From: Bacteroidales bacterium
GTDB lineage: Bacteria; Bacteroidota; Bacteroidia; Bacteroidales; UBA7960
DNA: 64,000 bases
Direction: 5' to 3'
NCBI GenBank assembly: GCA_041686485.1
Contig: JAWLDT010000006.1
Coordinates: forward strand, 1,669-65,668
The translations under genes and the position numbers were made by a program. Shown one piece after another: positions 1 through 64,000 of this stretch; positions within the stretch are counted from its first letter, which is position 1; every line of letters starts with the position of its first letter. Under the pieces are notes generated by a model, which was not told the origin of the DNA, searched no databases, and was given only the letters and a program-made list of their open reading frames with translations.

Positions 1-141
<141 letters not shown>

Positions 142-1965
142 TTAAATGAATTTTCTAAATGGATTATACCTTTTGCCACCCCCGGAAAAGCCGGCGTTTT
201 TGTAAAACTCGACAAATGTCAGACGCATAGGGTGCACAAAAGCACCAAGTCCCGACATGAAAAGGTTTATGCTGTGGCCAATGACCAGGATTACGACCAT
301 GATCAAAATATTCAATACCGGTATGCTGCCGCTCATTTCAAGGGCCAGACTGTTAAAGACGAAGCCCAGGATGGCGCTGGAAATTCCGAGGGCAAACAGA
401 CGAATATAGGAGAGCAGGTCACCCAGGATGCCCGTTACCATGTTGTAGGTGTTCCACAGACCAAGCCCGAAATTCATCAGGACATGCCTGTTCAGGTTGT
501 TCAGAAAGAGGATTAGCGCACCACTTACTCCCAGCAGGGTGTATAGCGCCAGATTCATCTCTCCAAACGGGATGCCTGTAATCTCGCTGGTTGCATACAT
601 CGACAGTAAGCCAATGATCAGTACTATCCAGCCAACCGTACCGAGTGCCTGCTTCCACCCGAACTGGCGGGTTTCGTTGATCGCCTTCAATATCAAACCG
701 AAGGTGATCTGTATACCTCCCAGGATGAGTGACAGGTAGAACAGGAGCATGTTGATATCTGTTCCGTGCTGATCAAACCGGGTGGCAAGATCGCTGTAGA
801 CGGGCAGGCTGGTATCAAAGAGGTTGATGCCGAAAAATACACCTGAAATCACGCCAAAGAAGAAGGTGGATACGCCCAGGTAAAAGACAAGGCCCATCAT
901 TTTTTTTATTTCCTTTCTCTTTGCCTTCTTTTGCATGAAGAGGGCGACGAATGACATCAGGATTCCGTAGCCGGCATCTCCCAGGCAGAAGCCGAAAAAC
1001 AACATATAGAAGGGAGCAAAGAATGGGGTCAGATCCAGCTCATTGTATTGTGGCAAGGAGTAAAGGTCACCCAGCATCTCAAATTTCCGTGCGAACTTTT
1101 TGTTTTTGAGCAATATGGGTGTTTCTTCCTTTGGCTCCGGTTCCTGTGTGACGTAAAGGATGTTGTTGCTTTCCAGATAGTCAATGAGTGTACCTTTATT
1201 CTCATCCGGCACCCACCCTTCCAGCAGCATGACTTTCTCTTCCGCCTGTTTCTCGGTGTTTTCCACGGCCTTTTCGTATTCAGCCGATTCCTTTATCTCA
1301 TAGCCATATTTTTTGATGGCTTCCAGGCTTCTGAGTGCGTGGTCGTCAATCTCTTCGTTGATGGAGGCCAGGTCTTCTTCCAGCTTTTTCTTATAATATA
1401 AAAGTTCAGACAGGGGGCGCTCCGGCGGACGGATCTCTTCGGCATCGATCGCCGGCTCTTCCGTCCCTTTCTGCATAAGGATAAAAAATACCTGGCCCGC
1501 TTGTTGACCTATTACCTCGATGGGATAATCATTTAGCCAGGACTCATCGAATTTGCTGTTCGGGACTGTATAAAACCTGGTTTGTATTCCTTGTTCAGCA
1601 AGCTTGTCAAGCGTTTCTTTCGAAAAGTCACCCCAGGGCTTCACCTGGCTGATCTCCTTCTCAAGCAGGGTCAGTTGCTGGTATTTCTCCTCAAGGTCAT
1701 TATAAAGCTTACTTACATCTTCGAAAGCAGCTTCGCCGTTAACTTTGACTGCCGATTTTGGCTCTCCTTCAACCTCCCGCTTCTGCAATTGCTTCACGAC
1801 CGACTGAACCTGTTTTATCCTGTCAAACTGTGCACGCACAGCATCCGATACGTCCGATTGCTTTTCGATAAGGTGAATCACACCAATATCCCGCACATCA
1901 TCAAGGAATTGGGCATAGTCCTGATGAAACACCAGGAATGAAAACTTATGCATTGGAACAATCAT
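142..1965 (-). CDS. atpI: V-type ATP synthase subunit I (a-type stator subunit)
   Basis: 607 aa with a coiled, hydrophilic N-terminal half and a multi-TM C-terminal half. It contains SYIRLFALGISSAIL, the conserved Arg-containing helix of a/I subunits. It overlaps the upstream atpD stop by 4 nt. Confidence 0.9.
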   Translation of the reverse strand: MIVPMHKFSFLVFHQDYAQFLDDVRDIGVIHLIEKQSDVSDAVRAQFDRIKQVQSVVKQLQKREVEGEPKSAVKVNGEAAFEDVSKLYNDLEEKYQQLTLLEKEISQVKPWGDFSKETLDKLAEQGIQTRFYTVPNSKFDESWLNDYPIEVIGQQAGQVFFILMQKGTEEPAIDAEEIRPPERPLSELLYYKKKLEEDLASINEEIDDHALRSLEAIKKYGYEIKESAEYEKAVENTEKQAEEKVMLLEGWVPDENKGTLIDYLESNNILYVTQEPEPKEETPILLKNKKFARKFEMLGDLYSLPQYNELDLTPFFAPFYMLFFGFCLGDAGYGILMSFVALFMQKKAKRKEIKKMMGLVFYLGVSTFFFGVISGVFFGINLFDTSLPVYSDLATRFDQHGTDINMLLFYLSLILGGIQITFGLILKAINETRQFGWKQALGTVGWIVLIIGLLSMYATSEITGIPFGEMNLALYTLLGVSGALILFLNNLNRHVLMNFGLGLWNTYNMVTGILGDLLSYIRLFALGISSAILGFVFNSLALEMSGSIPVLNILIMVVILVIGHSINLFMSGLGAFVHPMRLTFVEFYKNAGFSGGGKRYNPFRKFI

Positions 1966-2564
1966 ACGTTTGCCTCCGCTTGCTGTAGTCTGGATTTAAC
2001 AATTTTTTGTGCTGCCCTGGAAAGGTTTTCCTCATCTTCCAGGTACCGTTTAATCTTAAGAATGGCTTCTTCAAAGCCCGGGATCTGCACCTTTTCGTAA
2101 AGGTTTACTTTTTGTGTTGTCTTTTTGCGTGCATGGTCAAGCAACTGCATTTTCTGATTAAACACCTCACGCTCAATGGCTGTCTTAGCCAGCTCTTTGA
2201 TAATATGGATGCCGTCAAGGTACCAGTCCGGATTGTTGAACATGCTGTAGGTTTTAACGTTAAACGATACATCCTCCAGGACCGGTGTTTTCACGCCTGC
2301 GATCTTTTTAATTGACAGGTCGACGTCTTCCACGGCTACCAGTTCATTATCAAACTCATCCCATAGTTCTATGGCATGTTGATAGGCTTGCAGCTGTTTT
2401 TCCAGTTTGCTGTCAAACTCTTCAGCTTTTTCTTTGGCTTTCTTTACCTCACTGCGCAGGGCAGCTTCTTTGTTTTGCAGGGTGGGCAGTGCCTTTTCCC
2501 TGATGGCAAGCTCTTTCTTCAGGCGCTGAAGCGATGTTTTGTTGTATTGAAACTTGATGGCCAT
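1962..2564 (-). CDS. atpD: V-type ATP synthase subunit D
   Basis: 200-aa coiled-coil protein (MAIKFQYNKTSLQRLKKELAIREKALPTLQNKEAAL...) in the expected position between B and I. Confidence 0.85.
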   Translation of the reverse strand: MAIKFQYNKTSLQRLKKELAIREKALPTLQNKEAALRSEVKKAKEKAEEFDSKLEKQLQAYQHAIELWDEFDNELVAVEDVDLSIKKIAGVKTPVLEDVSFNVKTYSMFNNPDWYLDGIHIIKELAKTAIEREVFNQKMQLLDHARKKTTQKVNLYEKVQIPGFEEAILKIKRYLEDEENLSRAAQKIVKSRLQQAEANV

Positions 2565-2596
2565 ATTGAAGGCATGTTAAGTCAAAAACGATGGTA

Positions 2597-3925
2597 TTAG
2601 CTGTCTTTGTGCCAGTATTTATCGACTAACTCTTGTTTGATACCCACTTCTTCGGGTCTGAAGTAGTCTTTAAACAGCTCATAAGCTGTTTCAAGCATGC
2701 TATCGGTGTCGATGTTGACATCCACAGCCAGCAATTTCTCGGAATAGCCTTTCGCAAACTCCAGTGTTCGTTCGTCGTAATCGGTAAGGTCGAAGCCGTT
2801 TTCCTGTTTGGTTTTGGCGTTAGCGGCGTCGGCAAACAGGCGGACGGCAGCGTTCATGACCTGTGGGTGGTCTTCGCGGGTTTTCTTTCCGATAACGAGC
2901 TGCTTCAGACGCGACAGGCTCCGGAAGGGGTCAACGATCACTTTCCCGATGTCGCTGTCCTTACGCAGGAATAGCTGACCTTCGGTGATATATCCGGTGT
3001 TGTCGGGCACGGCATGTGTAATATCGCCGCCTGACAGGGTTGTTACTGCGATAATCGTGATGGAGCCGCCGTCCGGGAACTGAACGGCTTTTTCATACAG
3101 TCGTGCCAGGTCTGAGTAGAGAGAGCCGGGCATACTGTCTTTGGAAGGAATCTGGTCCATCCTGTTTGACACGATACTCAGGGCATCTGCGTAGAGTGTC
3201 ATGTCGGTGAGCAGCACCAGCACTTTTTCGTTCTTTTCGACAGCAAAATATTCTGCAGCCGAAAGAGCCATATCGGGTACCAGCAGCCTTTCGACGGGCG
3301 GGTCTTCGGTGGTGTTGATGAATCCTACGATACGATCGAGCGTGCCGGCGTTGTCAAAGACGTTCTTGAAGTACAGGTAGTCGTCACGCGTGAGTCCCAT
3401 ACCTGCCAGGATGATCTTGTCGGCTTTAGCGCGCAGCGCCACATTGGCCATGACCTGGTTATACGGCTGGTCGGGGTCTGCAAAGAAAGGGATCTTCTGG
3501 CCTGTCACCAGCGCGTTGTTCAGGTCAATGCCCGCGATACCCGTCGGAATGAACTCCGAAGGTTGCATCCTTCGTACCGGATTCACACTCGGACCACCAA
3601 TCTCCAACTCTTCACCCATGATCTCACCGCCTTCCATGGGCTCGCCATAGGCATTGAAAAAGCGACCTCCAAGATCTTCCCCGACTTTCAGGGTCGGGGC
3701 TTTTCCGGCAAATATTACCTCGGCATTCGTGGCGATCCCTTCGGTACCGCCAAAGATCTGCAGGGTGACCAGATCGCCTATGATCTTCACCACCTGGGCC
3801 AGCCGTCCATCTACGATAGCAAGCTCATCATTGCCCACGTCCTTTGCATACAGGGAAACAGTGGCCTTGGTAAGCTGAAACAGCTTGGTGTATACACGTT
3901 GAAATGCTTTTGTTTCCTTTTCCAT
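2597..3925 (-). CDS. atpB: V-type ATP synthase subunit B
   Basis: 442 aa, recognisable non-catalytic B-subunit sequence (…GQKIPFFADPDQPYNQVMANVALRAKADKIILAGMGLT…SMPGSLYSDLARLYEKA…). Confidence 0.95.
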   Translation of the reverse strand: MEKETKAFQRVYTKLFQLTKATVSLYAKDVGNDELAIVDGRLAQVVKIIGDLVTLQIFGGTEGIATNAEVIFAGKAPTLKVGEDLGGRFFNAYGEPMEGGEIMGEELEIGGPSVNPVRRMQPSEFIPTGIAGIDLNNALVTGQKIPFFADPDQPYNQVMANVALRAKADKIILAGMGLTRDDYLYFKNVFDNAGTLDRIVGFINTTEDPPVERLLVPDMALSAAEYFAVEKNEKVLVLLTDMTLYADALSIVSNRMDQIPSKDSMPGSLYSDLARLYEKAVQFPDGGSITIIAVTTLSGGDITHAVPDNTGYITEGQLFLRKDSDIGKVIVDPFRSLSRLKQLVIGKKTREDHPQVMNAAVRLFADAANAKTKQENGFDLTDYDERTLEFAKGYSEKLLAVDVNIDTDSMLETAYELFKDYFRPEEVGIKQELVDKYWHKDS

Positions 3926-3953
3926 TATTTATTATGTTTTCCTGGTTTCTTGA

Positions 3954-5759
3954 TTATGCCTTTGCTTCCTCTTTGTCTTTTTTATCCTTCTCTTTGCCAG
4001 CTTCTTCATTAAGCTTCTCCTGAACGATCTTTTCCATTTCTTTTTCGTTCGCTTTGAATTTGTCGGACTCAAATTCGGCGAAGTTCATCTGTTTCAAGGC
4101 ATTGATAATGCGTTTATAATATGGACCCACGTCTTCGAAGGAATCAAATGTAAAATCCAACGCTGTTATCTCGAGGGTCTTCTGAAGCATGTAGTTTTGC
4201 CTGTTGAGTGAGGTGGAGGCGTCGATGGCATCAAAAGCATCCTGCTGCAGGATGACGAAGTCGATCAGTTCTGATCTCCAGAACCTGATGTGGTAGTCTA
4301 TCGGTACGCCGTCGTCACCAAGGATATTGATCTGCTCGTAGGCCTCCTTTCCTCTGAGCAAGAGCTCCTTGGCATGGAACACATTCTTTGTCCATGACTC
4401 ATGGATATTTTCGTTGAGGTATTCCTCAATTTCCGGGTACTCAAGGTATTTGGAGTAGCTGTCTATCGGGTCGATGGCTGGGTAGCGCTTGCTGTCGGCA
4501 CGTTGCTGTGACAATGCATAGAAACAGCGTGCCACTTTCTTGGTGGACTCTGTGACGGGTTCTTTCAGGTTACCGCCGGCCGGCGATACGGTTCCGACAA
4601 AGGTGATGGAGCCGGTTTTGCCATTGGGCAGATAAACATAGCCTGCACGGGCATAAAAGTTAGCAATGATGGCCGACAGGTCCATGGGGAACCCGTCAGG
4701 TCCGGGAAGTTCTTCCATGCGGTTTGACATCTCACGAAGTGCCTGCGCCCAGCGTGACGTAGAGTCGGCCAGCAGCAGTACCTTAAGACCCATGGCCCGG
4801 TAATATTCGGCAAGGGTCATGGCGGTATATACAGAAGCTTCCCTGGCAGCTACGGGCATGTTGGAGGTGTTGGCGATGATGGTCGTACGCTCCATGAGCT
4901 TACGTCCTGTCCGTGGGTCTTCCAGCTCAGGAAACTCAGTGAAGATCTCAACTACCTCGTTGGCCCGCTCACCGCAGGCAGCAACAATCACCAGGTCGGC
5001 ATTGGCATTTTTCGACAGGTTATGCTGCAATACCGTTTTGCCTGAACCAAACGGCCCCGGGATAAATCCTGAACCACCTTCCGCCATGGGATTCAACGTA
5101 TCCATCACACGGATACCGGTCTCCATAATTTTAAACGGCCGTGGTTTTTCTTTATAGGCTTTGATGGGAACCTTTACCGGCCATTTCTGTACCATGGTCA
5201 CATCATGATCCTTGCCTTCTTTGTCGGTCAGGACTGCGATGGTATCATTGAGATTGTACGAACCATCTTTACTGATACTTTTTACGGTGTATTCACCCTG
5301 GAAGGTAAAGGGCACCATGATCTTGTGGGGGATCCAGTTTTCCTTCACTTCGCCAAGCCACATCCCGGCTGTGACTTTGTCGTCCTTTTTGGCAATGGCT
5401 TTGAAGTCATACTTCTGTTCAAAATCCAAAGGATCCGTATATTGTCCCCTCTTCAGAAACACACCCTCCATCTTGTTCAGGTCGTTTTGCAGACCGTCGA
5501 AGTTTTTTGACAGGATACCGGGTCCGAGCGTGACCTCCAGCATGTGTCCCATGAACTCCACCTTGGTGCCAATCTTCAGACCCCTGGTGCTTTCAAAGAC
5601 CTGAATATAGGATTTGTTACCAACCACCTTGATTACCTCCGCCATCAGCGGGGTGTCACCGTGTTTGATATAACAGATCTCATTCTGTGCGGTCGTTCCC
5701 TCTGTTTCAACAATGACAAGGTTGGCGATAATGCCGGTTACATTCCCAATTGTATTCAT
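3954..5759 (-). CDS. atpA: V-type ATP synthase catalytic subunit A
   Basis: 601 aa with Walker A GPFGSGKT and typical A-subunit motifs (ACGERANEV, STSRWAQALREMS). It ends in a K/E-rich tail. Confidence 0.95.
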   Translation of the reverse strand: MNTIGNVTGIIANLVIVETEGTTAQNEICYIKHGDTPLMAEVIKVVGNKSYIQVFESTRGLKIGTKVEFMGHMLEVTLGPGILSKNFDGLQNDLNKMEGVFLKRGQYTDPLDFEQKYDFKAIAKKDDKVTAGMWLGEVKENWIPHKIMVPFTFQGEYTVKSISKDGSYNLNDTIAVLTDKEGKDHDVTMVQKWPVKVPIKAYKEKPRPFKIMETGIRVMDTLNPMAEGGSGFIPGPFGSGKTVLQHNLSKNANADLVIVAACGERANEVVEIFTEFPELEDPRTGRKLMERTTIIANTSNMPVAAREASVYTAMTLAEYYRAMGLKVLLLADSTSRWAQALREMSNRMEELPGPDGFPMDLSAIIANFYARAGYVYLPNGKTGSITFVGTVSPAGGNLKEPVTESTKKVARCFYALSQQRADSKRYPAIDPIDSYSKYLEYPEIEEYLNENIHESWTKNVFHAKELLLRGKEAYEQINILGDDGVPIDYHIRFWRSELIDFVILQQDAFDAIDASTSLNRQNYMLQKTLEITALDFTFDSFEDVGPYYKRIINALKQMNFAEFESDKFKANEKEMEKIVQEKLNEEAGKEKDKKDKEEAKA

Positions 5760-5765
5760 AATAGG

Positions 5766-6596
5766 TTATTTTTCAGTAAATTTTTCAGGTAATTCGTAGT
5801 TCGCCTGCAGCTCCTTCAGCAGCTTTTTGAACATTTCATTGCTGTGTTCTTTGTCGATCGACAGCCAGCGCTCAATCCTGCCAAGCTTTATTGTGAAAGC
5901 CAGGATCTTTTCAATGGTAAAATAATGGAAGAAAGTCTCCTCATCAAGGTATTTCCACTTGAACTCATCGATGGCTTTTTCCCGCTCTTTAACGTCCTCC
6001 TTGCGCGAAATGGCGCTGAGCGTCTCCATATAATCGAGTTCACTGCTCAGTCCAAAATCCCTGGCCTGACTTTTTCGGATTGTCTCAGAAATATAATCTG
6101 TGCCTATAATATAATGCTCATAAGGGACTTTGTACTTCCTGGCATTCAGCGCTGTCATAATATTTTTAATGTTCAGCTCAAACTGAAACCAGTTGCGGAG
6201 GAAATCATTCCTTTCGTTTTCGAGAATATAGTCGTAGAATAGGGTGGCAAGCTCATCCTCCGGGTTCATGTTCGGGAATAGGGGCTCACTGTTTTGATAA
6301 GCCGTAATGAAGCGCAGCATGTATTCAGGAAGGTCGGCAGGCTCCTTGATATTTTCTTCCAACCGCTCTCGTGAGAAATTGCCCTTTTCATGCAGGTCTT
6401 TTTCTTTTTTCTCCAAAAGGATCAGCAGGTTTTGATTGTCATGTGGCAGAAACAGCTTTTCCACCAGCTTATAGTCGTTCGGGTGTAAATCCGAACACAG
6501 CTCATCCCGGAAGGCAAGCTGGTTCGACACCAGCTTATGCGTGTCCAGGGCAATGTCCTGAAGTCCTGCTACCAGATAATAATAATTACGCTTCAC
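5766..6596 (-). CDS. DUF2764-family protein of Bacteroidota V-ATPase operons (possible subunit C equivalent)
   Basis: 276-aa soluble protein occupying the slot between E and A, as in other Bacteroidota V-ATPase operons. The family assignment is by recognition only. Confidence 0.65.
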   Translation of the reverse strand: MKRNYYYLVAGLQDIALDTHKLVSNQLAFRDELCSDLHPNDYKLVEKLFLPHDNQNLLILLEKKEKDLHEKGNFSRERLEENIKEPADLPEYMLRFITAYQNSEPLFPNMNPEDELATLFYDYILENERNDFLRNWFQFELNIKNIMTALNARKYKVPYEHYIIGTDYISETIRKSQARDFGLSSELDYMETLSAISRKEDVKEREKAIDEFKWKYLDEETFFHYFTIEKILAFTIKLGRIERWLSIDKEHSNEMFKKLLKELQANYELPEKFTEK

Positions 6597-6632
6597 TTCC
6601 AGATCGTTTTATGTGGTTTGGGCTTGCAGTCG

Positions 6633-7310
6633 TTATTTTTTCTTTTCCTGCTTTTTATCTTCTTTCGCTTTCGGCTCCGCTTTCTCTTGACCCTTATTAT
6701 CTTCAAAAAGCAAATCAATCAGTCTGGGGCGCATATACATTTTGAAGAAATGGTCAAAATCCTCATCCGAGAAAGAGATCAGGTATCCGCCTTCTTTCGG
6801 ACCAATTTTAAAGCCGCCTTTAAACTTCTCGGAATAGTCGAGACTCAGGCCGCTGTCAAGCAGTTTTTTGGCTTTGTTCTTAAAGAAGCTGTCAAACTCT
6901 TTTTGTCGCTCTTTGGGTAGCAGTAGGGTCAGATTCACGTTGTCGCTACCTTCCGGCTCCCATTTATCGACGATTGTTTGAATAATGTCACGGGTGAACT
7001 CCACTTCTTTAAAAGCGGCTTTTGTTTCCGGTTCAATGGTTTTGGCCTGGATCAGGTTCACGATTTCCTGCTTCAGGTCGGAAAGAGCCTGCCGTGCTGC
7101 GAGCTTCAGCTCATTGAGTGAGTTGTTTTTTAACTCATTTGCTTCCGTTTCCGCTTTCTTCCGGATTGCTTCAGCGTCTTTATTTGCTTTGTCAAGCAAG
7201 TCATCGGCTTCTTTTTGGGCATCGGAAACAATTTTTTCTGCCTCCTGGTTGGCTTTATTTACGCCTTCCTGGTAAATCTTTTCAGTAAGTTCCTGAAGTT
7301 TTTTCTGCAT
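6633..7310 (-). CDS. atpE: V-type ATP synthase subunit E
   Basis: 225 aa, first gene of the operon. It has the long charged N-terminal helix (QEAEKIVSDAQKEADDLLDKANKDAEAIRKKAETEANELK) typical of E/peripheral-stalk subunits, and a Lys-rich C-terminal tail. Confidence 0.75.
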   Translation of the reverse strand: MQKKLQELTEKIYQEGVNKANQEAEKIVSDAQKEADDLLDKANKDAEAIRKKAETEANELKNNSLNELKLAARQALSDLKQEIVNLIQAKTIEPETKAAFKEVEFTRDIIQTIVDKWEPEGSDNVNLTLLLPKERQKEFDSFFKNKAKKLLDSGLSLDYSEKFKGGFKIGPKEGGYLISFSDEDFDHFFKMYMRPRLIDLLFEDNKGQEKAEPKAKEDKKQEKKK

Positions 7311-7350
7311 GGCTATGTTTTTTTATAATATCGCCTGTTCTAAACGAGTG

Positions 7351-7358
7351 CAAAATTA
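7351..7358 (-). promoter_or_regulatory. Bacteroidota -7 promoter box (TAATTTTG) for the V-ATPase operon
   Basis: The reverse complement of caaaatta matches TAnnTTTG. It lies 40 nt upstream of the atpE ATG (7310) in an AT-rich spacer. Confidence 0.45.
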
Positions 7359-7500
7359 AGAAAATAAAGCTGTATACTGTAGATTTTCTGTTATTTATGT
7401 TTTGAATAATACATGCTCGGTATGATGTCAACTTCAAAGATTGTTAACTTTAAAACGTAGCAAATATATTAAACTTATTTTTTGTTACAAAATTAACAAC

Positions 7501-7751
7501 TCAAAAAGTAATCCTGTTTTTGACATAAAGCTGTCTTGTTTCTATGAAACTACCTGTTTTCTCCCTGACGCCTGAACATGGAACAGCACATAGGGTTACC
7601 GGAATGAGGATCAGGGTTATAAGGGTTGAAGCCAGCAAACCGCCGATGATGGTAATGCCTGAAGGGTTATACAATATAGTCCCATACCCGTACTAAGTGC
7701 CATGGGGCGCAAGTCAGGCATGGTGGTGGTAACCAACATCCTGACATGGTT
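7501..7751 (-). pseudogene. Remnant of the C-terminus of an RND (AcrB/CzcA-type) efflux permease, frameshifted and 5'-truncated
   Basis: Minus strand, frame ending at stop 7501-7503, reads …NPSGITIIGGLLASTLITLILIPVTL…. A second frame upstream (7751 to about 7680) reads …VRMLVTTTMPDLRPMALSTGMG…. Joined, these resemble the last TM helices of RND pumps (…LPLAL.TG.G…P.GI.VIGGL..ST.LTL…PV). There is no start codon and the fragment abuts the stop of the 4Fe-4S gene. Confidence 0.5.
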
Positions 7752-7757
7752 TTACAA

Positions 7758-9341
7758 TCAGAATGGAAAATCGTCGCTGTCGTCCTCTCTGGGGCCGTTG
7801 GTTTCTTCGATTGGTGTTGCTTTTGTATGTACCGGCAGTCCATCCACATAAATGGCTTTATATGGTGTTGTGGGGCAGGCATACTCACAAGCGCCGCAAC
7901 CGACACATAGTTCGGGCGTGATCTCCGGTATGAACAGTCCGTCATCGTATGGAACCATTTGCACGGCCTTTGTGGGGCAGTGTTCTGAACATGCTCCACA
8001 GTCGGTACGGTCCACCATCACAATACAGCTTTCTACCTGGAAGTGTACCTCGCCCATTTTAATCAGTTTCTTGTCTTCGATGCTTTGGCTGGTAATAGCC
8101 CCTGTCGGACATACCTTGGTGCAGTCATTACAATCGTAATTGCAATAATTCTTGTGAAAGTCCAGCTTCGGTTGCATAAAACCGTCCAGGCCAAAGTCGA
8201 AGAATGCTGGTACGATTACTTTGCTGGGACAGGCTCCTACACAACGGTAGCAAGCAATGCAATGTGACGTGAAATGTTCATGGCTTATTGAGCCGGGCGG
8301 TGATACCGGCCTCTGGGTGTCAATGGGGATCATGCCCGGTTCACTTCTGCCTTGTGCCTTGATGGGTTTTTTCAAGAGGGGAAGACTTACTATACCACCT
8401 GCGAGGCCAAGCAGGAAATGACGTCTTTTGTTTCCATTCTCCGCTTTCGGTGTGTTGTTTTGCTTTTCTGAAGCTGCATAAGCATTGGTATAGTATAGTC
8501 CCTGATTCGGACAGGCTGTAAAGCAGTTAAAACAGCTAATGCAACGACTATGGTCCACTTCTTTGGTTTTGCTGTCCAGGCATTCTGCCTTGCATACCCA
8601 TTCACACCGTTTGCAAAAGGTACAGGCTTCATCCCGGAAACGTATTCTGTATAAAGACCTGGACGACACCAGCCCCAAAATGCTTCCCACCGGGCATAAG
8701 GTATTGCAGAACAGCCGGCCGCGCCAGGCAGCCATCGTGGTTATAGCCAGGAATATGATGCCGGAAATCAGCAACACATCCCCCGGCAAGGTGTGCATGG
8801 TTTGGGGTGTCAGGACATGCACATCCATATTTTCCAGGGTAAAGGCCAGGGTATTATTCAACCATATATAAGCAGGCTGAAACAGGCTGGTGGATAATTT
8901 GCCAAAATTGGAGAACGGGTCTAACAGGTTGATAAATAACATGCTGCCGAAAAACCAAAAAATAATGGTAGCGGCTAATATGCCGTATCGCAGGATGTTC
9001 TTCCGGTTAGAAGTATAATGAAAACGGCGACCCTTTTTGGATTTAAAAAGTCGTGCAATGGCAATCACCATATCCTGAAACGTGCCCAGCGGACAGATAG
9101 AAGAGCAATACACCCGCCCGAAAAGCCAGGTCAAAATTAAAACCAAAACAAAGCCAAGTGCGGTGATCGAGAAGAATAATGCCATGAACCGCAACAGAGA
9201 AGGGAAAAATTGTAATCGCAATAACCCTTCTCCCAATGTATGTAAGGGCTTTATTCCGATACCCAGAAAAATAAATAATAAAGCAATGAAAAATAACAGG
9301 GATACGATAATCCTGATCTTTCGCAGGTGGTATAGCTTCAT
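7758..9341 (-). CDS. Membrane-bound polyferredoxin: NapH-like N-terminal half fused to a NapG-like C-terminal half (4Fe-4S binding protein)
   Basis: 527 aa. The N-terminus has TM helices plus GRVYCSSICPLG and GRLFCNTLCPVG motifs and two CxxCxxCxxxC(P) clusters. Mid-protein there is a KRRHFLLGLAGG segment. The C-terminal half carries four further Cys clusters (CIACYRCVGACP, CNDCTKVCP, CGACSEHCP, CVGCGACEYACP). Confidence 0.8.
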   Translation of the reverse strand: MKLYHLRKIRIIVSLLFFIALLFIFLGIGIKPLHTLGEGLLRLQFFPSLLRFMALFFSITALGFVLVLILTWLFGRVYCSSICPLGTFQDMVIAIARLFKSKKGRRFHYTSNRKNILRYGILAATIIFWFFGSMLFINLLDPFSNFGKLSTSLFQPAYIWLNNTLAFTLENMDVHVLTPQTMHTLPGDVLLISGIIFLAITTMAAWRGRLFCNTLCPVGSILGLVSSRSLYRIRFRDEACTFCKRCEWVCKAECLDSKTKEVDHSRCISCFNCFTACPNQGLYYTNAYAASEKQNNTPKAENGNKRRHFLLGLAGGIVSLPLLKKPIKAQGRSEPGMIPIDTQRPVSPPGSISHEHFTSHCIACYRCVGACPSKVIVPAFFDFGLDGFMQPKLDFHKNYCNYDCNDCTKVCPTGAITSQSIEDKKLIKMGEVHFQVESCIVMVDRTDCGACSEHCPTKAVQMVPYDDGLFIPEITPELCVGCGACEYACPTTPYKAIYVDGLPVHTKATPIEETNGPREDDSDDFPF

Positions 9342-9408
9342 CTGTTTATGTTTACGTTACTCTTTGTAATTCAATGTTATATGACTCTGTACCTTTATCC
9401 AGGCAAAA

Positions 9409-9444
9409 GGTAGAAGGTAGAAGTTAGAAGGTAGAAGGTAGAAG
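9409..9444. repeat. Heptamer tandem array GGTAGAA x5 (third unit GTTAGAA)
   Basis: Direct reading: ggtagaa ggtagaa gttagaa ggtagaa ggtagaa g. It lies 68-103 nt upstream of the ATG (9341) of the minus-strand 4Fe-4S gene. Confidence 0.95.
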
Positions 9445-9515
9445 ACTTTAACTATAAGCTTCCTTTCTTTAAGCCCTGAGACTTCTTTGTCTAACCTCTA
9501 TCTTCTACCATCTAA

Positions 9516-9552
9516 TCTCTTCCTTCCAGCTTCCAGCTTCCAGCTTCGAGCT
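9516..9552. repeat. Left copy of a perfect 37-bp direct repeat (contains CTTCCAG x3 + CTTCGAG)
   Basis: tctcttccttccagcttccagcttccagcttcgagct is identical to 9908-9944. Confidence 0.95.
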
Positions 9553-9557
9553 TTTTT

Positions 9558-9585
9558 CACCGTTCACTGTTCACCGTTCACTGTT
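9558..9585. repeat. Heptamer tandem array CACYGTT x4 (14-bp unit x2)
   Basis: caccgtt cactgtt caccgtt cactgtt, read directly. Confidence 0.95.
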
Positions 9586-9588
9586 CTG

Positions 9589-9616
9589 TGACAGGTCAAG
9601 CCCTGTCATTACGGTA
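9589..9616. repeat. Hairpin module A: TGACAGG-TCAAGC-CCTGTCA + TTACGGTA
   Basis: 7-bp perfect stem with a 6-nt loop. The 28-nt module recurs at 9824-9851 with a compensatory change in the loop-closing pair. Confidence 0.9.
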
Positions 9617-9634
9617 CGCAGCCCAAGTGCTGCG
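9617..9634. other. Hairpin CGCAGC-CCAAGT-GCTGCG
   Basis: 6-bp perfect stem with a hexaloop of the shared YCAAGY type. Confidence 0.8.
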
Positions 9635-9661
9635 GCTACCACTGCTTCATTTTTATAACTG

Positions 9662-9685
9662 GCAGGCCGGCCAAGTCCGGCCTGC
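9662..9685. other. Hairpin GCAGGCCGG-CCAAGT-CCGGCCTGC
   Basis: 9-bp perfect GC-rich stem with a YCAAGY hexaloop. Confidence 0.85.
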
Positions 9686-9694
9686 AACTGAATT

Positions 9695-9780
9695 GAACCC
9701 TTTCAGGGTTCTCGTTTTCCGGGCGTTTCTTATACCCGAATTGCATTCGGGGCTATTCATATTTAATCCCTTCGGGATTA
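9695..9780. other. Three short hairpins with 7-bp stems and 3-nt loops
   Basis: gaaccct-ttc-agggttc (9695-9711), cccgaat-tgc-attcggg (9735-9751) and taatccc-ttc-gggatta (9764-9780). Confidence 0.75.
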
Positions 9781-9823
9781 GTGCCGAGCAGTTTCCTATC
9801 TTCAGCTCCCAGCTCACGGGTTC

Positions 9824-9851
9824 TGACAGCTCAAGCGCTGTCATTACGGTA
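9824..9851. repeat. Hairpin module B: TGACAGC-TCAAGC-GCTGTCA + TTACGGTA
   Basis: Identical to module A except for G..C becoming C..G at the pair closing the loop. Confidence 0.9.
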
Positions 9852-9873
9852 GCTCCCCGAGGGGAAATGGTTG

Positions 9874-9893
9874 AGGCTGGTCAAGCCCGGCCT
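9874..9893. other. Hairpin AGGCTGG-TCAAGC-CCGGCCT
   Basis: 7-bp stem including one G-T (G-U) wobble, with a TCAAGC loop. Confidence 0.7.
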
Positions 9894-9907
9894 ACACATG
9901 TATCAGC

Positions 9908-9944
9908 TCTCTTCCTTCCAGCTTCCAGCTTCCAGCTTCGAGCT
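9908..9944. repeat. Right copy of the perfect 37-bp direct repeat
   Basis: Identical to 9516-9552. It ends 18 nt before the stop codon of the DUF362 gene. Confidence 0.95.
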
Positions 9945-9961
9945 CTTTTCTTCTTCCTTCC

Positions 9962-10897
9962 CTACAACGCTACCCTCCGGATATTCAGCTGATCCAGCTG
10001 CATGTTTCCGACCCCTTTCTCGGCGCCAATGCGGATGTGCCCGATATCTCCGGGCTGGTGTTCCAGTAACATGGAAGAGGCGGCATCCGCGGCAATGATG
10101 TCTTCCGATACGATCAGACTGCGCATCCTTGTGAGGTCTGACGTGGAGGTGCCCTTAGGCCCGTTTTGGGTCATCACCAGGTAGGCATCAACAATATTGA
10201 GATCCGGCTTTTTCCACAGGCAAAAATCGGCAATACACTGATGCAGGTCGTTGCGATGCCAGTACCCCCGGTCCCAAACCAGCCCCATGAGGTTTTTCAT
10301 GCCTATGGTGACGGTGGTGGAGCCGTGGTGTTTTAAAACGGGAATGTTGATAAACACATCACCTTCGAGTAGCTTTTCATGAACCTTTACATTCTTTAAC
10401 CGCTCGGCTCCGGGAATAGAAACCTCTGTGAAATACCGCTCAAGGTGGGCATGCAGCATTTGCCCGCCGGCGTTCTCGACTGCCTCTTTCACACCGCTGT
10501 TGGTATAGCTTCTTTCCCAATTGTCGCAGGTATGGTCGAAAGCGTATACCCGCCTTGCGCCGGCATCCAGACAATCCTTTACAATAGCTGCCATAAGGTC
10601 AGGATTGGTATTTGCGGCCCTTTCGGGTGAGGTGTCCCAGCTTGCATTGGGCTTTAAGACCACAGTTTGTCCGGGCTTTACATAGGTGCCAATGCCACCC
10701 ATCTCAGCCATGGCCCGCTGATACAACTCTACCGGCTCACCATTACGCACGGCTACCAGGTCATAGTTGCCACGGGACTCTGCCTTTTTTTCGGCAGCAA
10801 ACAATGGTATTCTGCCTATCGTAGAGGCGTACAGGCTGCTCAGGGCAGAAAAAACAACCCCCTTTTGAAGAAATTCCCTTCTGTTCATATCCCACAT
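9962..10897 (-). CDS. Tat-signal DUF362 domain protein
   Basis: The ORF-track start at 10921 is TTG. The first ATG is at 10897 (MWDMNRREFLQKG…) and gives a twin-arginine-type signal (RREFL followed by a hydrophobic stretch). The body has DUF362-like motifs (GQTVVLKPNASWD, INIPVLKHHG). ATG 10888 is an alternative start. Confidence 0.75.
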   Translation of the reverse strand: MWDMNRREFLQKGVVFSALSSLYASTIGRIPLFAAEKKAESRGNYDLVAVRNGEPVELYQRAMAEMGGIGTYVKPGQTVVLKPNASWDTSPERAANTNPDLMAAIVKDCLDAGARRVYAFDHTCDNWERSYTNSGVKEAVENAGGQMLHAHLERYFTEVSIPGAERLKNVKVHEKLLEGDVFINIPVLKHHGSTTVTIGMKNLMGLVWDRGYWHRNDLHQCIADFCLWKKPDLNIVDAYLVMTQNGPKGTSTSDLTRMRSLIVSEDIIAADAASSMLLEHQPGDIGHIRIGAEKGVGNMQLDQLNIRRVAL

Positions 10898-10899
10898 TT

Positions 10900-10923
10900 T
10901 TTTGCATAAGTTCTTATGCAAAA
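10900..10923. promoter_or_regulatory. Perfect 11-bp inverted repeat TTTTGCATAAG-tt-CTTATGCAAAA
   Basis: Read directly. It sits 3-26 nt upstream of the first ATG (10897) of the DUF362 gene, in the divergent spacer. Confidence 0.5.
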
Positions 10924-11068
10924 TTAAAATTTAACGCATCATTTTTGTATTTTTGGGGTTCTTAATGAGATGAAACAGGTTATTTATACTCATTTTAAGT
11001 AAACAAAACCCCGGAAACCAGATCGGGTAAACAGGTTGAAAAATAATTAACCAATTGACAATCAGATT

Positions 11069-11602
11069 ATGAGTCAGACCAGAGCCATTAGTTTTCCTGC
11101 CAGCACCAATCTTCGGGCGATCCTGTTTGATGTATTTGCATTGGCCTTTATTTATCTTGTACCCACCATTTCTCACATGTTAAGCATCAAATTGTACCTG
11201 CTTGAACCCATGCGCCTGATGCTTGTTCTGGCAATGGTGCATACGCGGCGGCAGAATGCATACATACTGGCGTTTACCATGCCGTTTTTCTCATTCTTGA
11301 TTTCCGCACATCCCCTGCTGGTCAAAGCCCTGCTTATTGCCATTGAGCTTGTGGTGATGGTTTTTGTGTTCTATCAGCTGGAAAAGCGTTTGCATACTTT
11401 TGTGGCCATATTTTCCGCCATTTTGGTCAGCAAAATGCTTTATTATGGGATGAAGTATGTTGCGGTTATTACTGTCCTGCCAGCAGAACCACTTGTAGGA
11501 ACACCTTTGCAATTGCAGGTTCTGACATCCCTGGCATTTAGCCTGTATCTGTTTCTTGTATTTGGAAAGTCCAGCTTATCAGGATCAGGCGGGACAAGCT
11601 GA
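11069..11602 (+). CDS. Hypothetical integral membrane protein (about 5 TM helices)
   Basis: 177 aa, strongly hydrophobic with regularly spaced TM-like segments. I recognise no family. Confidence 0.55.
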   Translation: MSQTRAISFPASTNLRAILFDVFALAFIYLVPTISHMLSIKLYLLEPMRLMLVLAMVHTRRQNAYILAFTMPFFSFLISAHPLLVKALLIAIELVVMVFVFYQLEKRLHTFVAIFSAILVSKMLYYGMKYVAVITVLPAEPLVGTPLQLQVLTSLAFSLYLFLVFGKSSLSGSGGTS

Positions 11603-11648
11603 TAGTTTGCCCGGTGTGATTTTTGGTCTTTCCTGTTTGCCATTTTTT

Positions 11649-11656
11649 TACCTTTG
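11649..11656 (+). promoter_or_regulatory. -7 promoter box TACCTTTG
   Basis: Matches TAnnTTTG, with only 5 nt before ATG 11662. Confidence 0.45.
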
Positions 11657-11661
11657 CCGCC

Positions 11662-12237
11662 ATGATTATTCTTGGTGATACTGTATTATCAGATGAGCTG
11701 TACGAGGAGCAGTTTGTTTGCGACCTTCCTGTTTGTAAGGGAGGATGTTGTATAGAAGGAGATGCCGGAGCTCCCCTAACTAAAGAAGAAACGTTTATCC
11801 TGGAGGAGATATCCGGACGTGTCCTGCCTTTTATGATTGGTGACGGTGTACAGGCAGTTAACGATCAGGGCTATTGGGTCAAAGATGACGACGGTGACCT
11901 GACCACCCCACTGGTAGACGGGAAGCAGTGTGCTTACGTCTTTTATGATTCCGGCAGGATAGCCAAATGTGCCATAGAGCGTGCATTTGAAGAGGGACTG
12001 GTTGATTTTCAAAAACCAATTTCCTGTCACCTGTTTCCCATCCGAATTACAAAATATCCCCATTACGAGGCACTGAACTACTTCCGCTGGCACTTGTGTG
12101 ACTGTGCCCGCCTGAAAGGGCAAAAAAAGAAGGTAAGGGTTTATCGTTTCCTGAAGGAGCCGCTCATCCGCAGGTATGGTAAGGAGTGGTATGAAGAGCT
12201 GGAAGCTTACATTCATTACACCTATGAATCAGCATAG
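11662..12237 (+). CDS. DUF3109-family cysteine-rich protein
   Basis: MIILGDTVLSDELYEEQFVCDLPVCKGGCCIEGDAGAPL… matches the N-terminal pattern I recall for DUF3109. The start is moved from 11623 to ATG 11662 because a promoter box lies inside the longer ORF. Confidence 0.7.
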   Translation: MIILGDTVLSDELYEEQFVCDLPVCKGGCCIEGDAGAPLTKEETFILEEISGRVLPFMIGDGVQAVNDQGYWVKDDDGDLTTPLVDGKQCAYVFYDSGRIAKCAIERAFEEGLVDFQKPISCHLFPIRITKYPHYEALNYFRWHLCDCARLKGQKKKVRVYRFLKEPLIRRYGKEWYEELEAYIHYTYESA

Positions 12238-12310
12238 CATGCCCTGCCTGCGTCGGATGTAGCCGGAAAGTGCTTCAACCCTCAAAAAATACCGGATCAA
12301 TGAGAGGCTC

Positions 12311-13834
12311 TTACCTGGACAGGGTTTGTATTGCCTGCTCAATTCGTTGTATCACCTCGTCTTTGCCAAGAATTTCCATGATTGCTTTTACGTCCGGACC
12401 TTTTCCTGCACCCACCAGTGCAAGCCGCAGACCGGGCATGATTTTGCCGGCACCGATATCGTACTCTTCCATGAACGCATGTAATGTGACTTCGATGTTT
12501 TCCGTGGTGAACGAATCGACCGAGCGAAGCTTTTCTGCCAGGGCCTGGAGCAGTTCTGGTGTTTCTTCCTTCCATTTCTTTTTGGCAAACTTTTCATCAT
12601 AGGCCACGGGTCTTTCAAAAAAGAAAGCGGCTTGATCCCACAATTCGCTGGTAAAGTTAACCCGTTCGCGAACCAGGTCGGTGATTTTTTCCATGGTTCC
12701 TTCGTCGGGCTGGTATCCCTTCTTCTGTATTTGTTGCATGAAATCGGCCGCTATTTCTTCGTTCGGTTTTTGCTGCAGGTACTGATGGTTAAACCACCTT
12801 GCTTTTTCGGGATCAAAGCGGGCGCCGGCCTTACCGACCTTATCCAGGGAAAATGCATCAATCAGTTCTTCAAGAGAAAATATTTCCTGCTCGGTGCCGG
12901 GGTTCCAGCCAAGGAGCGCCAGGATGTTTATGAAAGCTTCGGGGAAATATCCTTCTTCCTTATAGCCTGGCGAAACTTCACCGGTAACAGGATCTTTCCA
13001 TTCGAGCGGGAACACCGGGAATCCGAGACGGTCGCCATCACGTTTGCTTAGCTTTCCATTCCCATCGGGCTTAAGCAACAGGGGCAAATGGGCAAATGCC
13101 GGCATCTGATTTTCCCAGCCAAGTACCCGGTACAATAAAACATGCAGGGGTGCTGAGGGTAGCCACTCTTCTCCGCGAATTACATGGGTGATATGCATCA
13201 GATGGTCATCCACCACGTTGGCCAGATGGTAGGTGGGCATGCCGTCGCTTTTGAACAACACTTTGTCATCAAGCTGGTCGGTGTTGACCGTTACCTTACC
13301 GCGTATCAGGTCATTTACGATCACTTCCTCGTTTTCCGGCGTTCTGAGTCTTACCACATAAGGCTCACCGGCATCAAGTTTTTGTTGTACCGTATCTTCC
13401 GAAAGGGTCAGGGCATTTTTCATCGACAATCGTGTCTGGCTGTCGTACTGCGGGTTGCCTGATTTGGTTTCCTTAAGCCTGTCACGCATAGCTTCAAGCT
13501 CTTCGGGTGTGTCAAAAGCGTAATAGGCATGGCCCTGATCGATAAGCTGCATCACGTGATCTTTATACAGATCTTTTCTGTTCGACTGGCGATAAGGCCC
13601 GTCAGGACCACCTTTGTCAGGTCCTTCGTCCCATAAGATGCCACACCACTTCAGGGCATCCATGATGTATTTTTCAGCTCCGGGTACAAAACGTGTCTGA
13701 TCGGTATCCTCGATACGCAATAAAAACTGACCACCATGTTTACGGGCATAAAGATAGTTGTACAGGGCTGTCCGGACACCGCCCATATGCAAGGGGCCGG
13801 TGGGACTTGGTGCAAATCTGACGCGAACACTCAT
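12311..13834 (-). CDS. gltX: Glutamate--tRNA ligase
   Basis: 507 aa. It has the class I HIGH-type motif (PSPTGPLHMGGVRTALYNY) and a KMSKS-type motif (KLSKRDG). Confidence 0.95.
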   Translation of the reverse strand: MSVRVRFAPSPTGPLHMGGVRTALYNYLYARKHGGQFLLRIEDTDQTRFVPGAEKYIMDALKWCGILWDEGPDKGGPDGPYRQSNRKDLYKDHVMQLIDQGHAYYAFDTPEELEAMRDRLKETKSGNPQYDSQTRLSMKNALTLSEDTVQQKLDAGEPYVVRLRTPENEEVIVNDLIRGKVTVNTDQLDDKVLFKSDGMPTYHLANVVDDHLMHITHVIRGEEWLPSAPLHVLLYRVLGWENQMPAFAHLPLLLKPDGNGKLSKRDGDRLGFPVFPLEWKDPVTGEVSPGYKEEGYFPEAFINILALLGWNPGTEQEIFSLEELIDAFSLDKVGKAGARFDPEKARWFNHQYLQQKPNEEIAADFMQQIQKKGYQPDEGTMEKITDLVRERVNFTSELWDQAAFFFERPVAYDEKFAKKKWKEETPELLQALAEKLRSVDSFTTENIEVTLHAFMEEYDIGAGKIMPGLRLALVGAGKGPDVKAIMEILGKDEVIQRIEQAIQTLSR

Positions 13835-13893
13835 AATAATATGTATATTAATTGTAATAAAGACCCATACGGTCTGTATAGTATGTTGTTTGT

Positions 13894-15444
13894 CTAATCT
13901 GAAATTATCGGTTTGTGGTGTTGACGGAGGTATGATTCCCAGTCATGCAGGGTTTGGTTTCGGACGACACGCGGAAATTTGTTTTGTGCGCCTTCCTTGC
14001 CTTTCATCTTCAACCAGCCATAGAATGCCTGAGATGGAAGCACATGAACGAAAACGTCTTTGATGGCGGCTATGCGTTCCACCCGGTAATCATCGTTCAG
14101 TATCTTCATATTATCGTCAATCTGCTTTTTCAGGGCATTGGGGTCGATATCATCATCGGTTCCGATAAACCACTTGTGGGCAAACATGCGGCCATATTTG
14201 ATTCCTGTGACGGAAAACTCCCTGATTACAATATTGAGCTTTTCTTCGGCCATCTTGATGGCTTTATTCATATTTTCGATAGACATATGCTCGCCGCAGA
14301 GATTCAAAAAATGCTTCGTACGGCCGGTAATGATGATTTCACTACGCTTTTTATCGGCGATCCTGACCACATCACCGATCAGGTAGCGCCATGCACCGGC
14401 ACATGTGCTTAGAAGCAAGGCATAGTCATGGCCTTCTTCAACTTCTTCAATGGTGAGGGCCTCCGGATTTTGCTGCAACTGGCCTTCCGCATCAAAATTG
14501 TTATCATCGAAAGGAATGAACTCCATAAATAATCCGTTATCCAGCGAAAGTTGCATGTTCTCAGTATCAGGCCGGCCCTGGAAAGCGATGAAACCCTCAG
14601 AAGCGAGGTATGTCTCGATATAGGTCAGTGGTTTCCCGAGTAGCTCCTCAAATCCTTTTTTGTAGGGCCCGAAAGAGACCCCTCCATGGACAAAAATAGA
14701 CAGATTCGGCCATATCTCATGGATGTTATTCAACTTATAATGATTAATGATTTTTTCCAGCAGTATTTGCCACCAGGCTGGAACACCGACCATCACACCA
14801 ATATCCCAGTCTTTGGCTTTGGCCACAATTTCGTCAAGCTTGGTTGGCCAGTCACGCTCTTTGGATATGCGTTTCCCCGGTTTGTAGAAATGCTGAAACC
14901 AGAAAGGGATGTTTTTGGTCGTGATGCCTGAAAGATCGCCTTCGAAATAGGTGCCGTTATATTGAAGGTGTGTGCTGCCACCCAACATCAGTATGCCTTT
15001 TTCATAAAAGGACCTCGGGAAGTTATACCTTGCCAGTGAGAAGATCTGTTTGACGCTGGTTTTTTTGATGGCGCGGAGCATGGTGGCTGTCACGGGAATG
15101 TGTTTACTGGAAGCTTCGGACGTCCCGGAGCTGAGGGCGAAGTATTTTACCTTTCCCGGCCAGCAGACATAAGGCTCTCCGTTTAAAGTTCGGTACCACC
15201 AATCCTTGAAAATGGAATTGTAGTCGTGGATGGGAATGCGCTCCTGGAAACTACGGATGATATCTTCGCTTTGCAAAATTTCGGTAAATCTATAATGTTC
15301 CCCAAAAGCGGTATTGGCTGCCCGCCTGAGTAACTTTTTCAACTCACGTTTTTGGGCTTTGCCAGGATTTTTAGTGTGCATGATAACAGGCATTCTGCTT
15401 CTCAGCTCGATGGCCCGCTTAATGATGGAACCTAATATTGGCAT
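13894..15444 (-). CDS. GH3 (auxin-responsive promoter) family adenylating enzyme homologue
   Basis: 516 aa. The length and sequence pattern (…FALSSGTSEASSKHIPVT…) are typical of the bacterial GH3 family common in Bacteroidota. Confidence 0.75.
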   Translation of the reverse strand: MPILGSIIKRAIELRSRMPVIMHTKNPGKAQKRELKKLLRRAANTAFGEHYRFTEILQSEDIIRSFQERIPIHDYNSIFKDWWYRTLNGEPYVCWPGKVKYFALSSGTSEASSKHIPVTATMLRAIKKTSVKQIFSLARYNFPRSFYEKGILMLGGSTHLQYNGTYFEGDLSGITTKNIPFWFQHFYKPGKRISKERDWPTKLDEIVAKAKDWDIGVMVGVPAWWQILLEKIINHYKLNNIHEIWPNLSIFVHGGVSFGPYKKGFEELLGKPLTYIETYLASEGFIAFQGRPDTENMQLSLDNGLFMEFIPFDDNNFDAEGQLQQNPEALTIEEVEEGHDYALLLSTCAGAWRYLIGDVVRIADKKRSEIIITGRTKHFLNLCGEHMSIENMNKAIKMAEEKLNIVIREFSVTGIKYGRMFAHKWFIGTDDDIDPNALKKQIDDNMKILNDDYRVERIAAIKDVFVHVLPSQAFYGWLKMKGKEGAQNKFPRVVRNQTLHDWESYLRQHHKPIISD

Positions 15445-15504
15445 GTTGACTGTTTTGGTAGATACACAGAATCTTCACGTTCATTCATAAATGTACAAAA
15501 TTTC

Positions 15505-17244
15505 TCACGAGTCATTATGGTTTCCACCAATCCAGGCTTTAACCTCTTCGGGTTTTGGGGCGGGGATATCCAGTTTCTTTTTCTTCCTGAGTCCGCAAAG
15601 CTGATTAAACACCTTATTGAGGTTGGCTTCCCTTAGTGTGCTGAGGTCATGATAACCCGCTTCGGGTAGCAACTGTGCCCAGGTTTCGGGAATGCCGGCC
15701 TGTATAAACGCTTCAGTGCCGCTGGTGGTCGTCGATGATTGTTCGGGTCGCATCTGCGGGAAGAACAAAACGTCCTGAATGCTATCGGCATTGGTAAGGA
15801 TCATTGCCAGTCTGTCGATACCTATCCCCAGGCCTGCTGTGGGTGGCATGCCTGTTTCAATGGCTTTTAAAAAGTCTTCATCAAGGATCATGGCTTCAGG
15901 ATCTCCGCGTCGCTCCAATTCGAGCTGTTCTTCAAAGCGCTGACGTTGATCTACAGGGTCATTCAGCTCACTGAAGGCATTGCTTATCTCTTTGCCATTG
16001 CAGATGGCCTCAAAACGTTCGACCAGACCCGGTTCACTCCGGTGTTTCTTCGCCAGCGGCGACATTTCTATGGGGTAATCGGTAATGAAGGTAGGCTGGA
16101 TAAGATTGGGCTCGCATTTCTCTCCGAAGATCTCATCGATAAGCTTGCCACGGCCCATGCTGTCATCTGTTTCTATCCCGATGCTGCTGGCAAAGGCGCG
16201 TATCTCAGCTTCATCCATCGCTGAGACATCCGTACCGGTGAAATGGGCGATAGCTTCGTACATGGTATAACGTTTCCAGGGACGCCGGAAGTCGATGGTG
16301 TTGTCACCTACGCGGACGCTGGTCTGTCCATGCATGTCGGTAACGATCTTCTCCATCATCTCTTCCACCAGCGTCATCATCCATTCATAATCCTTGTAAG
16401 CGACATAAAGCTCCATCTGGGTGAACTCCGGATTATGGAAACGACTCATACCTTCGTTGCGGAAGTCTTTGGCAAACTCAAATACGCCCTCATAACCTCC
16501 CACTATCAATCGCTTCAGGTACAGCTCGTTGGCAATACGCAGATAAAGGGTTGTGTCGAGTTTATTATGATAGGTTTTGAATGGCCTGGCGGCTGCTCCG
16601 CCGTATATGGGCTGCAGCACAGGTGTTTCAACCTCAAGGTAGCCTGCTTTAAGCAGATAGTCGCGCATGCTTTGGATCAGGCGTGCGCGCTGCCGGAATA
16701 TTTCCTTGTTCCCGGGGTTTACGATGAGGTCAAGATAACGTTGACGATAGCGTTGTTCAGGGTCTGTAAACGCATCATACACCTTGCCATCTTTTTCTTT
16801 TACCACGGGCAGCGGGCGTAATGATTTGCAAAGGATTTTGAATTCCTTGACATGAACGGTGGTTTCACCCATTTTGGTGGTAAACACAAACCCCTTCACG
16901 CCAATGATATCACCGATGTCGATCAGGCGTTTGAAGACGGTATTATACATGGTTTTATCCTCGCCCGGACAAATCTCATCGCGATTGAAATACAGCTGTA
17001 TACGTCCGCTTTCGTCCTGCAGCTCTGCAAAAGAGGCGCTGCCCATGATCCGGCGGCCCATCACCCTGCCGGCGATTTGAATAGTTTGGAAGAGGCTGTT
17101 GTCTTCCGGAAACTGTTCTTTGATTTTCCGGGCTGTGGCTGTAATATCAAATGTTTCAGAAGGGTAGGGGTCAATACCCAAATCCCGCAGCTGCTGAAGC
17201 GCCTGCCTCCGTATCTGTTCCTGTTCGCTTATTCGTTGATCCAT
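15505..17244 (-). CDS. lysS: Lysine--tRNA ligase (class II) with a C-terminal extension
   Basis: Class II LysRS motifs are present ([34 protein letters not shown]). The start is set at ATG 17244 ([10 protein letters not shown]…) because a TAnnTTTG box at 17270-17277 lies inside the longer ORF (to 17307). Confidence 0.9.
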
Positions 17245-17269
17245 CGGTATCCTGTTTTTTGATAAAGTG

Positions 17270-17277
17270 CAAAGGTA
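17270..17277 (-). promoter_or_regulatory. -7 promoter box TACCTTTG for lysS
   Basis: Reverse complement of caaaggta, 25 nt upstream of ATG 17244. Confidence 0.5.
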
Positions 17278-17362
17278 ATGAATATCCTGATTCCGGTTTT
17301 CTGCCATGCAGTTGTTTCCTGATGATTCAGGGAATGCGGTGCTTGCAAGTATATAGCAAGGG

Positions 17363-17392
17363 GTTCGGGCTCAGCTTGTGTGCCTTCGAAAC
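17363..17392. repeat. 30-bp direct repeat, copy 1 (GTTCGGGCTCAGCTTGTGTGCCTTCGAAAC)
   Basis: Perfect copy of 17427-17456. It lies in the lysS/rlmD divergent spacer. Confidence 0.95.
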
Positions 17393-17426
17393 TTTAAAAG
17401 GCTGTCTGTAGCTATTAAGCTGACAA

Positions 17427-17456
17427 GTTCGGGCTCAGCTTGTGTGCCTTCGAAAC
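17427..17456. repeat. 30-bp direct repeat, copy 2
   Basis: Identical to 17363-17392, with 64 bp start-to-start spacing. Confidence 0.95.
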
Positions 17457-17500
17457 CCGGGCATATTTAAACAGGTGGGGGCCGGATTATAAGAAAGTAG

Positions 17501-17508
17501 TAATTTTG
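17501..17508 (+). promoter_or_regulatory. -7 promoter box TAATTTTG for rlmD
   Basis: Matches TAnnTTTG and lies upstream of the rlmD reading frame. Confidence 0.4.
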
Positions 17509-17572
17509 TACGTTGTTTACCAATTTGCCCAACCGGTTGGGGGAACGTATACTATTTTTAAAACAATCGATT

Positions 17573-19000
17573 TTGGCAAGAAAGAAAAAAAAGGGGAACC
17601 CTTTCCTTGAGAACGTGCTTATCACTGATGTGGCTGCTGAAGGAAAGGCTTTGGCACGAGTGGAGGATAAAGTGTTATTCGTGCCTTTTGCTGCACCCGG
17701 TGATGTGGTGGATGTTCAGGTTACGAAAGCACGCAAAAAGTACATGGAAGGTGTAGTACGGGAGTTTCACACCTTCTCTCCTGATCGGGTAACACCCTTC
17801 TGTGAACATTTCGGTATCTGTGGTGGATGCAAATGGCAGCATCTGCCGTATGAAAAGCAGTTGTCGTTTAAGCAAAAGCAGGTGACAGACAGTCTCGAGC
17901 GAATTGGCGGCCTGGACCTCTCTTCTGTAAAGAAATTGCCCATACTGCCATCTGAGAAAACAACTAATTACCGGAACAAGCTGGAATTTACCTTTAGCAA
18001 CAGTCGGTGGTTGTCGAAGGAGGAAATCGAATCCGGTGAGGAGATCACTGATTTGGAGGCCCTTGGGTTTCATATTCCTGGTTTTTTCGACAAAGTGCTC
18101 GACATTAAACATTGCTGGCTTCAGCCCGAGCCATCCAACGAGATTCGTTTGGCCGTTAAAGCACATGCTGTTTCCAATAACTATTCATTTTATGACCTGC
18201 GTGCCAAGACAGGCTTCCTTCGGAACCTGATTATTCGTAATACGCCGGAAGACGAGTTGATGGTGGTCATGGTGTTTGGCCATGATGATCCTGAGGCTAT
18301 TGACTCTATGATGTCGTTTATCGATCGCCGATTCCCGGATCTCACCTGCCTGGCTTATATGATTAATACCAAGCTGAACAGCAGCATTGGCGACCTGGAA
18401 CCGGTTATTTGCAGTGGCAGGCCTTATATTGAAGAGAAGATGGATGGTTTACGTTTTCAGGTCGGTCCCAAATCATTTTTTCAGACCAACTCAGAGCAGG
18501 CAAAGCGACTGTATGATGTGATCCGTGACTTTGCCGGACTAACAGGGAGTGAGGTTGTGTATGACCTGTATACCGGCGCCGGTACCATCGCCTGCTTTTT
18601 GGCCGCGAAGGCCCGGAAGGTTGTTGGGATAGAATATGTGGATGAGGCGGTGGTGCATGCCCGCGACAATGCCAAACGTAACCGTATTGCCAACGCAAGT
18701 TTCCTGACCGGCGATATGGCCGACATCTTTAATGAACATTTTATGCAGGATCAGGCCTATCCGGATGTGATCGTCACCGACCCTCCCCGGGCCGGGATGC
18801 ATCCGAAAGTGGTGAAGGAGTTACTGAAAAGCGGTGCAGACCGCATTGTGTATGTGAGCTGTAACCCGGCAACACAGGCACGCGACATCGATCTGCTTGG
18901 CAGTCATTATAGGCTTTGCAAATGCCAGACCGTTGATATGTTCCCACATACCCATCACGTCGAAAATGTGGTGCTTCTTGAAAAAAGACAGGAGGCGTGA
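17573..19000 (+). CDS. rlmD: 23S rRNA (uracil-C5)-methyltransferase RlmD/RumA family
   Basis: It has a TRAM-like N-terminus (ITDVAAEGKALARVEDKVLFVPFAAPGDVVDVQV), a CxxxxxCGGC Fe-S cluster motif (CEHFGICGGCKWQH) and a SAM-MTase C-terminus (DLYTGAGTIA, VTDPPRAGM). The ORF is open from 17513 (TTG). I prefer TTG 17573 (M-ARKKKKGNPFLENV…) by analogy to homologues, but this start is uncertain. Confidence 0.85.
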   Translation: MARKKKKGNPFLENVLITDVAAEGKALARVEDKVLFVPFAAPGDVVDVQVTKARKKYMEGVVREFHTFSPDRVTPFCEHFGICGGCKWQHLPYEKQLSFKQKQVTDSLERIGGLDLSSVKKLPILPSEKTTNYRNKLEFTFSNSRWLSKEEIESGEEITDLEALGFHIPGFFDKVLDIKHCWLQPEPSNEIRLAVKAHAVSNNYSFYDLRAKTGFLRNLIIRNTPEDELMVVMVFGHDDPEAIDSMMSFIDRRFPDLTCLAYMINTKLNSSIGDLEPVICSGRPYIEEKMDGLRFQVGPKSFFQTNSEQAKRLYDVIRDFAGLTGSEVVYDLYTGAGTIACFLAAKARKVVGIEYVDEAVVHARDNAKRNRIANASFLTGDMADIFNEHFMQDQAYPDVIVTDPPRAGMHPKVVKELLKSGADRIVYVSCNPATQARDIDLLGSHYRLCKCQTVDMFPHTHHVENVVLLEKRQEA

Positions 19001-19023
19001 CACTGCGCTCCTGGCCGGAACTG

Positions 19024-19293
19024 TTACCTGATGTTAAAGTGATCGTAGCCGCTTACCGGGACTTCTTCCGTCTCGATATCCGTTACACTGGCAAATGACG
19101 GTCCTTTTTGGCACCACTGCACAAAGCTATTCAGCTGTTCTTCTCCACCTTCGGCAGCAATGTATACGCTACCATCCGGCATGTTTTTTACATAGCCTGT
19201 AATGCCTAATGATACCGCTTTTGACTGGGCAGCATTACGGAAGTTTACGCCCTGCACCCGGCCAAATACCTGAATTTGCAGACTCTTTGTCAT
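19024..19293 (-). CDS. Acylphosphatase
   Basis: 89 aa. VFGRVQGVNFRNAAQSKAVSLGITGYVKNMPDGSV is the classic acylphosphatase signature. Confidence 0.9.
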   Translation of the reverse strand: MTKSLQIQVFGRVQGVNFRNAAQSKAVSLGITGYVKNMPDGSVYIAAEGGEEQLNSFVQWCQKGPSFASVTDIETEEVPVSGYDHFNIR

Positions 19294-19342
19294 CTGTTTA
19301 TATTTTGCTTGTTTAAAATTATCAAGCTTTTAGCTTCCTATT

Positions 19343-19350
19343 CAAAAATA
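19343..19350 (-). promoter_or_regulatory. -7 promoter box TATTTTTG for the acylphosphatase gene
   Basis: Reverse complement of caaaaata, about 50 nt upstream of ATG 19293. Confidence 0.35.
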
Positions 19351-19512
19351 AGGCTTTTTGCTTGCTGTGCAAAATTTCCCATCATGGTGTGCCGTTTTTT
19401 TATATATTTGAACACCTTCATGGAAGCAGGCAAACAAGGACATCAGACTTGTTTTTCAAAGACAACACTTATTTATTCGTATACATTACTATTAACAACA
19501 TTTTATAGAAAC

Positions 19513-21627
19513 ATGAACAAATATCTGATTTATATGCTGTTATTCTCAATGACCACAGGATGTGGTCCGGGCCGGGAGGATGGCGAAACCGAAGCTCCTG
19601 TGGCGCCAAAACATGAGAAAGAGCTGGTAACACACGGAGACACCCGTATTGACCCTTATTATTGGATGAACGACCGCGATGATCCTGAGGTGATCGATTA
19701 TCTTGAGGCAGAGAATGCGTATCTCGATGAGATGATGGGTCATACAGAGGACTTACAGAAGACCCTGTTTCAGGAGATGAAAAACCGCATCCGCGAAGAT
19801 GATCAGTCAGCGCCCTATTTCAGCAATGGGTATTACTATTATGTTCGCTATGAAGAGGGAGGAGAGTATCCTATTTATTGCCGGAAGCCAGGCAGCCTTG
19901 ATGCCGAAGAAGAGGTGATGCTGGATGTGAATAAGCTTGCCGAGCCTCATCCTTATTTCAATGTAGGTGATTATGATGTTAGTCTTGACAACCGTTGGAT
20001 GGCTTTTACGGCTGATACGGTTGGCCGGCGTCAATATACCATTAACGTGAAAGACCTGGCAACAGGCGAGGTGTTTTCGACCGGGATTGCTAATGCCGGT
20101 GGTGATGTGGTTTGGGCTGCCGATAACCAGACTTTTTTCTTTACTTCCATCGACCCCAACACCCTCCGCTATGAGCGTATACAACGCTACAATTTCTTTC
20201 ATGATGAAGAACCGGAGGAGGTTTATTACGAAGCGGATGAGACCTTTTACTATATTGGTGTTTCCCGGACCAAAGATGACCGGTATCTGCGGATCAATGC
20301 CAACAGTACCCTGACTACAGAGGTTTGGTTGCTGGATGCAAATGAACCGTCCGGCGAATTTGAAGTTTTTCAGCCGCGTCAACGAGATCTGCGATACAGC
20401 GTAGCGTCTTATAACGGCAAATTTTTTGTCCTTACCAATCATGAAGCTGAAAACTTCCGGCTCATGGAGACCAGGAAGGATCAAACTACTATAGAGCACT
20501 GGAAGGAAGTGATCCCGCACCGCTCCGATGTGCTGCTGGAGGATATCGAACTGTTTGATGACTTTCTGGTCGTTCAGGAAAGAGAGCGGGGACTGCGTCA
20601 ATTGCGTATCATAAACAGGCTGACAGACAAAAGCCATTATATTCCTTTTGAGGAGGAAGCCTATACGGCACGCATTGGGGTCAATGCTGAAATGTCAACG
20701 CCGGTGTTGCGGTTTAATTATACCTCACCCACCACACCGTCCACCACTTACGACTATCACATGGGCGAGGGTGAGCGCACCCTGGTAAAACAACAAGAGG
20801 TGCTGGGAGACTTCGACCCCGATGACTATGAAACCCGACGGTTCTACGCAACGGCACGTGATGGGGTTGATGTACCCCTTACAATTGTCTATAAGAAAGG
20901 AATTGAGCGGGATGGCAAGAATCCGCTTTTGCTTTATGGCTATGGTTCCTACGGCTCGAGTGCCGATCCCCGATTTAACAGAAATGCGCTAAGCCTGCTG
21001 GACCGCGGTTTTCTTTATGCCATTGCCCATGTACGCGGTGGCCAGGAATTGGGCCGTCAGTGGTATGAAGATGGAAAGTTGTTGAATAAGAAAAACACGT
21101 TTAACGACTTTATTGATTGTGCCGAATTCCTTATTGAAAAAGAATATACGAGTCCTGAACATTTGTATGCGCGGGGTGGCAGCGCCGGTGGGTTGCTTAT
21201 GGGAGCGGTTATCAATCAGCGTCCGGATCTGTTTAATGGCGTTATAGCCGCCGTACCTTTCGTGGATGTGGTTACCACCATGCTGGATGAATCCATACCA
21301 CTTACCACGGCTGAATATGATGAGTGGGGCAACCCAAATGACCCGGAGTATTATGAGTACATGTTGTCCTATTCGCCTTATGATAACATTACGGAGCAAG
21401 CCTATCCCAACTTATTGGTCACCAGTGGTCTGCATGATTCCCAGGTGCAGTATTGGGAACCAAGCAAGTGGGTGGCCAGGCTGCGTGATCACCATACGGG
21501 AGACAATCTTATCCTGTTGTATACGAATATGGAGGCAGGTCACGGTGGTGCTTCCGGCCGTTTTCAGCGGCTGCGTGAACTGGCCAGGGAATATGCATTC
21601 CTGCTTGACCTTGAAGGCAAAAGTTAA
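19513..21627 (+). CDS. ptrB: Oligopeptidase B / S9A prolyl oligopeptidase family serine peptidase (lipoprotein-type signal)
   Basis: The start is set at ATG 19513 (MNKYLIYMLLFSMTTGCGPG), which gives a signal peptide with a lipobox Cys. It has a beta-propeller N-terminal part and a catalytic GGSAGGLLMG serine motif. The ORF-track extension back to 19276 overlaps the acylphosphatase gene and looks spurious. Confidence 0.85.
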   Translation: MNKYLIYMLLFSMTTGCGPGREDGETEAPVAPKHEKELVTHGDTRIDPYYWMNDRDDPEVIDYLEAENAYLDEMMGHTEDLQKTLFQEMKNRIREDDQSAPYFSNGYYYYVRYEEGGEYPIYCRKPGSLDAEEEVMLDVNKLAEPHPYFNVGDYDVSLDNRWMAFTADTVGRRQYTINVKDLATGEVFSTGIANAGGDVVWAADNQTFFFTSIDPNTLRYERIQRYNFFHDEEPEEVYYEADETFYYIGVSRTKDDRYLRINANSTLTTEVWLLDANEPSGEFEVFQPRQRDLRYSVASYNGKFFVLTNHEAENFRLMETRKDQTTIEHWKEVIPHRSDVLLEDIELFDDFLVVQERERGLRQLRIINRLTDKSHYIPFEEEAYTARIGVNAEMSTPVLRFNYTSPTTPSTTYDYHMGEGERTLVKQQEVLGDFDPDDYETRRFYATARDGVDVPLTIVYKKGIERDGKNPLLLYGYGSYGSSADPRFNRNALSLLDRGFLYAIAHVRGGQELGRQWYEDGKLLNKKNTFNDFIDCAEFLIEKEYTSPEHLYARGGSAGGLLMGAVINQRPDLFNGVIAAVPFVDVVTTMLDESIPLTTAEYDEWGNPNDPEYYEYMLSYSPYDNITEQAYPNLLVTSGLHDSQVQYWEPSKWVARLRDHHTGDNLILLYTNMEAGHGGASGRFQRLRELAREYAFLLDLEGKS

Positions 21628-21687
21628 TGAATGCCGCTATAATTAAATAATTCAGGCCATATACCTGTTTCTTCTGATTCTATCCTT

Positions 21688-22215
21688 ATGGCTGTTGTAA
21701 AAAAAGTGGCTGTTACCGGCCCGGAGTCTACCGGAAAAAGTTCACTGAGCCGGCAACTGGCCGCACACTACCATACTGAGTATGTGCCTGAGTATGCCCG
21801 GGAATATGTTGACAGGCTGGACAGGCATTATCGTCAGGAGGACATCCTGGTTATTGCCAAAGAACAGCTGGCCATGGAACAGCGTGCCATGAATCAGGCC
21901 GAAACATACCTGTTTTGTGACACAGATTTGATTGTGCCCAAGATCTGGGAATTATATAAATACTTTGAATGCCATCCCTGGATTATTGAACAGATTCACT
22001 GGAACCGGTACGACCTGACTTTGTTGTGTGATGTTGACCTGCCCTGGCAGCCGGACCCCCAGCGGGAATATCCAAACCTCCGGCAATTTTTCTTCCACTG
22101 GTTCCATCGTGAATTACAGGCCTATGGTTTCCCTTACCGCATTATTCGCGGCAATGAGCTGGAACGCCCTGGAAATGCGATAGATGCCGTTAACTCATTT
22201 TTTAACGCTTATTGA
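21688..22215 (+). CDS. P-loop ATPase, NadR C-terminal (ribosylnicotinamide kinase)-like
   Basis: 175 aa. It has Walker A GPESTGKSS followed by …YVPEYAREY…, as in NadR-type kinase domains. Confidence 0.6.
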   Translation: MAVVKKVAVTGPESTGKSSLSRQLAAHYHTEYVPEYAREYVDRLDRHYRQEDILVIAKEQLAMEQRAMNQAETYLFCDTDLIVPKIWELYKYFECHPWIIEQIHWNRYDLTLLCDVDLPWQPDPQREYPNLRQFFFHWFHRELQAYGFPYRIIRGNELERPGNAIDAVNSFFNAY

Positions 22216-22216
22216 A

Positions 22217-23104
22217 ATGGAACCTTCCACCGCAAAAAAACAGCTACAACTTCATATGATTGTTGTGCTGCTGGGCTTCAGCGGCATCCTTGGTGCCCTG
22301 ATATCCATCTCAGCCTTTCCCCTCGTATGGTACCGGATGTTTTTTGGATTCGTCGGGTTAGGAGCGTTTTTTCTGATTCGTGGTATCTCTTTTCGTGTCC
22401 CCTATAAAAAGATGCTTCCATTGCTGGGCATTGGTGTGGTTGTTGCCCTGCACTGGATCACTTTTTTTCATGCCATCAACGTGTCTAATGTGTCGGTGAC
22501 CCTTGGCGTTTTTGCCTCCACCACACTTTTTACCAGTTTTCTGGAACCGCTTACCCAGCGCAGGCGTATTTTTTGGTTAGAAGTGCTTATAGGCTTAGTT
22601 ATCCTTTATGGTATTTATCTGATTTTCCAGTACGAATTTCATTACCTGGATGGAATCTTGTATGCCCTTCTGGCATCGGTATTAAACGGGCTTTTTGTTG
22701 TAATGAACCGCAATATCAGCCTTCGACATCACCCTTCAGTAATCAGTTTTTATGAGATGATCGGTGGTTTTCTGTTTATTACCTTATATCTGGGGGTAAG
22801 TGGCACAGGCTATGGCGAGATCTTTCCGCTCTCTGCAGCAGACCTCATTTATGTGGCATTGCTTGGCCTGGTATGTACGGCTTATGCCTTTTCGGCCATC
22901 GTTGACGTGATGAAGGTGCTGTCGGCCTACACGGTAGTGCTGTCGGTAAACATGGAACCGGTGTATGGAATTATCATGGCCCGCCTGCTCTTTCCTGAGG
23001 CAGAGCAGATGTCGGGCGGATTCTACATCGGAACCCTGATCATCCTGGTATCCGTATTTAGTTATCCTTTCTTAAAACGCAAACTCCGCAAAAAAGCGGT
23101 TTGA
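22217..23104 (+). CDS. DMT-superfamily (EamA-like) transporter
   Basis: About 295 aa with about 10 TM helices. The start is set at ATG 22217, one nt after the upstream stop; the longer ORF from 22184 overlaps the previous gene. Confidence 0.65.
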   Translation: MEPSTAKKQLQLHMIVVLLGFSGILGALISISAFPLVWYRMFFGFVGLGAFFLIRGISFRVPYKKMLPLLGIGVVVALHWITFFHAINVSNVSVTLGVFASTTLFTSFLEPLTQRRRIFWLEVLIGLVILYGIYLIFQYEFHYLDGILYALLASVLNGLFVVMNRNISLRHHPSVISFYEMIGGFLFITLYLGVSGTGYGEIFPLSAADLIYVALLGLVCTAYAFSAIVDVMKVLSAYTVVLSVNMEPVYGIIMARLLFPEAEQMSGGFYIGTLIILVSVFSYPFLKRKLRKKAV

Positions 23105-23932
23105 ATCTTTCAGACGTGCAAATGCCACAAAAGGCGGATTGTGCAGGTCTTTCTTGTTGTATTGAAGCGGTTTTTTGGTGTACAGGTCGAAGATATCACC
23201 GCCGGCAGCCAGCAATATGGCATGGGCAGCCGCCGTATCCCACTCAAAGGTAGGCGTAAACCGCGGATAGAGACTGGCTTCTCCGGCAGCCAGCTTGCAA
23301 AATTTGAGGGAGCTTCCTATTGCCAGGGTTTGTTGGGACGGGTTGATTTCTTTCAGTTGATTGATCAGGGCCTCGGTTCGTGAGTCAGGATGAGAGCGAC
23401 TGACTACAATGGTTTCCTGATCCAAACCTTCGCGATCTGTCAGGGACTCACCTGTTTTTTCAAACAGTTGCTCTTCCGAAGCGATTGTCTGATCTTCCAG
23501 GGAACGTGTGTCGGCAATAATACGGGGTGGCAGATCCCTGCCCCCGAAAAAGGCCATATGCAAAGCCGGAGCGGTAACAATTCCCAGAATGGGGCAATCC
23601 TCCCGTATCAGGGCAATGTTAACCGTAAACTCTCCATTCTTGCTGATAAACTCCTTGGTGCCGTCCAAAGGGTCTATCAGCCAGTATTCCCCCCAGGATT
23701 TTCTCTCCTCATAAGCAGGTATGGTATTTTCTTCACTTACCACCGGTATGCCGGTTTGTTCCAGCCTGTCCTGAATAATGGCATTGGCCCGCCTGTCGGC
23801 CAGGGTGATGGGGCTGCCGTCGGCTTTGTCTTCCGACAGAATGGGGTTCTCATAGACCTCCATAATGGCATTTCCGGCTTCAATAGCGGTTTTAAGGGCT
23901 AAATGTGTATGGGCGATGTGTGTGTTTGTCAT
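23072..23932 (-). CDS. cysQ: 3'(2'),5'-bisphosphate nucleotidase CysQ (inositol monophosphatase family)
   Basis: IMPase-family motifs are present (WLIDPLDGTKEF, WDTAAAHAIL). ORF-track position 23941 is TTG. ATG 23932 is preferred because a promoter box overlaps the TTG. Confidence 0.8.
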   Translation of the reverse strand: MTNTHIAHTHLALKTAIEAGNAIMEVYENPILSEDKADGSPITLADRRANAIIQDRLEQTGIPVVSEENTIPAYEERKSWGEYWLIDPLDGTKEFISKNGEFTVNIALIREDCPILGIVTAPALHMAFFGGRDLPPRIIADTRSLEDQTIASEEQLFEKTGESLTDREGLDQETIVVSRSHPDSRTEALINQLKEINPSQQTLAIGSSLKFCKLAAGEASLYPRFTPTFEWDTAAAHAILLAAGGDIFDLYTKKPLQYNKKDLHNPPFVAFARLKDSNRFFAEFAF

Positions 23933-23938
23933 AGCTAA

Positions 23939-23946
23939 CAAAATTA
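23939..23946 (-). promoter_or_regulatory. -7 promoter box TAATTTTG for cysQ
   Basis: Reverse complement of caaaatta, with 6 nt before ATG 23932. Confidence 0.45.
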
Positions 23947-24281
23947 TTAAAGTATTCTAACCTGATTTATTCATGATTTTAGTGAAACTTTCCTGCTTGT
24001 GCGGTAATGAAATCCGGCGCATTAGCATATTTTGTGAATAAGACAGGCTAAAACCATTGTTTTTTTGTATGGAATGTTCATACATGCATGGGTAACCATT
24101 GTTCCGGGATTCCATGCATACTCTTTGGTCTCGCGTGTGCAGTAAAGATTTTTTCAGATGCGATTGATGCAGCCTTAGGTGGCTTGCGTTCTTTTGTATA
24201 CCATTGGAAGGCAAATATAGAAATTTTACCAAACAATCTGTTTTACAGGTTGTTTTTTTAATAAACCAAACACTTATAGTT

Positions 24282-24869
24282 ATGAAAATATGTAATAGAT
24301 TTTATTTAATGGGATGCAGCTTATTTATTCTATTCGCGATGTTGATGATAAATCCTTTGCAGGCTATGGAAAACAATGGCGAAACTGCCGGAAGTCTTCA
24401 TGATTTTGTGGTTCAGGACATCTATGGCGATTCTTTTGAGCTGTCGGATTTATCAGGGAAGAAGGTGATGGTTGTAAACACCGCATCTGAATGTGGCCTG
24501 ACACCGCAGTATGAGGAGCTTGAACAGCTCTACCAAAAGTATGGCGGCGATGGTTTCGTGATTATCGGCTTCCCGGCCAACAATTTTATGAATCAGGAGC
24601 CCGGTTCGGATGAAGAAATTATCACCTTTTGCCAGGAGAACTATGGAGTTAGTTTTCCTATGATGTCGAAGATCTCTGTGAAAGGTGACGATATTGCCCC
24701 TGTTTATGAGTGGCTTACCCGTGAGGAACTAAATGGTAAGATGGATGCAGAGATTGCCTGGAATTTTCAGAAATTCCTGATTGACGCCGACGGGCAGATA
24801 GTCGATGTGTTATCCCCCCGCGATAGCCCATTGTCATCAGAGGTGACCGACTGGATCACAGAGAAGTAA
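24282..24869 (+). CDS. Glutathione peroxidase (Cys-type), secreted or periplasmic
   Basis: GPx motifs are present (VMVVNTASECGLTPQYEELEQLY, WNFQKFLID). The start is set at ATG 24282 (MKICNRFYLMGCSLFILFAMLMINPLQA), which gives a signal peptide. Confidence 0.85.
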   Translation: MKICNRFYLMGCSLFILFAMLMINPLQAMENNGETAGSLHDFVVQDIYGDSFELSDLSGKKVMVVNTASECGLTPQYEELEQLYQKYGGDGFVIIGFPANNFMNQEPGSDEEIITFCQENYGVSFPMMSKISVKGDDIAPVYEWLTREELNGKMDAEIAWNFQKFLIDADGQIVDVLSPRDSPLSSEVTDWITEK

Positions 24870-24870
24870 C

Positions 24871-25055
24871 AGGTCAGAGATTACCGACCGGATCACAAAG
24901 AAATAACAGGTCAGAAATTACCGACCGGATCACAGAGAAATAACAGGTCAGAAATTACCGACCGGATCACAAAGAAATAACAGGTCAGAGATTACCGACC
25001 GGATCACAGAGAAGTAACAGGTCAGAAATTACCGACCGGATCAAAGAGAAGTAAC
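24871..25055. repeat. Tandem repeat, 37-bp unit x5 (AGGTCAGARATTACCGACCGGATCAMAGAGAARTAAC)
   Basis: Units are at 24871, 24908, 24945, 24982 and 25019, with a few A/G and A/C variants. A degenerate 30-bp proto-unit (24841-24870) forms the last 9 codons plus the stop of gpx. A 3-nt start of a sixth unit follows. The array fills the gap between the convergent gpx and gyrB genes. Confidence 0.95.
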
Positions 25056-25074
25056 AGGCGCTGCAGAGAATCCT

Positions 25075-27081
<2,007 letters not shown>

Positions 27082-27169
27082 TTAAGGAGAATACCTACAA
27101 AAAAAGGCGCAAAAATGCTGTTTTAACAGGCTGATAATCAGAGTATTTGCAAGGGATGGTTCACAGGGT

Positions 27170-28939
27170 TTACAAGGAGTAGCTCACGCCGCCCATAAAA
27201 CTGAAACCCTGGGTGGGATAATCCAGCCATCGGGCATAATTCTCATTTTGTACATTGTAGAAATCAAGGAAGACAGATAAGATTTTTGTGTACCGGTATT
27301 CAATACCCACGTTGGCATCCAGGTAAAAATCATGCACTTTTTCAGGGTGGATGGTTCCTGGTGGAATGTCTGATATCACCATTCCGTAAGTTTCCCCACG
27401 GCCGTACAGATCGGCCGTAAGGATAATCTTATCCTGGATATTGTAGCTCATGTTGAGCGTAAGAAGCATATCCGGTTTATGCCAGGCCTTTTGTTGGGTG
27501 TCAAGTGTATAATCATAAAAGTCGCCGCGCAGACGCATGGAAAAACGTTTGCCGAAGCGGGAAAACACCTCGGCATGGAAATGGAGACGACGAATATCAT
27601 CATAGATGACTGTGAATTGGGATGTCCGGAAGGCCGATATATCCTGGTCTATTATGTTAAATGCGTCGGGGAAGCCTGACTTGCCAAACAAGGGGTAATT
27701 GTCAATATTGCTGTTTGTAAGCGACAGGTGGTATGATACCTTGTCGCCAACATTCCCTTTCACTCCGCCACTGATTTCGGAACGTATGTTGGTAAAGGAT
27801 GTCGCAGGGAATGGCCTTACGAAGGGGTTCTCCGCTGATAATGTTCGCCAGGATTGTTTTTCCAGCCCTCCCGACAATTCCATATAGGCCGTCAAGCGTT
27901 CCGGAACAATCTCCATGTTCAGGCCTGCGAGCGGATAGGTTCGCAAGAGATAGTTGGCGTTGTCGTCCTCCACCGAGAAATTGACCCCTGCATGAAAGCT
28001 TAATTGGTCAATGTCAGCGTAAAAAGTTGGTTTTACACTGTAGATGCCGGTATTCAAAGTATCTCCAACAAACTCATAATAGTAATAATCGGCGGATAGG
28101 TCTAGCTGGAAATATTGTTTTTTGGCAATTTCGAAAGGGTCGGCGGAAAATTCACGGCCAATTTCCCCGGAAAAGTTGAAATGGTGCTCATTACCCTCAT
28201 ACCGGTCACTGAGCCAGTGGTGTTCAAGACCTGCATGATAACGGGTACTGGCAGAATCAGCATGGGTTGAGCCAAACCCGATCCGGGATGACAGAAAGTT
28301 GTACTGCTGTCGGATATCATCGGCTTCAGGAAGCAAGTTGTTATTTCCATTATCTTGTTTATCAGCTTCTTGTTGATTATTAAACGGGAAACCATAATAA
28401 TGGACCACTTCACGGTCGTAGAGGATGTCAGCTTCGAGAGAGGTGTTATCGAAAAAACGGGTGCCGTAAATATTTGCTTTGTTGTGGCTGAAAAGACTAT
28501 GTGGTGCATCTTCTATCTCATTGTTGGCGGAGATATGTTTCAGGTTGACACCCAGGGCATATTCATTGGAGCGCAGGGTGTTATAAAATGCCTCAAGATA
28601 GGGTGTCTGGTAAGATCCAAAACCCCCTTTTACATGCCCACGATACAATTTTGGCATTGGCTCGCCACGCATACGGGCAGGGGTGATCGGATCCGGTTCA
28701 AACTCGGTTGTGATTTTTTGTGGCGGAATCTGGTAATCAAAATCCATCTGCACACGCGTGGTATCATCAATCGTTGGATTGATATTTATCTTGAAGGCAT
28801 CAGAGATGCTTGGTTCATAAGGGGCTACCACCTGTATTTCATCAATGTCCATGCGGTCCTGTGCGTGTAAAATACCTGCTGTGCCGACCAGCAGTAGCAG
28901 TAAAATGGTATTGACGATGTGAAAAGTGGGTGTTTTCAT
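27170..28939 (-). CDS. Outer-membrane beta-barrel protein (putative porin family)
   Basis: 589 aa with a signal peptide (…LLLLVGTAGILHAQ), alternating aromatic-rich beta-strand-like pattern, and a C-terminal …GGVSYSL. It is co-oriented with the upstream TPR gene and starts 20 nt after its stop. Confidence 0.55.
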   Translation of the reverse strand: MKTPTFHIVNTILLLLLVGTAGILHAQDRMDIDEIQVVAPYEPSISDAFKININPTIDDTTRVQMDFDYQIPPQKITTEFEPDPITPARMRGEPMPKLYRGHVKGGFGSYQTPYLEAFYNTLRSNEYALGVNLKHISANNEIEDAPHSLFSHNKANIYGTRFFDNTSLEADILYDREVVHYYGFPFNNQQEADKQDNGNNNLLPEADDIRQQYNFLSSRIGFGSTHADSASTRYHAGLEHHWLSDRYEGNEHHFNFSGEIGREFSADPFEIAKKQYFQLDLSADYYYYEFVGDTLNTGIYSVKPTFYADIDQLSFHAGVNFSVEDDNANYLLRTYPLAGLNMEIVPERLTAYMELSGGLEKQSWRTLSAENPFVRPFPATSFTNIRSEISGGVKGNVGDKVSYHLSLTNSNIDNYPLFGKSGFPDAFNIIDQDISAFRTSQFTVIYDDIRRLHFHAEVFSRFGKRFSMRLRGDFYDYTLDTQQKAWHKPDMLLTLNMSYNIQDKIILTADLYGRGETYGMVISDIPPGTIHPEKVHDFYLDANVGIEYRYTKILSVFLDFYNVQNENYARWLDYPTQGFSFMGGVSYSL

Positions 28940-28959
28940 GACAATGTACTATTTGGTTA

Positions 28960-31900
28960 TTATTCCCGCTCGCCCATTTCTATCTCCAGCGTGTCGGTTT
29001 CCTGGGGCATATCCCGCATCTCCTCCTGTTCATTAATAAAAGTCATCCTCTCTTTGGCTTCATCTAAAAGCACTTCGCCGTCGTAATTTTCGATGATACT
29101 TTCCAGTGTATGTTTTGCCTGAAACAGGTTGTCTGTTTCAATGTAGATATCCGATAACAACAAAAATGTTTTGGCCAGCCAGTAATCATATGCGGACATT
29201 TGATTAATGTATTCAAATACCTGATCTTCAGCTTCTTCGTAGTTTCCCTGCCTGAAGGTGATCAGGGCCAGATGGTACATGGCTTCGGCCGCCCTTTCAT
29301 TATCAGCCATTTCTTTGGCCTGCCGGAGAGCGTCTTCAGCCATTTCCCGGTTATCTTGTTCAAGCGCCGAAATCCCTATTATCAGTTGGGCTTCCTGTTC
29401 CACATCACGTGATACTTTATCCGTATCAATAACTGCGCGGCTGGCTTCGATGGCGTCTGCATATCGTTCCAGCCGGTACTGACTCCGCATTTGTCCTTTG
29501 CGTGCCACCAGCATATTGTTTCTGTATTCGGCAACTTCTTCAAGTTGGAGAAAATACTGATTCGCTTTTTCATAATGACCCATGTCATAGTGAATGGTAG
29601 ATGCCCGCAGCAAAGCATTTTCCAGAAACTTTGAACGGGATTGTTCAATCACGTGGGTGTAGCCTTCCAGTGCATGCTGCCGTTCATTGGTCTGGGAATA
29701 ACATTCTGCACGGTAGTACCTTGCATTGGTTGAAAAAATCCCATCCGGGAAGCGGTCCAGGTAGTTTGAAAAGCTTTGAATCGCCTCCTGGCAGTCGCCC
29801 TGCATATAACGATTTTCGGCTGCCTCATAGGTCAGTGAGTCTTCCTGTGCCGTAGTCATGTCCGCCATATTCATTTCCTCGCTAAACCGTACAAATTCAT
29901 CCACCCGGTCAAGGTCGACATAGATGCTGCGCATAGCGGAAAAAGCCTCCCGGGCTTCCGGAGTGCCCGGATAATCTTCGATAACCTTTTTGAATACTTC
30001 CAGGGCTTTATCATCTTCATTCAGGTTATAATGGATGAGGCCTGTTTTGAGGCGGGCACTTTTGGCATAGGAGCTGTTTGGATGTTGTTCGATCAGGCGG
30101 TTGAAATGGGTTTTTGCCCGATCATTGTTGTCAAGGATCAGCCATGTATCAGCGATCTCATACCTGGCATCATCGATAAAACCAGACCGTGGGTGATTGT
30201 TGATTAATGTGTTCAGGCTGGTCAGTTTCTCCTCAAATTTGCCCTGTATGCCCTGTACCAGACCTTTCTGAAATATGGCATAGTCTGTATCGATCACACC
30301 CAGGTTAATGGCTCGCTCGTAAAAGTCCATGGCCCGGGGATATTGTTTATTCATGAAATAGGAATCGGCAACACGGAGCAGGGCATCATTGTTCATCTGT
30401 GGCTTCTCTCCTGATTCGGCAATAAATTTCCTGAATGCTGATATCGCCCTGGGGTATCTTTCTTCTTTAAAATGCGCGTAGCCGATTGTGTAATGGGCCT
30501 GGTTGTAAATATCGAGGGTGAATGCCCCGGGCGTTACCAGGAATTTTTCATGGGCAGTGATGGCATCATCATAACGTGACAGCCGGTAGTAAGCTTCACC
30601 TGTCCAGTAAAGGCTGGCAGCGTATAATCCTCTTTCTTCCTCAAAGCGGCGGGTTTTATCAAAATGCGCAATGGCTTGCAGGAAGTCACCATTATTGAAC
30701 AGCTCCACCCCCCTGTAAAAGGAGACGCGCTGGTAAGCTTCCCGAAGGGTTGGACTGTCCATCCTGATTTCTTCAAGAGAAGACAGGGCGTTTTTATAAT
30801 TGCTGGTGGTCAGATACAGGTCTATCAAATGTTCGTAGGCCTCCTGCGTACGCGGGGACTCCGGATATGTTTCTATATATTGTTGAAATGATCGTATGGC
30901 TTCATTATAAGGATCGTATGACAGCTCAAGTGACAAAAGGGCATAGTTAAAAAGGGATTCACGGGCTATCTCATGGTCGAAATCCAGTTGATGAGCTTGC
31001 GTAAAAGCATTGCGGGCATATCGTTTTTGTCCGGTTTCAATGTAACAGGATGCAAGGTGGTAATGGGCATTTTGAGAGAGGGAATCTTCTTTGGTGGTTA
31101 CCCTTTCAAAATGGTCGATAGCTTCTTCATGACTGCCGTTATGGAGATAGGCGAAGCCGAGCTGATAATGGTCTTCCCGGGTTGCTCCCGAACGGGGTGC
31201 ACTGATATAATCTTCCAGGTAGGGGATGGCTTCGGCATATTGCGACTGCCGGAAATGTGCTTCTCCCAGGAGCCTTGATATTTCTGAAGAACGACGCGTT
31301 GTCCTGTCCTCCAGCAGTTTGGGTGCATAGGCCAGCAGGCTGTCAAAATTCTCCTGCAAAAAATGGATGTGTGTGATGTAATACGGAACAACAGGGCCAA
31401 AGTTCCGGTCGTCTGTCAATTGCTGAAGTGCAGTCAGGGCAGCATCATAGTTGCCGGTGATATAGGCAATATGTCCTCTGTAATAAGTGGCGGGGCCATA
31501 ATAAACGGATGCCGGGTCGGTTACCCTTTCAAAATATTGGTTGGCGGTGTTATATGATTCGGTTTGGAAGAGGCTGTATCCTTTTTTAAAGAGAAACTCG
31601 TCTTCACGGTCACTGTCAACGTCATTGGCATCCAGACGTGCGAACCAGCCGACAGCTTCTTCATAGTCTCTTTGCCGGTATTTCAGGTTGCCCATATGAA
31701 ACCGGGCTTGAGTTTTCCCGGTGTGTGAAGGATGTTCCCGGAGATATGCCAGAAGGAGTTCTTCGGCATCCGGGTTGAACAGTTCGGTGGCACAGATGGC
31801 TGTGTGCAGTTGGGCATTGGCGTAAACCTTACTATGCGGATCGTCAAGCTGTCGCAGGGTTTGCAAAAAAAGGTTGCGTGCTGCCCCGTACTGTTCTTTG

Positions 31901-32028
31901 TTAAAAAGCTCCAGAGCTTGTCGGTAAGTAGCTTCCGGCTCATCATGGATGGCTGTTCTTTGTGCTCCGGCGTACTGTAGTCCAAAAGCCAGTAGAATGA
32001 ACAGACACAAGGTTTTTTTTGTCATCAT
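28960..32028 (-). CDS. Large secreted tetratricopeptide-repeat (TPR) protein
   Basis: 1022 aa with a signal peptide (…LLAFGLQYAGAQ). The rest is many TPR-like A/Y/L-patterned 34-residue repeats. Confidence 0.75.
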   Translation of the reverse strand: MMTKKTLCLFILLAFGLQYAGAQRTAIHDEPEATYRQALELFNKEQYGAARNLFLQTLRQLDDPHSKVYANAQLHTAICATELFNPDAEELLLAYLREHPSHTGKTQARFHMGNLKYRQRDYEEAVGWFARLDANDVDSDREDEFLFKKGYSLFQTESYNTANQYFERVTDPASVYYGPATYYRGHIAYITGNYDAALTALQQLTDDRNFGPVVPYYITHIHFLQENFDSLLAYAPKLLEDRTTRRSSEISRLLGEAHFRQSQYAEAIPYLEDYISAPRSGATREDHYQLGFAYLHNGSHEEAIDHFERVTTKEDSLSQNAHYHLASCYIETGQKRYARNAFTQAHQLDFDHEIARESLFNYALLSLELSYDPYNEAIRSFQQYIETYPESPRTQEAYEHLIDLYLTTSNYKNALSSLEEIRMDSPTLREAYQRVSFYRGVELFNNGDFLQAIAHFDKTRRFEEERGLYAASLYWTGEAYYRLSRYDDAITAHEKFLVTPGAFTLDIYNQAHYTIGYAHFKEERYPRAISAFRKFIAESGEKPQMNNDALLRVADSYFMNKQYPRAMDFYERAINLGVIDTDYAIFQKGLVQGIQGKFEEKLTSLNTLINNHPRSGFIDDARYEIADTWLILDNNDRAKTHFNRLIEQHPNSSYAKSARLKTGLIHYNLNEDDKALEVFKKVIEDYPGTPEAREAFSAMRSIYVDLDRVDEFVRFSEEMNMADMTTAQEDSLTYEAAENRYMQGDCQEAIQSFSNYLDRFPDGIFSTNARYYRAECYSQTNERQHALEGYTHVIEQSRSKFLENALLRASTIHYDMGHYEKANQYFLQLEEVAEYRNNMLVARKGQMRSQYRLERYADAIEASRAVIDTDKVSRDVEQEAQLIIGISALEQDNREMAEDALRQAKEMADNERAAEAMYHLALITFRQGNYEEAEDQVFEYINQMSAYDYWLAKTFLLLSDIYIETDNLFQAKHTLESIIENYDGEVLLDEAKERMTFINEQEEMRDMPQETDTLEIEMGERE

Positions 32029-32055
32029 CAGCTATTTATATGAGGAATAAAAAAT

Positions 32056-32442
32056 GAGTAGGCAGGCCTGTAAGCCGGGTTCTGTGACACCTTTCAAAGC
32101 TGCCTCTTGTCATTTATCTGGAATAGTACTCACGTACTACTTCTAACGGCCTACCCTCCGGGATCGGGCGAGCAACCCTCAGTCCCCGGTTTATTTGGCC
32201 TTTCAACGCATAAGGTTTACCCCCTTATCCGGTCACCCGGATAAGGCGTGAGCTCTTACCTCACGTTTTCACCCTTACCGGCCCGGCCGAAGCCGGACGC
32301 CGGCGGTTCTTTTCTGCGGCACTTTCTCTCAACCTGCAATCGCAGGCTGGCTTCCTGTTAGGAAGTATGCTGCTCTGTGTTGCCCGGACTTTCCTCATCC
32401 CGCTCCTGTGACCGGGACGCGACAAGACGGCCTGCCTGACTC
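32056..32442 (-). ncRNA. rnpB: RNase P RNA (bacterial type A)
   Basis: The reverse strand contains the universal motifs GAGGAAAGTCCGGGC (P4 5' side) and ACAGAACCCGGCTTA (P4 3' side), plus GGTAAGGGTGAAA…GGTAAGAGC. The termini pair as P1 (GAGTCAGGCAGGCC / GGCCTGCCTACTC). The ends are approximate, within a few nt. Confidence 0.9.
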
Positions 32443-32475
32443 AGTATATAAATATTATAATGCCTGACGGATGTT

Positions 32476-33558
32476 TTAGTTTATTGATTTCGTATGATAT
32501 ACCGAAACTTCCGTGGCTCCCATTCCATAACGTGCAAATGCCGCATCATAATATTCAACATCATTCCTTTTTTCTAACAAACGGTGTAATTCGGTTTTAA
32601 GTGTACCATTACCCACACCGTGAATAAAAACGAGTTTTTTTATCTTCTCTTTTCGGGCTGCTTCCAGACATTGTTTGACATGGTCAAGCTGAAGCTGCAG
32701 CATATCAGCATTTGTCATGTTCATGGTTTGATCTGTGAGTTCGGCAATATGCAGGTCCACCTCAGCCATATTATCACCAACTATGTACCTGTCCAGAAAG
32801 CCCTCTTTCTGCTTCTTCTGTCGGCTGTCGTCCTGCACCTGTTCTTCCTGCTCTTTCCAGTGCTTTATCGAATCCGGTACATCAAAACGTTGATTCGCTT
32901 TGCTGTGCAACTCCTTAATGGTTGCCACTTTTACCGTGATGGCTTTTTGATGCAGCAAACTGTTGAAAACAAAACAGTCTTCTTTGTATATCTTGACAGC
33001 CTTGAAGACAATATGGTCTGAAAGTGGAGGCACCACTTCTGCCTTTCCTTCTTTAAAAAAGACAGCCTGTAACAGCGCATGACCCCATAGGTCAATTTCT
33101 GTTCGTTCCACCTTGCCCAGGTGATATTTTGAGCTGGCATCAATAGCCCCTGACAGCAATCCGTGATAGTTTCCGGATTTATTTTGATACAAACTGAATA
33201 GCGCCTGGTAGGACGAATGATTCACCAAATAAAAATCCATGGCACTACTCAGCACCTGCTCCTGATTCCGGGGGACCATAGCCAGGTAAATGCCCTGTTC
33301 AATAGCTTCGGCCTGATGCGGCAACTTCTCCAGGGAATCGGTTTTATGTTTCGCAGTTATACCACTTTCTGCCTTTTTGGCAGATGCCGGTGCATTTTGC
33401 TCCTCTCCTTCAGCTTTTATCAAATCACCCACAGCATAAGGAATCTCAAAACCATCATCGATAGCAACGTTTACAATCTGCTCATCAACAACGCGGGTGA
33501 CGATCCCACCCCCTCTTTCATTCAGAAATAATACTTTATCGCCTTCTTTAAATTTCAT
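32476..33558 (-). CDS. Smr-domain protein (DUF2027 N-terminal region + C-terminal Smr)
   Basis: 360 aa. The C-terminus (VDLHIAELT…KLVFIHGVGNGTLKTELHRLL) is Smr-like. The N-terminal pattern matches what I recall of DUF2027. Confidence 0.65.
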   Translation of the reverse strand: MKFKEGDKVLFLNERGGGIVTRVVDEQIVNVAIDDGFEIPYAVGDLIKAEGEEQNAPASAKKAESGITAKHKTDSLEKLPHQAEAIEQGIYLAMVPRNQEQVLSSAMDFYLVNHSSYQALFSLYQNKSGNYHGLLSGAIDASSKYHLGKVERTEIDLWGHALLQAVFFKEGKAEVVPPLSDHIVFKAVKIYKEDCFVFNSLLHQKAITVKVATIKELHSKANQRFDVPDSIKHWKEQEEQVQDDSRQKKQKEGFLDRYIVGDNMAEVDLHIAELTDQTMNMTNADMLQLQLDHVKQCLEAARKEKIKKLVFIHGVGNGTLKTELHRLLEKRNDVEYYDAAFARYGMGATEVSVYHTKSIN

Positions 33559-33613
33559 GTGAGATGGTCTCCTTAACCTGTTCTTTTTTTATTTAATCCC
33601 TGCAAATAATGTG

Positions 33614-33621
33614 CAAAAATA
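33614..33621 (-). promoter_or_regulatory. -7 promoter box TATTTTTG for the Smr-domain gene
   Basis: Reverse complement of caaaaata, about 55 nt upstream of ATG 33558. Confidence 0.35.
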
Positions 33622-33718
33622 ATACAAATCGATCGAATATATTTATACGTTTCGGCGTTAGGTCTAGAGGATGTTTTGTTATTTTAGGTTTAAAGTCGGC
33701 ATTCGGCTGAAAAGTTCG

Positions 33719-33726
33719 TAATTTTG
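33719..33726 (+). promoter_or_regulatory. -7 promoter box TAATTTTG for the flippase gene
   Basis: Matches TAnnTTTG, with 6 nt before ATG 33733. Confidence 0.45.
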
Positions 33727-33732
33727 GAGGTT

Positions 33733-35214
33733 ATGCAGGGAAAATTTGTCAAAAACCTGGCCTTATTACTATTCCTGAATCTGATGATCAAGCCTTTCTG
33801 GATACTGGGTATTGACCGTACAGTCCAGAATACGGTGGGTGCTGATGAGTACGGTTTTTATTTTGCGATATTCAATTTTTCCTTTTTGTTTAATATTTTA
33901 TTGGATTTCGGAATCACCAATTTTAATAACCGGAATATAGCCCAGAATAACCACCTCTTAACCAAACACCTCTCCAATATTCTTGTTCTGAAGTTGCTTC
34001 TTTTTTTTGTTTACCTGGTGGTCACTTTTGGAACTGCCTTGTTTATCCAATACAGCCAGGAACAATTAAAGTTGTTATACTTTCTTGCCTTCAACCAGTT
34101 TCTTCTCAGCTTCATCCTGTATTTACGCTCCAACCTGGGTGGGTTGCATCTGTTTCGCACCGATAGCGTTATCTCGGTGCTTGACCGAACCCTCATGATC
34201 ATAATTTGTGCGGTATTGCTATGGGGAAATGTGGTCGATGATTTTCGGGTCGAATATTATGTGTATGCCCAGACGGTGGGATACATGCTGACAGCTGTGA
34301 TCACTTTTGTCATTGTCCTGCAACATGCGCAGCGCCGTTTCCTGCGTTTAAGATGGAATTTTCCTTTTATCCTGGTAATCATCAGGCAGAGTTTTCCATT
34401 TGCCTTATTGGTATTGCTGATGACTTTTTATAACCGGGTCGACAGCGTGATGCTTGAAAGGATGCTGGACAACGGGGCCCGTTATAGTGGTATTTATGCC
34501 ACCGCCTACCGGCTGCTCGATGCAACGAACATGATCGCATATCTTTTTTCCGTACTGCTGCTACCCATTTTTGCCAGGATGATCAAACAGCAGGAAAATA
34601 TTGAACAACTCGCCAAACTGGCTTACACACTTATAATAACACCTGCCATTATCATTGCTGTAGGGGCATTTTTCTATTCCGAACAGATCATGATGCTGCT
34701 TTATCCTATTCATGAAGGTGAAACAGCGGCAGCATTTGCGTATCGTATTGAGGAGTCATCAACGGTGTTTGGGTTGCTTATGACCTCGTTCCTGGCTATT
34801 TCAGGCACTTATGTGTTTGGTACGCTGCTGACTGCAAATGGTAGCCTGTTCCGCTTAAATATGATCGCTTTGGCAGGTATGGTACTGAATATCATCCTGA
34901 ATTTTTCCCTGATCCCTGTTTACCAGGCAGTAGGCTCTGCTGCTTCAAGCCTGTTTACACAAATGGCGGTGGCTATAATTCAGATTTTCGTGGTAAAAAG
35001 TTTGTTTGGATTGCGTACCAACTATAAGCTTCTGGGAAAGATCCTCGTTTTTCTTGCCGGAACCGTTTTTCTAAACTGGATGTCGGTCATGTTGCCTTAT
35101 TCCTGGATAATTAATTTTGTACTAATGGTTGTATGTTGCCTGCTGTTAGCCCTGGTTATCAGGTTGCTGAGTATTCGCCACATCTACCAGCTGATACGTT
35201 ATGGTGAAACCTGA
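33733..35214 (+). CDS. Oligosaccharide/polysaccharide flippase (Wzx / MOP superfamily)
   Basis: About 493 aa with 12 or more TM helices. Its context is Wzz-like and O-antigen-ligase-like genes. The ORF-track start 33724 is TTG; ATG 33733 is preferred. Confidence 0.7.
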   Translation: MQGKFVKNLALLLFLNLMIKPFWILGIDRTVQNTVGADEYGFYFAIFNFSFLFNILLDFGITNFNNRNIAQNNHLLTKHLSNILVLKLLLFFVYLVVTFGTALFIQYSQEQLKLLYFLAFNQFLLSFILYLRSNLGGLHLFRTDSVISVLDRTLMIIICAVLLWGNVVDDFRVEYYVYAQTVGYMLTAVITFVIVLQHAQRRFLRLRWNFPFILVIIRQSFPFALLVLLMTFYNRVDSVMLERMLDNGARYSGIYATAYRLLDATNMIAYLFSVLLLPIFARMIKQQENIEQLAKLAYTLIITPAIIIAVGAFFYSEQIMMLLYPIHEGETAAAFAYRIEESSTVFGLLMTSFLAISGTYVFGTLLTANGSLFRLNMIALAGMVLNIILNFSLIPVYQAVGSAASSLFTQMAVAIIQIFVVKSLFGLRTNYKLLGKILVFLAGTVFLNWMSVMLPYSWIINFVLMVVCCLLLALVIRLLSIRHIYQLIRYGET

Positions 35215-35337
35215 TCATTGCCTGCTAACTTTCAGTGACCCTGTTCGTATAAAATTCTGTATTTTTGCGGCTGCTTAACTTCAATAATATTTGCTTCCTG
35301 TCGTTATTTAGTATAAATGTAAAATCAGTCAACAGTC

Positions 35338-36381
35338 ATGGATCCAAAAAGTAATGCATTTGATTCCACCAACGTGATTACCTTTCTCATAAGGTGGTGG
35401 AAGCATTTGTTTATCATTTGTATTGTTGCGGCCATCGCTGCGGCAATTTTTTCTTCCCCCCATTTCATTACGCCGAAATTTGAATCGACCGTTACCATGT
35501 TTCCGGCTACTTCCGGTAGTTTGTCAAGCTCTGTTCTGGCCAGCCAGGCAGCAGCGCGGGATGATTTTCTCGATTATGGTGAAGTTGAAGAAGCTGAACG
35601 GTTATTGCAGGTGCTTGAGTCTGGAAATGTTCGTGACCGGGTGGCTGAACGTTTTAACCTGATGGAACACTATGGTATAGATGAAGATGCTTCTTACCTG
35701 AGAACAGAACTGATTGAAACATATCACGGAAATATCTCTTTTAGCCGTACGCAGTATGGTGCCGTTGAGGTTACCGTCAGGGATGAAGACCCGGCCATGG
35801 CAGCTGATATTGCCAATGAGCTTGCCGCTCTGGCCGACACCGTGCAAAACGAATTGCGTCAGGAAAGAGCTGAACTGGCTTATAATGTCACAAAAAAACA
35901 ATATGAAAACCTGCTGGCCGACGCCCAACAATCAGAAGATACCCTTCGGAAAATTATGAAACAGGGTGTTTTTGACCTGGAAGGCCAATCTTCCATGTTA
36001 ACCCGCCAGTTGGCCAAAGATGTTTCTGCCGGCCATGAAGAAGGGGTACGGGAACTGGAAAACCGTCTTGAAAAACTGGGAGATTATGGTGGCGCGTTTA
36101 TCTACAACAAAGCTTACCTCAGTAATATCAGTGAGCACCTTATCGTGATACAGCGCCGATACCGGGAAGCCCAGACGGACCTGGAAAATTTTGTGCCCTT
36201 TAAATTTGTCCTGGACAAGGCCTACGAACCTGAACGCAAAGCGTACCCCGTAAGATGGCTGATCGTTGTGCTGACAACCTTTGCCGCCGGCTTTATGGGC
36301 GTGATGATATTGATGGTCTACGAAAACCTCCAGAATAAAGGGATTATTCAGTCGAACGTAAGATCTAAACAAAAATCATAA
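35338..36381 (+). CDS. Polysaccharide chain-length determinant (Wzz/PCP-like) protein
   Basis: 347 aa. The topology is an N-terminal TM, a long coiled periplasmic region and a C-terminal TM (…WLIVVLTTFAAGFMGVMILMVY…). Confidence 0.6.
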   Translation: MDPKSNAFDSTNVITFLIRWWKHLFIICIVAAIAAAIFSSPHFITPKFESTVTMFPATSGSLSSSVLASQAAARDDFLDYGEVEEAERLLQVLESGNVRDRVAERFNLMEHYGIDEDASYLRTELIETYHGNISFSRTQYGAVEVTVRDEDPAMAADIANELAALADTVQNELRQERAELAYNVTKKQYENLLADAQQSEDTLRKIMKQGVFDLEGQSSMLTRQLAKDVSAGHEEGVRELENRLEKLGDYGGAFIYNKAYLSNISEHLIVIQRRYREAQTDLENFVPFKFVLDKAYEPERKAYPVRWLIVVLTTFAAGFMGVMILMVYENLQNKGIIQSNVRSKQKS

Positions 36382-36388
36382 CCTTCTG

Positions 36389-37816
36389 GTGCTACGTGAT
36401 CTCAGGCTGACTTGGCTATATGGCGGTACCGCCCTGTTTACCGCGCTAAACCTGGTATTCATTATGTATGATGTATACTGGTTGTTAGCGCTGCCATTCG
36501 TGCTGGGCGCTATGTTGCTGTTTTTCTTTTCGCTGGATAAGCTTATTTGGATAATGGTTTTATTAACACCGTTCACCTTCAAATTCGAACATGAAGGGAT
36601 GGGGTTTACGGTCAATCTTCCGACAGAGCCGCTGATCGTGGCCATCATGCTGCTGTTCTTTTTCAGACTCATCTATGAAGGGAGCTATAGCAAACAGGTG
36701 TTAAAACATCCGGTCACCATCTTTTTGTTATTGCACCTGGTATGGATGTTTGTGACCACGGTGAGTAGCGAGATCCCCCTGGTTTCATTCAAATATTTTA
36801 TCGCACAGCTCTGGTTTATTACCACATTTTATTTCGTGGGCATCTATCTTTTTCGCAACATGCACAACATGTCACGGTTTATGTGGCTGTTTGGCTCGGC
36901 TTTGGTCATTGTTGTGCTGATAATAACAGCCAATCATTACCAGTTTGGTTTTGACCGTGATGTCGGCTACGCTGTTGTGCAACCTTTTTTCAATGACCAC
37001 ACCCATTATGCGGCAGTTCTGGCCCTGGTGGCTCCGTTTTTTATCCTCATGGCTTTCAATCCGGAGCATAGCGTTCTGCGACGGCGCGTGGCATTGCTGA
37101 TATTTATTGCTTTTTGCGTCGGTATACTTTTTAGTTATAGCCGGGCCTCCTGGCTTAGTCTGATGGTGGCTTTTGCCGGGTTCTTTATTCTTCTGTTCAG
37201 GCTTAAATTTCGCTTCATTGTGACCGGCCTGATCCTGGTCTTTGGTATTTTTCTTGTCTTCCAGACCCAGATCATCATGCAACTTGAGCGCACCCAGGAA
37301 GAATCATCCGGCGACTTTACCGAGCATGTCCGTTCCATTACCAACATCACTTCTGATGCTTCCAACCTGGAGCGTATCAACAGATGGCGCTCCGCCTACC
37401 GGATGTACCAGGAAAGGCCCGTGCTGGGATGGGGTCCAGGAACTTACCAGTTTGTGTATGCCCCGTTTCAACGATCCGAAGATTATACCATCATCACTAC
37501 ACATTTCGGCGATCTGGGCAATGCACACAGCGAGTATATCGGTCCACTTTCAGAAAGCGGGCTGCCAGGTATGTTGATCAAGATCGGCCTGACACTCGCC
37601 GTTCTCGCCACAGGTGTCAAATTATACAAAAAAGCCCCTACACGCGAAATGAGGCTGATCGCCCTGGGCCTGTCACTGGGCTTTATCACCTATTTTACCC
37701 ACGGCATGCTCAACAACTTCCTGGATACCGATAAAGCATCCGTGCCCTTCTGGGGAATGATGGCTATCCTGGTTGCCATGGATGTTTTCTTTGAGAAAAG
37801 AAAGGATGAAGGGTAA
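36389..37816 (+). CDS. O-antigen ligase / Wzy-like polymerase family membrane protein
   Basis: 475 aa, polytopic. It has the …FSYSRASWLSLMVAF… motif region typical of the Wzy_C/O-antigen ligase family and a large loop with HSEYIG. The start codon is GTG and uncertain. Confidence 0.65.
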   Translation: MLRDLRLTWLYGGTALFTALNLVFIMYDVYWLLALPFVLGAMLLFFFSLDKLIWIMVLLTPFTFKFEHEGMGFTVNLPTEPLIVAIMLLFFFRLIYEGSYSKQVLKHPVTIFLLLHLVWMFVTTVSSEIPLVSFKYFIAQLWFITTFYFVGIYLFRNMHNMSRFMWLFGSALVIVVLIITANHYQFGFDRDVGYAVVQPFFNDHTHYAAVLALVAPFFILMAFNPEHSVLRRRVALLIFIAFCVGILFSYSRASWLSLMVAFAGFFILLFRLKFRFIVTGLILVFGIFLVFQTQIIMQLERTQEESSGDFTEHVRSITNITSDASNLERINRWRSAYRMYQERPVLGWGPGTYQFVYAPFQRSEDYTIITTHFGDLGNAHSEYIGPLSESGLPGMLIKIGLTLAVLATGVKLYKKAPTREMRLIALGLSLGFITYFTHGMLNNFLDTDKASVPFWGMMAILVAMDVFFEKRKDEG

Positions 37817-37925
37817 ACCCCGCCATTATAAGCTTGTTATCGACTATCTGAAGCATATGTTTGCACAGGCATGGATAAAATCATGCCTTGTTCCCATAAA
37901 GTTTGTAAAGGACGGCATTATCCGT

Positions 37926-37933
37926 TAATTTTG
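37926..37933 (+). promoter_or_regulatory. -7 promoter box TAATTTTG for the nitroreductase gene
   Basis: Matches TAnnTTTG, 25 nt upstream of ATG 37959. Confidence 0.5.
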
Positions 37934-37958
37934 TCATTCAAATCAAAGCCTAACTATT

Positions 37959-38720
37959 ATGGAAACCATCAAAACCTTATTGAACCATAAAACAATCCGG
38001 AATTATAAAAGTGATCCCATCGACAAAAAAGTGCTTGATGAGATTCTGGAAGCCGGCTTTCGTGCTTCAACAACCGGAAACATGCAGGTCTATAGCGTGA
38101 TTGTCACAGAGGATGAGGAAAGAAAGAAGGAGCTCTGTAAACTGCACTTTGGTCAGAAAATGGTTGAACAGGTACCCGTTGTGCTCACTTTTTGTGCCGA
38201 TTTTAATCGGTTTAACAAATGGTGCCGGCAACGTAACGCAGCGCCTGGTTACGATAACTTCCTCTCATTCTTTACCGCCTCGATCGATGCATTGCTGGTC
38301 TCGCAAAATGTGGCTGTTGCTGCCGAGGCCCACGGTCTGGGAATCTGCTACATGGGACCGACTACCTACCAGGCCAACAAGTTGATTGACTTCTTTAACC
38401 TGCCCGAAGGCGTTGTTCCTGTTACCACGCTCGTGGTCGGTTATCCGGATGAAGATCCCGAACAGGTTGACCGCCTTCCCGCAGAGGGCGTGGTGCATCA
38501 CGAAACATATAAAGATTATTCCAAAGAGGATATCAATAAGATCTATTCCTATAAAGAGAGCCTTCCACTAACAAAAAGCCTGATCGAAGAAAATCAGCTG
38601 GAAAACCTGGCCCAGATATTCACCCAAAATCGCTATACCAAAAAGGACAATGTTCATTTCAGCCGCGAATTCTTGTCGGCCATTGAAAGACAAGGTTTTA
38701 TGAATCACGGTGAGGAATAG
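37959..38720 (+). CDS. Nitroreductase-family NAD(P)H-dependent oxidoreductase (NfsA-like)
   Basis: 253 aa. The N-terminal HKTIRNYKSDPI… and …STTGNMQVYSVIV… patterns are typical of the nitroreductase fold. Confidence 0.75.
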   Translation: METIKTLLNHKTIRNYKSDPIDKKVLDEILEAGFRASTTGNMQVYSVIVTEDEERKKELCKLHFGQKMVEQVPVVLTFCADFNRFNKWCRQRNAAPGYDNFLSFFTASIDALLVSQNVAVAAEAHGLGICYMGPTTYQANKLIDFFNLPEGVVPVTTLVVGYPDEDPEQVDRLPAEGVVHHETYKDYSKEDINKIYSYKESLPLTKSLIEENQLENLAQIFTQNRYTKKDNVHFSREFLSAIERQGFMNHGEE

Positions 38721-38722
38721 CC

Positions 38723-40039
38723 TCAGGGAAACAATATACCCTTGAAGTCACCTACCGGCACCTTTGGAACCGAGGCATTGCAGGTGTGGTTTATGGCGGT
38801 GATAAATTCGTTGGCCACAATGGCGTTCCCACGCGCGGTAAGATGAATACCATCCAGTGAGAATACACCGCCGCTGATATAATCATTGCTGAAGGCTATG
38901 GCGTCAAAGTAAATACCGCTTTCAGCTTCTGACAAGAGGGTGTGGACGTCAACATGGGCCAGACCATGTTGGTTGGCCGCTGTTTCAATAACATCATTAT
39001 ACGCCGTTACGGCCTCTTGTACCTCAATGATCTGTTCTTCCGAGAGGTAATATTCCTGCGGTATGGGAACCATTGTACCCCATCCATCTTCTTCGACTTT
39101 TTCCATTGGCAGGCTGAGCAACACAAGCTCATCACTGGTAAGGTGCCTGAAGCCGGCTTCGTGCTCTTCGTCGGCCACCAGAAAGGCATTGTTCCCTGTT
39201 GCAAAATGTATATGCGGCAATTGGGCATACGCATCGTTAAGCGCATTTACTACTGCTTCATCCCCGATTTCCAGGGCATTGTACGGAATGGTGCTAAAAA
39301 AAGGGGTGCCGGTAATATCCACGATATTGGCAATGGCTCCCCGGGCATCGCTGGCGGTAAGCTGGTTTATGATCAGCTCCAGGGTAACCGAAAAGCTGGT
39401 CACTGGTGTGATGCCATCACCCTCACCGCCACTGGTCGCAAAATTCAGGATGTCGTTGCTTCCTGCCCACAAAGTAAAGAAGGTGGGGTTCATGTCCGTA
39501 GCATCAGCAAGCATGGTTGCTGATGTGGGGTCAGAGGCGAAACGTCCAAAGTAAGGGTTAAGTATTCCATATCCCGGTATGAGCATATGCTGGACCTTTG
39601 CACCAGGAACACCCATATTGTGAAATGGCCCTTCAGCCGGATAGATGTTGTCAAAATTTCCGGGATCGGGATCGCCAGGCATGTCGACAGGCATTAACTC
39701 ACCATTCATTTCCTGCAGGACCAAACGGTTTCCAAAACCCAGCTCGTCATTCATCAATGGTTGATTAAAGGAGGTGAGCCCAACATGCTGAAACTGATCC
39801 GCCAGGATGTTAGGAAAACTATTTTCCTGGCCGCTTTTGTAAAGGTCACCATTGGCAAAGCCGGCTGTGAGTGAGTTGCCAACGGCAACATACGTGGAGA
39901 AATCTGCTTCTCCCGGATCGGGTGTGTATGTCTCGATGTCTGCCTCACAGGCAACAAATATCGTTATGAACCATAGAACGGGAATGACCCTGGCGTGTTT
40001 TTTTATCAAAAAAATAAATGTAGCTATCATGTGTCTCAA
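38723..40039 (-). CDS. SGNH/GDSL-family hydrolase lipoprotein
   Basis: 438 aa with a lipobox (…ITIFVAC) and a block I VAVGNSLTAGF (GDSL-type Ser). It lies immediately downstream of a FadL-like porin gene. Confidence 0.7.
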   Translation of the reverse strand: MRHMIATFIFLIKKHARVIPVLWFITIFVACEADIETYTPDPGEADFSTYVAVGNSLTAGFANGDLYKSGQENSFPNILADQFQHVGLTSFNQPLMNDELGFGNRLVLQEMNGELMPVDMPGDPDPGNFDNIYPAEGPFHNMGVPGAKVQHMLIPGYGILNPYFGRFASDPTSATMLADATDMNPTFFTLWAGSNDILNFATSGGEGDGITPVTSFSVTLELIINQLTASDARGAIANIVDITGTPFFSTIPYNALEIGDEAVVNALNDAYAQLPHIHFATGNNAFLVADEEHEAGFRHLTSDELVLLSLPMEKVEEDGWGTMVPIPQEYYLSEEQIIEVQEAVTAYNDVIETAANQHGLAHVDVHTLLSEAESGIYFDAIAFSNDYISGGVFSLDGIHLTARGNAIVANEFITAINHTCNASVPKVPVGDFKGILFP

Positions 40040-40082
40040 TTTGCGTTGTTGTGTAATAGTAATGTGGTTTTGAAAAACTGTA

Positions 40083-41312
40083 TCATAATTGGTAGCTTAT
40101 TCCGAGCCCGGGGATTAAGATCCTGGACTTATAAGTGCCGCCGAAGTCTTCAAGCTTATACACACCTTCATCCTCCAGCCCCATGATGAACAAGAGGCTG
40201 GCATCAACACTCAGACGGGAATCAGGAGCAAATGAGAGTCCTCCGGTAAAGGCCAGGTTATCCAGGCTTGGCGTTTCGGGTGTGAAGTAATCCTCATGCA
40301 CGGGCGAAGGGTCAAAGTAGGTACCTGCCCGGGCAGTGAATAAGTCATTGATTTTGTATTCCCCACCCAACCGTATGATCAGGGTGTTGCTATACTCCCG
40401 TGGGTTTTCACTGTCCTGAAGCATATCGGTATTGTCTTCAAAGTCAAACGCAAGTTCTTCATAGGTGTTCCAGAAAACATAGTTAAGGTTCAGGCCTATC
40501 ATCAGCTCAGGAGTTGCCTGGTAAGACGCACCGGCATCCAGGTTGGCCGGAAGCGGTAACTGCATGCTTACATTTGTGGGAGAGGGGAATCCTGCTGTTA
40601 ATGATGGTGGAACGACAAAAGTGGCCTGGCCATCGTCAACATCCATCTCAATTTCAGAGCGATAACTAACGCCAACAGCGATACCTGACGGATGTGTAAA
40701 CTGGATTCCTGCATTGAAGCCATAATTGGCGGTATTCCCTTCGATATTAACCCGGCCCTCGCCATCCGGACCATTCAATGGCAAAGCCCGCTCCAGTTCT
40801 ACTGCCCCCAGGGCATAGACAAAACCGGCACCGACAGACAGGTATTCGAAAAGACGATAGGAGAGGGTGGGCTGGATGGTTATAGCCTGCAAAGAAATGT
40901 CCTGTATCAGAAAACGGCCTGCCCAGCTATCTTCCCAGGTAAGGTTATTGCCAAAAGGGGTATTTACCGCAACACCCGCTGCCAGTTTGTCGGTGAGTTT
41001 TGCTGCACCGTAAAAATGAAAAGGAGTGCCTGGCGGGTTTTCTGTACTTGCCTGATAGAGGGAGGGCTGTTCCATTTGGTACGTTATATCGGAAAAAATA
41101 CCGTTGATACCTCCTGTCACACTAACATCATGTGGCATCATGGCCAGGCCGCCCGGATTAAAAAAGGCTGCACTGGCATCCATGTGCAGCGAAGTGCCTA
41201 TCAGGCCCATGCCTGTTTGTTTCTGGCCGTGGAGGCTTACCTGATAACCTCCTGCCATTGATGAATTTACAGCCAGTAATAAAAGAAGAAGGCTGATCAT
41301 TGGTTTTTGCAT
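40083..41312 (-). CDS. Outer-membrane transport protein, FadL/OmpP1/TodX family
   Basis: The start is set at ATG 41312 (MQKPMISLLLLLLAVNSSMAGGYQV…), giving a signal peptide. GYQVSLHGQKQTGMG is a typical FadL-family N-terminus, and the C-terminus ends in an aromatic-rich barrel motif. Confidence 0.75.
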   Translation of the reverse strand: MQKPMISLLLLLLAVNSSMAGGYQVSLHGQKQTGMGLIGTSLHMDASAAFFNPGGLAMMPHDVSVTGGINGIFSDITYQMEQPSLYQASTENPPGTPFHFYGAAKLTDKLAAGVAVNTPFGNNLTWEDSWAGRFLIQDISLQAITIQPTLSYRLFEYLSVGAGFVYALGAVELERALPLNGPDGEGRVNIEGNTANYGFNAGIQFTHPSGIAVGVSYRSEIEMDVDDGQATFVVPPSLTAGFPSPTNVSMQLPLPANLDAGASYQATPELMIGLNLNYVFWNTYEELAFDFEDNTDMLQDSENPREYSNTLIIRLGGEYKINDLFTARAGTYFDPSPVHEDYFTPETPSLDNLAFTGGLSFAPDSRLSVDASLLFIMGLEDEGVYKLEDFGGTYKSRILIPGLGISYQL

Positions 41313-41436
41313 AATAAATGGTTTTGAATCGTTGACATTGAAAATGTGGTGCAAGATATAAAAAACACAGGCTTAAAACAAATGTTTATAAGCATAATCG
41401 ATTTCATGGCGTAAGGAGGTGTTGACTGGCAAGCAA

Positions 41437-43056
41437 CTAATAATTAAAACTGCTGCCACCGATAAATTCTCTAAGAATGCTGGTTGGGGGAATGTCTTTG
41501 GGATCTATGGGGGTTAGCAGGCCAAGCATTCGGTTCAAACGTTTTACTTCATTGCGTACCATGTCATTTTCTGCTTTTGCGGGATGTATGACCGTTGGTG
41601 CATAATGGGCAAAAACGGCCGGTTCGTAAATCAGGGCGGAATTGAAGAATGCGTGTGCTTTCTCCTGGAAGGGAAAAATACTCTGGGCTTCATTCTGCAT
41701 CACATCCGGCCAGCGGCAAATGGTTTCGTTGAAGTCATACCCCCGGAAGAGATGATCCCTTACAAGGCGGCGTACAAGCCGGTGATCAGAGGTGGACAGT
41801 GGAAGATGGTCATGGATATTCAGGGTGCTCAGAGCCGAAACATACAGCCGGTAAGACGCAACATCCATCATATTGTGCCACAATTCAGGGTTTAGACCGT
41901 GAATGCCTTCTACGATGATGTAGGTGTCTTTTCCAATCCGGGTTGCTTCCTTTTCGGGCCTGGCACCTTCCCCGTCGAAATGGTATTTGGGTAAGTGTAC
42001 CGCCTTGCCGGCCAGCAAGTCATTGATGTTTTCCCGAAACAGCTCCAGGTCAAGGGCTGTTATGAGCTCAAAATTTTTCATGCCTGTCTCCGGATCCTTC
42101 GCAATCTCACTGTGCGGCAGATAGTAGTTATCCAAAGAGAGCATGATGACCTCTTTTTTCATGACCTTGAGCTCCAGGGAAAGACGATGTGCGGAAGTTG
42201 TCTTACCCGAAGAGGTTGGCCCTGCCAGTAGGATGACCCTGGGATGATCGGGATGTGTTAATATGTCGTCCGTGATACGGGAAATACGTCGTGCCTGCCA
42301 GGTTTCAGAGAGTTTGACAAACTCAGGGAGCCTGCCCTCACGGATAACATCATTGAGTTGGGCAAAATTTTCAATGCCCAGATGTTTCATTGTCTCTTCA
42401 CTCTCATAAAAACCCTGAAAATATTTGCTTTGCTCTGGTTTCTCCGGCATTACCCTGTCAAAAAAATCAGGGTCAGCGATCAGGAAAAAGCCGTCCTCAC
42501 AGGAAAGAAGCCTGAAGTCATGCTGGAAATGTTTGTGATTGCCGTTAATATGATTCAGCAGCAACTCGCCATACCCATTCAGATGAGCCAACCGGAGACC
42601 TTCCGGTTCATCCTCCGGTTCCTTTGAGTTTAAGAGGTGAACGATATCGTGGCGGTTATTTTTTTCAAAATAACCATGCAACCTGTCACGGTCCAGCACC
42701 TCATGTTTAAACTCCTCCCCCGAATTGATCATTGCCCGGATGCGATGACAGATGCGATCCAGCTCCTCCCGGCTCACCCGGTAATCTTTGAAATACCCGT
42801 ATACGCCGCCGGGGATCGAGTATGCTATATAATACGGTTTGTTATTTAACTCTATACAGGCAGCCTTGTTGAACATAAGCAACAGGGGTTCCATGATGTT
42901 CCTGAATGAGAGTTTCAGGGCATCCGGACAAATAGCAGGGGAAATGGATGTACTTTTGTCTTTCCGGGTCATGCAGCGCAGCTTCTCTGGCAAATGTGAT
43001 GACAAACGCAATTGTTTACCAAAGGCAAAGGTAATGATTTCCTGACATATGGGCAT
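41437..43056 (-). CDS. Uridine kinase/phosphoribulokinase-family nucleoside kinase with a long N-terminal domain
   Basis: 539 aa. It has a P-loop (LLAGPTSSGKTT) followed by …IVEGIHGLNPE…, as in Udk-family kinases. The start is uncertain, with internal Met candidates. Confidence 0.6.
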   Translation of the reverse strand: MPICQEIITFAFGKQLRLSSHLPEKLRCMTRKDKSTSISPAICPDALKLSFRNIMEPLLLMFNKAACIELNNKPYYIAYSIPGGVYGYFKDYRVSREELDRICHRIRAMINSGEEFKHEVLDRDRLHGYFEKNNRHDIVHLLNSKEPEDEPEGLRLAHLNGYGELLLNHINGNHKHFQHDFRLLSCEDGFFLIADPDFFDRVMPEKPEQSKYFQGFYESEETMKHLGIENFAQLNDVIREGRLPEFVKLSETWQARRISRITDDILTHPDHPRVILLAGPTSSGKTTSAHRLSLELKVMKKEVIMLSLDNYYLPHSEIAKDPETGMKNFELITALDLELFRENINDLLAGKAVHLPKYHFDGEGARPEKEATRIGKDTYIIVEGIHGLNPELWHNMMDVASYRLYVSALSTLNIHDHLPLSTSDHRLVRRLVRDHLFRGYDFNETICRWPDVMQNEAQSIFPFQEKAHAFFNSALIYEPAVFAHYAPTVIHPAKAENDMVRNEVKRLNRMLGLLTPIDPKDIPPTSILREFIGGSSFNY

Positions 43057-43173
43057 AATAAGGTTGTTTAAGTTATGCTAAATGGTGCTTTATTATTGTA
43101 CATTTGAGAAAATTGATGTAGGTTTGCCATGCAATCATATCTGAAATTGTAAACACATATAAAACATTCGAGC

Positions 43174-44160
43174 ATGACTGATCTATCAACCTCCTACATG
43201 GGACTTCAGCTGAGTAGCCCGCTGATAGTCGGCAGTTCCGGCCTTACTAAAAACATTAAGAATCTTGAAGTGTTTGAGCAAAACGGTGCCGGCGCTGTGG
43301 TATTAAAATCGCTGTTTGAAGAGCAGATAAAATTTGAGGTGCGAAAAGTCTTTTCTTATGAAGAATCCCAGAGTGCTTACACCGAAGCCGAAGATTATAT
43401 CAGGAATTATGCCCGTGAACATACACTGGACGAATACCTGAACCTGATTCAGGATGCCAAAAAGAAGTTGTCGATACCTGTTATTGCCAGTATTAATTGT
43501 ACCAGTGCACAAGAATGGCCCGCTTTTGCCAGAAATATCGAAAAAGCCGGCGCAGATGCGCTTGAGTTGAATGTCTTTTTGCTTCCGGCCGATCCTTCCC
43601 AAAATGCAGCCGATTACGAAAAACGCTATTTCGAAATCGTGGAAAATGTAAAGAAGGAGATCAGTATTCCAATCTCGCTGAAAATCTCTTCCTATTTCTC
43701 CGGTTTGGCCGGTATGATAAAACAGCTTTCCTGGTCCGGGGTGCAGGGTATCGTGCTCTTTAACCGCTTTTTTAACCCTGATATTGATATCAATAAACAA
43801 ACCATAAAAGCCTCGAACCTTTATAGCAATCCCTCTGAAATCAGCAATTCGCTGCGCTGGATCGCCATCCTTTCCGACAATGTGAAGACCGACCTGTGTG
43901 CGTCAACCGGTATCCACGACAGTGACGGGGTTATTAAACAGCTGATGGCAGGCGCCAAAGCTGTTCAGCTCTGCTCGGCACTTTATATACATGGGAACGA
44001 TTACCTGGGGACCGTCCATAAAGGCCTCATTGACTGGATGGAGAAGAATGGCCATAAGCGCATTTCAGATTTTCAGGGTGTCATGAGCCAAAAAATGTCC
44101 AGGAATCCGGCCGCTTACCTGCGCGTCCAGTTTATGAAACATTTTGCCGGCATCGAATAA
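43174..44160 (+). CDS. Dihydroorotate dehydrogenase-like (class 1 DHOD fold) protein
   Basis: 328 aa, TIM-barrel DHOD-like pattern (…PLIVGSSGLT…, …IPVIASINC…, …ELNVF…, …GIVLFNRF…). Confidence 0.65.
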   Translation: MTDLSTSYMGLQLSSPLIVGSSGLTKNIKNLEVFEQNGAGAVVLKSLFEEQIKFEVRKVFSYEESQSAYTEAEDYIRNYAREHTLDEYLNLIQDAKKKLSIPVIASINCTSAQEWPAFARNIEKAGADALELNVFLLPADPSQNAADYEKRYFEIVENVKKEISIPISLKISSYFSGLAGMIKQLSWSGVQGIVLFNRFFNPDIDINKQTIKASNLYSNPSEISNSLRWIAILSDNVKTDLCASTGIHDSDGVIKQLMAGAKAVQLCSALYIHGNDYLGTVHKGLIDWMEKNGHKRISDFQGVMSQKMSRNPAAYLRVQFMKHFAGIE

Positions 44161-44391
44161 CCTGCCCTGAACCTTCAACTTCTGCCCTATATCCGCATAT
44201 GTCAGCAAACATGGGGATAATAGCCCTTTAATGATTTTTAACACGGTTATATTTGTATATAAGCAAGTATTGATATATCTTTATGCTTTGAATTTGCAAC
44301 ACAATTTTAAAAAACAGAAGCCTGAAAATCAGTAAATTACTACTAAAGCAATGAAGCTTTTTGATCATTTTCACGTGTTAATCTGTTCAAA

Positions 44392-44889
44392 ATGGGAAAT
44401 CAAAACAGAAACAAAAACAAAAACAACATTAACATGAGAGAAACTATGAAGTCTAAAAAAGTGTGGCCTCTGATAGTGGCATTGGCAATCATCGGCGGTG
44501 CTTTTGCGTTCCACGCCTTATTTTTTGGTGCCGGGAATGGTGACGTACGTGCCGGTAATTCTTCCGCTTCCTCAGAATATATTGCCGACCTCGATGCAGG
44601 TAGTTTTGAGGAGGCTATTGAAGATGGTGTGGTACTGGTTGATTTTTGGGCTACCTGGTGTGCGCCCTGCCGGACACAAGGACCGATTCTCGAAGACCTT
44701 GCCGCGGAAGTGCATGAAGTGGCCAATATCACCAAACTGGATGTTGATGACCATGGTGCCATTGCTGCCCGTTACGGGGTCAGGGCAATCCCCACGTTGA
44801 TCCTTTTCAGGAATGGTGAGGAGGTAGAGCGTTTTCAGGGTGTGCAGCAAAAAGAGACCCTGAAGAATGCCATAGAAAAACATGTATAA
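44392..44889 (+). CDS. Thioredoxin-family protein with an N-terminal membrane anchor or signal
   Basis: It has a WCAPC active site (DFWATWCAPCRTQGP) preceded by a hydrophobic segment (VWPLIVALAIIGGAFAF). The start is uncertain; MRETMKSKK… is an alternative. Confidence 0.8.
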   Translation: MGNQNRNKNKNNINMRETMKSKKVWPLIVALAIIGGAFAFHALFFGAGNGDVRAGNSSASSEYIADLDAGSFEEAIEDGVVLVDFWATWCAPCRTQGPILEDLAAEVHEVANITKLDVDDHGAIAARYGVRAIPTLILFRNGEEVERFQGVQQKETLKNAIEKHV

Positions 44890-44921
44890 ATTATATAAAC
44901 CCTATTTAGTGAATTCGTATT

Positions 44922-45278
44922 ATGGAAAATCTGACAAAAGAAGCATTTAAAGAGAAAGTATTTGATTTTGAAAACAACAAGGAATGGAAATTTGAAGGCG
45001 ATAAGCCTGCCATCATTGACTTTTATGCAGACTGGTGTGCGCCTTGCCGCACCCTTACACCGGTGATGGAGGAACTCTCTGATGAGTATGACGGCAAAGT
45101 AGATATCTACAAGCTGGATACAGAACAGGAGCAGGAACTTGCCGGGATGTTTGGTATCCGCAGCATTCCATCCATATTGTTTATACCGGTTGACGGGCAG
45201 CCGCAGATGGCTACCGGCGCGTTGCCGAAAGAATCTCTGAAGAAAGCTATTGAAGACGTCCTTCAGGTCCCTGCCTGA
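44922..45278 (+). CDS. Thioredoxin
   Basis: 118 aa, with no signal peptide and a WCAPC active site (DFYADWCAPCRTLTP). Confidence 0.85.
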   Translation: MENLTKEAFKEKVFDFENNKEWKFEGDKPAIIDFYADWCAPCRTLTPVMEELSDEYDGKVDIYKLDTEQEQELAGMFGIRSIPSILFIPVDGQPQMATGALPKESLKKAIEDVLQVPA

Positions 45279-45304
45279 GCTGTTTCATTCTAGCATGTCA
45301 ATTC

Positions 45305-45595
45305 ATGGATACTGTTAAGACAGAAAGCAATCGATCTGCGGGCAAACCCGAAAGTTCGCAGAATCGCAAATGGTGGCACTTCCCCCGGCGTGTGGAACGT
45401 GTTCAATATGTATGGGTGGTTGGTATTTTTACGCTCATCGGTGTGATGGGCGGATATGCCTACTATTTCTTTATTGGCTGTAACACGGGGGGGTGTGCCA
45501 TTACCTCCAGCCCTTACCTGAGTATCCTTTGGGGTGGATTGCTTGGTTATCTTGTGCCCGATTTTTTTGTGAAGGAGACACCCCGGGAGCAATAA
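45305..45595 (+). CDS. Small membrane protein with a CxxGGC motif (hypothetical)
   Basis: 96 aa with two TM-like segments around …YFFIGCNTGGCAITSSPY…. It is co-oriented directly after the two thioredoxin genes. Both the start and the reality of the gene are moderately uncertain. Confidence 0.45.
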   Translation: MDTVKTESNRSAGKPESSQNRKWWHFPRRVERVQYVWVVGIFTLIGVMGGYAYYFFIGCNTGGCAITSSPYLSILWGGLLGYLVPDFFVKETPREQ

Positions 45596-45599
45596 CCGA

Positions 45600-46679
45600 T
45601 TATTTTGGCGCCATTTTGAGAAGGTAAATGCCCAGGATGCCAAACAGGATGTTGGGAATCCACACGGCCATCATGGGGTGCAGATTGCCTTGTGTGCCGA
45701 ATGTGGTGGCGATCTCCATAAACAGGATAAAGGCAAAACTCAGGGTAATGCCTGCCCCCAGATGAATCCCGATACCACCTTTTACTTTTTGACTGGACAA
45801 TGCCAGGCCGATGATCGTGAGCACCAGGGTCGAAAAGGGGAACGCCAGCCGGCGATGTTTTTCGACTTCATAAAACCGAACGGCCTCGGAGCCCTTCAAT
45901 CGCTCGTTGGCGATGACGGCATTTAGCTCCCTGAAGTTCATTGTTTCCATGTCCTTCAGGTTTTGGATAAAGTCTTCAGGACCGAAAGGCAATATGGTAT
46001 CCATCTCTCTGCCGAAACTGAGTTTCTCCTCCAGGTTGACAATCTCACGTATATTATAGTTTTTGATGGTCCAGTTGCCCTCTTCCTCATTATATTGGGC
46101 CCGGTCGGCCATCATCTTATATTCAAGTTCACCTTCTTCAATTTTTTCAAGGGTAAACCGGTGTCCCTGATAGGTTTTTTCATTAAAGGATTCAAGGTAA
46201 ATAAATATTCCCGGCCTTACCTGCATGTGAATATTTCGGCCCCGGAATGTGTCGGGCGGTTTCACGTAGGTATATTCAAATTCCAGCCGTTTTTCATTTG
46301 CCGGCGGTATGACCACGTTGGTCAGGTAAACGGAAATTAATGACAGTAGAATGGCTGACAGGATGTAAGGGACCAGCAGTCTCCGGAAACTCACCCCGGC
46401 ACTAAGGATGGCAATGATCTCTGTATTAAAGGCCATCCGTGAAGTAAAAAAAACAACTGTAATAAAGGTGAACAGCGGGCTGAACAAATTGATGAAGTAG
46501 GGGATGAAGTTTACGTAGTACACCAGTATCACATCCCGGAAAGGTGCCTGATTTTCAATGAAGTTATCGATTTTCTCTGACAGGTCAAACACCACCACGA
46601 TCAGGATGATCAGGGTAATGGCATATACGAATGTCCCCAGGAATTTGCGGATGATATATATATCCAGCTTTTTTAACAT
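45600..46679 (-). CDS. LptF/LptG-family LPS export permease
   Basis: 359 aa. The N-terminal MLKKLDIYIIRKFLGTFVYAITLI… is the YjgP/YjgQ family signature. It has 6 TM helices with a large periplasmic loop. Confidence 0.8.
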   Translation of the reverse strand: MLKKLDIYIIRKFLGTFVYAITLIILIVVVFDLSEKIDNFIENQAPFRDVILVYYVNFIPYFINLFSPLFTFITVVFFTSRMAFNTEIIAILSAGVSFRRLLVPYILSAILLSLISVYLTNVVIPPANEKRLEFEYTYVKPPDTFRGRNIHMQVRPGIFIYLESFNEKTYQGHRFTLEKIEEGELEYKMMADRAQYNEEEGNWTIKNYNIREIVNLEEKLSFGREMDTILPFGPEDFIQNLKDMETMNFRELNAVIANERLKGSEAVRFYEVEKHRRLAFPFSTLVLTIIGLALSSQKVKGGIGIHLGAGITLSFAFILFMEIATTFGTQGNLHPMMAVWIPNILFGILGIYLLKMAPK

Positions 46680-46731
46680 TCCGCCTGATACCCTCTTTAA
46701 TTTCAGTATTTGGTACTACAAATTAACGGGT

Positions 46732-46739
46732 CAAAGATA
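46732..46739 (-). promoter_or_regulatory. -7 promoter box TATCTTTG upstream of lptF/G
   Basis: Reverse complement of caaagata, 52 nt upstream of ATG 46679 and just after the tgt stop. Confidence 0.4.
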
Positions 46740-46747
46740 CGCTTATT

Positions 46748-47878
46748 TTACAATCGTTGTGCCAGTCTGGCACACATGGTATGCTTCCAGGCGGCGAACT
46801 GACCCTTTTCGATCCGGTTTCTCGCTTCTTTTACCAGCCACATGTAAAAACGCAGGTTGTGTATAGTGGCGAGCATGGGTCCCAGCATTTCGCCTGACAC
46901 AAACAAGTGACGCAGGTATGCTTTGCTATATCGCTGATCCGCAAAAGTGTCGCCTTCCGGATCAATAGGGGAGAAGTCTGTTTCCCATTTTTTATTTCTG
47001 ATGTTGATAATCCCTTCGCGGGTAAAAAGCATACCGTTGCGGGCATTGCGGGTCGGCATTACACAGTCGAACATGTCTACCCCCAGGGCGATGCATTCCA
47101 GGATGTTGACTGGTGTCCCCACCCCCATGAGGTAGCGTGCTTTATCTTCCGGCAGGATGTCGCATACCAGTTCCGTCATCTCATACATGACCTCAGCCGG
47201 TTCGCCAACGGAAAGGCCGCCAATGGCATTGCCTGCACGATTGCAGTCGCTGACAAACCGGGCTGAAGCTTCCCGCAGGTCTTTATACGTACTGCCCTGA
47301 ACAATGGGAAACAAGGACTGACTATAGCCATAATGCCCTTCCGTATTGTCAAAATGCGTACAGCATCGCTCCAGCCAGTCATGGGTCAGTTTCATTGATT
47401 TGGATGCGTATTGGTAATCACACGGGTAGGGTGTACATTCATCAAAGGCCATGATGATATCGGCACCGATGTCACGCTGGATGTCTATCACCTTTTCCGG
47501 GGTGAAGAAATGACGTGACCCGTCGATGTGCGACTGAAAAGTAACGCCTTCCTGTGTGATCTTTCTGCGTTCCGTGAGCGAGTATACCTGGTAGCCACCG
47601 CTGTCAGTCAGGACAGGCTGCTCCCACGACATAAACCGGTGTATGCCTCCTGCCTTCCGCAGGATATCCATGCCCGGCCGCTGGTACAGGTGATAGGTAT
47701 TGCCAAGGATGATATCAGGCTGCACCTGTTCCTCCAGGTCTTTATAATGAATGGCTTTCACCGTGGCGCCCGTGCCTACCGGCATAAAAATGGGCGTCTC
47801 AATCCGGCCATGATCCGTGGTGATAATCCCCGCACGCGCTTTACTGTTCTGATCCCTATTAGCAACCTTAAACTTCAT
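46748..47878 (-). CDS. tgt: tRNA-guanine transglycosylase (queuine tRNA-ribosyltransferase)
   Basis: MKFKVANRDQNSKARAGIITTDHGRIETPIFMPVGT… and …LTDSGGYQV… are Tgt signatures. The start is set at ATG 47878 because a promoter box lies within the longer ORF (to 47950). Confidence 0.95.
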   Translation of the reverse strand: MKFKVANRDQNSKARAGIITTDHGRIETPIFMPVGTGATVKAIHYKDLEEQVQPDIILGNTYHLYQRPGMDILRKAGGIHRFMSWEQPVLTDSGGYQVYSLTERRKITQEGVTFQSHIDGSRHFFTPEKVIDIQRDIGADIIMAFDECTPYPCDYQYASKSMKLTHDWLERCCTHFDNTEGHYGYSQSLFPIVQGSTYKDLREASARFVSDCNRAGNAIGGLSVGEPAEVMYEMTELVCDILPEDKARYLMGVGTPVNILECIALGVDMFDCVMPTRNARNGMLFTREGIINIRNKKWETDFSPIDPEGDTFADQRYSKAYLRHLFVSGEMLGPMLATIHNLRFYMWLVKEARNRIEKGQFAAWKHTMCARLAQRL

Positions 47879-47898
47879 TGGCTGGTGGTAATTTTGTT

Positions 47899-47906
47899 CA
47901 AAGATA
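47899..47906 (-). promoter_or_regulatory. -7 promoter box TATCTTTG for tgt
   Basis: Reverse complement of caaagata, 20 nt upstream of ATG 47878. Confidence 0.5.
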
Positions 47907-48201
47907 GAAACTATTCCCGTCGTTTGTGCTAATTTTGTGCCGGCAGGCATGAAAGACCCGACGGTGTGGGTTTATGGTGAAGTCAAGTGTCAGCCATGCA
48001 CGTAGCCGGGAAAAGTATAAAAATCCCGGGGGGTTTGTCAGTACCTGGGACTTACGAAATGGTTATCTGCCGTGATTGTTGACTGAAAAGGAGTTGTGTA
48101 TTACATCCGGGGAACATGGAATCTGGTACCTGCTGACAGTAAGGGTTGGCTCATCAGGTTCGTTGATATCCCTGGCATTGTTATTCTGAAATTATTGAAA
48201 C

Positions 48202-49368
48202 ATGGAATGGGTTACCGGTTTATATTGGTTTGATTTGGTGGATGCGCCATGGGAATGGTTGCTGACAGGTTTATTTTGTGCAGTGGTCATTGTTCAGTTG
48301 TTCTATTTTTGGTTTTTTTACTACCGGGTGGCTTTTTTTAAGAAAACAACGGAAGATGCTACAGATGCACCCCTTCCGGTATCTGTTATTATCTCAGCCC
48401 GTAATGAATACCCGGCTCTTCAAAAAAACCTTCCATTGATCCTTAACCAGGACCATCCTGTATTTGAAGTTGTGGTGGTGAATGAAGGGTCAACGGATGA
48501 TTCTGAAATGTTGCTTAAGGAGCTGCAAAAGCAGTACGATAACCTGAAGGTCGTTGACCTGACATACAGTGTCAGTTTCCTGAAAGGGAAAAAACTTCCC
48601 ATCTCTGTTGGCATTAAATCCGCCAGTCACGATTATCTCATACTGACTGAAGCGGGTTGCCGCCCGGCCGGTGATCAATGGATACATAATATGACGCGGC
48701 ATTTTCGCGGGGATAAAACCATTGTCCTCGGTTATAGCGCTTATGAACAACAGGCCGGTATGCTGAACAAAATTATCCGGCTTGATAACCTGTATGATGG
48801 TTTGCAATACCTCGGGTTCGCGTTGGCAGGCCGGCCATATAAAGGGGATGGGCGGAATCTTTCTTATAGCAGGTCGCTTTTTTATGCGGTTAAAGGCTTT
48901 ACCGCTCATTATAAGATACCAGCCGGCGATGATGACCTGTTTGTTAACCATGCGGCAACCAACAAGAATACCGCCGTGGAGTTCTCGCCGGAAACACATA
49001 CGATTGCATCACCGCCTTACACTTTTTCCGGATGGCTGAAGCAGAAGCGCCAACGGAGTATCACTTCCCGTTATTATAAAGTGAAGGACAAACGCAGGAT
49101 GTCCCTTTTCCGGGTTTCCGGTCTGCTTTTTTATCCGCTTTTTATTGTTGCATTGGTATTGGCCGGGCTTTCAATACCAGGATATGTGGTAGCCGGAAGC
49201 TTTCTGCTGCGTATGATCAGCTTTTTCATTATTATAAATAGCGCCGCCAAAACGCTCAAAGAACCCAAAATTTCCTTATTTTCGTTGGCGGGGGATGTCA
49301 TGCTGTCTGTTGTGGATAGTATGTTATTGGTGACATCCTTGTTGACTAAAAATACGACATGGAAGTAA
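48202..49368 (+). CDS. Family 2 glycosyltransferase, membrane-embedded
   Basis: 388 aa. It has an N-terminal TM, a GT-A core (VSVIISARNE… VVVVNEGSTDDS…) and C-terminal TM helices. Confidence 0.7.
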   Translation: MEWVTGLYWFDLVDAPWEWLLTGLFCAVVIVQLFYFWFFYYRVAFFKKTTEDATDAPLPVSVIISARNEYPALQKNLPLILNQDHPVFEVVVVNEGSTDDSEMLLKELQKQYDNLKVVDLTYSVSFLKGKKLPISVGIKSASHDYLILTEAGCRPAGDQWIHNMTRHFRGDKTIVLGYSAYEQQAGMLNKIIRLDNLYDGLQYLGFALAGRPYKGDGRNLSYSRSLFYAVKGFTAHYKIPAGDDDLFVNHAATNKNTAVEFSPETHTIASPPYTFSGWLKQKRQRSITSRYYKVKDKRRMSLFRVSGLLFYPLFIVALVLAGLSIPGYVVAGSFLLRMISFFIIINSAAKTLKEPKISLFSLAGDVMLSVVDSMLLVTSLLTKNTTWK

Positions 49369-49964
49369 AGGGTCAGTATACAGAAAAAGCCAAAAGAGAC
49401 CTTGCCCTGGTGCGGGAAGCTGCCGGTAATGGCGATGAAAAGGCCTTTTCCGAACTGATGAGCCTGTATAAGGATACGATTTTTTACATGTTGCTGAAGA
49501 TGACAGGTAACCCCGATGATGCGGAAGATCTGACCATTGAAACCTTCGGTAAGGCATTTACCAACATCAAACAGTATAACGAAAAATATGCGTTCAGCAC
49601 GTGGCTGTTTAAAATTGCTTCCAACAATGGTATTGATTTTATCCGGAAAAAGAAAAAAAATGTACTGAACCAGGAAGCCAATGAAGACCTGGAAACATCG
49701 GAAGATAAGTTTAACTTCGTCATTGATATGATCAATCCCGAGGAACGTTTTATCCGCGGCCAGAAGTTAGAACTTGTGAGGCAGGTGGTTGAGACCCTCA
49801 AGCCCAGGTATCGTAAATTGATTGCCCTGCGCTATTTCGAAGAACATTCTTATGAAGAGATCGCGGAGGAGCTGGACCTGCCCATGGGCACGGTTAAAGC
49901 CCAGCTTTTCCGGGCCAGGGAGTTTCTCTATCAGGCCATGAAAAATATGCAGGAGCGCATGTGA
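49359..49964 (+). CDS. ECF-type sigma-70 family RNA polymerase sigma factor
   Basis: 201 aa with region 2 (…DAEDLTIETFGKAF… FSTWLFKIASNNGIDFIRKKK) and region 4 (YEEIAEELDLPMGTVKAQLFRAREFL). Its ATG overlaps the GT2 gene end by 10 nt. Confidence 0.85.
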   Translation: MEVKGQYTEKAKRDLALVREAAGNGDEKAFSELMSLYKDTIFYMLLKMTGNPDDAEDLTIETFGKAFTNIKQYNEKYAFSTWLFKIASNNGIDFIRKKKKNVLNQEANEDLETSEDKFNFVIDMINPEERFIRGQKLELVRQVVETLKPRYRKLIALRYFEEHSYEEIAEELDLPMGTVKAQLFRAREFLYQAMKNMQERM

Positions 49965-50049
49965 ATGGTGTCAGCATGATGGTGCCTGGTCGTTCACAAG
50001 ACGTTTCCATTATGACATATTAAACGTTGGTTATCAAAAATTGAGCTAT

Positions 50050-52062
50050 ATGTCCTTATCTGATTTTCAAAAAGAAATATTACAGGGTATCCCGGATGAG
50101 CTACCTTCTCCAAAACCTTATGATGCCGGGGTAAATCATGCACCGAAGCGGAAGGATATCCTTTCGGAGAGAGAAAAACGTTTGGCCGTTAAGAATGCGC
50201 TGCGTTACTTTCCTGCGAAGTTTCATCCGACACTGGCACCTGAATTTGCGGAGGAGCTGGAAACATACGGACGTATCTACATGTACCGTTTTCGTCCGGA
50301 TTATAAGATCCATGCCCGTTCGATTGATGAGTTCCCGCATCAGTCAAGGCAGGCGGCTGCCATCATGTTGATGTTAAGCAACAACCTTGATCATGCTGTC
50401 GCCCAGCATCCGCACGAACTCATCACCTATGGTGGTAACGGAGCTGTTTTCCAGAATTGGGCACAGTACTTGCTTACCATGCAGTACCTGGCAGAGATGA
50501 CGGATGAACAGACACTTGTGCTGAACAGCGGTCATCCGTTGGGCTTGTTTCCTTCTCATGCAGAGGCTCCCAGGGTCGTTGTCACCAACGGGATGATGAT
50601 TCCCAACTATTCGACCCAGGATGACTGGGAGCGTTACAATGCCCTGGGCGTTACCCAGTATGGCCAGATGACGGCAGGCTCATTCATGTATATTGGTCCG
50701 CAGGGGATCGTACACGGGACTACGATTACTGTGCTCAATGCCGGCCGCTTACTGAAAGATGGCGGTGAAGGACTTGCCGGCAAGCTTTTTGTCTCCAGCG
50801 GACTCGGTGGCATGTCAGGCGCTCAGCCTAAAGCGGCTGTCATAGCCGGTGCCATTGGTTTGGTTGCCGAAATTAACCCCAAGGCTACCGCTACCCGCCA
50901 TGAACAAGGCTGGGTGGATGAGGTATATGACGACCTGGACATTATAATTGACCGGATAAGGAAGGCAAAATCGGAAAAAGAGGCTGTCTCCCTGGCTTAC
51001 CAGGGCAATATCGTTGACTTGTGGGAAGCATTGCTGGACAATGATATCGATGTGGAACTTGGCTCTGACCAAACCTCTCTGCACAATCCCTGGGCCGGTG
51101 GCTACTACCCTGCTGGTATCACCTTCGATCAAGCCAATGAGATGATGGCCAAAGAGCCGGAAAAATTCCGGGATCATGTTAAAGCGTCCCTTGTCCGGCA
51201 TGTTGATGTCATTAACAAATTGTCAGAAAAGGGCATGTATTTCTGGGACTATGGCAATGCTTTCTTATTGGAAGCCGGACGCGCAGGCGCCGATATTTTT
51301 ACCAGCGACAACGATTATAAATACCCCTCTTATGTGCAGGATATCATGGGGCCGCTCTGTTTTGACTATGGCTTCGGGCCGTTCAGATGGGTGTGTGCTT
51401 CCTCTGATCCGGAAGACCTCCGCCTGACAGACCAGATCGCCGCGGCGGTTATCCGGGAGATGACAGGAACGGCACCGCCGGAGATCAAACAGCAGTTGCT
51501 GGATAACCTGCGCTGGATAGAGCAGGCCGAGGAAAATCAGCTGGTCGTTGGCTCCCAGGCCCGCATATTGTATGCTGACAGTGAGGGCCGTATTCGCATT
51601 GCAAAGGAGTTTAATAAAGCCATCAGGGAACATAAGCTGAAAGGACCCATTATTCTTGGTCGTGATCATCATGATGTGAGTGGTACGGATAGCCCTTTCC
51701 GGGAGACATCCAACATTTATGACGGATCTCGCTTCACGGCCGACATGGCGATACAGAATGTTATCGGGGATAGCTTCCGCGGCGCTACCTGGGTATCCAT
51801 TCATAACGGTGGTGGCGTTGGCTGGGGTGAAGTGATCAATGGCGGTTTCGGCATGGTGCTTGACGGCACAACAGAAGCCGATCGAAGGCTCGAAAACATG
51901 CTCTTCTGGGATGTGAATAACGGCATTGCCCGCAGAAGCTGGGCCAGAAACAAAGAGGCCAATTATGCCATCCAACGTGCAATGGATGCTGAACCCCGGT
52001 TAAAGGTGACTATCCCGGCCAGCGCTGATGACGCACTTCTGGAAAACTTATTCAGGGAATAG
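50050..52062 (+). CDS. hutU: Urocanate hydratase
   Basis: About 670 aa of unmistakable urocanase sequence (…ELITYGGNGAVFQNWAQY…, …GGMSGAQPKA…, …SIHNGGGVGWGEV…). ORF-track position 50041 is TTG; ATG 50050 is preferred. Confidence 0.9.
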   Translation: MSLSDFQKEILQGIPDELPSPKPYDAGVNHAPKRKDILSEREKRLAVKNALRYFPAKFHPTLAPEFAEELETYGRIYMYRFRPDYKIHARSIDEFPHQSRQAAAIMLMLSNNLDHAVAQHPHELITYGGNGAVFQNWAQYLLTMQYLAEMTDEQTLVLNSGHPLGLFPSHAEAPRVVVTNGMMIPNYSTQDDWERYNALGVTQYGQMTAGSFMYIGPQGIVHGTTITVLNAGRLLKDGGEGLAGKLFVSSGLGGMSGAQPKAAVIAGAIGLVAEINPKATATRHEQGWVDEVYDDLDIIIDRIRKAKSEKEAVSLAYQGNIVDLWEALLDNDIDVELGSDQTSLHNPWAGGYYPAGITFDQANEMMAKEPEKFRDHVKASLVRHVDVINKLSEKGMYFWDYGNAFLLEAGRAGADIFTSDNDYKYPSYVQDIMGPLCFDYGFGPFRWVCASSDPEDLRLTDQIAAAVIREMTGTAPPEIKQQLLDNLRWIEQAEENQLVVGSQARILYADSEGRIRIAKEFNKAIREHKLKGPIILGRDHHDVSGTDSPFRETSNIYDGSRFTADMAIQNVIGDSFRGATWVSIHNGGGVGWGEVINGGFGMVLDGTTEADRRLENMLFWDVNNGIARRSWARNKEANYAIQRAMDAEPRLKVTIPASADDALLENLFRE

Positions 52063-52128
52063 GAGAGAGATTGTGACTACCTGGTTTGTGAAACACTGAA
52101 GGGCTTTTTTGTTTTGAGGCATAGCCTT

Positions 52129-52551
52129 CTACTGTTCTACCGGTATTTCCAGAACCTCCTCTTTGTCTTCGGGAACCCTGTCAGGGTCTGGCATCTGTCC
52201 GGCCTCACTCTCCATGATGCTTAGCCGGTTAATGACCTGCTCATGAATTTCATCCATCTCAGGCCCATCCAGCAAATAACAGTCTAAAGCTTCTTCAAAT
52301 GTTTCAGCTGAAACATCATGGTTGTCAAACACACCCGCATAATAATATTCCGTCGAATCCCGGATGCCAATATCCGAATACCGGTGCTCGCTTATGTACT
52401 GCTCAAGCAGATATACATCAAACAGGATGTCTGCCATTTCTTCTTTGGATAAGATTTTCTCACAGTCATCCCGTCCCGGTGAACGGAAAAATGTACACCC
52501 GGCTATTAAAAAGGCCATCCCTAAAATGAGTATTCGTTTTATGCGGCTCAT
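52129..52551 (-). CDS. DUF4296-like lipoprotein
   Basis: The start is set at ATG 52551 (MSRIKRILILGMAFLIAGC…), giving a lipobox; ATG 52560 is an alternative. It sits downstream of the dihydroorotase gene, as I recall for this family in Bacteroidota. Confidence 0.55.
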   Translation of the reverse strand: MSRIKRILILGMAFLIAGCTFFRSPGRDDCEKILSKEEMADILFDVYLLEQYISEHRYSDIGIRDSTEYYYAGVFDNHDVSAETFEEALDCYLLDGPEMDEIHEQVINRLSIMESEAGQMPDPDRVPEDKEEVLEIPVEQ

Positions 52552-52617
52552 AGCAGTCATACTCCTATGGGTAAAATATATGCAACACCTTGAAAACTGG
52601 CAACAATCCACGGCAGG

Positions 52618-54003
52618 TTATCTTGAAAAAGAAATGGCTTCACCACGGACGTTTTCATAAAAGCTTCCTTTCTCATAAACGAGGTTACCATTGATGAAAG
52701 TATGTGTAACGCTTGCATCCAGGCTCGTATTTTCCAGGGGTGACCATCCGCATTTATAAAGGATGTTCTCTTTGTTTACGATTGTGTTTTGTGTGGTATC
52801 GATAACGACCAGGTCGGCAGCATATCCTTCTCTGATAAATCCACGATTGTTGATGTTAAAACAGATGGCGGGTTGGTGGCACATGAGACTTACGAGTTGT
52901 TCGAGGGTTATGTGCTGTTTATTGGCCAGGGTGATCATGGCGGGAAGTGCATGTTGAACCATAGGTCCTCCCGACGGACATTCTGTATAGGGTTTATTTT
53001 TTTCTTCAGATGTGTGCGGTGCGTGATCGGTGGCCAGCACATCGATCCGGCCATCTTTGACAGCGCTGATCAATGCTTGTTGGTCTGTTTTGTATTTGAC
53101 CGCAGGGTTCCATTTAATGTATGACCCCTTGCGTGCATAGTCGTCTATGGAAAACCAAAGGTGGTGAACACAGGCTTCGGCAGTGATCCTTTTCTCGGCG
53201 AGCGGTGTTTCGTTGTCGAGCATACGCATTTCGTCGAGCGTGCTCAGGTGTAACAGGTGCAATCGCGTGTCGTATTTTTCCGCCAGGCTGATGGCCTGTC
53301 GTGTTGAACGTTCGCAAGCTTCGTGGCTTCGAATGACCGGATGCATGTGAATGGGAATCGCTTCTCCCCATGCGGCCTTTGCTGCGGTGATGTTGGACCG
53401 GATAATCTGTTCGTCTTCAGCATGTACCGCTACGGGCAAACGGGTCTCCCTGAATATTGCCGCGAGGGTGTCGGGATTATCTACAAGCATATTGCCCGTG
53501 GATGATCCCATGAAGACCTTTATGCCGCAACAATGCCCGGGGTCAGTTGCCAGTAATTCATCATGGTTGTCATTGGTGGCGCCCATGTAAAAGGAGTAGT
53601 TGGCCAGACTGTGGTCCTGGGCCAGCCTGAATTTCTCTTCCAGTAATGCCTGGGTGACAGTTGCCGGCTTCGTGTTGGGCATCTCCATAAAGGTGGTGAT
53701 GCCTCCCGCAACTGCCGCACGCGACTCTGAACGGATGTCGGCCTTATGTGTTAGCCCGGGCTCCCTGAAATGTACCTGATCATCAATCACGCCCGGAATG
53801 ACAGTCATGCCGTTAAGGTCAATCACCTGCGCACGGTCCTCCGGGTAGGCCTCTTGTTGTTCTTCTTCAAAAATTTTTTCTATGATCCCATTTTGTAACA
53901 GCAAAGCACCATGAAAGCTTCTTCCTTCATTGACAATGGTGACATTCTTTAACAAATAGGGCTTGTCGGGCATAGATGAGCAATTTTGCCGGTTGTTGTT
54001 CAA
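52618..54003 (-). CDS. pyrC: Dihydroorotase (amidohydrolase superfamily)
   Basis: 461 aa. It has the metal-binding D-x-H-x-H-type motif region (IDDQVHFREPG) and …VLATDHAPH…. The start could be the downstream Met (MPDKPYLLKNV…). Confidence 0.8.
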   Translation of the reverse strand: MNNNRQNCSSMPDKPYLLKNVTIVNEGRSFHGALLLQNGIIEKIFEEEQQEAYPEDRAQVIDLNGMTVIPGVIDDQVHFREPGLTHKADIRSESRAAVAGGITTFMEMPNTKPATVTQALLEEKFRLAQDHSLANYSFYMGATNDNHDELLATDPGHCCGIKVFMGSSTGNMLVDNPDTLAAIFRETRLPVAVHAEDEQIIRSNITAAKAAWGEAIPIHMHPVIRSHEACERSTRQAISLAEKYDTRLHLLHLSTLDEMRMLDNETPLAEKRITAEACVHHLWFSIDDYARKGSYIKWNPAVKYKTDQQALISAVKDGRIDVLATDHAPHTSEEKNKPYTECPSGGPMVQHALPAMITLANKQHITLEQLVSLMCHQPAICFNINNRGFIREGYAADLVVIDTTQNTIVNKENILYKCGWSPLENTSLDASVTHTFINGNLVYEKGSFYENVRGEAISFSR

Positions 54004-54010
54004 TCGGTGT

Positions 54011-54757
54011 TCAGTAACCGGGATGCTTGTAACGTTTTTTGTTTATCAGGCTTTTCCACTTCAAAAGAAGTACACCAAGCACCGCTTCCTTAAAAATGCC
54101 GGAACTCATTTTTGAAACGCCTTCTGTTCTGTCGGTAAATACAATCGAGACCTCCTTCAGCTTAAAGCCAAGCTTCCAGGCAGCAAATTTCATCTCGATC
54201 TGAAAGGCGTATCCGGTAAACTTGATTTCGTCGAGGTTGATCGTCTCAAGCACGTTACGCCGGTAACATTTAAAACCTGCCGTGGTGTCGTGAATTGGCA
54301 ATCCGGTGATTACGCGAACATAGATGGAAGCACAGTACGACATCAATACCCGGCCGATGGGCCAGTTCACAACGTTTACACCGTCAATATATCTTGAACC
54401 GACTGCTACATCATAGCCTTTGTTGGCACAGGCGTCATATAAGTGCAGAAGGTCATCCGGGTTGTGTGAGAGGTCGGCGTCCATCTCAAAAATATACTGA
54501 TAGTGACGCTGCAAGGCCCATTTAAACCCGAAGATGTAGGCCGTTCCAAGGCCTAACTTACCTTCCCTGGTCTCCAGAAAAAGCTGGTTGGGAAATTGTG
54601 ACTGCAGGTCACGGATAATAGCTGCCGTGCCATCGGGCGAATTGTCATCCACTACCAGTATATGAAAGGAATGTGGCAGGGAAAAAATCCGGCGAACAAC
54701 ATTCTCAATATTTTCCCGCTCATTATAAGTGGGAATAATGACCAGACTATCACTCAC
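54011..54757 (-). CDS. Polyprenol-phosphate mannosyl/glycosyl transferase (GT2, DPM1-like)
   Basis: 248 aa. LVIIPTYNERENI… VVDDNSPDGT… EMDADLSH are DPM1-like GT2 motifs. The start codon is GTG. Confidence 0.8.
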   Translation of the reverse strand: MSDSLVIIPTYNERENIENVVRRIFSLPHSFHILVVDDNSPDGTAAIIRDLQSQFPNQLFLETREGKLGLGTAYIFGFKWALQRHYQYIFEMDADLSHNPDDLLHLYDACANKGYDVAVGSRYIDGVNVVNWPIGRVLMSYCASIYVRVITGLPIHDTTAGFKCYRRNVLETINLDEIKFTGYAFQIEMKFAAWKLGFKLKEVSIVFTDRTEGVSKMSSGIFKEAVLGVLLLKWKSLINKKRYKHPGY

Positions 54758-54913
54758 TAGTTTGTTCAGATTTTAGGTTTTGTTATTGATGACGGGATAA
54801 ATACGGTTTATCACGGTGTCACCAATTCTTCAAAAATACAAGTTTTGTTGATAAAAACGAAAAAAACACCTTGTTTTGTGTGTTATATTTATTTAAAGAA
54901 GGCTTTTTCCGTC

Positions 54914-54921
54914 TAATTTTG
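54914..54921 (+). promoter_or_regulatory. -7 promoter box TAATTTTG for the cysteine desulfurase gene
   Basis: Matches TAnnTTTG, with 5 nt before ATG 54927. Confidence 0.45.
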
Positions 54922-54926
54922 CATGT

Positions 54927-56057
54927 ATGGGAACAAACGTAATTTACTTTGATAATGCGGCGAGTACCCCTGTTGATGATGAGGTTTTAGACCATGTACA
55001 ACATCTGATGCGAAATACATACGGCAACCCGTCATCACTTCATTGGTACGGCAGGGAGGCACGTGTCGTGGTGGAGCAATCACGACGCACGGTCGCCCGG
55101 TTGTTGAATGTATCACCCGCCGGGATATTCTTTACGTCCGGTGGTACAGAGGCCAATAACGCGGTTCTTTGGGGCTGTTGTAAAGATCTGGGCATCAAAC
55201 ATTTTATTACGAGTCCGCTGGAGCATCCGGCTGTTTTAAAGACGCTGGAGCAGTTGCAATCTTTGATGGGCATCCATATCCACTTTGTCAACGTTGGTCC
55301 GGCTGGCCATGTTGACCTGGATCACCTGGAAACGTTGCTGAAACAACATACGCCGGCGGTCGTCAGTCTGATGCATGCCAACAATGAGATTGGCAACCTG
55401 TTACCGGTAAAGGCCGTTTCGGATCTGTGCCAAAGATACCAGGCGCTATTTCATTCTGATACCGTTCAGACGGTCGGAAAACTTGCTATGGACATGAAGC
55501 AGCCTGCCATCGATTTTGCTGTGGCGAGTGCCCATAAGTTTCATGGGCCAAAAGGGGCAGGCTTTATGTATGTGGGGTCGGCGTCCTTTTTTAAGCAATT
55601 TATCACCGGTGGGGGGCAGGAACGTAACATGCGTGGTGGAACAGAGCATGTATATGGGGTTGCCGGTATGGCGAAGGCACTGGAAGTCGCCCACCAGCGT
55701 ATGACGGAGGATCAGCGGCATATCAGCTACCTGAAAAAGGAGTGTGTCAGCCTTCTTCGTCAAAATATTCCATCCATCAGCTTCAATGGCGATACGGAAG
55801 GAAGTTCGTTGCACACCATCATCAATGTTACCCTGCCGGAAGGATTGGATGCCGAGATGTTGTTGCCCAACCTTGATATTGCCGGGATCTGTGTATCTAC
55901 CGGAAGCGCCTGTGCTTCGGGCAGCGACCGTGGCTCCTATGTGCTTGAGGCCCTTGGTGCTGATATGCAAAAACCGTCTGTGCGTATCTCCTTCAGCCGT
56001 TATAATACCATGGAAGAGGTCAGGCAGTTTGTGGATGTTCTAACCTCGCTTGTATAA
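54927..56057 (+). CDS. Cysteine desulfurase (class V aminotransferase, NifS/IscS family)
   Basis: 376 aa. It has IYFDNAASTP at the N-terminus, the PLP-lysine motif SAHKFHGPKG, and the active-site Cys region STGSACASG. Confidence 0.85.
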   Translation: MGTNVIYFDNAASTPVDDEVLDHVQHLMRNTYGNPSSLHWYGREARVVVEQSRRTVARLLNVSPAGIFFTSGGTEANNAVLWGCCKDLGIKHFITSPLEHPAVLKTLEQLQSLMGIHIHFVNVGPAGHVDLDHLETLLKQHTPAVVSLMHANNEIGNLLPVKAVSDLCQRYQALFHSDTVQTVGKLAMDMKQPAIDFAVASAHKFHGPKGAGFMYVGSASFFKQFITGGGQERNMRGGTEHVYGVAGMAKALEVAHQRMTEDQRHISYLKKECVSLLRQNIPSISFNGDTEGSSLHTIINVTLPEGLDAEMLLPNLDIAGICVSTGSACASGSDRGSYVLEALGADMQKPSVRISFSRYNTMEEVRQFVDVLTSLV

Positions 56058-56216
56058 AAAAAGGCCTCTGCAAAGAAACCTTTTTTATGTGTTTATATTT
56101 TTGTTTAATTCTGATTTGCAACGTTTTGCGACTTGCTGTTTTTGTGTTTTTAAGTTGCCCTTTTCAGGGCGCTTCCGGGCTCGAGCCCATTGGGTGACGA
56201 TTTTCCAGCAATCTGC

Positions 56217-57854
56217 TTACTCCTCTTCGTACAGGTTGACTTCGCTGATCTGCCAGGTGGCGGCACCTGAATCAGAGCTTGTGTACCGGAATGCGATGTG
56301 GACGCTCTCTCCATCAAACTGCGAGATGTCGATCTCCCCGCTGTACATGAAGTTCCAGTTGCTTCCCGGAGGCCGGTTAAACCCGTCAAAATGCACCCAG
56401 TCGCCTGACCCTGACGGATCGCTTCCTTCTTCATAATCAGATGCGATCAACAGCTGCAGGTCATCATAGCTGGTAAGATAATTAATGGCCTCCCTGATCT
56501 CGATGCTTACCCCGCTGCGATCTGTGAGATCGATCGCGGGAGACACCATCCAGTTTTCATTTTCATTTGCCTGGTTGTTGGCATATCCACTCATAACGGC
56601 TGAGCCACCATCCCAGTCCTGCCATTCCCAGTTTTGGTCACCCGACAGGTTGTGATCGGTAAATGGATCGATGCCGTCGGCTTCATTACCAAAAGTGGCC
56701 TCCCAGAAGCCCACTGTTGGGACAATGCCATCGCCGTCAATCCAGTACCCTGCAGTATTTAGCATTCCCGGTTGTCCGAAATATAATTCCAGGTCGCCCA
56801 GCAGTTTTGCTGTTACCCCATGAAGCTCCTGGTTATCCACCAGGTTCAGTTCATCACGAATGTCGCCAAATGGCAGCTGAACGATTAGCACGCTGCCCAG
56901 GGATGTCTCATCCGGATCGTCGGCAATGATGAGGTTTGTCGGGGTCTCGAAAGGTGGTTCAAATGATGGCGTGAAAGGATCGTCCGTAGTTTCCATAACA
57001 CCAACGATAGTTCCTTCCACCCACATGTTGCTACCCGTATTGTTGGCAATTGCATAAGCTACATTGTAAGGATCTTCAAACGTTCCGTCCCCTTCCGGGG
57101 CATCGGTTTCACAACGTTCACCCTCCATGTCTACCTCTTCCAGCCGGCGGATCAGCAACTGCCAGTCGTTGCGGAACTGCGAGACAATACCAATAAGGGT
57201 GCCGTTGCCTTCGGGGAGCTCTTCGCCGGCGAAATCGGCATAGCCGCTGGTGCGTACAATGATCTGGTTATTGTCGCAGTCTTGCAGCGTTCTGTTCTCG
57301 GAAAACTGGTTTTCGGCATCGGCAAAGGTATTACCCAGTTCTGCAGCCACAAACTGGACCCCTTCGAGCTTCACCAGTTCAGCCTGATAGCCGCCCTCCA
57401 GGATATCTTCGATATCGACCACTTGTGGCTCAACCGGTGTGCCTTCTCCCACACGTATGTAGTTTTCTCCGTAGAGGACAGAATCCAGCTGCAACATGTT
57501 TTCAAAGGTGCTGAGTGTGCTGCCTTTCAGGGATATCCTGACAGAGTCGTCTTCACTGACTTCCCCGGCAAAATCCATCTGAAGATTTATGGCAGCCGTA
57601 GCATCCTGGACATAAGCCTCCCGGTAAATGTTGCCGGAGCTTTCATCCATGGTAACGGTGGCGTAGATGGATATATCATCATCAAAATAAATGGGTTGAC
57701 CGTTGTACATGTCACGTAGCCCGGACAGGGTCATTACCTCGTCGGGCGTATTGGCCGGCGGTTGATCCGGGTCTTTCTCACAGGCAGTTAACACCAGCAG
57801 TAATAAAAACGGAAGAAATAAAAAGGTTCTATGAGGGCGCATTCGATTTGTCAT
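56217..57854 (-). CDS. Surface lipoprotein: one DUF5689-type (OB-like) module + middle domain + choice-of-anchor-J-like C-terminal domain
   Basis: 545 aa with a lipobox (…LLLVLTAC). Residues about 38-250 are paralogous to the upstream gene's first module. The C-terminal part (…NWEWQDWDGGSAVMSGY…NWMVSPAIDL…) resembles the choice-of-anchor J family. Family names are by recognition only. Confidence 0.6.
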   Translation of the reverse strand: MTNRMRPHRTFLFLPFLLLLVLTACEKDPDQPPANTPDEVMTLSGLRDMYNGQPIYFDDDISIYATVTMDESSGNIYREAYVQDATAAINLQMDFAGEVSEDDSVRISLKGSTLSTFENMLQLDSVLYGENYIRVGEGTPVEPQVVDIEDILEGGYQAELVKLEGVQFVAAELGNTFADAENQFSENRTLQDCDNNQIIVRTSGYADFAGEELPEGNGTLIGIVSQFRNDWQLLIRRLEEVDMEGERCETDAPEGDGTFEDPYNVAYAIANNTGSNMWVEGTIVGVMETTDDPFTPSFEPPFETPTNLIIADDPDETSLGSVLIVQLPFGDIRDELNLVDNQELHGVTAKLLGDLELYFGQPGMLNTAGYWIDGDGIVPTVGFWEATFGNEADGIDPFTDHNLSGDQNWEWQDWDGGSAVMSGYANNQANENENWMVSPAIDLTDRSGVSIEIREAINYLTSYDDLQLLIASDYEEGSDPSGSGDWVHFDGFNRPPGSNWNFMYSGEIDISQFDGESVHIAFRYTSSDSGAATWQISEVNLYEEE

Positions 57855-57868
57855 GGGTTGTTGGTATT

Positions 57869-59236
57869 TTATTCTTCAATGATATCATTCAGGTTTCTGA
57901 TCATGAGCTGGGGATCGAAGTGTACGGAGGCGATGGCCGTTATGGTTACATTTCCTTCCGGTACCTGGTTATCGGCAAAGCTTGCCCAGCTGTGTGTATA
58001 CATGGCGATGCTTCCGCTGTTGTCGGTAACGGTCAGCTCACCTTCAAAGGTTGATCCTCCGGCAATGGTGGCATTCTCGATGGTTACCAGGGTTGACTGA
58101 TAGGTGTCGATATTGTCAATCACCTCCTGTACCGTTACCTGGTTAGGGTCAGGCAGCTCCTCCATGCCGAGGGAATGGGCATTGCCTATGGGCACATCTT
58201 CAATCTGTAACAGCCCCCGGTATTCGCTCACCTCCATATTGGAAACAATCACCCGCAGCGACGTTCCCATCGGGAAATCATGGAATACATCATCCTGGAA
58301 ACGGATCACCATCCCTTCGCCACTTTCATCCATCATGAAAAGATTTTGTCCCGGGTGGTTGCTGTTCTCCTCATCGGAAATCACGACACCTTCAATACGT
58401 GTGTCCGGCGGAATGCCGGGATCGCCATCATGGTAGTTGTCCCGGAGTTCGGCAAAGGTGATGAGGTCATAATCATCGCCCGGCACGGGACAACGTTCCC
58501 CGTCGAGCGACATTTCATCTATATCCCTGATATAAAGCTGTATATCATTTTGATGCTGGGAAATAACGGCAATGAGGGTGCCATTGCCTTCCGGTACGGG
58601 GTCATCGGCAAAGCTGGCATAGCCACTGGTGCGCACGATGATCCTGTTACCGTCGCAATCTTCCAGGGTCCGGTTAAGCGCGAGCAGGTTGTCTGAATCA
58701 GCGAAAGGTTTACCAACATCGTCGTTGATAAACTGCACTTCTTCAAGTCTTACCAGCTGTGCCTGGTGTTCAGAACCAATATCTGAGATGTTCATGGTTG
58801 CAGGTTCATGTGCAACATTCGTAGCTTGTTTAATGATGTTCTTGTCCACATTCACATTGTCAAGCTGCAGCATTTGCTGGTAGGAGCTCAGGGTTGTTCC
58901 TTTCAGGTTGATCCGGACTGAATCACCCTGATATACGCCACCTGGAGCCTGCAGACGCAGATTGATGGCGGCGGTTTCGTCTTCGGCAAAGGCACTGCGA
59001 TAAATGTTGCCCGACTTGTCATCCATCGTGATATTTGCATATACCGAATAATCGTCGTCAAACTCAATCGCTTCTCCCTCGTGCATTTCTCTGAGTTCCT
59101 GTATGGTCATTACTGTGCCCTCCGGGATTTCAGTAAGCGGGGGGTCATCAAAGTCGTCATGCTTACATCCCTGAAACCACAACAGGCCCGCAAACAAGGG
59201 CATCAGAAGAACTATATGTTTTAACCGGTTGATCAT
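57869..59236 (-). CDS. Surface lipoprotein with two tandem DUF5689-type (OB-like) modules
   Basis: 455 aa with a lipobox (…LWFQGC). There is an internal duplication: both halves contain …ELR…, then a GN(I/L)…D(E/S)…(I/V)…(R/F) core, then …PEGN(G/V)T(L/I)…QL.IR.…. Confidence 0.6.
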   Translation of the reverse strand: MINRLKHIVLLMPLFAGLLWFQGCKHDDFDDPPLTEIPEGTVMTIQELREMHEGEAIEFDDDYSVYANITMDDKSGNIYRSAFAEDETAAINLRLQAPGGVYQGDSVRINLKGTTLSSYQQMLQLDNVNVDKNIIKQATNVAHEPATMNISDIGSEHQAQLVRLEEVQFINDDVGKPFADSDNLLALNRTLEDCDGNRIIVRTSGYASFADDPVPEGNGTLIAVISQHQNDIQLYIRDIDEMSLDGERCPVPGDDYDLITFAELRDNYHDGDPGIPPDTRIEGVVISDEENSNHPGQNLFMMDESGEGMVIRFQDDVFHDFPMGTSLRVIVSNMEVSEYRGLLQIEDVPIGNAHSLGMEELPDPNQVTVQEVIDNIDTYQSTLVTIENATIAGGSTFEGELTVTDNSGSIAMYTHSWASFADNQVPEGNVTITAIASVHFDPQLMIRNLNDIIEE

Positions 59237-59269
59237 AGGACTGGATCTTTAAATGGATTACAAAAGGTA

Positions 59270-61858
59270 TTAAAATCTGAATACAATGTTCGCAAAGTAT
59301 GTTCTGCCATAGAGGTAGAAATACTTGGAATCAAACTGGTCGGGATTGTGCGAGTCGTACCGCAGCTGTTCAAAGCCGCCGATACGAAAGTCGGTAACAT
59401 CCGTAATGTTGCTCACGCTGATGTTAAACTGAAGGTAGTAGGGACGTTTAATACGCCACGAAAAGCCGACGTAGGCATCATAGGTGATGTTGTCGTCCAG
59501 TTTTTCCTGGCTCAACAGCTGATCCCATTGCGGGTCGGTCTCAACCAGGTCTTCCACGGCTTCTGCCGTTCTTCTGTCGGGGCTGATATCGATATAGATA
59601 TCATCGAAATAGTTGGCACTTACGCCTGCAAACCAGTGGTTGGGACTATCATAGCGCAGACCGACAGACCCTGCGGTATGGGTCATTCCGCCGATCTTGT
59701 AGTTTTCGAGGTAGACGGTCCTGCCATCGGCCATAATCTCAAAATCGTTGTCGCGGGCAATGGTAACCTCCGGCCGCGAATTATAGATATAATCGCCGGT
59801 GCCGGCAGCTATTTGTGCGGAGAGGGTAGAACTGATCGACAGGTCGATACCCAGCTCGGCGCCTGTATGTCGTGTATCCTGGCCTGTCATGATGTAGTTG
59901 ACAAAGGTTCGCAGCTCATCATGATAGAAGCTGCGGGACCAGGTTTGGTCGAGAAATTCGGTATAGAAGACAGTTAAGCGGGATTTGATAACGGGTGTAC
60001 GTACGATGTAGCTAAAGTCGCCGGATAGGATGGTCTCGCTCTGCAGGTCTTCGATCACATGATCCCGCACGCGGGAGGAGATATAGGAATCCCGGAAATA
60101 GGGGGCGCGGGTTTTATAAGCGGCATTTGCATCAAGGTAATGGCGACCGGTGATCTTAAAGGTAGCACCTCCTTTGACACCAAAGTTGGTGAACCGTTCT
60201 TTGTCGCTGTCTCCATATGAGTTATCCGGGAAACGGGCGTTTTTCATGTGTCCTGTACGCCAGAAAGAGGTGTGGGACAGCATCCCGCTGACATGGAAGT
60301 CCCAGCGGGGCAATATCCATTCGCTCTGGGCAAAGATGGAATATTCATTGATGTTGCCGGTAAAGTCATAGCCGAAAACATCCCCTTCTTCAACGATGCG
60401 GTTGGGGTTGTTCAGGTCGGGTTGTGCCATCTGCGGGTCAGCAAAATCCCTTTCCGCGAACTGGTCGATATCATAGAACCAATCGCCTCCGAGCAGGTCA
60501 TCTACGGTCTTGAACTGATGTGTTTCCGAGAGGGCTACATTAATGCCACCCGACAGGATGTGGGTCGGATCGATGACATGTTCGATATTGGTATTAAAAA
60601 CCAGTTGCGTACGGTCGTTCCTCCTTTCTTCCACGATATACTTGGAGCGCATGCCGGTTACGTTATTGCCTTCGATGCCATCGACATCTTCGACGGTAAA
60701 CAGGTTCTGCCGGTTGGCATCATAGAACCACGCCCAGTCGAGCTGACGGAACGTTTCATCGTTGGTCCAGAGGTCTGTCAGCAGGTTGTGCATCTCCGGG
60801 TCGTTGGTGTAATAGCTTGGCAACCATCTGTAGTAGTCGGGACGTGGATCTCCGGCCTGGTTAAAATCGGGGTGTTCGTGGGAGGCATGGCTGTCATACC
60901 AGTTCAGGGCTGTCGATCCGCCCCGTCCGAAGCTGTATGCCGCCGTGGTGGAAATCTCCGTGTTCTCCTGCGGGGTATAGTAGTGTGATAGCATCACCCA
61001 TGGGTTGTGGTAATGGTTTACGCGTGAATTGCGTTTCTCCCCTTCCTGGTAGCCCCAGTTGGGATTGTAGTAGTTGGTGCCGGAGAGGTCGTAGGCTTCC
61101 TGAACGGCTACACCAGGTCTGCCTGTGCGTGATGGCGCACCAAAGGCTATGATACCAAGGCTGTGCCTGTCGTTTAGCTCTTTTTCGGCCGACAAAAAGT
61201 ATCCCCATGCGTCGTAGAAAGTACCCGGGGCATAGGCTTCGTCAGCCGAACGTCGTGAGCCGCTGATGGTAAAGGCCCAGCCGTTTTCCTGCATACCGGT
61301 GCTGTGGGTAAACATCATCCGGTGGTTATAGGTGCGGTTGGCGCTGGAATAAGTCATCCGGGTGTTCGGACCAAACTCTGAAGCGCGCGTGACAATGTTG
61401 GTAGCTCCCCCGACACCGCCAAATGTCTGCCTGGAAGCTCCCAGACCATTTACAGGTTCCGTCATGCGGGTTACGTCATTCAACCCGCCCCAGACAGAGT
61501 AAAATGCACGACCTGTCTCGGGATCATTCACCGGGATCTTATTGATCATGACCGTGGTGTTCTCAGAGTCATAACCCCGGATCTGATAACGGGCTACACC
61601 GAAATTGTACCCTGCGGTGTTTACATAAATATCCCGGGAACCCTGTAACAGGCTGGAAATATCATGCGATTCGGCATCTCCCTCCAGATCATCAATGGAG
61701 ATGCTGATAACAGGAATGTCCCGTTCATCATGTTCATCAATATCCAGGGTGTCTGCCGGGACCTCATCATCTGTTTGCGCAAAAGCATGTCCGGAGCAGA
61801 ATAGCACTACCATAAAGAGCAGGATCAGAAGAAGTTTTATTTTCATAGAAAAAAACAT
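59270..61858 (-). CDS. TonB-dependent outer-membrane receptor
   Basis: 862 aa. It has a signal peptide, an acidic N-terminal linker, a plug region (…IRGYDSENTTVMINKIPVNDPETG…), a long beta-barrel and a terminal …ANIVFRF. ATG 61846 is an alternative start. Confidence 0.85.
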   Translation of the reverse strand: MFFSMKIKLLLILLFMVVLFCSGHAFAQTDDEVPADTLDIDEHDERDIPVISISIDDLEGDAESHDISSLLQGSRDIYVNTAGYNFGVARYQIRGYDSENTTVMINKIPVNDPETGRAFYSVWGGLNDVTRMTEPVNGLGASRQTFGGVGGATNIVTRASEFGPNTRMTYSSANRTYNHRMMFTHSTGMQENGWAFTISGSRRSADEAYAPGTFYDAWGYFLSAEKELNDRHSLGIIAFGAPSRTGRPGVAVQEAYDLSGTNYYNPNWGYQEGEKRNSRVNHYHNPWVMLSHYYTPQENTEISTTAAYSFGRGGSTALNWYDSHASHEHPDFNQAGDPRPDYYRWLPSYYTNDPEMHNLLTDLWTNDETFRQLDWAWFYDANRQNLFTVEDVDGIEGNNVTGMRSKYIVEERRNDRTQLVFNTNIEHVIDPTHILSGGINVALSETHQFKTVDDLLGGDWFYDIDQFAERDFADPQMAQPDLNNPNRIVEEGDVFGYDFTGNINEYSIFAQSEWILPRWDFHVSGMLSHTSFWRTGHMKNARFPDNSYGDSDKERFTNFGVKGGATFKITGRHYLDANAAYKTRAPYFRDSYISSRVRDHVIEDLQSETILSGDFSYIVRTPVIKSRLTVFYTEFLDQTWSRSFYHDELRTFVNYIMTGQDTRHTGAELGIDLSISSTLSAQIAAGTGDYIYNSRPEVTIARDNDFEIMADGRTVYLENYKIGGMTHTAGSVGLRYDSPNHWFAGVSANYFDDIYIDISPDRRTAEAVEDLVETDPQWDQLLSQEKLDDNITYDAYVGFSWRIKRPYYLQFNISVSNITDVTDFRIGGFEQLRYDSHNPDQFDSKYFYLYGRTYFANIVFRF

Positions 61859-61924
61859 TTATGTATATCCCAAAAGGAAGTTATCAAAAAGTATGAATGT
61901 AATGCACTATTTACTTAAAATGTT

Positions 61925-61932
61925 TATTTTTG
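61925..61932 (+). promoter_or_regulatory. -7 promoter box TATTTTTG for the EEP nuclease gene
   Basis: Matches TAnnTTTG, 22 nt upstream of ATG 61955. It forms the left half of the palindromic core TTTGATATCAAA. Confidence 0.45.
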
Positions 61933-61936
61933 ATAT

Positions 61937-61944
61937 CAAATTTA
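61937..61944 (-). promoter_or_regulatory. -7 promoter box TAAATTTG (minus strand) facing the TonB-dependent receptor operon
   Basis: Reverse complement of caaattta. It forms the right half of the same palindromic core, about 78 nt upstream of ATG 61858. Confidence 0.35.
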
Positions 61945-61954
61945 CACATTTATT

Positions 61955-63040
61955 ATGTTTGAAAAGAAAAGGATTTCATTTTTATGGATGGCCATGCTAT
62001 TGCTGATTGGTCTTTTCCTGATGGCTCCGTTTCAGGCCTGCAGTCAGTCAGACAACCAGCAACGCGATTTTATCAGTGTTTGTATCGGTTTTTATAATGT
62101 TGAAAACATGTTCGATACCATCAACGATCCGGATAAGCGTGATGATGACTTTACGCCTGAGGGAAGTAACCGATGGATATCAGAGCGCTATTTGGAGAAG
62201 CTGGAAAACCTGTCCGAGGTGATTGATAAACTGGGTCAGGAGCTCACCCCTGACGGGCCGGCCGTTCTTGGATTGGCGGAAGTGGAAAACTTAACTGTGC
62301 TGGAGGACCTGGCAGCCCAGGAACGTATCAAAGACCGGAACTACCAGGCCGTATACGAAGAAGGGCCAGGATCGCGCGGCATAGATGTGGCTTTTTTCTA
62401 TAACCCCACCTATTTTGATTATGAAAGCCATAAAGCCCATCCTGCCGTTTTTGAAGAGCGGCCCGATTACAAAACCCGGGATCAGTTGTTGCTTACCGGT
62501 GAGCTGCTGGGCGAACGGATGCATTTCATTGTTTCTCACTGGCCCAGCCGCGTGGGAGGGGAGGCAGCTACGCGTCCGCTGCGTAAAGCACAAGCCGATA
62601 TTGCCCGCAACATCATTGATTCCATTCAGGAAGCTGAACCCGGAGCTAAAGTCTTCATAATGGGTGATTTTAATGACGATCCGGTTGATGCCAGTATTCA
62701 GGAACACCTGCGATCAAACGGGTCAAAAGAAGAGCTGCAGGAAGAGGAGCTTTACAATCCTTATGTATCTTATTATAAGCAGGGTATTGGGACAAATGCT
62801 TATCGCGATGCCTGGAGCCTGTTCGATCAGATACTAATGACCCCGTCGTTGATCGATGATGATTATGACGATTTTACCTACCTTCGGGCGGAAGTGTTTA
62901 ATGAACCTTTTTTGAGACAATCGACCGGACGTTTTAAGGGTTATCCATACCGAAGCTACGGCGGAGGCGTTTATCTGGGTGGTTATAGCGACCACTTTCC
63001 GGTATATGTTTTTCTGGTAAGAGAATATAAAGGTGAATAA
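61955..63040 (+). CDS. Secreted endonuclease/exonuclease/phosphatase (EEP) family protein, probable nuclease
   Basis: 361 aa with a signal peptide (…LFLMAPFQACSQ). EEP catalytic motifs are intact: FYNVENMFD (Asn/Glu), …SHWPSR…, MGDFND, and GYSDHFPV (Asp-His). Confidence 0.75.
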   Translation: MFEKKRISFLWMAMLLLIGLFLMAPFQACSQSDNQQRDFISVCIGFYNVENMFDTINDPDKRDDDFTPEGSNRWISERYLEKLENLSEVIDKLGQELTPDGPAVLGLAEVENLTVLEDLAAQERIKDRNYQAVYEEGPGSRGIDVAFFYNPTYFDYESHKAHPAVFEERPDYKTRDQLLLTGELLGERMHFIVSHWPSRVGGEAATRPLRKAQADIARNIIDSIQEAEPGAKVFIMGDFNDDPVDASIQEHLRSNGSKEELQEEELYNPYVSYYKQGIGTNAYRDAWSLFDQILMTPSLIDDDYDDFTYLRAEVFNEPFLRQSTGRFKGYPYRSYGGGVYLGGYSDHFPVYVFLVREYKGE

Positions 63041-63043
63041 ATC

Positions 63044-63292
63044 ATGGCTGCTGCAAGACCTTATAAGTCCCGTTCAAAAGGGAAGCGTAAAAAGATCAAA
63101 TACCGGAAGGTTGACTTTAAGCTTACCGATGGTCAGAAAAAGGCATTGGAAAGGTATTGCCGGGTGCATAATGTGACGCCTGTGCGCTTTATCAAAAGCC
63201 TGGTCAACAATCATGTAGCACGTTATCGCAATGAATCCGCGCCACCGTCCTATGTTACAGAAAACCAGCTGGAGCTTTTCGATAAGGAATAA
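63044..63292 (+). CDS. Small basic protein, possible ribbon-helix-helix DNA-binding fold (hypothetical)
   Basis: 82 aa, starting 3 nt after the nuclease stop. It has a Lys/Arg-rich N-terminus (RPYKSRSKGKRKKIKYRK), then VDFKLTDGQKKALERYCRVHNVTPVRFIKSLVNNHV, which reads as strand-helix-helix by eye. Confidence 0.5.
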   Translation: MAAARPYKSRSKGKRKKIKYRKVDFKLTDGQKKALERYCRVHNVTPVRFIKSLVNNHVARYRNESAPPSYVTENQLELFDKE

Positions 63293-63377
63293 CCCGTTAA
63301 ACCACCTTTTAGTATGTCCAGGCATTCGTTGCATCCTGTTGTGGGAGGGCAACACACCATCGTATGCCGGGAGCTTC

Positions 63378-64000
63378 TTACTTGCTGAAATCAACGATGG
63401 TAACACCGGCACCACCCCGGTCGGGATGTTCATCCCGGTAACGTCCGATGTGCGGGATGGATCTTAAGAAGTCGCGAATCGCCGGCCGCAATATACCGTC
63501 ACCTTTGCCGTGCAGTATCCGTATTTGCGGCACGCCGAGCAGGTACGCATCATCGATGTGGTTTTGCAGCTTTTGCAACGCCTCGTCCACATGGGTGCTT
63601 CTCAGATCGATATCCGGCTTAAAGGAGGCTGCCCTGGTGTTGATGTCGAATGACATGCCCCCCGACTTTCCTGCTTTGTTCTTTTGTTGCGTCTTCTTAA
63701 GTTTTACAAGCTCGCTGATTTTAATGCGGAGCTTCATGCTGTCGAATACCACCAGGGCCTTGTCATCCGAAAGCTCTGCCACTTCGCCCGGGGTGTTCTG
63801 GCCCTTGATTTTCACGGTGTCGCCCGGTTTGATGGGGGTCGGGTCAACCTCTTCCTGTTGAACCGGCTTTTTCTTTTTCTCTTTTTTCTTTTTGGAAGAA
63901 GGAGCCGGCGTGTCTTTCAGGGCTTGTTTCTGGTTTTCGGTGTATTGTTCCAGTTTCTGGCGAGCCTCCCTGGTTTTTTCTTTATCCGCCTGCGACTCCT
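63378..64000 (-). CDS. mutS2: Endonuclease MutS2, C-terminal part (Smr domain); continues right of the window
   Basis: The frame stays open upstream of the ORF-track GTG at 63815 (…KKKEKKKKPVQQEEVDPTPIKPGDTVKIKGQNTPGEV…). The C-terminus (DLRSTHVDEALQKLQNHIDDAYLLGVPQIRILHGKGDGILR) is the MutS2 Smr domain. Confidence 0.85.
   Translation of the reverse strand, partial: ESQADKEKTREARQKLEQYTENQKQALKDTPAPSSKKKKEKKKKPVQQEEVDPTPIKPGDTVKIKGQNTPGEVAELSDDKALVVFDSMKLRIKISELVKLKKTQQKNKAGKSGGMSFDINTRAASFKPDIDLRSTHVDEALQKLQNHIDDAYLLGVPQIRILHGKGDGILRPAIRDFLRSIPHIGRYRDEHPDRGGAGVTIVDFSK

Follow-up and report, generated by a model that had tools for sequence, protein, structure and literature searches.

The two identical 37-bp sequences which flank a hairpin-rich segment between a DUF362 gene and a polyferredoxin gene are probably two arrays of a dispersed heptamer SSR family, lying in a mosaic spacer which grew by accretion and recombination. 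Each array consists, on the gene strand, of one GCTCGAA unit, two or three GCTGGAA units and a purine-rich tail. Two further heptamer arrays lie in the spacer, as do REP-like stem-loops with a GTAG tag. The 37-mers are copies of a 7-base tandem repeat dispersed in intergenic DNA of this soda-lake Bacteroidales lineage and would therefore be ordinary repeat DNA, neither scars nor parts of a switch.

The repeats and the spacer in which they lie

The 37-mer TCTCTTCCTTCCAGCTTCCAGCTTCCAGCTTCGAGCT has two exact matches, 9516-9552 and 9908-9944, and no third in the window, by which we mean the whole 64-kb stretch of DNA analysed. Allowing up to three mismatches gave no further match in the 64 kb, and 100 shuffles gave none either. 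The sequence search agrees with the preliminary description, which had reported the perfect repeats at these positions; the CACYGTT array and all the YCAAGY hairpins, which it had placed in the 355 bp between the copies (9553-9907), were both located there. In the window the likeness of the two copies runs to 43 nt with one mismatch. The features are as follows.

7758-9341, minus strand: membrane polyferredoxin gene, downstream in the pair (Pfam Fer4_5 and several 4Fe-4S domains)
9342-9961, minus strand: spacer of 620 bp with dispersed short repeats, the expanded DUF362/polyferredoxin junction
9407-9444, minus strand: (CTACCTT)5 heptamer array, AAGGTAG on the plus strand (TRF, inverted repeat, synteny break)
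9407-9539, no strand: long imperfect inverted repeat with 39-nt arms, 74% complementary and 55 nt apart; predicted stem
9447-9556, minus strand: module of ~110 nt, array plus ATTAGATGGTAGAAGATAGAGGTTAGAC... tail (82% identity over 111 nt to L002:11556-11662)
9516-9552, minus strand: copy 1 of the 37-mer, the same heptamer array as copy 2; the CTACCTT array is the pairing partner of its 3' part in a predicted long hairpin
9556-9586, minus strand: (GTGAACR)4 heptamer array, the CACYGTT array of the preliminary description, (TTCACYG)4 on the plus strand (TRF)
9589-9608, minus strand: REP-like hairpin TGACAGG GCTTGA CCTGTCA, preceded by GTAA
9612-9686, minus strand: hairpin doublet, conserved elsewhere as a unit
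9695-9711, 9735-9751 and 9763-9781, minus strand: three small GC-rich hairpins with 3-nt loops, of CCC-GAA-GGG type
9824-9843, minus strand: REP-like hairpin TGACAGC GCTTGA GCTGTCA, preceded by GTAA
9874-9893, minus strand: REP-like hairpin GTAG-GCCGG GCTTGA CCAGC, with a C-A mismatch which on the plus strand is a G-T wobble
9908-9944, minus strand: copy 2 of the 37-mer, heptamer array, AGCTCGAAGCTGGAAGCTGGAAGCTGGAAGGAAGAGA on the gene strand; starts 17 nt past the DUF362 stop codon
9962-10921, minus strand: DUF362 gene, upstream in the pair (Pfam PF04015, E=3e-49)

Each 37-mer is a tandem array of period 7, a point absent from the earlier account. TRF gives (CTTCCAG)4.3, with 4.3-4.4 copies and 95% matches, and the gene-strand form is (GCTCGAA)(GCTGGAA)3 followed by GGAAGAGA. 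Copy 1 is part of the 9447-9556 module, a second locus of which lies upstream of a fatty-acid desaturase gene. The inverted repeat at 9407-9539 connects the CTACCTT array with copy 1, both its array and its tail. The (GTGAACR) array belongs to a second dispersed heptamer family with longer arrays in L002:11120-11273, L084, L018, L098 and L188, and hairpins similar to the CCC-GAA-GGG type are found in the mosaic spacers of L002, L047, L098 and L105.

The DUF362 gene as called encodes 308 amino acids with a probable start at 10888, and this 308-aa product is also recorded for other assemblies; an exact-protein look-up of the 319-aa maximal ORF gave no match. The identical polyferredoxin protein is found in 7 contigs. 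The ORFs which run through or into the spacer, 9588-9992(+), 9653-9844(-) and 9871-10098(+), have no Pfam match and thus give no sign of a hidden gene. As RNA the spacer is strongly structured (fold z-score -7.1). Rfam found only RNase P in the whole window at the gathering threshold, and a permissive search of 9250-10050 gave only sub-threshold miRNA-like matches, which are spurious and come from the long imperfect hairpin at 9407-9539. A scan of the spacer with a tool unsuited to Bacteroidota promoters, and for this reason uninformative, found no sigma-70-like promoter and no canonical intrinsic terminator on the gene strand. On the plus strand the same scan gave two terminator-like sites against a shuffle mean of 0.5: 9695-9711, the only one inside the spacer, and 9323-9345, which overlaps the polyferredoxin start.

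The five hairpins whose hexaloop reads YCAAGY (9588-9609, 9617-9634, 9662-9685, 9824-9843 and 9874-9893) all lie between the copies, and none was found elsewhere in the 64-kb window. Their stems are 6-9 bp and their loops 6 nt. On the gene strand the loop reads RCTTGR in all five, as it does in both hairpins at locus 2 of L002. Over 28 nt the hairpin at 9589-9608 shares 93% identity with the hairpin region 9824-9851. The doublet consists of GTAGC-CGCAGC ACTTGG GCTGCG (9617-9634) and GCAGGCCGG ACTTGG CCGGCCTGC (9662-9685); as a unit it is 91% identical over 76 nt to L002:11337-11411 and 89% identical to L080. Sixteen hairpin instances from 6 genomes could be aligned without gaps as a GT(A/G)G tag, a 7-bp stem and the RCTTGR loop. 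The tag, in columns 5-8 directly 5' of the stem, has G in 14/16, T in 16/16, A in 12 or G in 4, and G in 10/16; in the window hairpins it is GTAG twice, GTAA twice and GTTG once. Across the 16 instances 95.5% of the cells are paired, and the count of covariation is partly circular since the instances were chosen as hairpins. A covariance-model search of the 1.2 Mb of collected sequence gave ~22 members in 6 genomes. That these hairpins form a genome-wide abundant family was not borne out in the loci collected. A tblastn search of the window and the collected loci for a RAYT, a weak test with an approximate E. coli YafM query, gave no match.

Dispersal of the arrays and comparison with relatives

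The preliminary description suggested a search for further copies of the 37-mer. There are none in the rest of the 64 kb, nor was the exact 37-mer found outside the spacer in the sequence searched; a genome-wide spread thus holds for its 23-nt core AGCTCGAAGCTGGAAGCTGGAAG and for the sister species, and not for the full 37-mer in this genome. The core was found in at least 95 stretches among GTDB species representatives, including at least 11 contigs of the sister species CAYMDX, at least 8 contigs of the Sphingobacteriia MAG JBEPXC and at least 17 of the 62% GC MAG CAZQOG, and many of the matches are at contig ends. In CAYMDX it lies directly past stop codons or in a 5' region, with other heptamer arrays next to it, and the same 23-mer is found in intergenic DNA of distant phyla. 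The window's species itself has a further array at L002:11556-11585. Of the 815 tandem-repeat rows for the window and 101 loci, 309 have a period of 7, and these fall into many heptamer classes. At many loci the array stands single with no hairpin block. It often begins 4-130 nt past a stop codon, and between co-directional genes it is sense 13 times and antisense 2 times, by crude ORF calls. The ordered composite of array, hairpins, array and tail is seen again ~1.5 kb beyond the left edge of the window; at L002:11255-11705 the order is array, GAGCTGATACMTGTG, GGCCGG hairpin, CGCAGC hairpin, small hairpins, array and ATTAGAWGGTAGAAGATAGAGGTTAG tail. In the literature searched, no paper contained the repeat sequence itself.

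Both copies are present in 3/3 spanning assemblies, i.e., the window, L001 (GCA_041685385.1) and L183 (GCA_046482945.1). These come from different samples and are ~99.9% identical, so that a narrow population is sampled. The two other assemblies match the two-copy structure base for base save 3-4 SNPs; the window and L001 have 8 mismatches, 3 of them in the spacer. One SNP, at 9424, makes the CTACCTT array perfect. Another, at 9945, is A in L001 and L183 and G in the window, and the two copies are with A identical over 43 nt. No spacer indels and no variation in unit number were seen among the three, a weak test because of their ~99.9% identity; between loci and species the unit number of the arrays does vary. 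Among 94 full-length arrays of the family in other genomes none is identical to the 37-mer, 2 have one mismatch and 5 have two, so the local copies are closer to each other than the family average. The comparison with the 94 arrays and the SNP at 9945 back the earlier proposal of a recent duplication or ongoing homogenisation, and the likeness of the copies, with 43-nt identity in two strains, points to local duplication or gene conversion. A tandem duplication of a larger unit was rejected because the sequences which follow the two copies are unrelated.

In the sister species L023 the 47 nt past the DUF362 stop are identical and the contig ends inside the array. The array past the DUF362 stop is already carried by a sister species, to which the nucleotide identity is about 90-92%, and one of the 37-mer copies predates the split from it. 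The 47 nt are weak evidence of selection since the final 50 nt of the DUF362 gene are equally unchanged. Synteny with the sister lineage L188 stops in the CTACCTT array, at 9442. In the distant relatives L102, L103, L111, L114, L115 and L116 the gap between the two genes is 14-20 nt: they lack the entire spacer and not only the insert, and for this reason we regard the whole 620 bp as accreted repeat DNA. Some soda-lake relatives have expanded spacers of their own (L107, 294 nt; L105, 470 nt), with different heptamer arrays or with the same hairpins. The ancestral short spacer was also revealed by a metagenome scan with DUF362, which yielded no strain-level alleles because even the nearest relatives share just 74% identity.

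The mechanism we propose is that an ancestral junction of ~15 nt would have grown to 620 bp as modules accreted and were locally duplicated, and as their dispersed copies recombined or underwent gene conversion with each other. Replication slippage would create and resize the arrays, which show no length polymorphism among the three assemblies. Gene conversion between copies would keep the arrays near-identical and could in this way account for the perfect 37-nt match.

Other explanations

An inserted element or an attL/attR-like pair had been suggested from the arrangement. Like attL/attR or the target-site duplications of MITEs, identical direct repeats here surround a few hundred non-coding bp. 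Unlike these, there is no integrase, no cargo and no terminal inverted repeats: between or beside the repeats neither a recombinase nor cargo was found (no Pfam match; the neighbours are DUF362 and polyferredoxin), and no terminal inverted repeats join the ends of 9553-9907, which read GCTGATACATG... and ...GGTGAAAAA. Furthermore the repeat is a low-complexity array whose core is dispersed at many unrelated loci, and no empty site was found. We infer that the 37-mer pair is neither an att site nor a target-site duplication.

A related hypothesis, which we find unlikely, is that a 392-bp unit consisting of an array and the 355-bp hairpin block was inserted as a discrete patch into a pre-existing array-plus-tail module, with the 37-mers marking the junctions. 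The insertion could have come about when arrays at different loci recombined ectopically, or through some unknown target-duplicating element. Taking away one copy and the insert leaves a stop codon, an array and the ATTAGATGG tail, as found at L002:11556-11662; the array-hairpins-array layout exists at a second locus, and the local copies are unusually alike. The break in synteny with L188 within arrays at 9442 and the MAG contig L002, which crosses to another locus via a GTGAACR array, would fit as well, but both junctions could be assembly cross-overs in repeats. Against the hypothesis are the absence of terminal inverted repeats and of a gene in the segment, the unusual length of a 37-bp target duplication, the many loci with single arrays and no hairpin block, and the absence of an empty-site allele among the three assemblies. 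The block is also internally duplicated and patchy, which fits gradual accretion better than one insertion.

It may also be hypothesized that the arrays and RCUUGR hairpins are selected cis-acting modules, of RNA or single-stranded DNA, whose identity is due to function. A protein with 7-nt periodicity could bind to them, or a RAYT-like enzyme could use them as REP-type targets, and they would act in the DUF362 3' UTR and the polyferredoxin leader. The bias of 13 sense to 2 antisense and the frequent start 4-130 nt after a stop would agree with this. So would the hairpins in 6 genomes, where the stems covary around an unvarying loop consensus and 5' tag, and where loop positions 1 and 6 covary with only G...A or A...G; the intergenic 23-mer in distant phyla; the 47 nt past the stop which are the same in the sister species; and the RNA z-score of -7.1. 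However, there is no Rfam family match, the hairpins were chosen as hairpins, one of them pairs better on the opposite strand, and the last 50 nt of DUF362 are as unchanged as the 47 nt. The close relatives L107 and L108 carry entirely different heptamers, and most relatives are without any spacer, so no function is required at this junction. On balance we consider such modules quite improbable.

Still more doubtful is that the arrays and RCUUGR hairpins make up an ordered, strand-specific composite which is actively propagated and exchanged among distant soda-lake bacteria. The propagator might be a RAYT-like or an unknown single-strand-DNA enzyme, and the partners in exchange would be Bacteroidales and Sphingobacteriia, with a GC content of ~47%, and a lineage with 62% GC. 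If this were true the arrays would be part of a mobile or functional system and not slippage debris, and would seed rearrangements such as the break in synteny at 9442.

The third proposal of the preliminary description was an on/off structural switch by RecA- or slippage-mediated deletion of the bracketed segment. Losing the hairpin block in this way would recouple DUF362 and polyferredoxin. In E. coli, 37 bp of perfect identity exceeds the minimal length for homologous recombination, so a deletion between the 37-mers is physically possible; the 392-bp unit could be lost by recombination between the copies at a low spontaneous rate. Nothing points to this deletion being used as a switch. A single-copy allele, which the description advised to look for in relatives, was not found; each of the three spanning assemblies, which stem from different samples, has two copies, and SNPs have accumulated between them. 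The deletion would be irreversible, the same arrays are found at loci where such logic fails to apply, and the short Logan contigs which stop in the arrays do so because k-mer assemblies break at repeats. A programmed or contingency switch is very unlikely. It should be noted that the description had named two outcomes as speaking against its own reading, a two-copy arrangement throughout with differences accumulated elsewhere and a 37-mer which is a common low-complexity motif genome-wide; essentially both were observed, with the caveat that the assemblies are ~99.9% identical.

Contigs do end within arrays, and L002 joins an unrelated gene through a GTGAACR array, but it is hardly credible that the duplication of the 37-mer arose by misassembly of repeat-rich DNA, as two further independent assemblies reproduce the two-copy arrangement 3-4 SNPs apart.

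Known repeat classes and consequences

The STRR of cyanobacteria are intergenic heptanucleotide tandem repeats. Intergenic heptamer repeats are a known class which includes some Bacteroidetes; TAACTGA repeats occur in Beggiatoaceae, Cyanobacteria and some Bacteroidetes (PMC4679880), a paper through which we also refer to the long simple sequence repeats of Mrazek et al. (2007). The arrays described here resemble these heptamer SSRs (LSSR/STRR) in having units of 7 nt which are repeated in tandem 2 to ~20 times, in being intergenic only (DUF362 stop to polyferredoxin start) with several heptamers per spacer, and in that one heptamer is found at many loci, common to distant lineages and often beside start or stop codons. 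They differ in the units (GCTSGAA, GTGAACR and CTACCTT), in a recurrent internal order with GCTCGAA first and a purine-rich GGAAGA tail, and in being linked to REP-like hairpins in ordered composites.

The GTAG-tagged REPs are likewise a known class (PMC3733652, PMC2817692), as are BIMEs (PMC3479197). A survey from 2013 listed GTAG repeats in Proteobacteria, Cyanobacteria, Chloroflexi and PVC, and only CGTC in Bacteroidetes (PMC3733652). The hairpins found here are like GTAG REPs in being GC-rich stem-loops of 24-32 nt with the GT(A/G)G tag immediately 5' of the stem and with several stem variants sharing tag and loop; like REPs and BIMEs they are extragenic, downstream of genes and in mosaics with other short motifs. 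In contrast to classical BIMEs, all five have one orientation and do not alternate. Their loop is the conserved RCTTGR, unlike described REPs, and no RAYT was identified with the weak probe of an approximate query, unlike for GTAG REPs. The count of ~22 members comes from 1.2 Mb of collected stretches; REPs typically number more than 100 per genome. The heptamer arrays and the REP/BIME-like mosaic are thus of known kinds, with a new member here.

For the two genes the consequence of an accreted spacer is that their tight coupling has likely been lost. If they are co-transcribed, the intercistronic RNA would carry a block of stable hairpins. By analogy with the REP/BIME operons of E. coli, these hairpins could shield the upstream message, and expression of the downstream gene could be lowered or uncoupled.

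More generally, a perfect 37-bp direct repeat in non-coding DNA may belong to a dispersed low-complexity family, which calls for caution before an insertion or a switch is proposed. Short repeats can inflate the compact junction of a two-gene operon from 14-20 nt to 620 bp, as in this one lineage; they also interrupt metagenome assemblies and lie where synteny breaks. Should the arrays and hairpins prove to be actively spread and strand-specific, the dispersal of heptamer repeats would become testable. The GTAG-tagged REP-like hairpins are extended to Bacteroidota, and a new heptamer family is added to the unexplained class of intergenic heptanucleotide repeats.

The 37-mer pair and its hairpin-rich spacer

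A pattern search of the 64-kb window finds the 37-mer as exact matches at 9516-9552 and 9908-9944, 355 bp apart (9553-9907), and thus confirms the perfect pair of the preliminary description. No third site is present in the window with up to 3 mismatches allowed, and shuffled sequence gave 0 matches. The likeness between the copies extends to 43 nt with 1 mismatch. The genes on either side are both encoded on the minus strand, which places the pair in a spacer of 620 bp between co-directional genes.

Features of the locus
7758-9341, minus strand, membrane polyferredoxin gene
9407-9444, (CTACCTT)5, period-7 array in the spacer (TRF)
9556-9586, (GTGAACR)4, period-7 array in the spacer (TRF)
9962-10921, minus strand, DUF362 protein gene

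On the gene strand each 37-mer reads AGCTCGAAGCTGGAAGCTGGAAGCTGGAAGGAAGAGA and is itself a period-7 array according to TRF. All five hairpins found in the 64 kb that carry a YCAAGY hexaloop (which reads RCTTGR on the gene strand) lie between the copies, as previously described, together with three small GC-rich hairpins and an internal duplication (9589-9616 versus 9824-9851, 93% identical). Folding prediction gives the gene-strand RNA of the spacer a strong structure (z = -7.1); within the spacer no Rfam family was matched, no terminator was detected on the gene strand, and no ORF has a Pfam match. The sole Rfam family above threshold in the window is the class A bacterial RNase P RNA at 32055-32438 on the minus strand (277 bits). 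Another 37-nt repeat, a minisatellite of 5.8 copies with 93% matches, lies at 24846-25058; its unit copies the final codons, stop codon included, of a glutathione-peroxidase-family gene (24204-24869), the 3' end of which is tandemly reiterated between convergent genes.

An alignment of 16 hairpins from 6 genomes, made without gaps, has a G-T-(A/G)-G tag with an invariant T directly 5' of a 7-bp stem, three stem types (GACAGS, CGCAGC and GGCCGG) and a loop R-CTTG-R whose ends are only G...A or A...G. Paired cells amount to 95.5% and changes on both sides occur in 5 of the 7 pairs, a count which is partly circular because the instances were chosen as hairpins. The tag and stem-loop anatomy is that of the GTAG-tagged REPs (PMC3733652, PMC2817692), but a covariance model found only about 22 members in the 1.2 Mb searched and all hairpins of the window face one way, both of which count against full membership. 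Weak paired matches to the hairpin model, on opposite strands and about 30 nt apart, occur in an Acidobacteriota MAG (L059:3094-3155, 5323-5384 and 5912-5973) and resemble inverted REP doublets of an unrelated family.

A dispersed heptamer family and a recurring composite

A 23-nt core of the arrays, searched in one genome per GTDB species, occurs in at least 95 stretches; among the matches listed most are from Bacteroidota MAGs of soda-lake or saline sediments and many lie at contig ends. It is found on at least 11 contigs of the sister species CAYMDX (whose contig L023 matches window 9915-16495 at 90-92% identity), on at least 8 contigs of a Sphingobacteriia MAG, in several 'CSSed' Bacteroidales, and on at least 17 contigs of a MAG labelled Desulfohalobiaceae (60-64% GC), where a dispersed element of ~90-100 nt carries it as its 3' end. 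Lone intergenic arrays occur in Vicinamibacterales, Anaerolineae, Pirellulales, Oceanisphaera and Billgrantia. The CAYMDX arrays typically start from a few nt to ~130 nt past a stop codon, or lie in a 5' region, and have other heptamer arrays (GTGAACR, GTGAAAA, TTAGACA) and small hairpins as neighbours. Of 815 tandem-repeat rows from the window and 101 loci, 309 have period 7, in many heptamer classes, and between co-directional genes the array is in sense orientation in 13 of 15 cases (crude ORF calls).

In CAZQOG/CAZUBS MAGs (60-64% GC; L009, L013, L030, L050) a dispersed intergenic element of ~90-100 nt, gcaggccgttgaaaaatccccgctgg...cacgtaaattgaagctgga, ends in the 23-nt core; its start is often directly behind a stop codon, and a small GTAG-tagged hairpin is present in some copies. 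Several distant genomes (L008, L027, L030, L041, L042, L054) have, 50-150 nt beyond a GCTGGAA-type array, the reverse-complement array (CTTCCAGC-type); together the two would fold into a long imperfect hairpin, as the 9407-9539 pair of the window would.

About 1.5 kb past the left edge of the window, between lycopene cyclase and fatty-acid desaturase genes, a second locus on the MAG contig L002 (11255-11705) repeats the modules of the window in unchanged order.

Modules of the second locus
1-2, degenerate GCTGGAA array, then GAGCTGATACMTGTG
3-5, GGCCGG-stem hairpin, CGCAGC-stem hairpin, small CCC-GAA-GGG hairpins
6-7, GCTCGAA(GCTGGAA)2 array, then the tail ATTAGAWGGTAGAAGATAGAGGTTAG and ~60 further similar bases

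The matched blocks are 84% (55 nt), 91% (76 nt) and 82% (111 nt) identical. This ordered recurrence argues that the two arrays are parts of a repeated composite and not site-specific scars. A composite of ~460 nt, containing a GTAG-GACAGG-GCTTGA-CCTGTC hairpin and further GC-rich hairpins, stands twice in tandem beside a GCTCGAA/GCTGGAA array in the Sphingobacteriia MAG JBEPXC (L089:3300-4100), and on the reverse strand of L080 (500-760) a tandem repeat (aaatgacaaggcgaagccttaaatgacgcgaagcaaatgacggcgtctagcgcc) broken by a masked N run shares its spacer with a hairpin doublet.

The locus in other strains and sister lineages

An identical polyferredoxin is present in other assemblies. One of the same species, L001 (GCA_041685385.1), covers the entire spacer with 3 substitutions and 0 indels; another, L183 (GCA_046482945.1, contig 2), has both copies and 4 substitutions over the part that it covers, DUF362 to window position 9425. 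The single-copy alleles which the preliminary description proposed to look for in related strains were not seen among the spanning assemblies (L001, L183 and the window); in these the two-copy arrangement is real and stable. Short Logan contigs stop inside arrays (9436, 9520, 9546, 9915, 9922), as expected of k-mer assembly of repeats. L002 (JAWOED010000082.1) diverges at 9583, within the GTGAACR array, into an unrelated gene. Since this gene with its GTGAACR array is a separate locus in the sister species (L084:78-307; 94.8% identity over 230 nt), the join in L002:1-164 most likely arose by cross-over in the repeat and is probably a chimeric assembly join.

The DUF362-polyferredoxin pairing is kept down to ~50% protein identity, with an intergene distance of 14-20 nt in L102, L103, L111, L114, L115 and L116. 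Some soda-lake relatives (~70% protein identity) have enlarged spacers of other content.

Enlarged spacers in relatives
L107, 294 nt, AAGGTTA-, GTTTGAA- and TTTTGTC-type arrays
L108, 8-mer arrays
L105/L104, 470 nt, including GTAG-CCGCAGC-ACTTGG-GCTGCGG and GGAACAGG-GCTTGA-CCTGTCC hairpins

The comparisons indicate that the whole 620-bp spacer is secondary. The sister species already has the array that directly follows the DUF362 stop codon, identical over 47 nt before the contig ends; as a sign of constraint this is weak, since the final 50 bases of the coding sequence show no change either. In the sister lineage L188 (polyferredoxin 95% identical) similarity ends at 9442, inside the CTACCTT array; its spacer is 260 nt with the same array families in different order, and the genes upstream (L188:1-5815) encode an erythromycin-esterase-like protein and proteins of 429 and 888 aa, without DUF362. 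Either the arrays were the site of a rearrangement or an assembly cross-over accounts for the break at 9442. Downstream of the polyferredoxin gene a 447-bp spacer contains, at ~7560-7727 of the window, what seems to be the C-terminal part left over from an RND efflux pump; L188 has the TetR-OEP-MFP-RND operon intact at the corresponding place (7405-13730, 6.3 kb), so the window lineage carries a deletion.

Origin and possible effect of the arrays

The reading with most support takes the two 37-mers for sibling arrays from one dispersed family of heptanucleotide repeats. They would sit within a BIME-like mosaic that inflated the operon junction, and their identity would reflect local duplication or conversion. 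Among the 94 full-length arrays of the family from other genomes none is identical to the 37-mer (2 have one difference, 5 have two), and position 9945, G in the window, is A in L001 and L183, which makes the copies identical over 43 nt there. The L001 substitution at 9424 removes the sole irregular unit of the CTACCTT array, and 3 of the 8 differences between the window and L001 over 14.2 kb fall inside the spacer. The unusual likeness and the substitutions fit local duplication and/or gene conversion, with no insertion event required; the recent duplication or homogenisation suggested earlier is in keeping with the family counts and the A at 9945. An insertion with target duplication lacks its defining features, and so do the att-like pair and the deletion switch of the preliminary description.

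Intergenic heptamer repeats have been described before, some of them in Bacteroidetes, although how they spread is unknown (PMC4679880), and GTAG-tagged REPs are likewise known. For the heptamers of this locus, and for their ordered linkage to GTAG-tagged hairpins, we found no description in the searchable literature. By analogy with the intercistronic REPs of enteric bacteria, it is possible that coupling between the two genes would be lost and that the hairpins would protect the upstream message.
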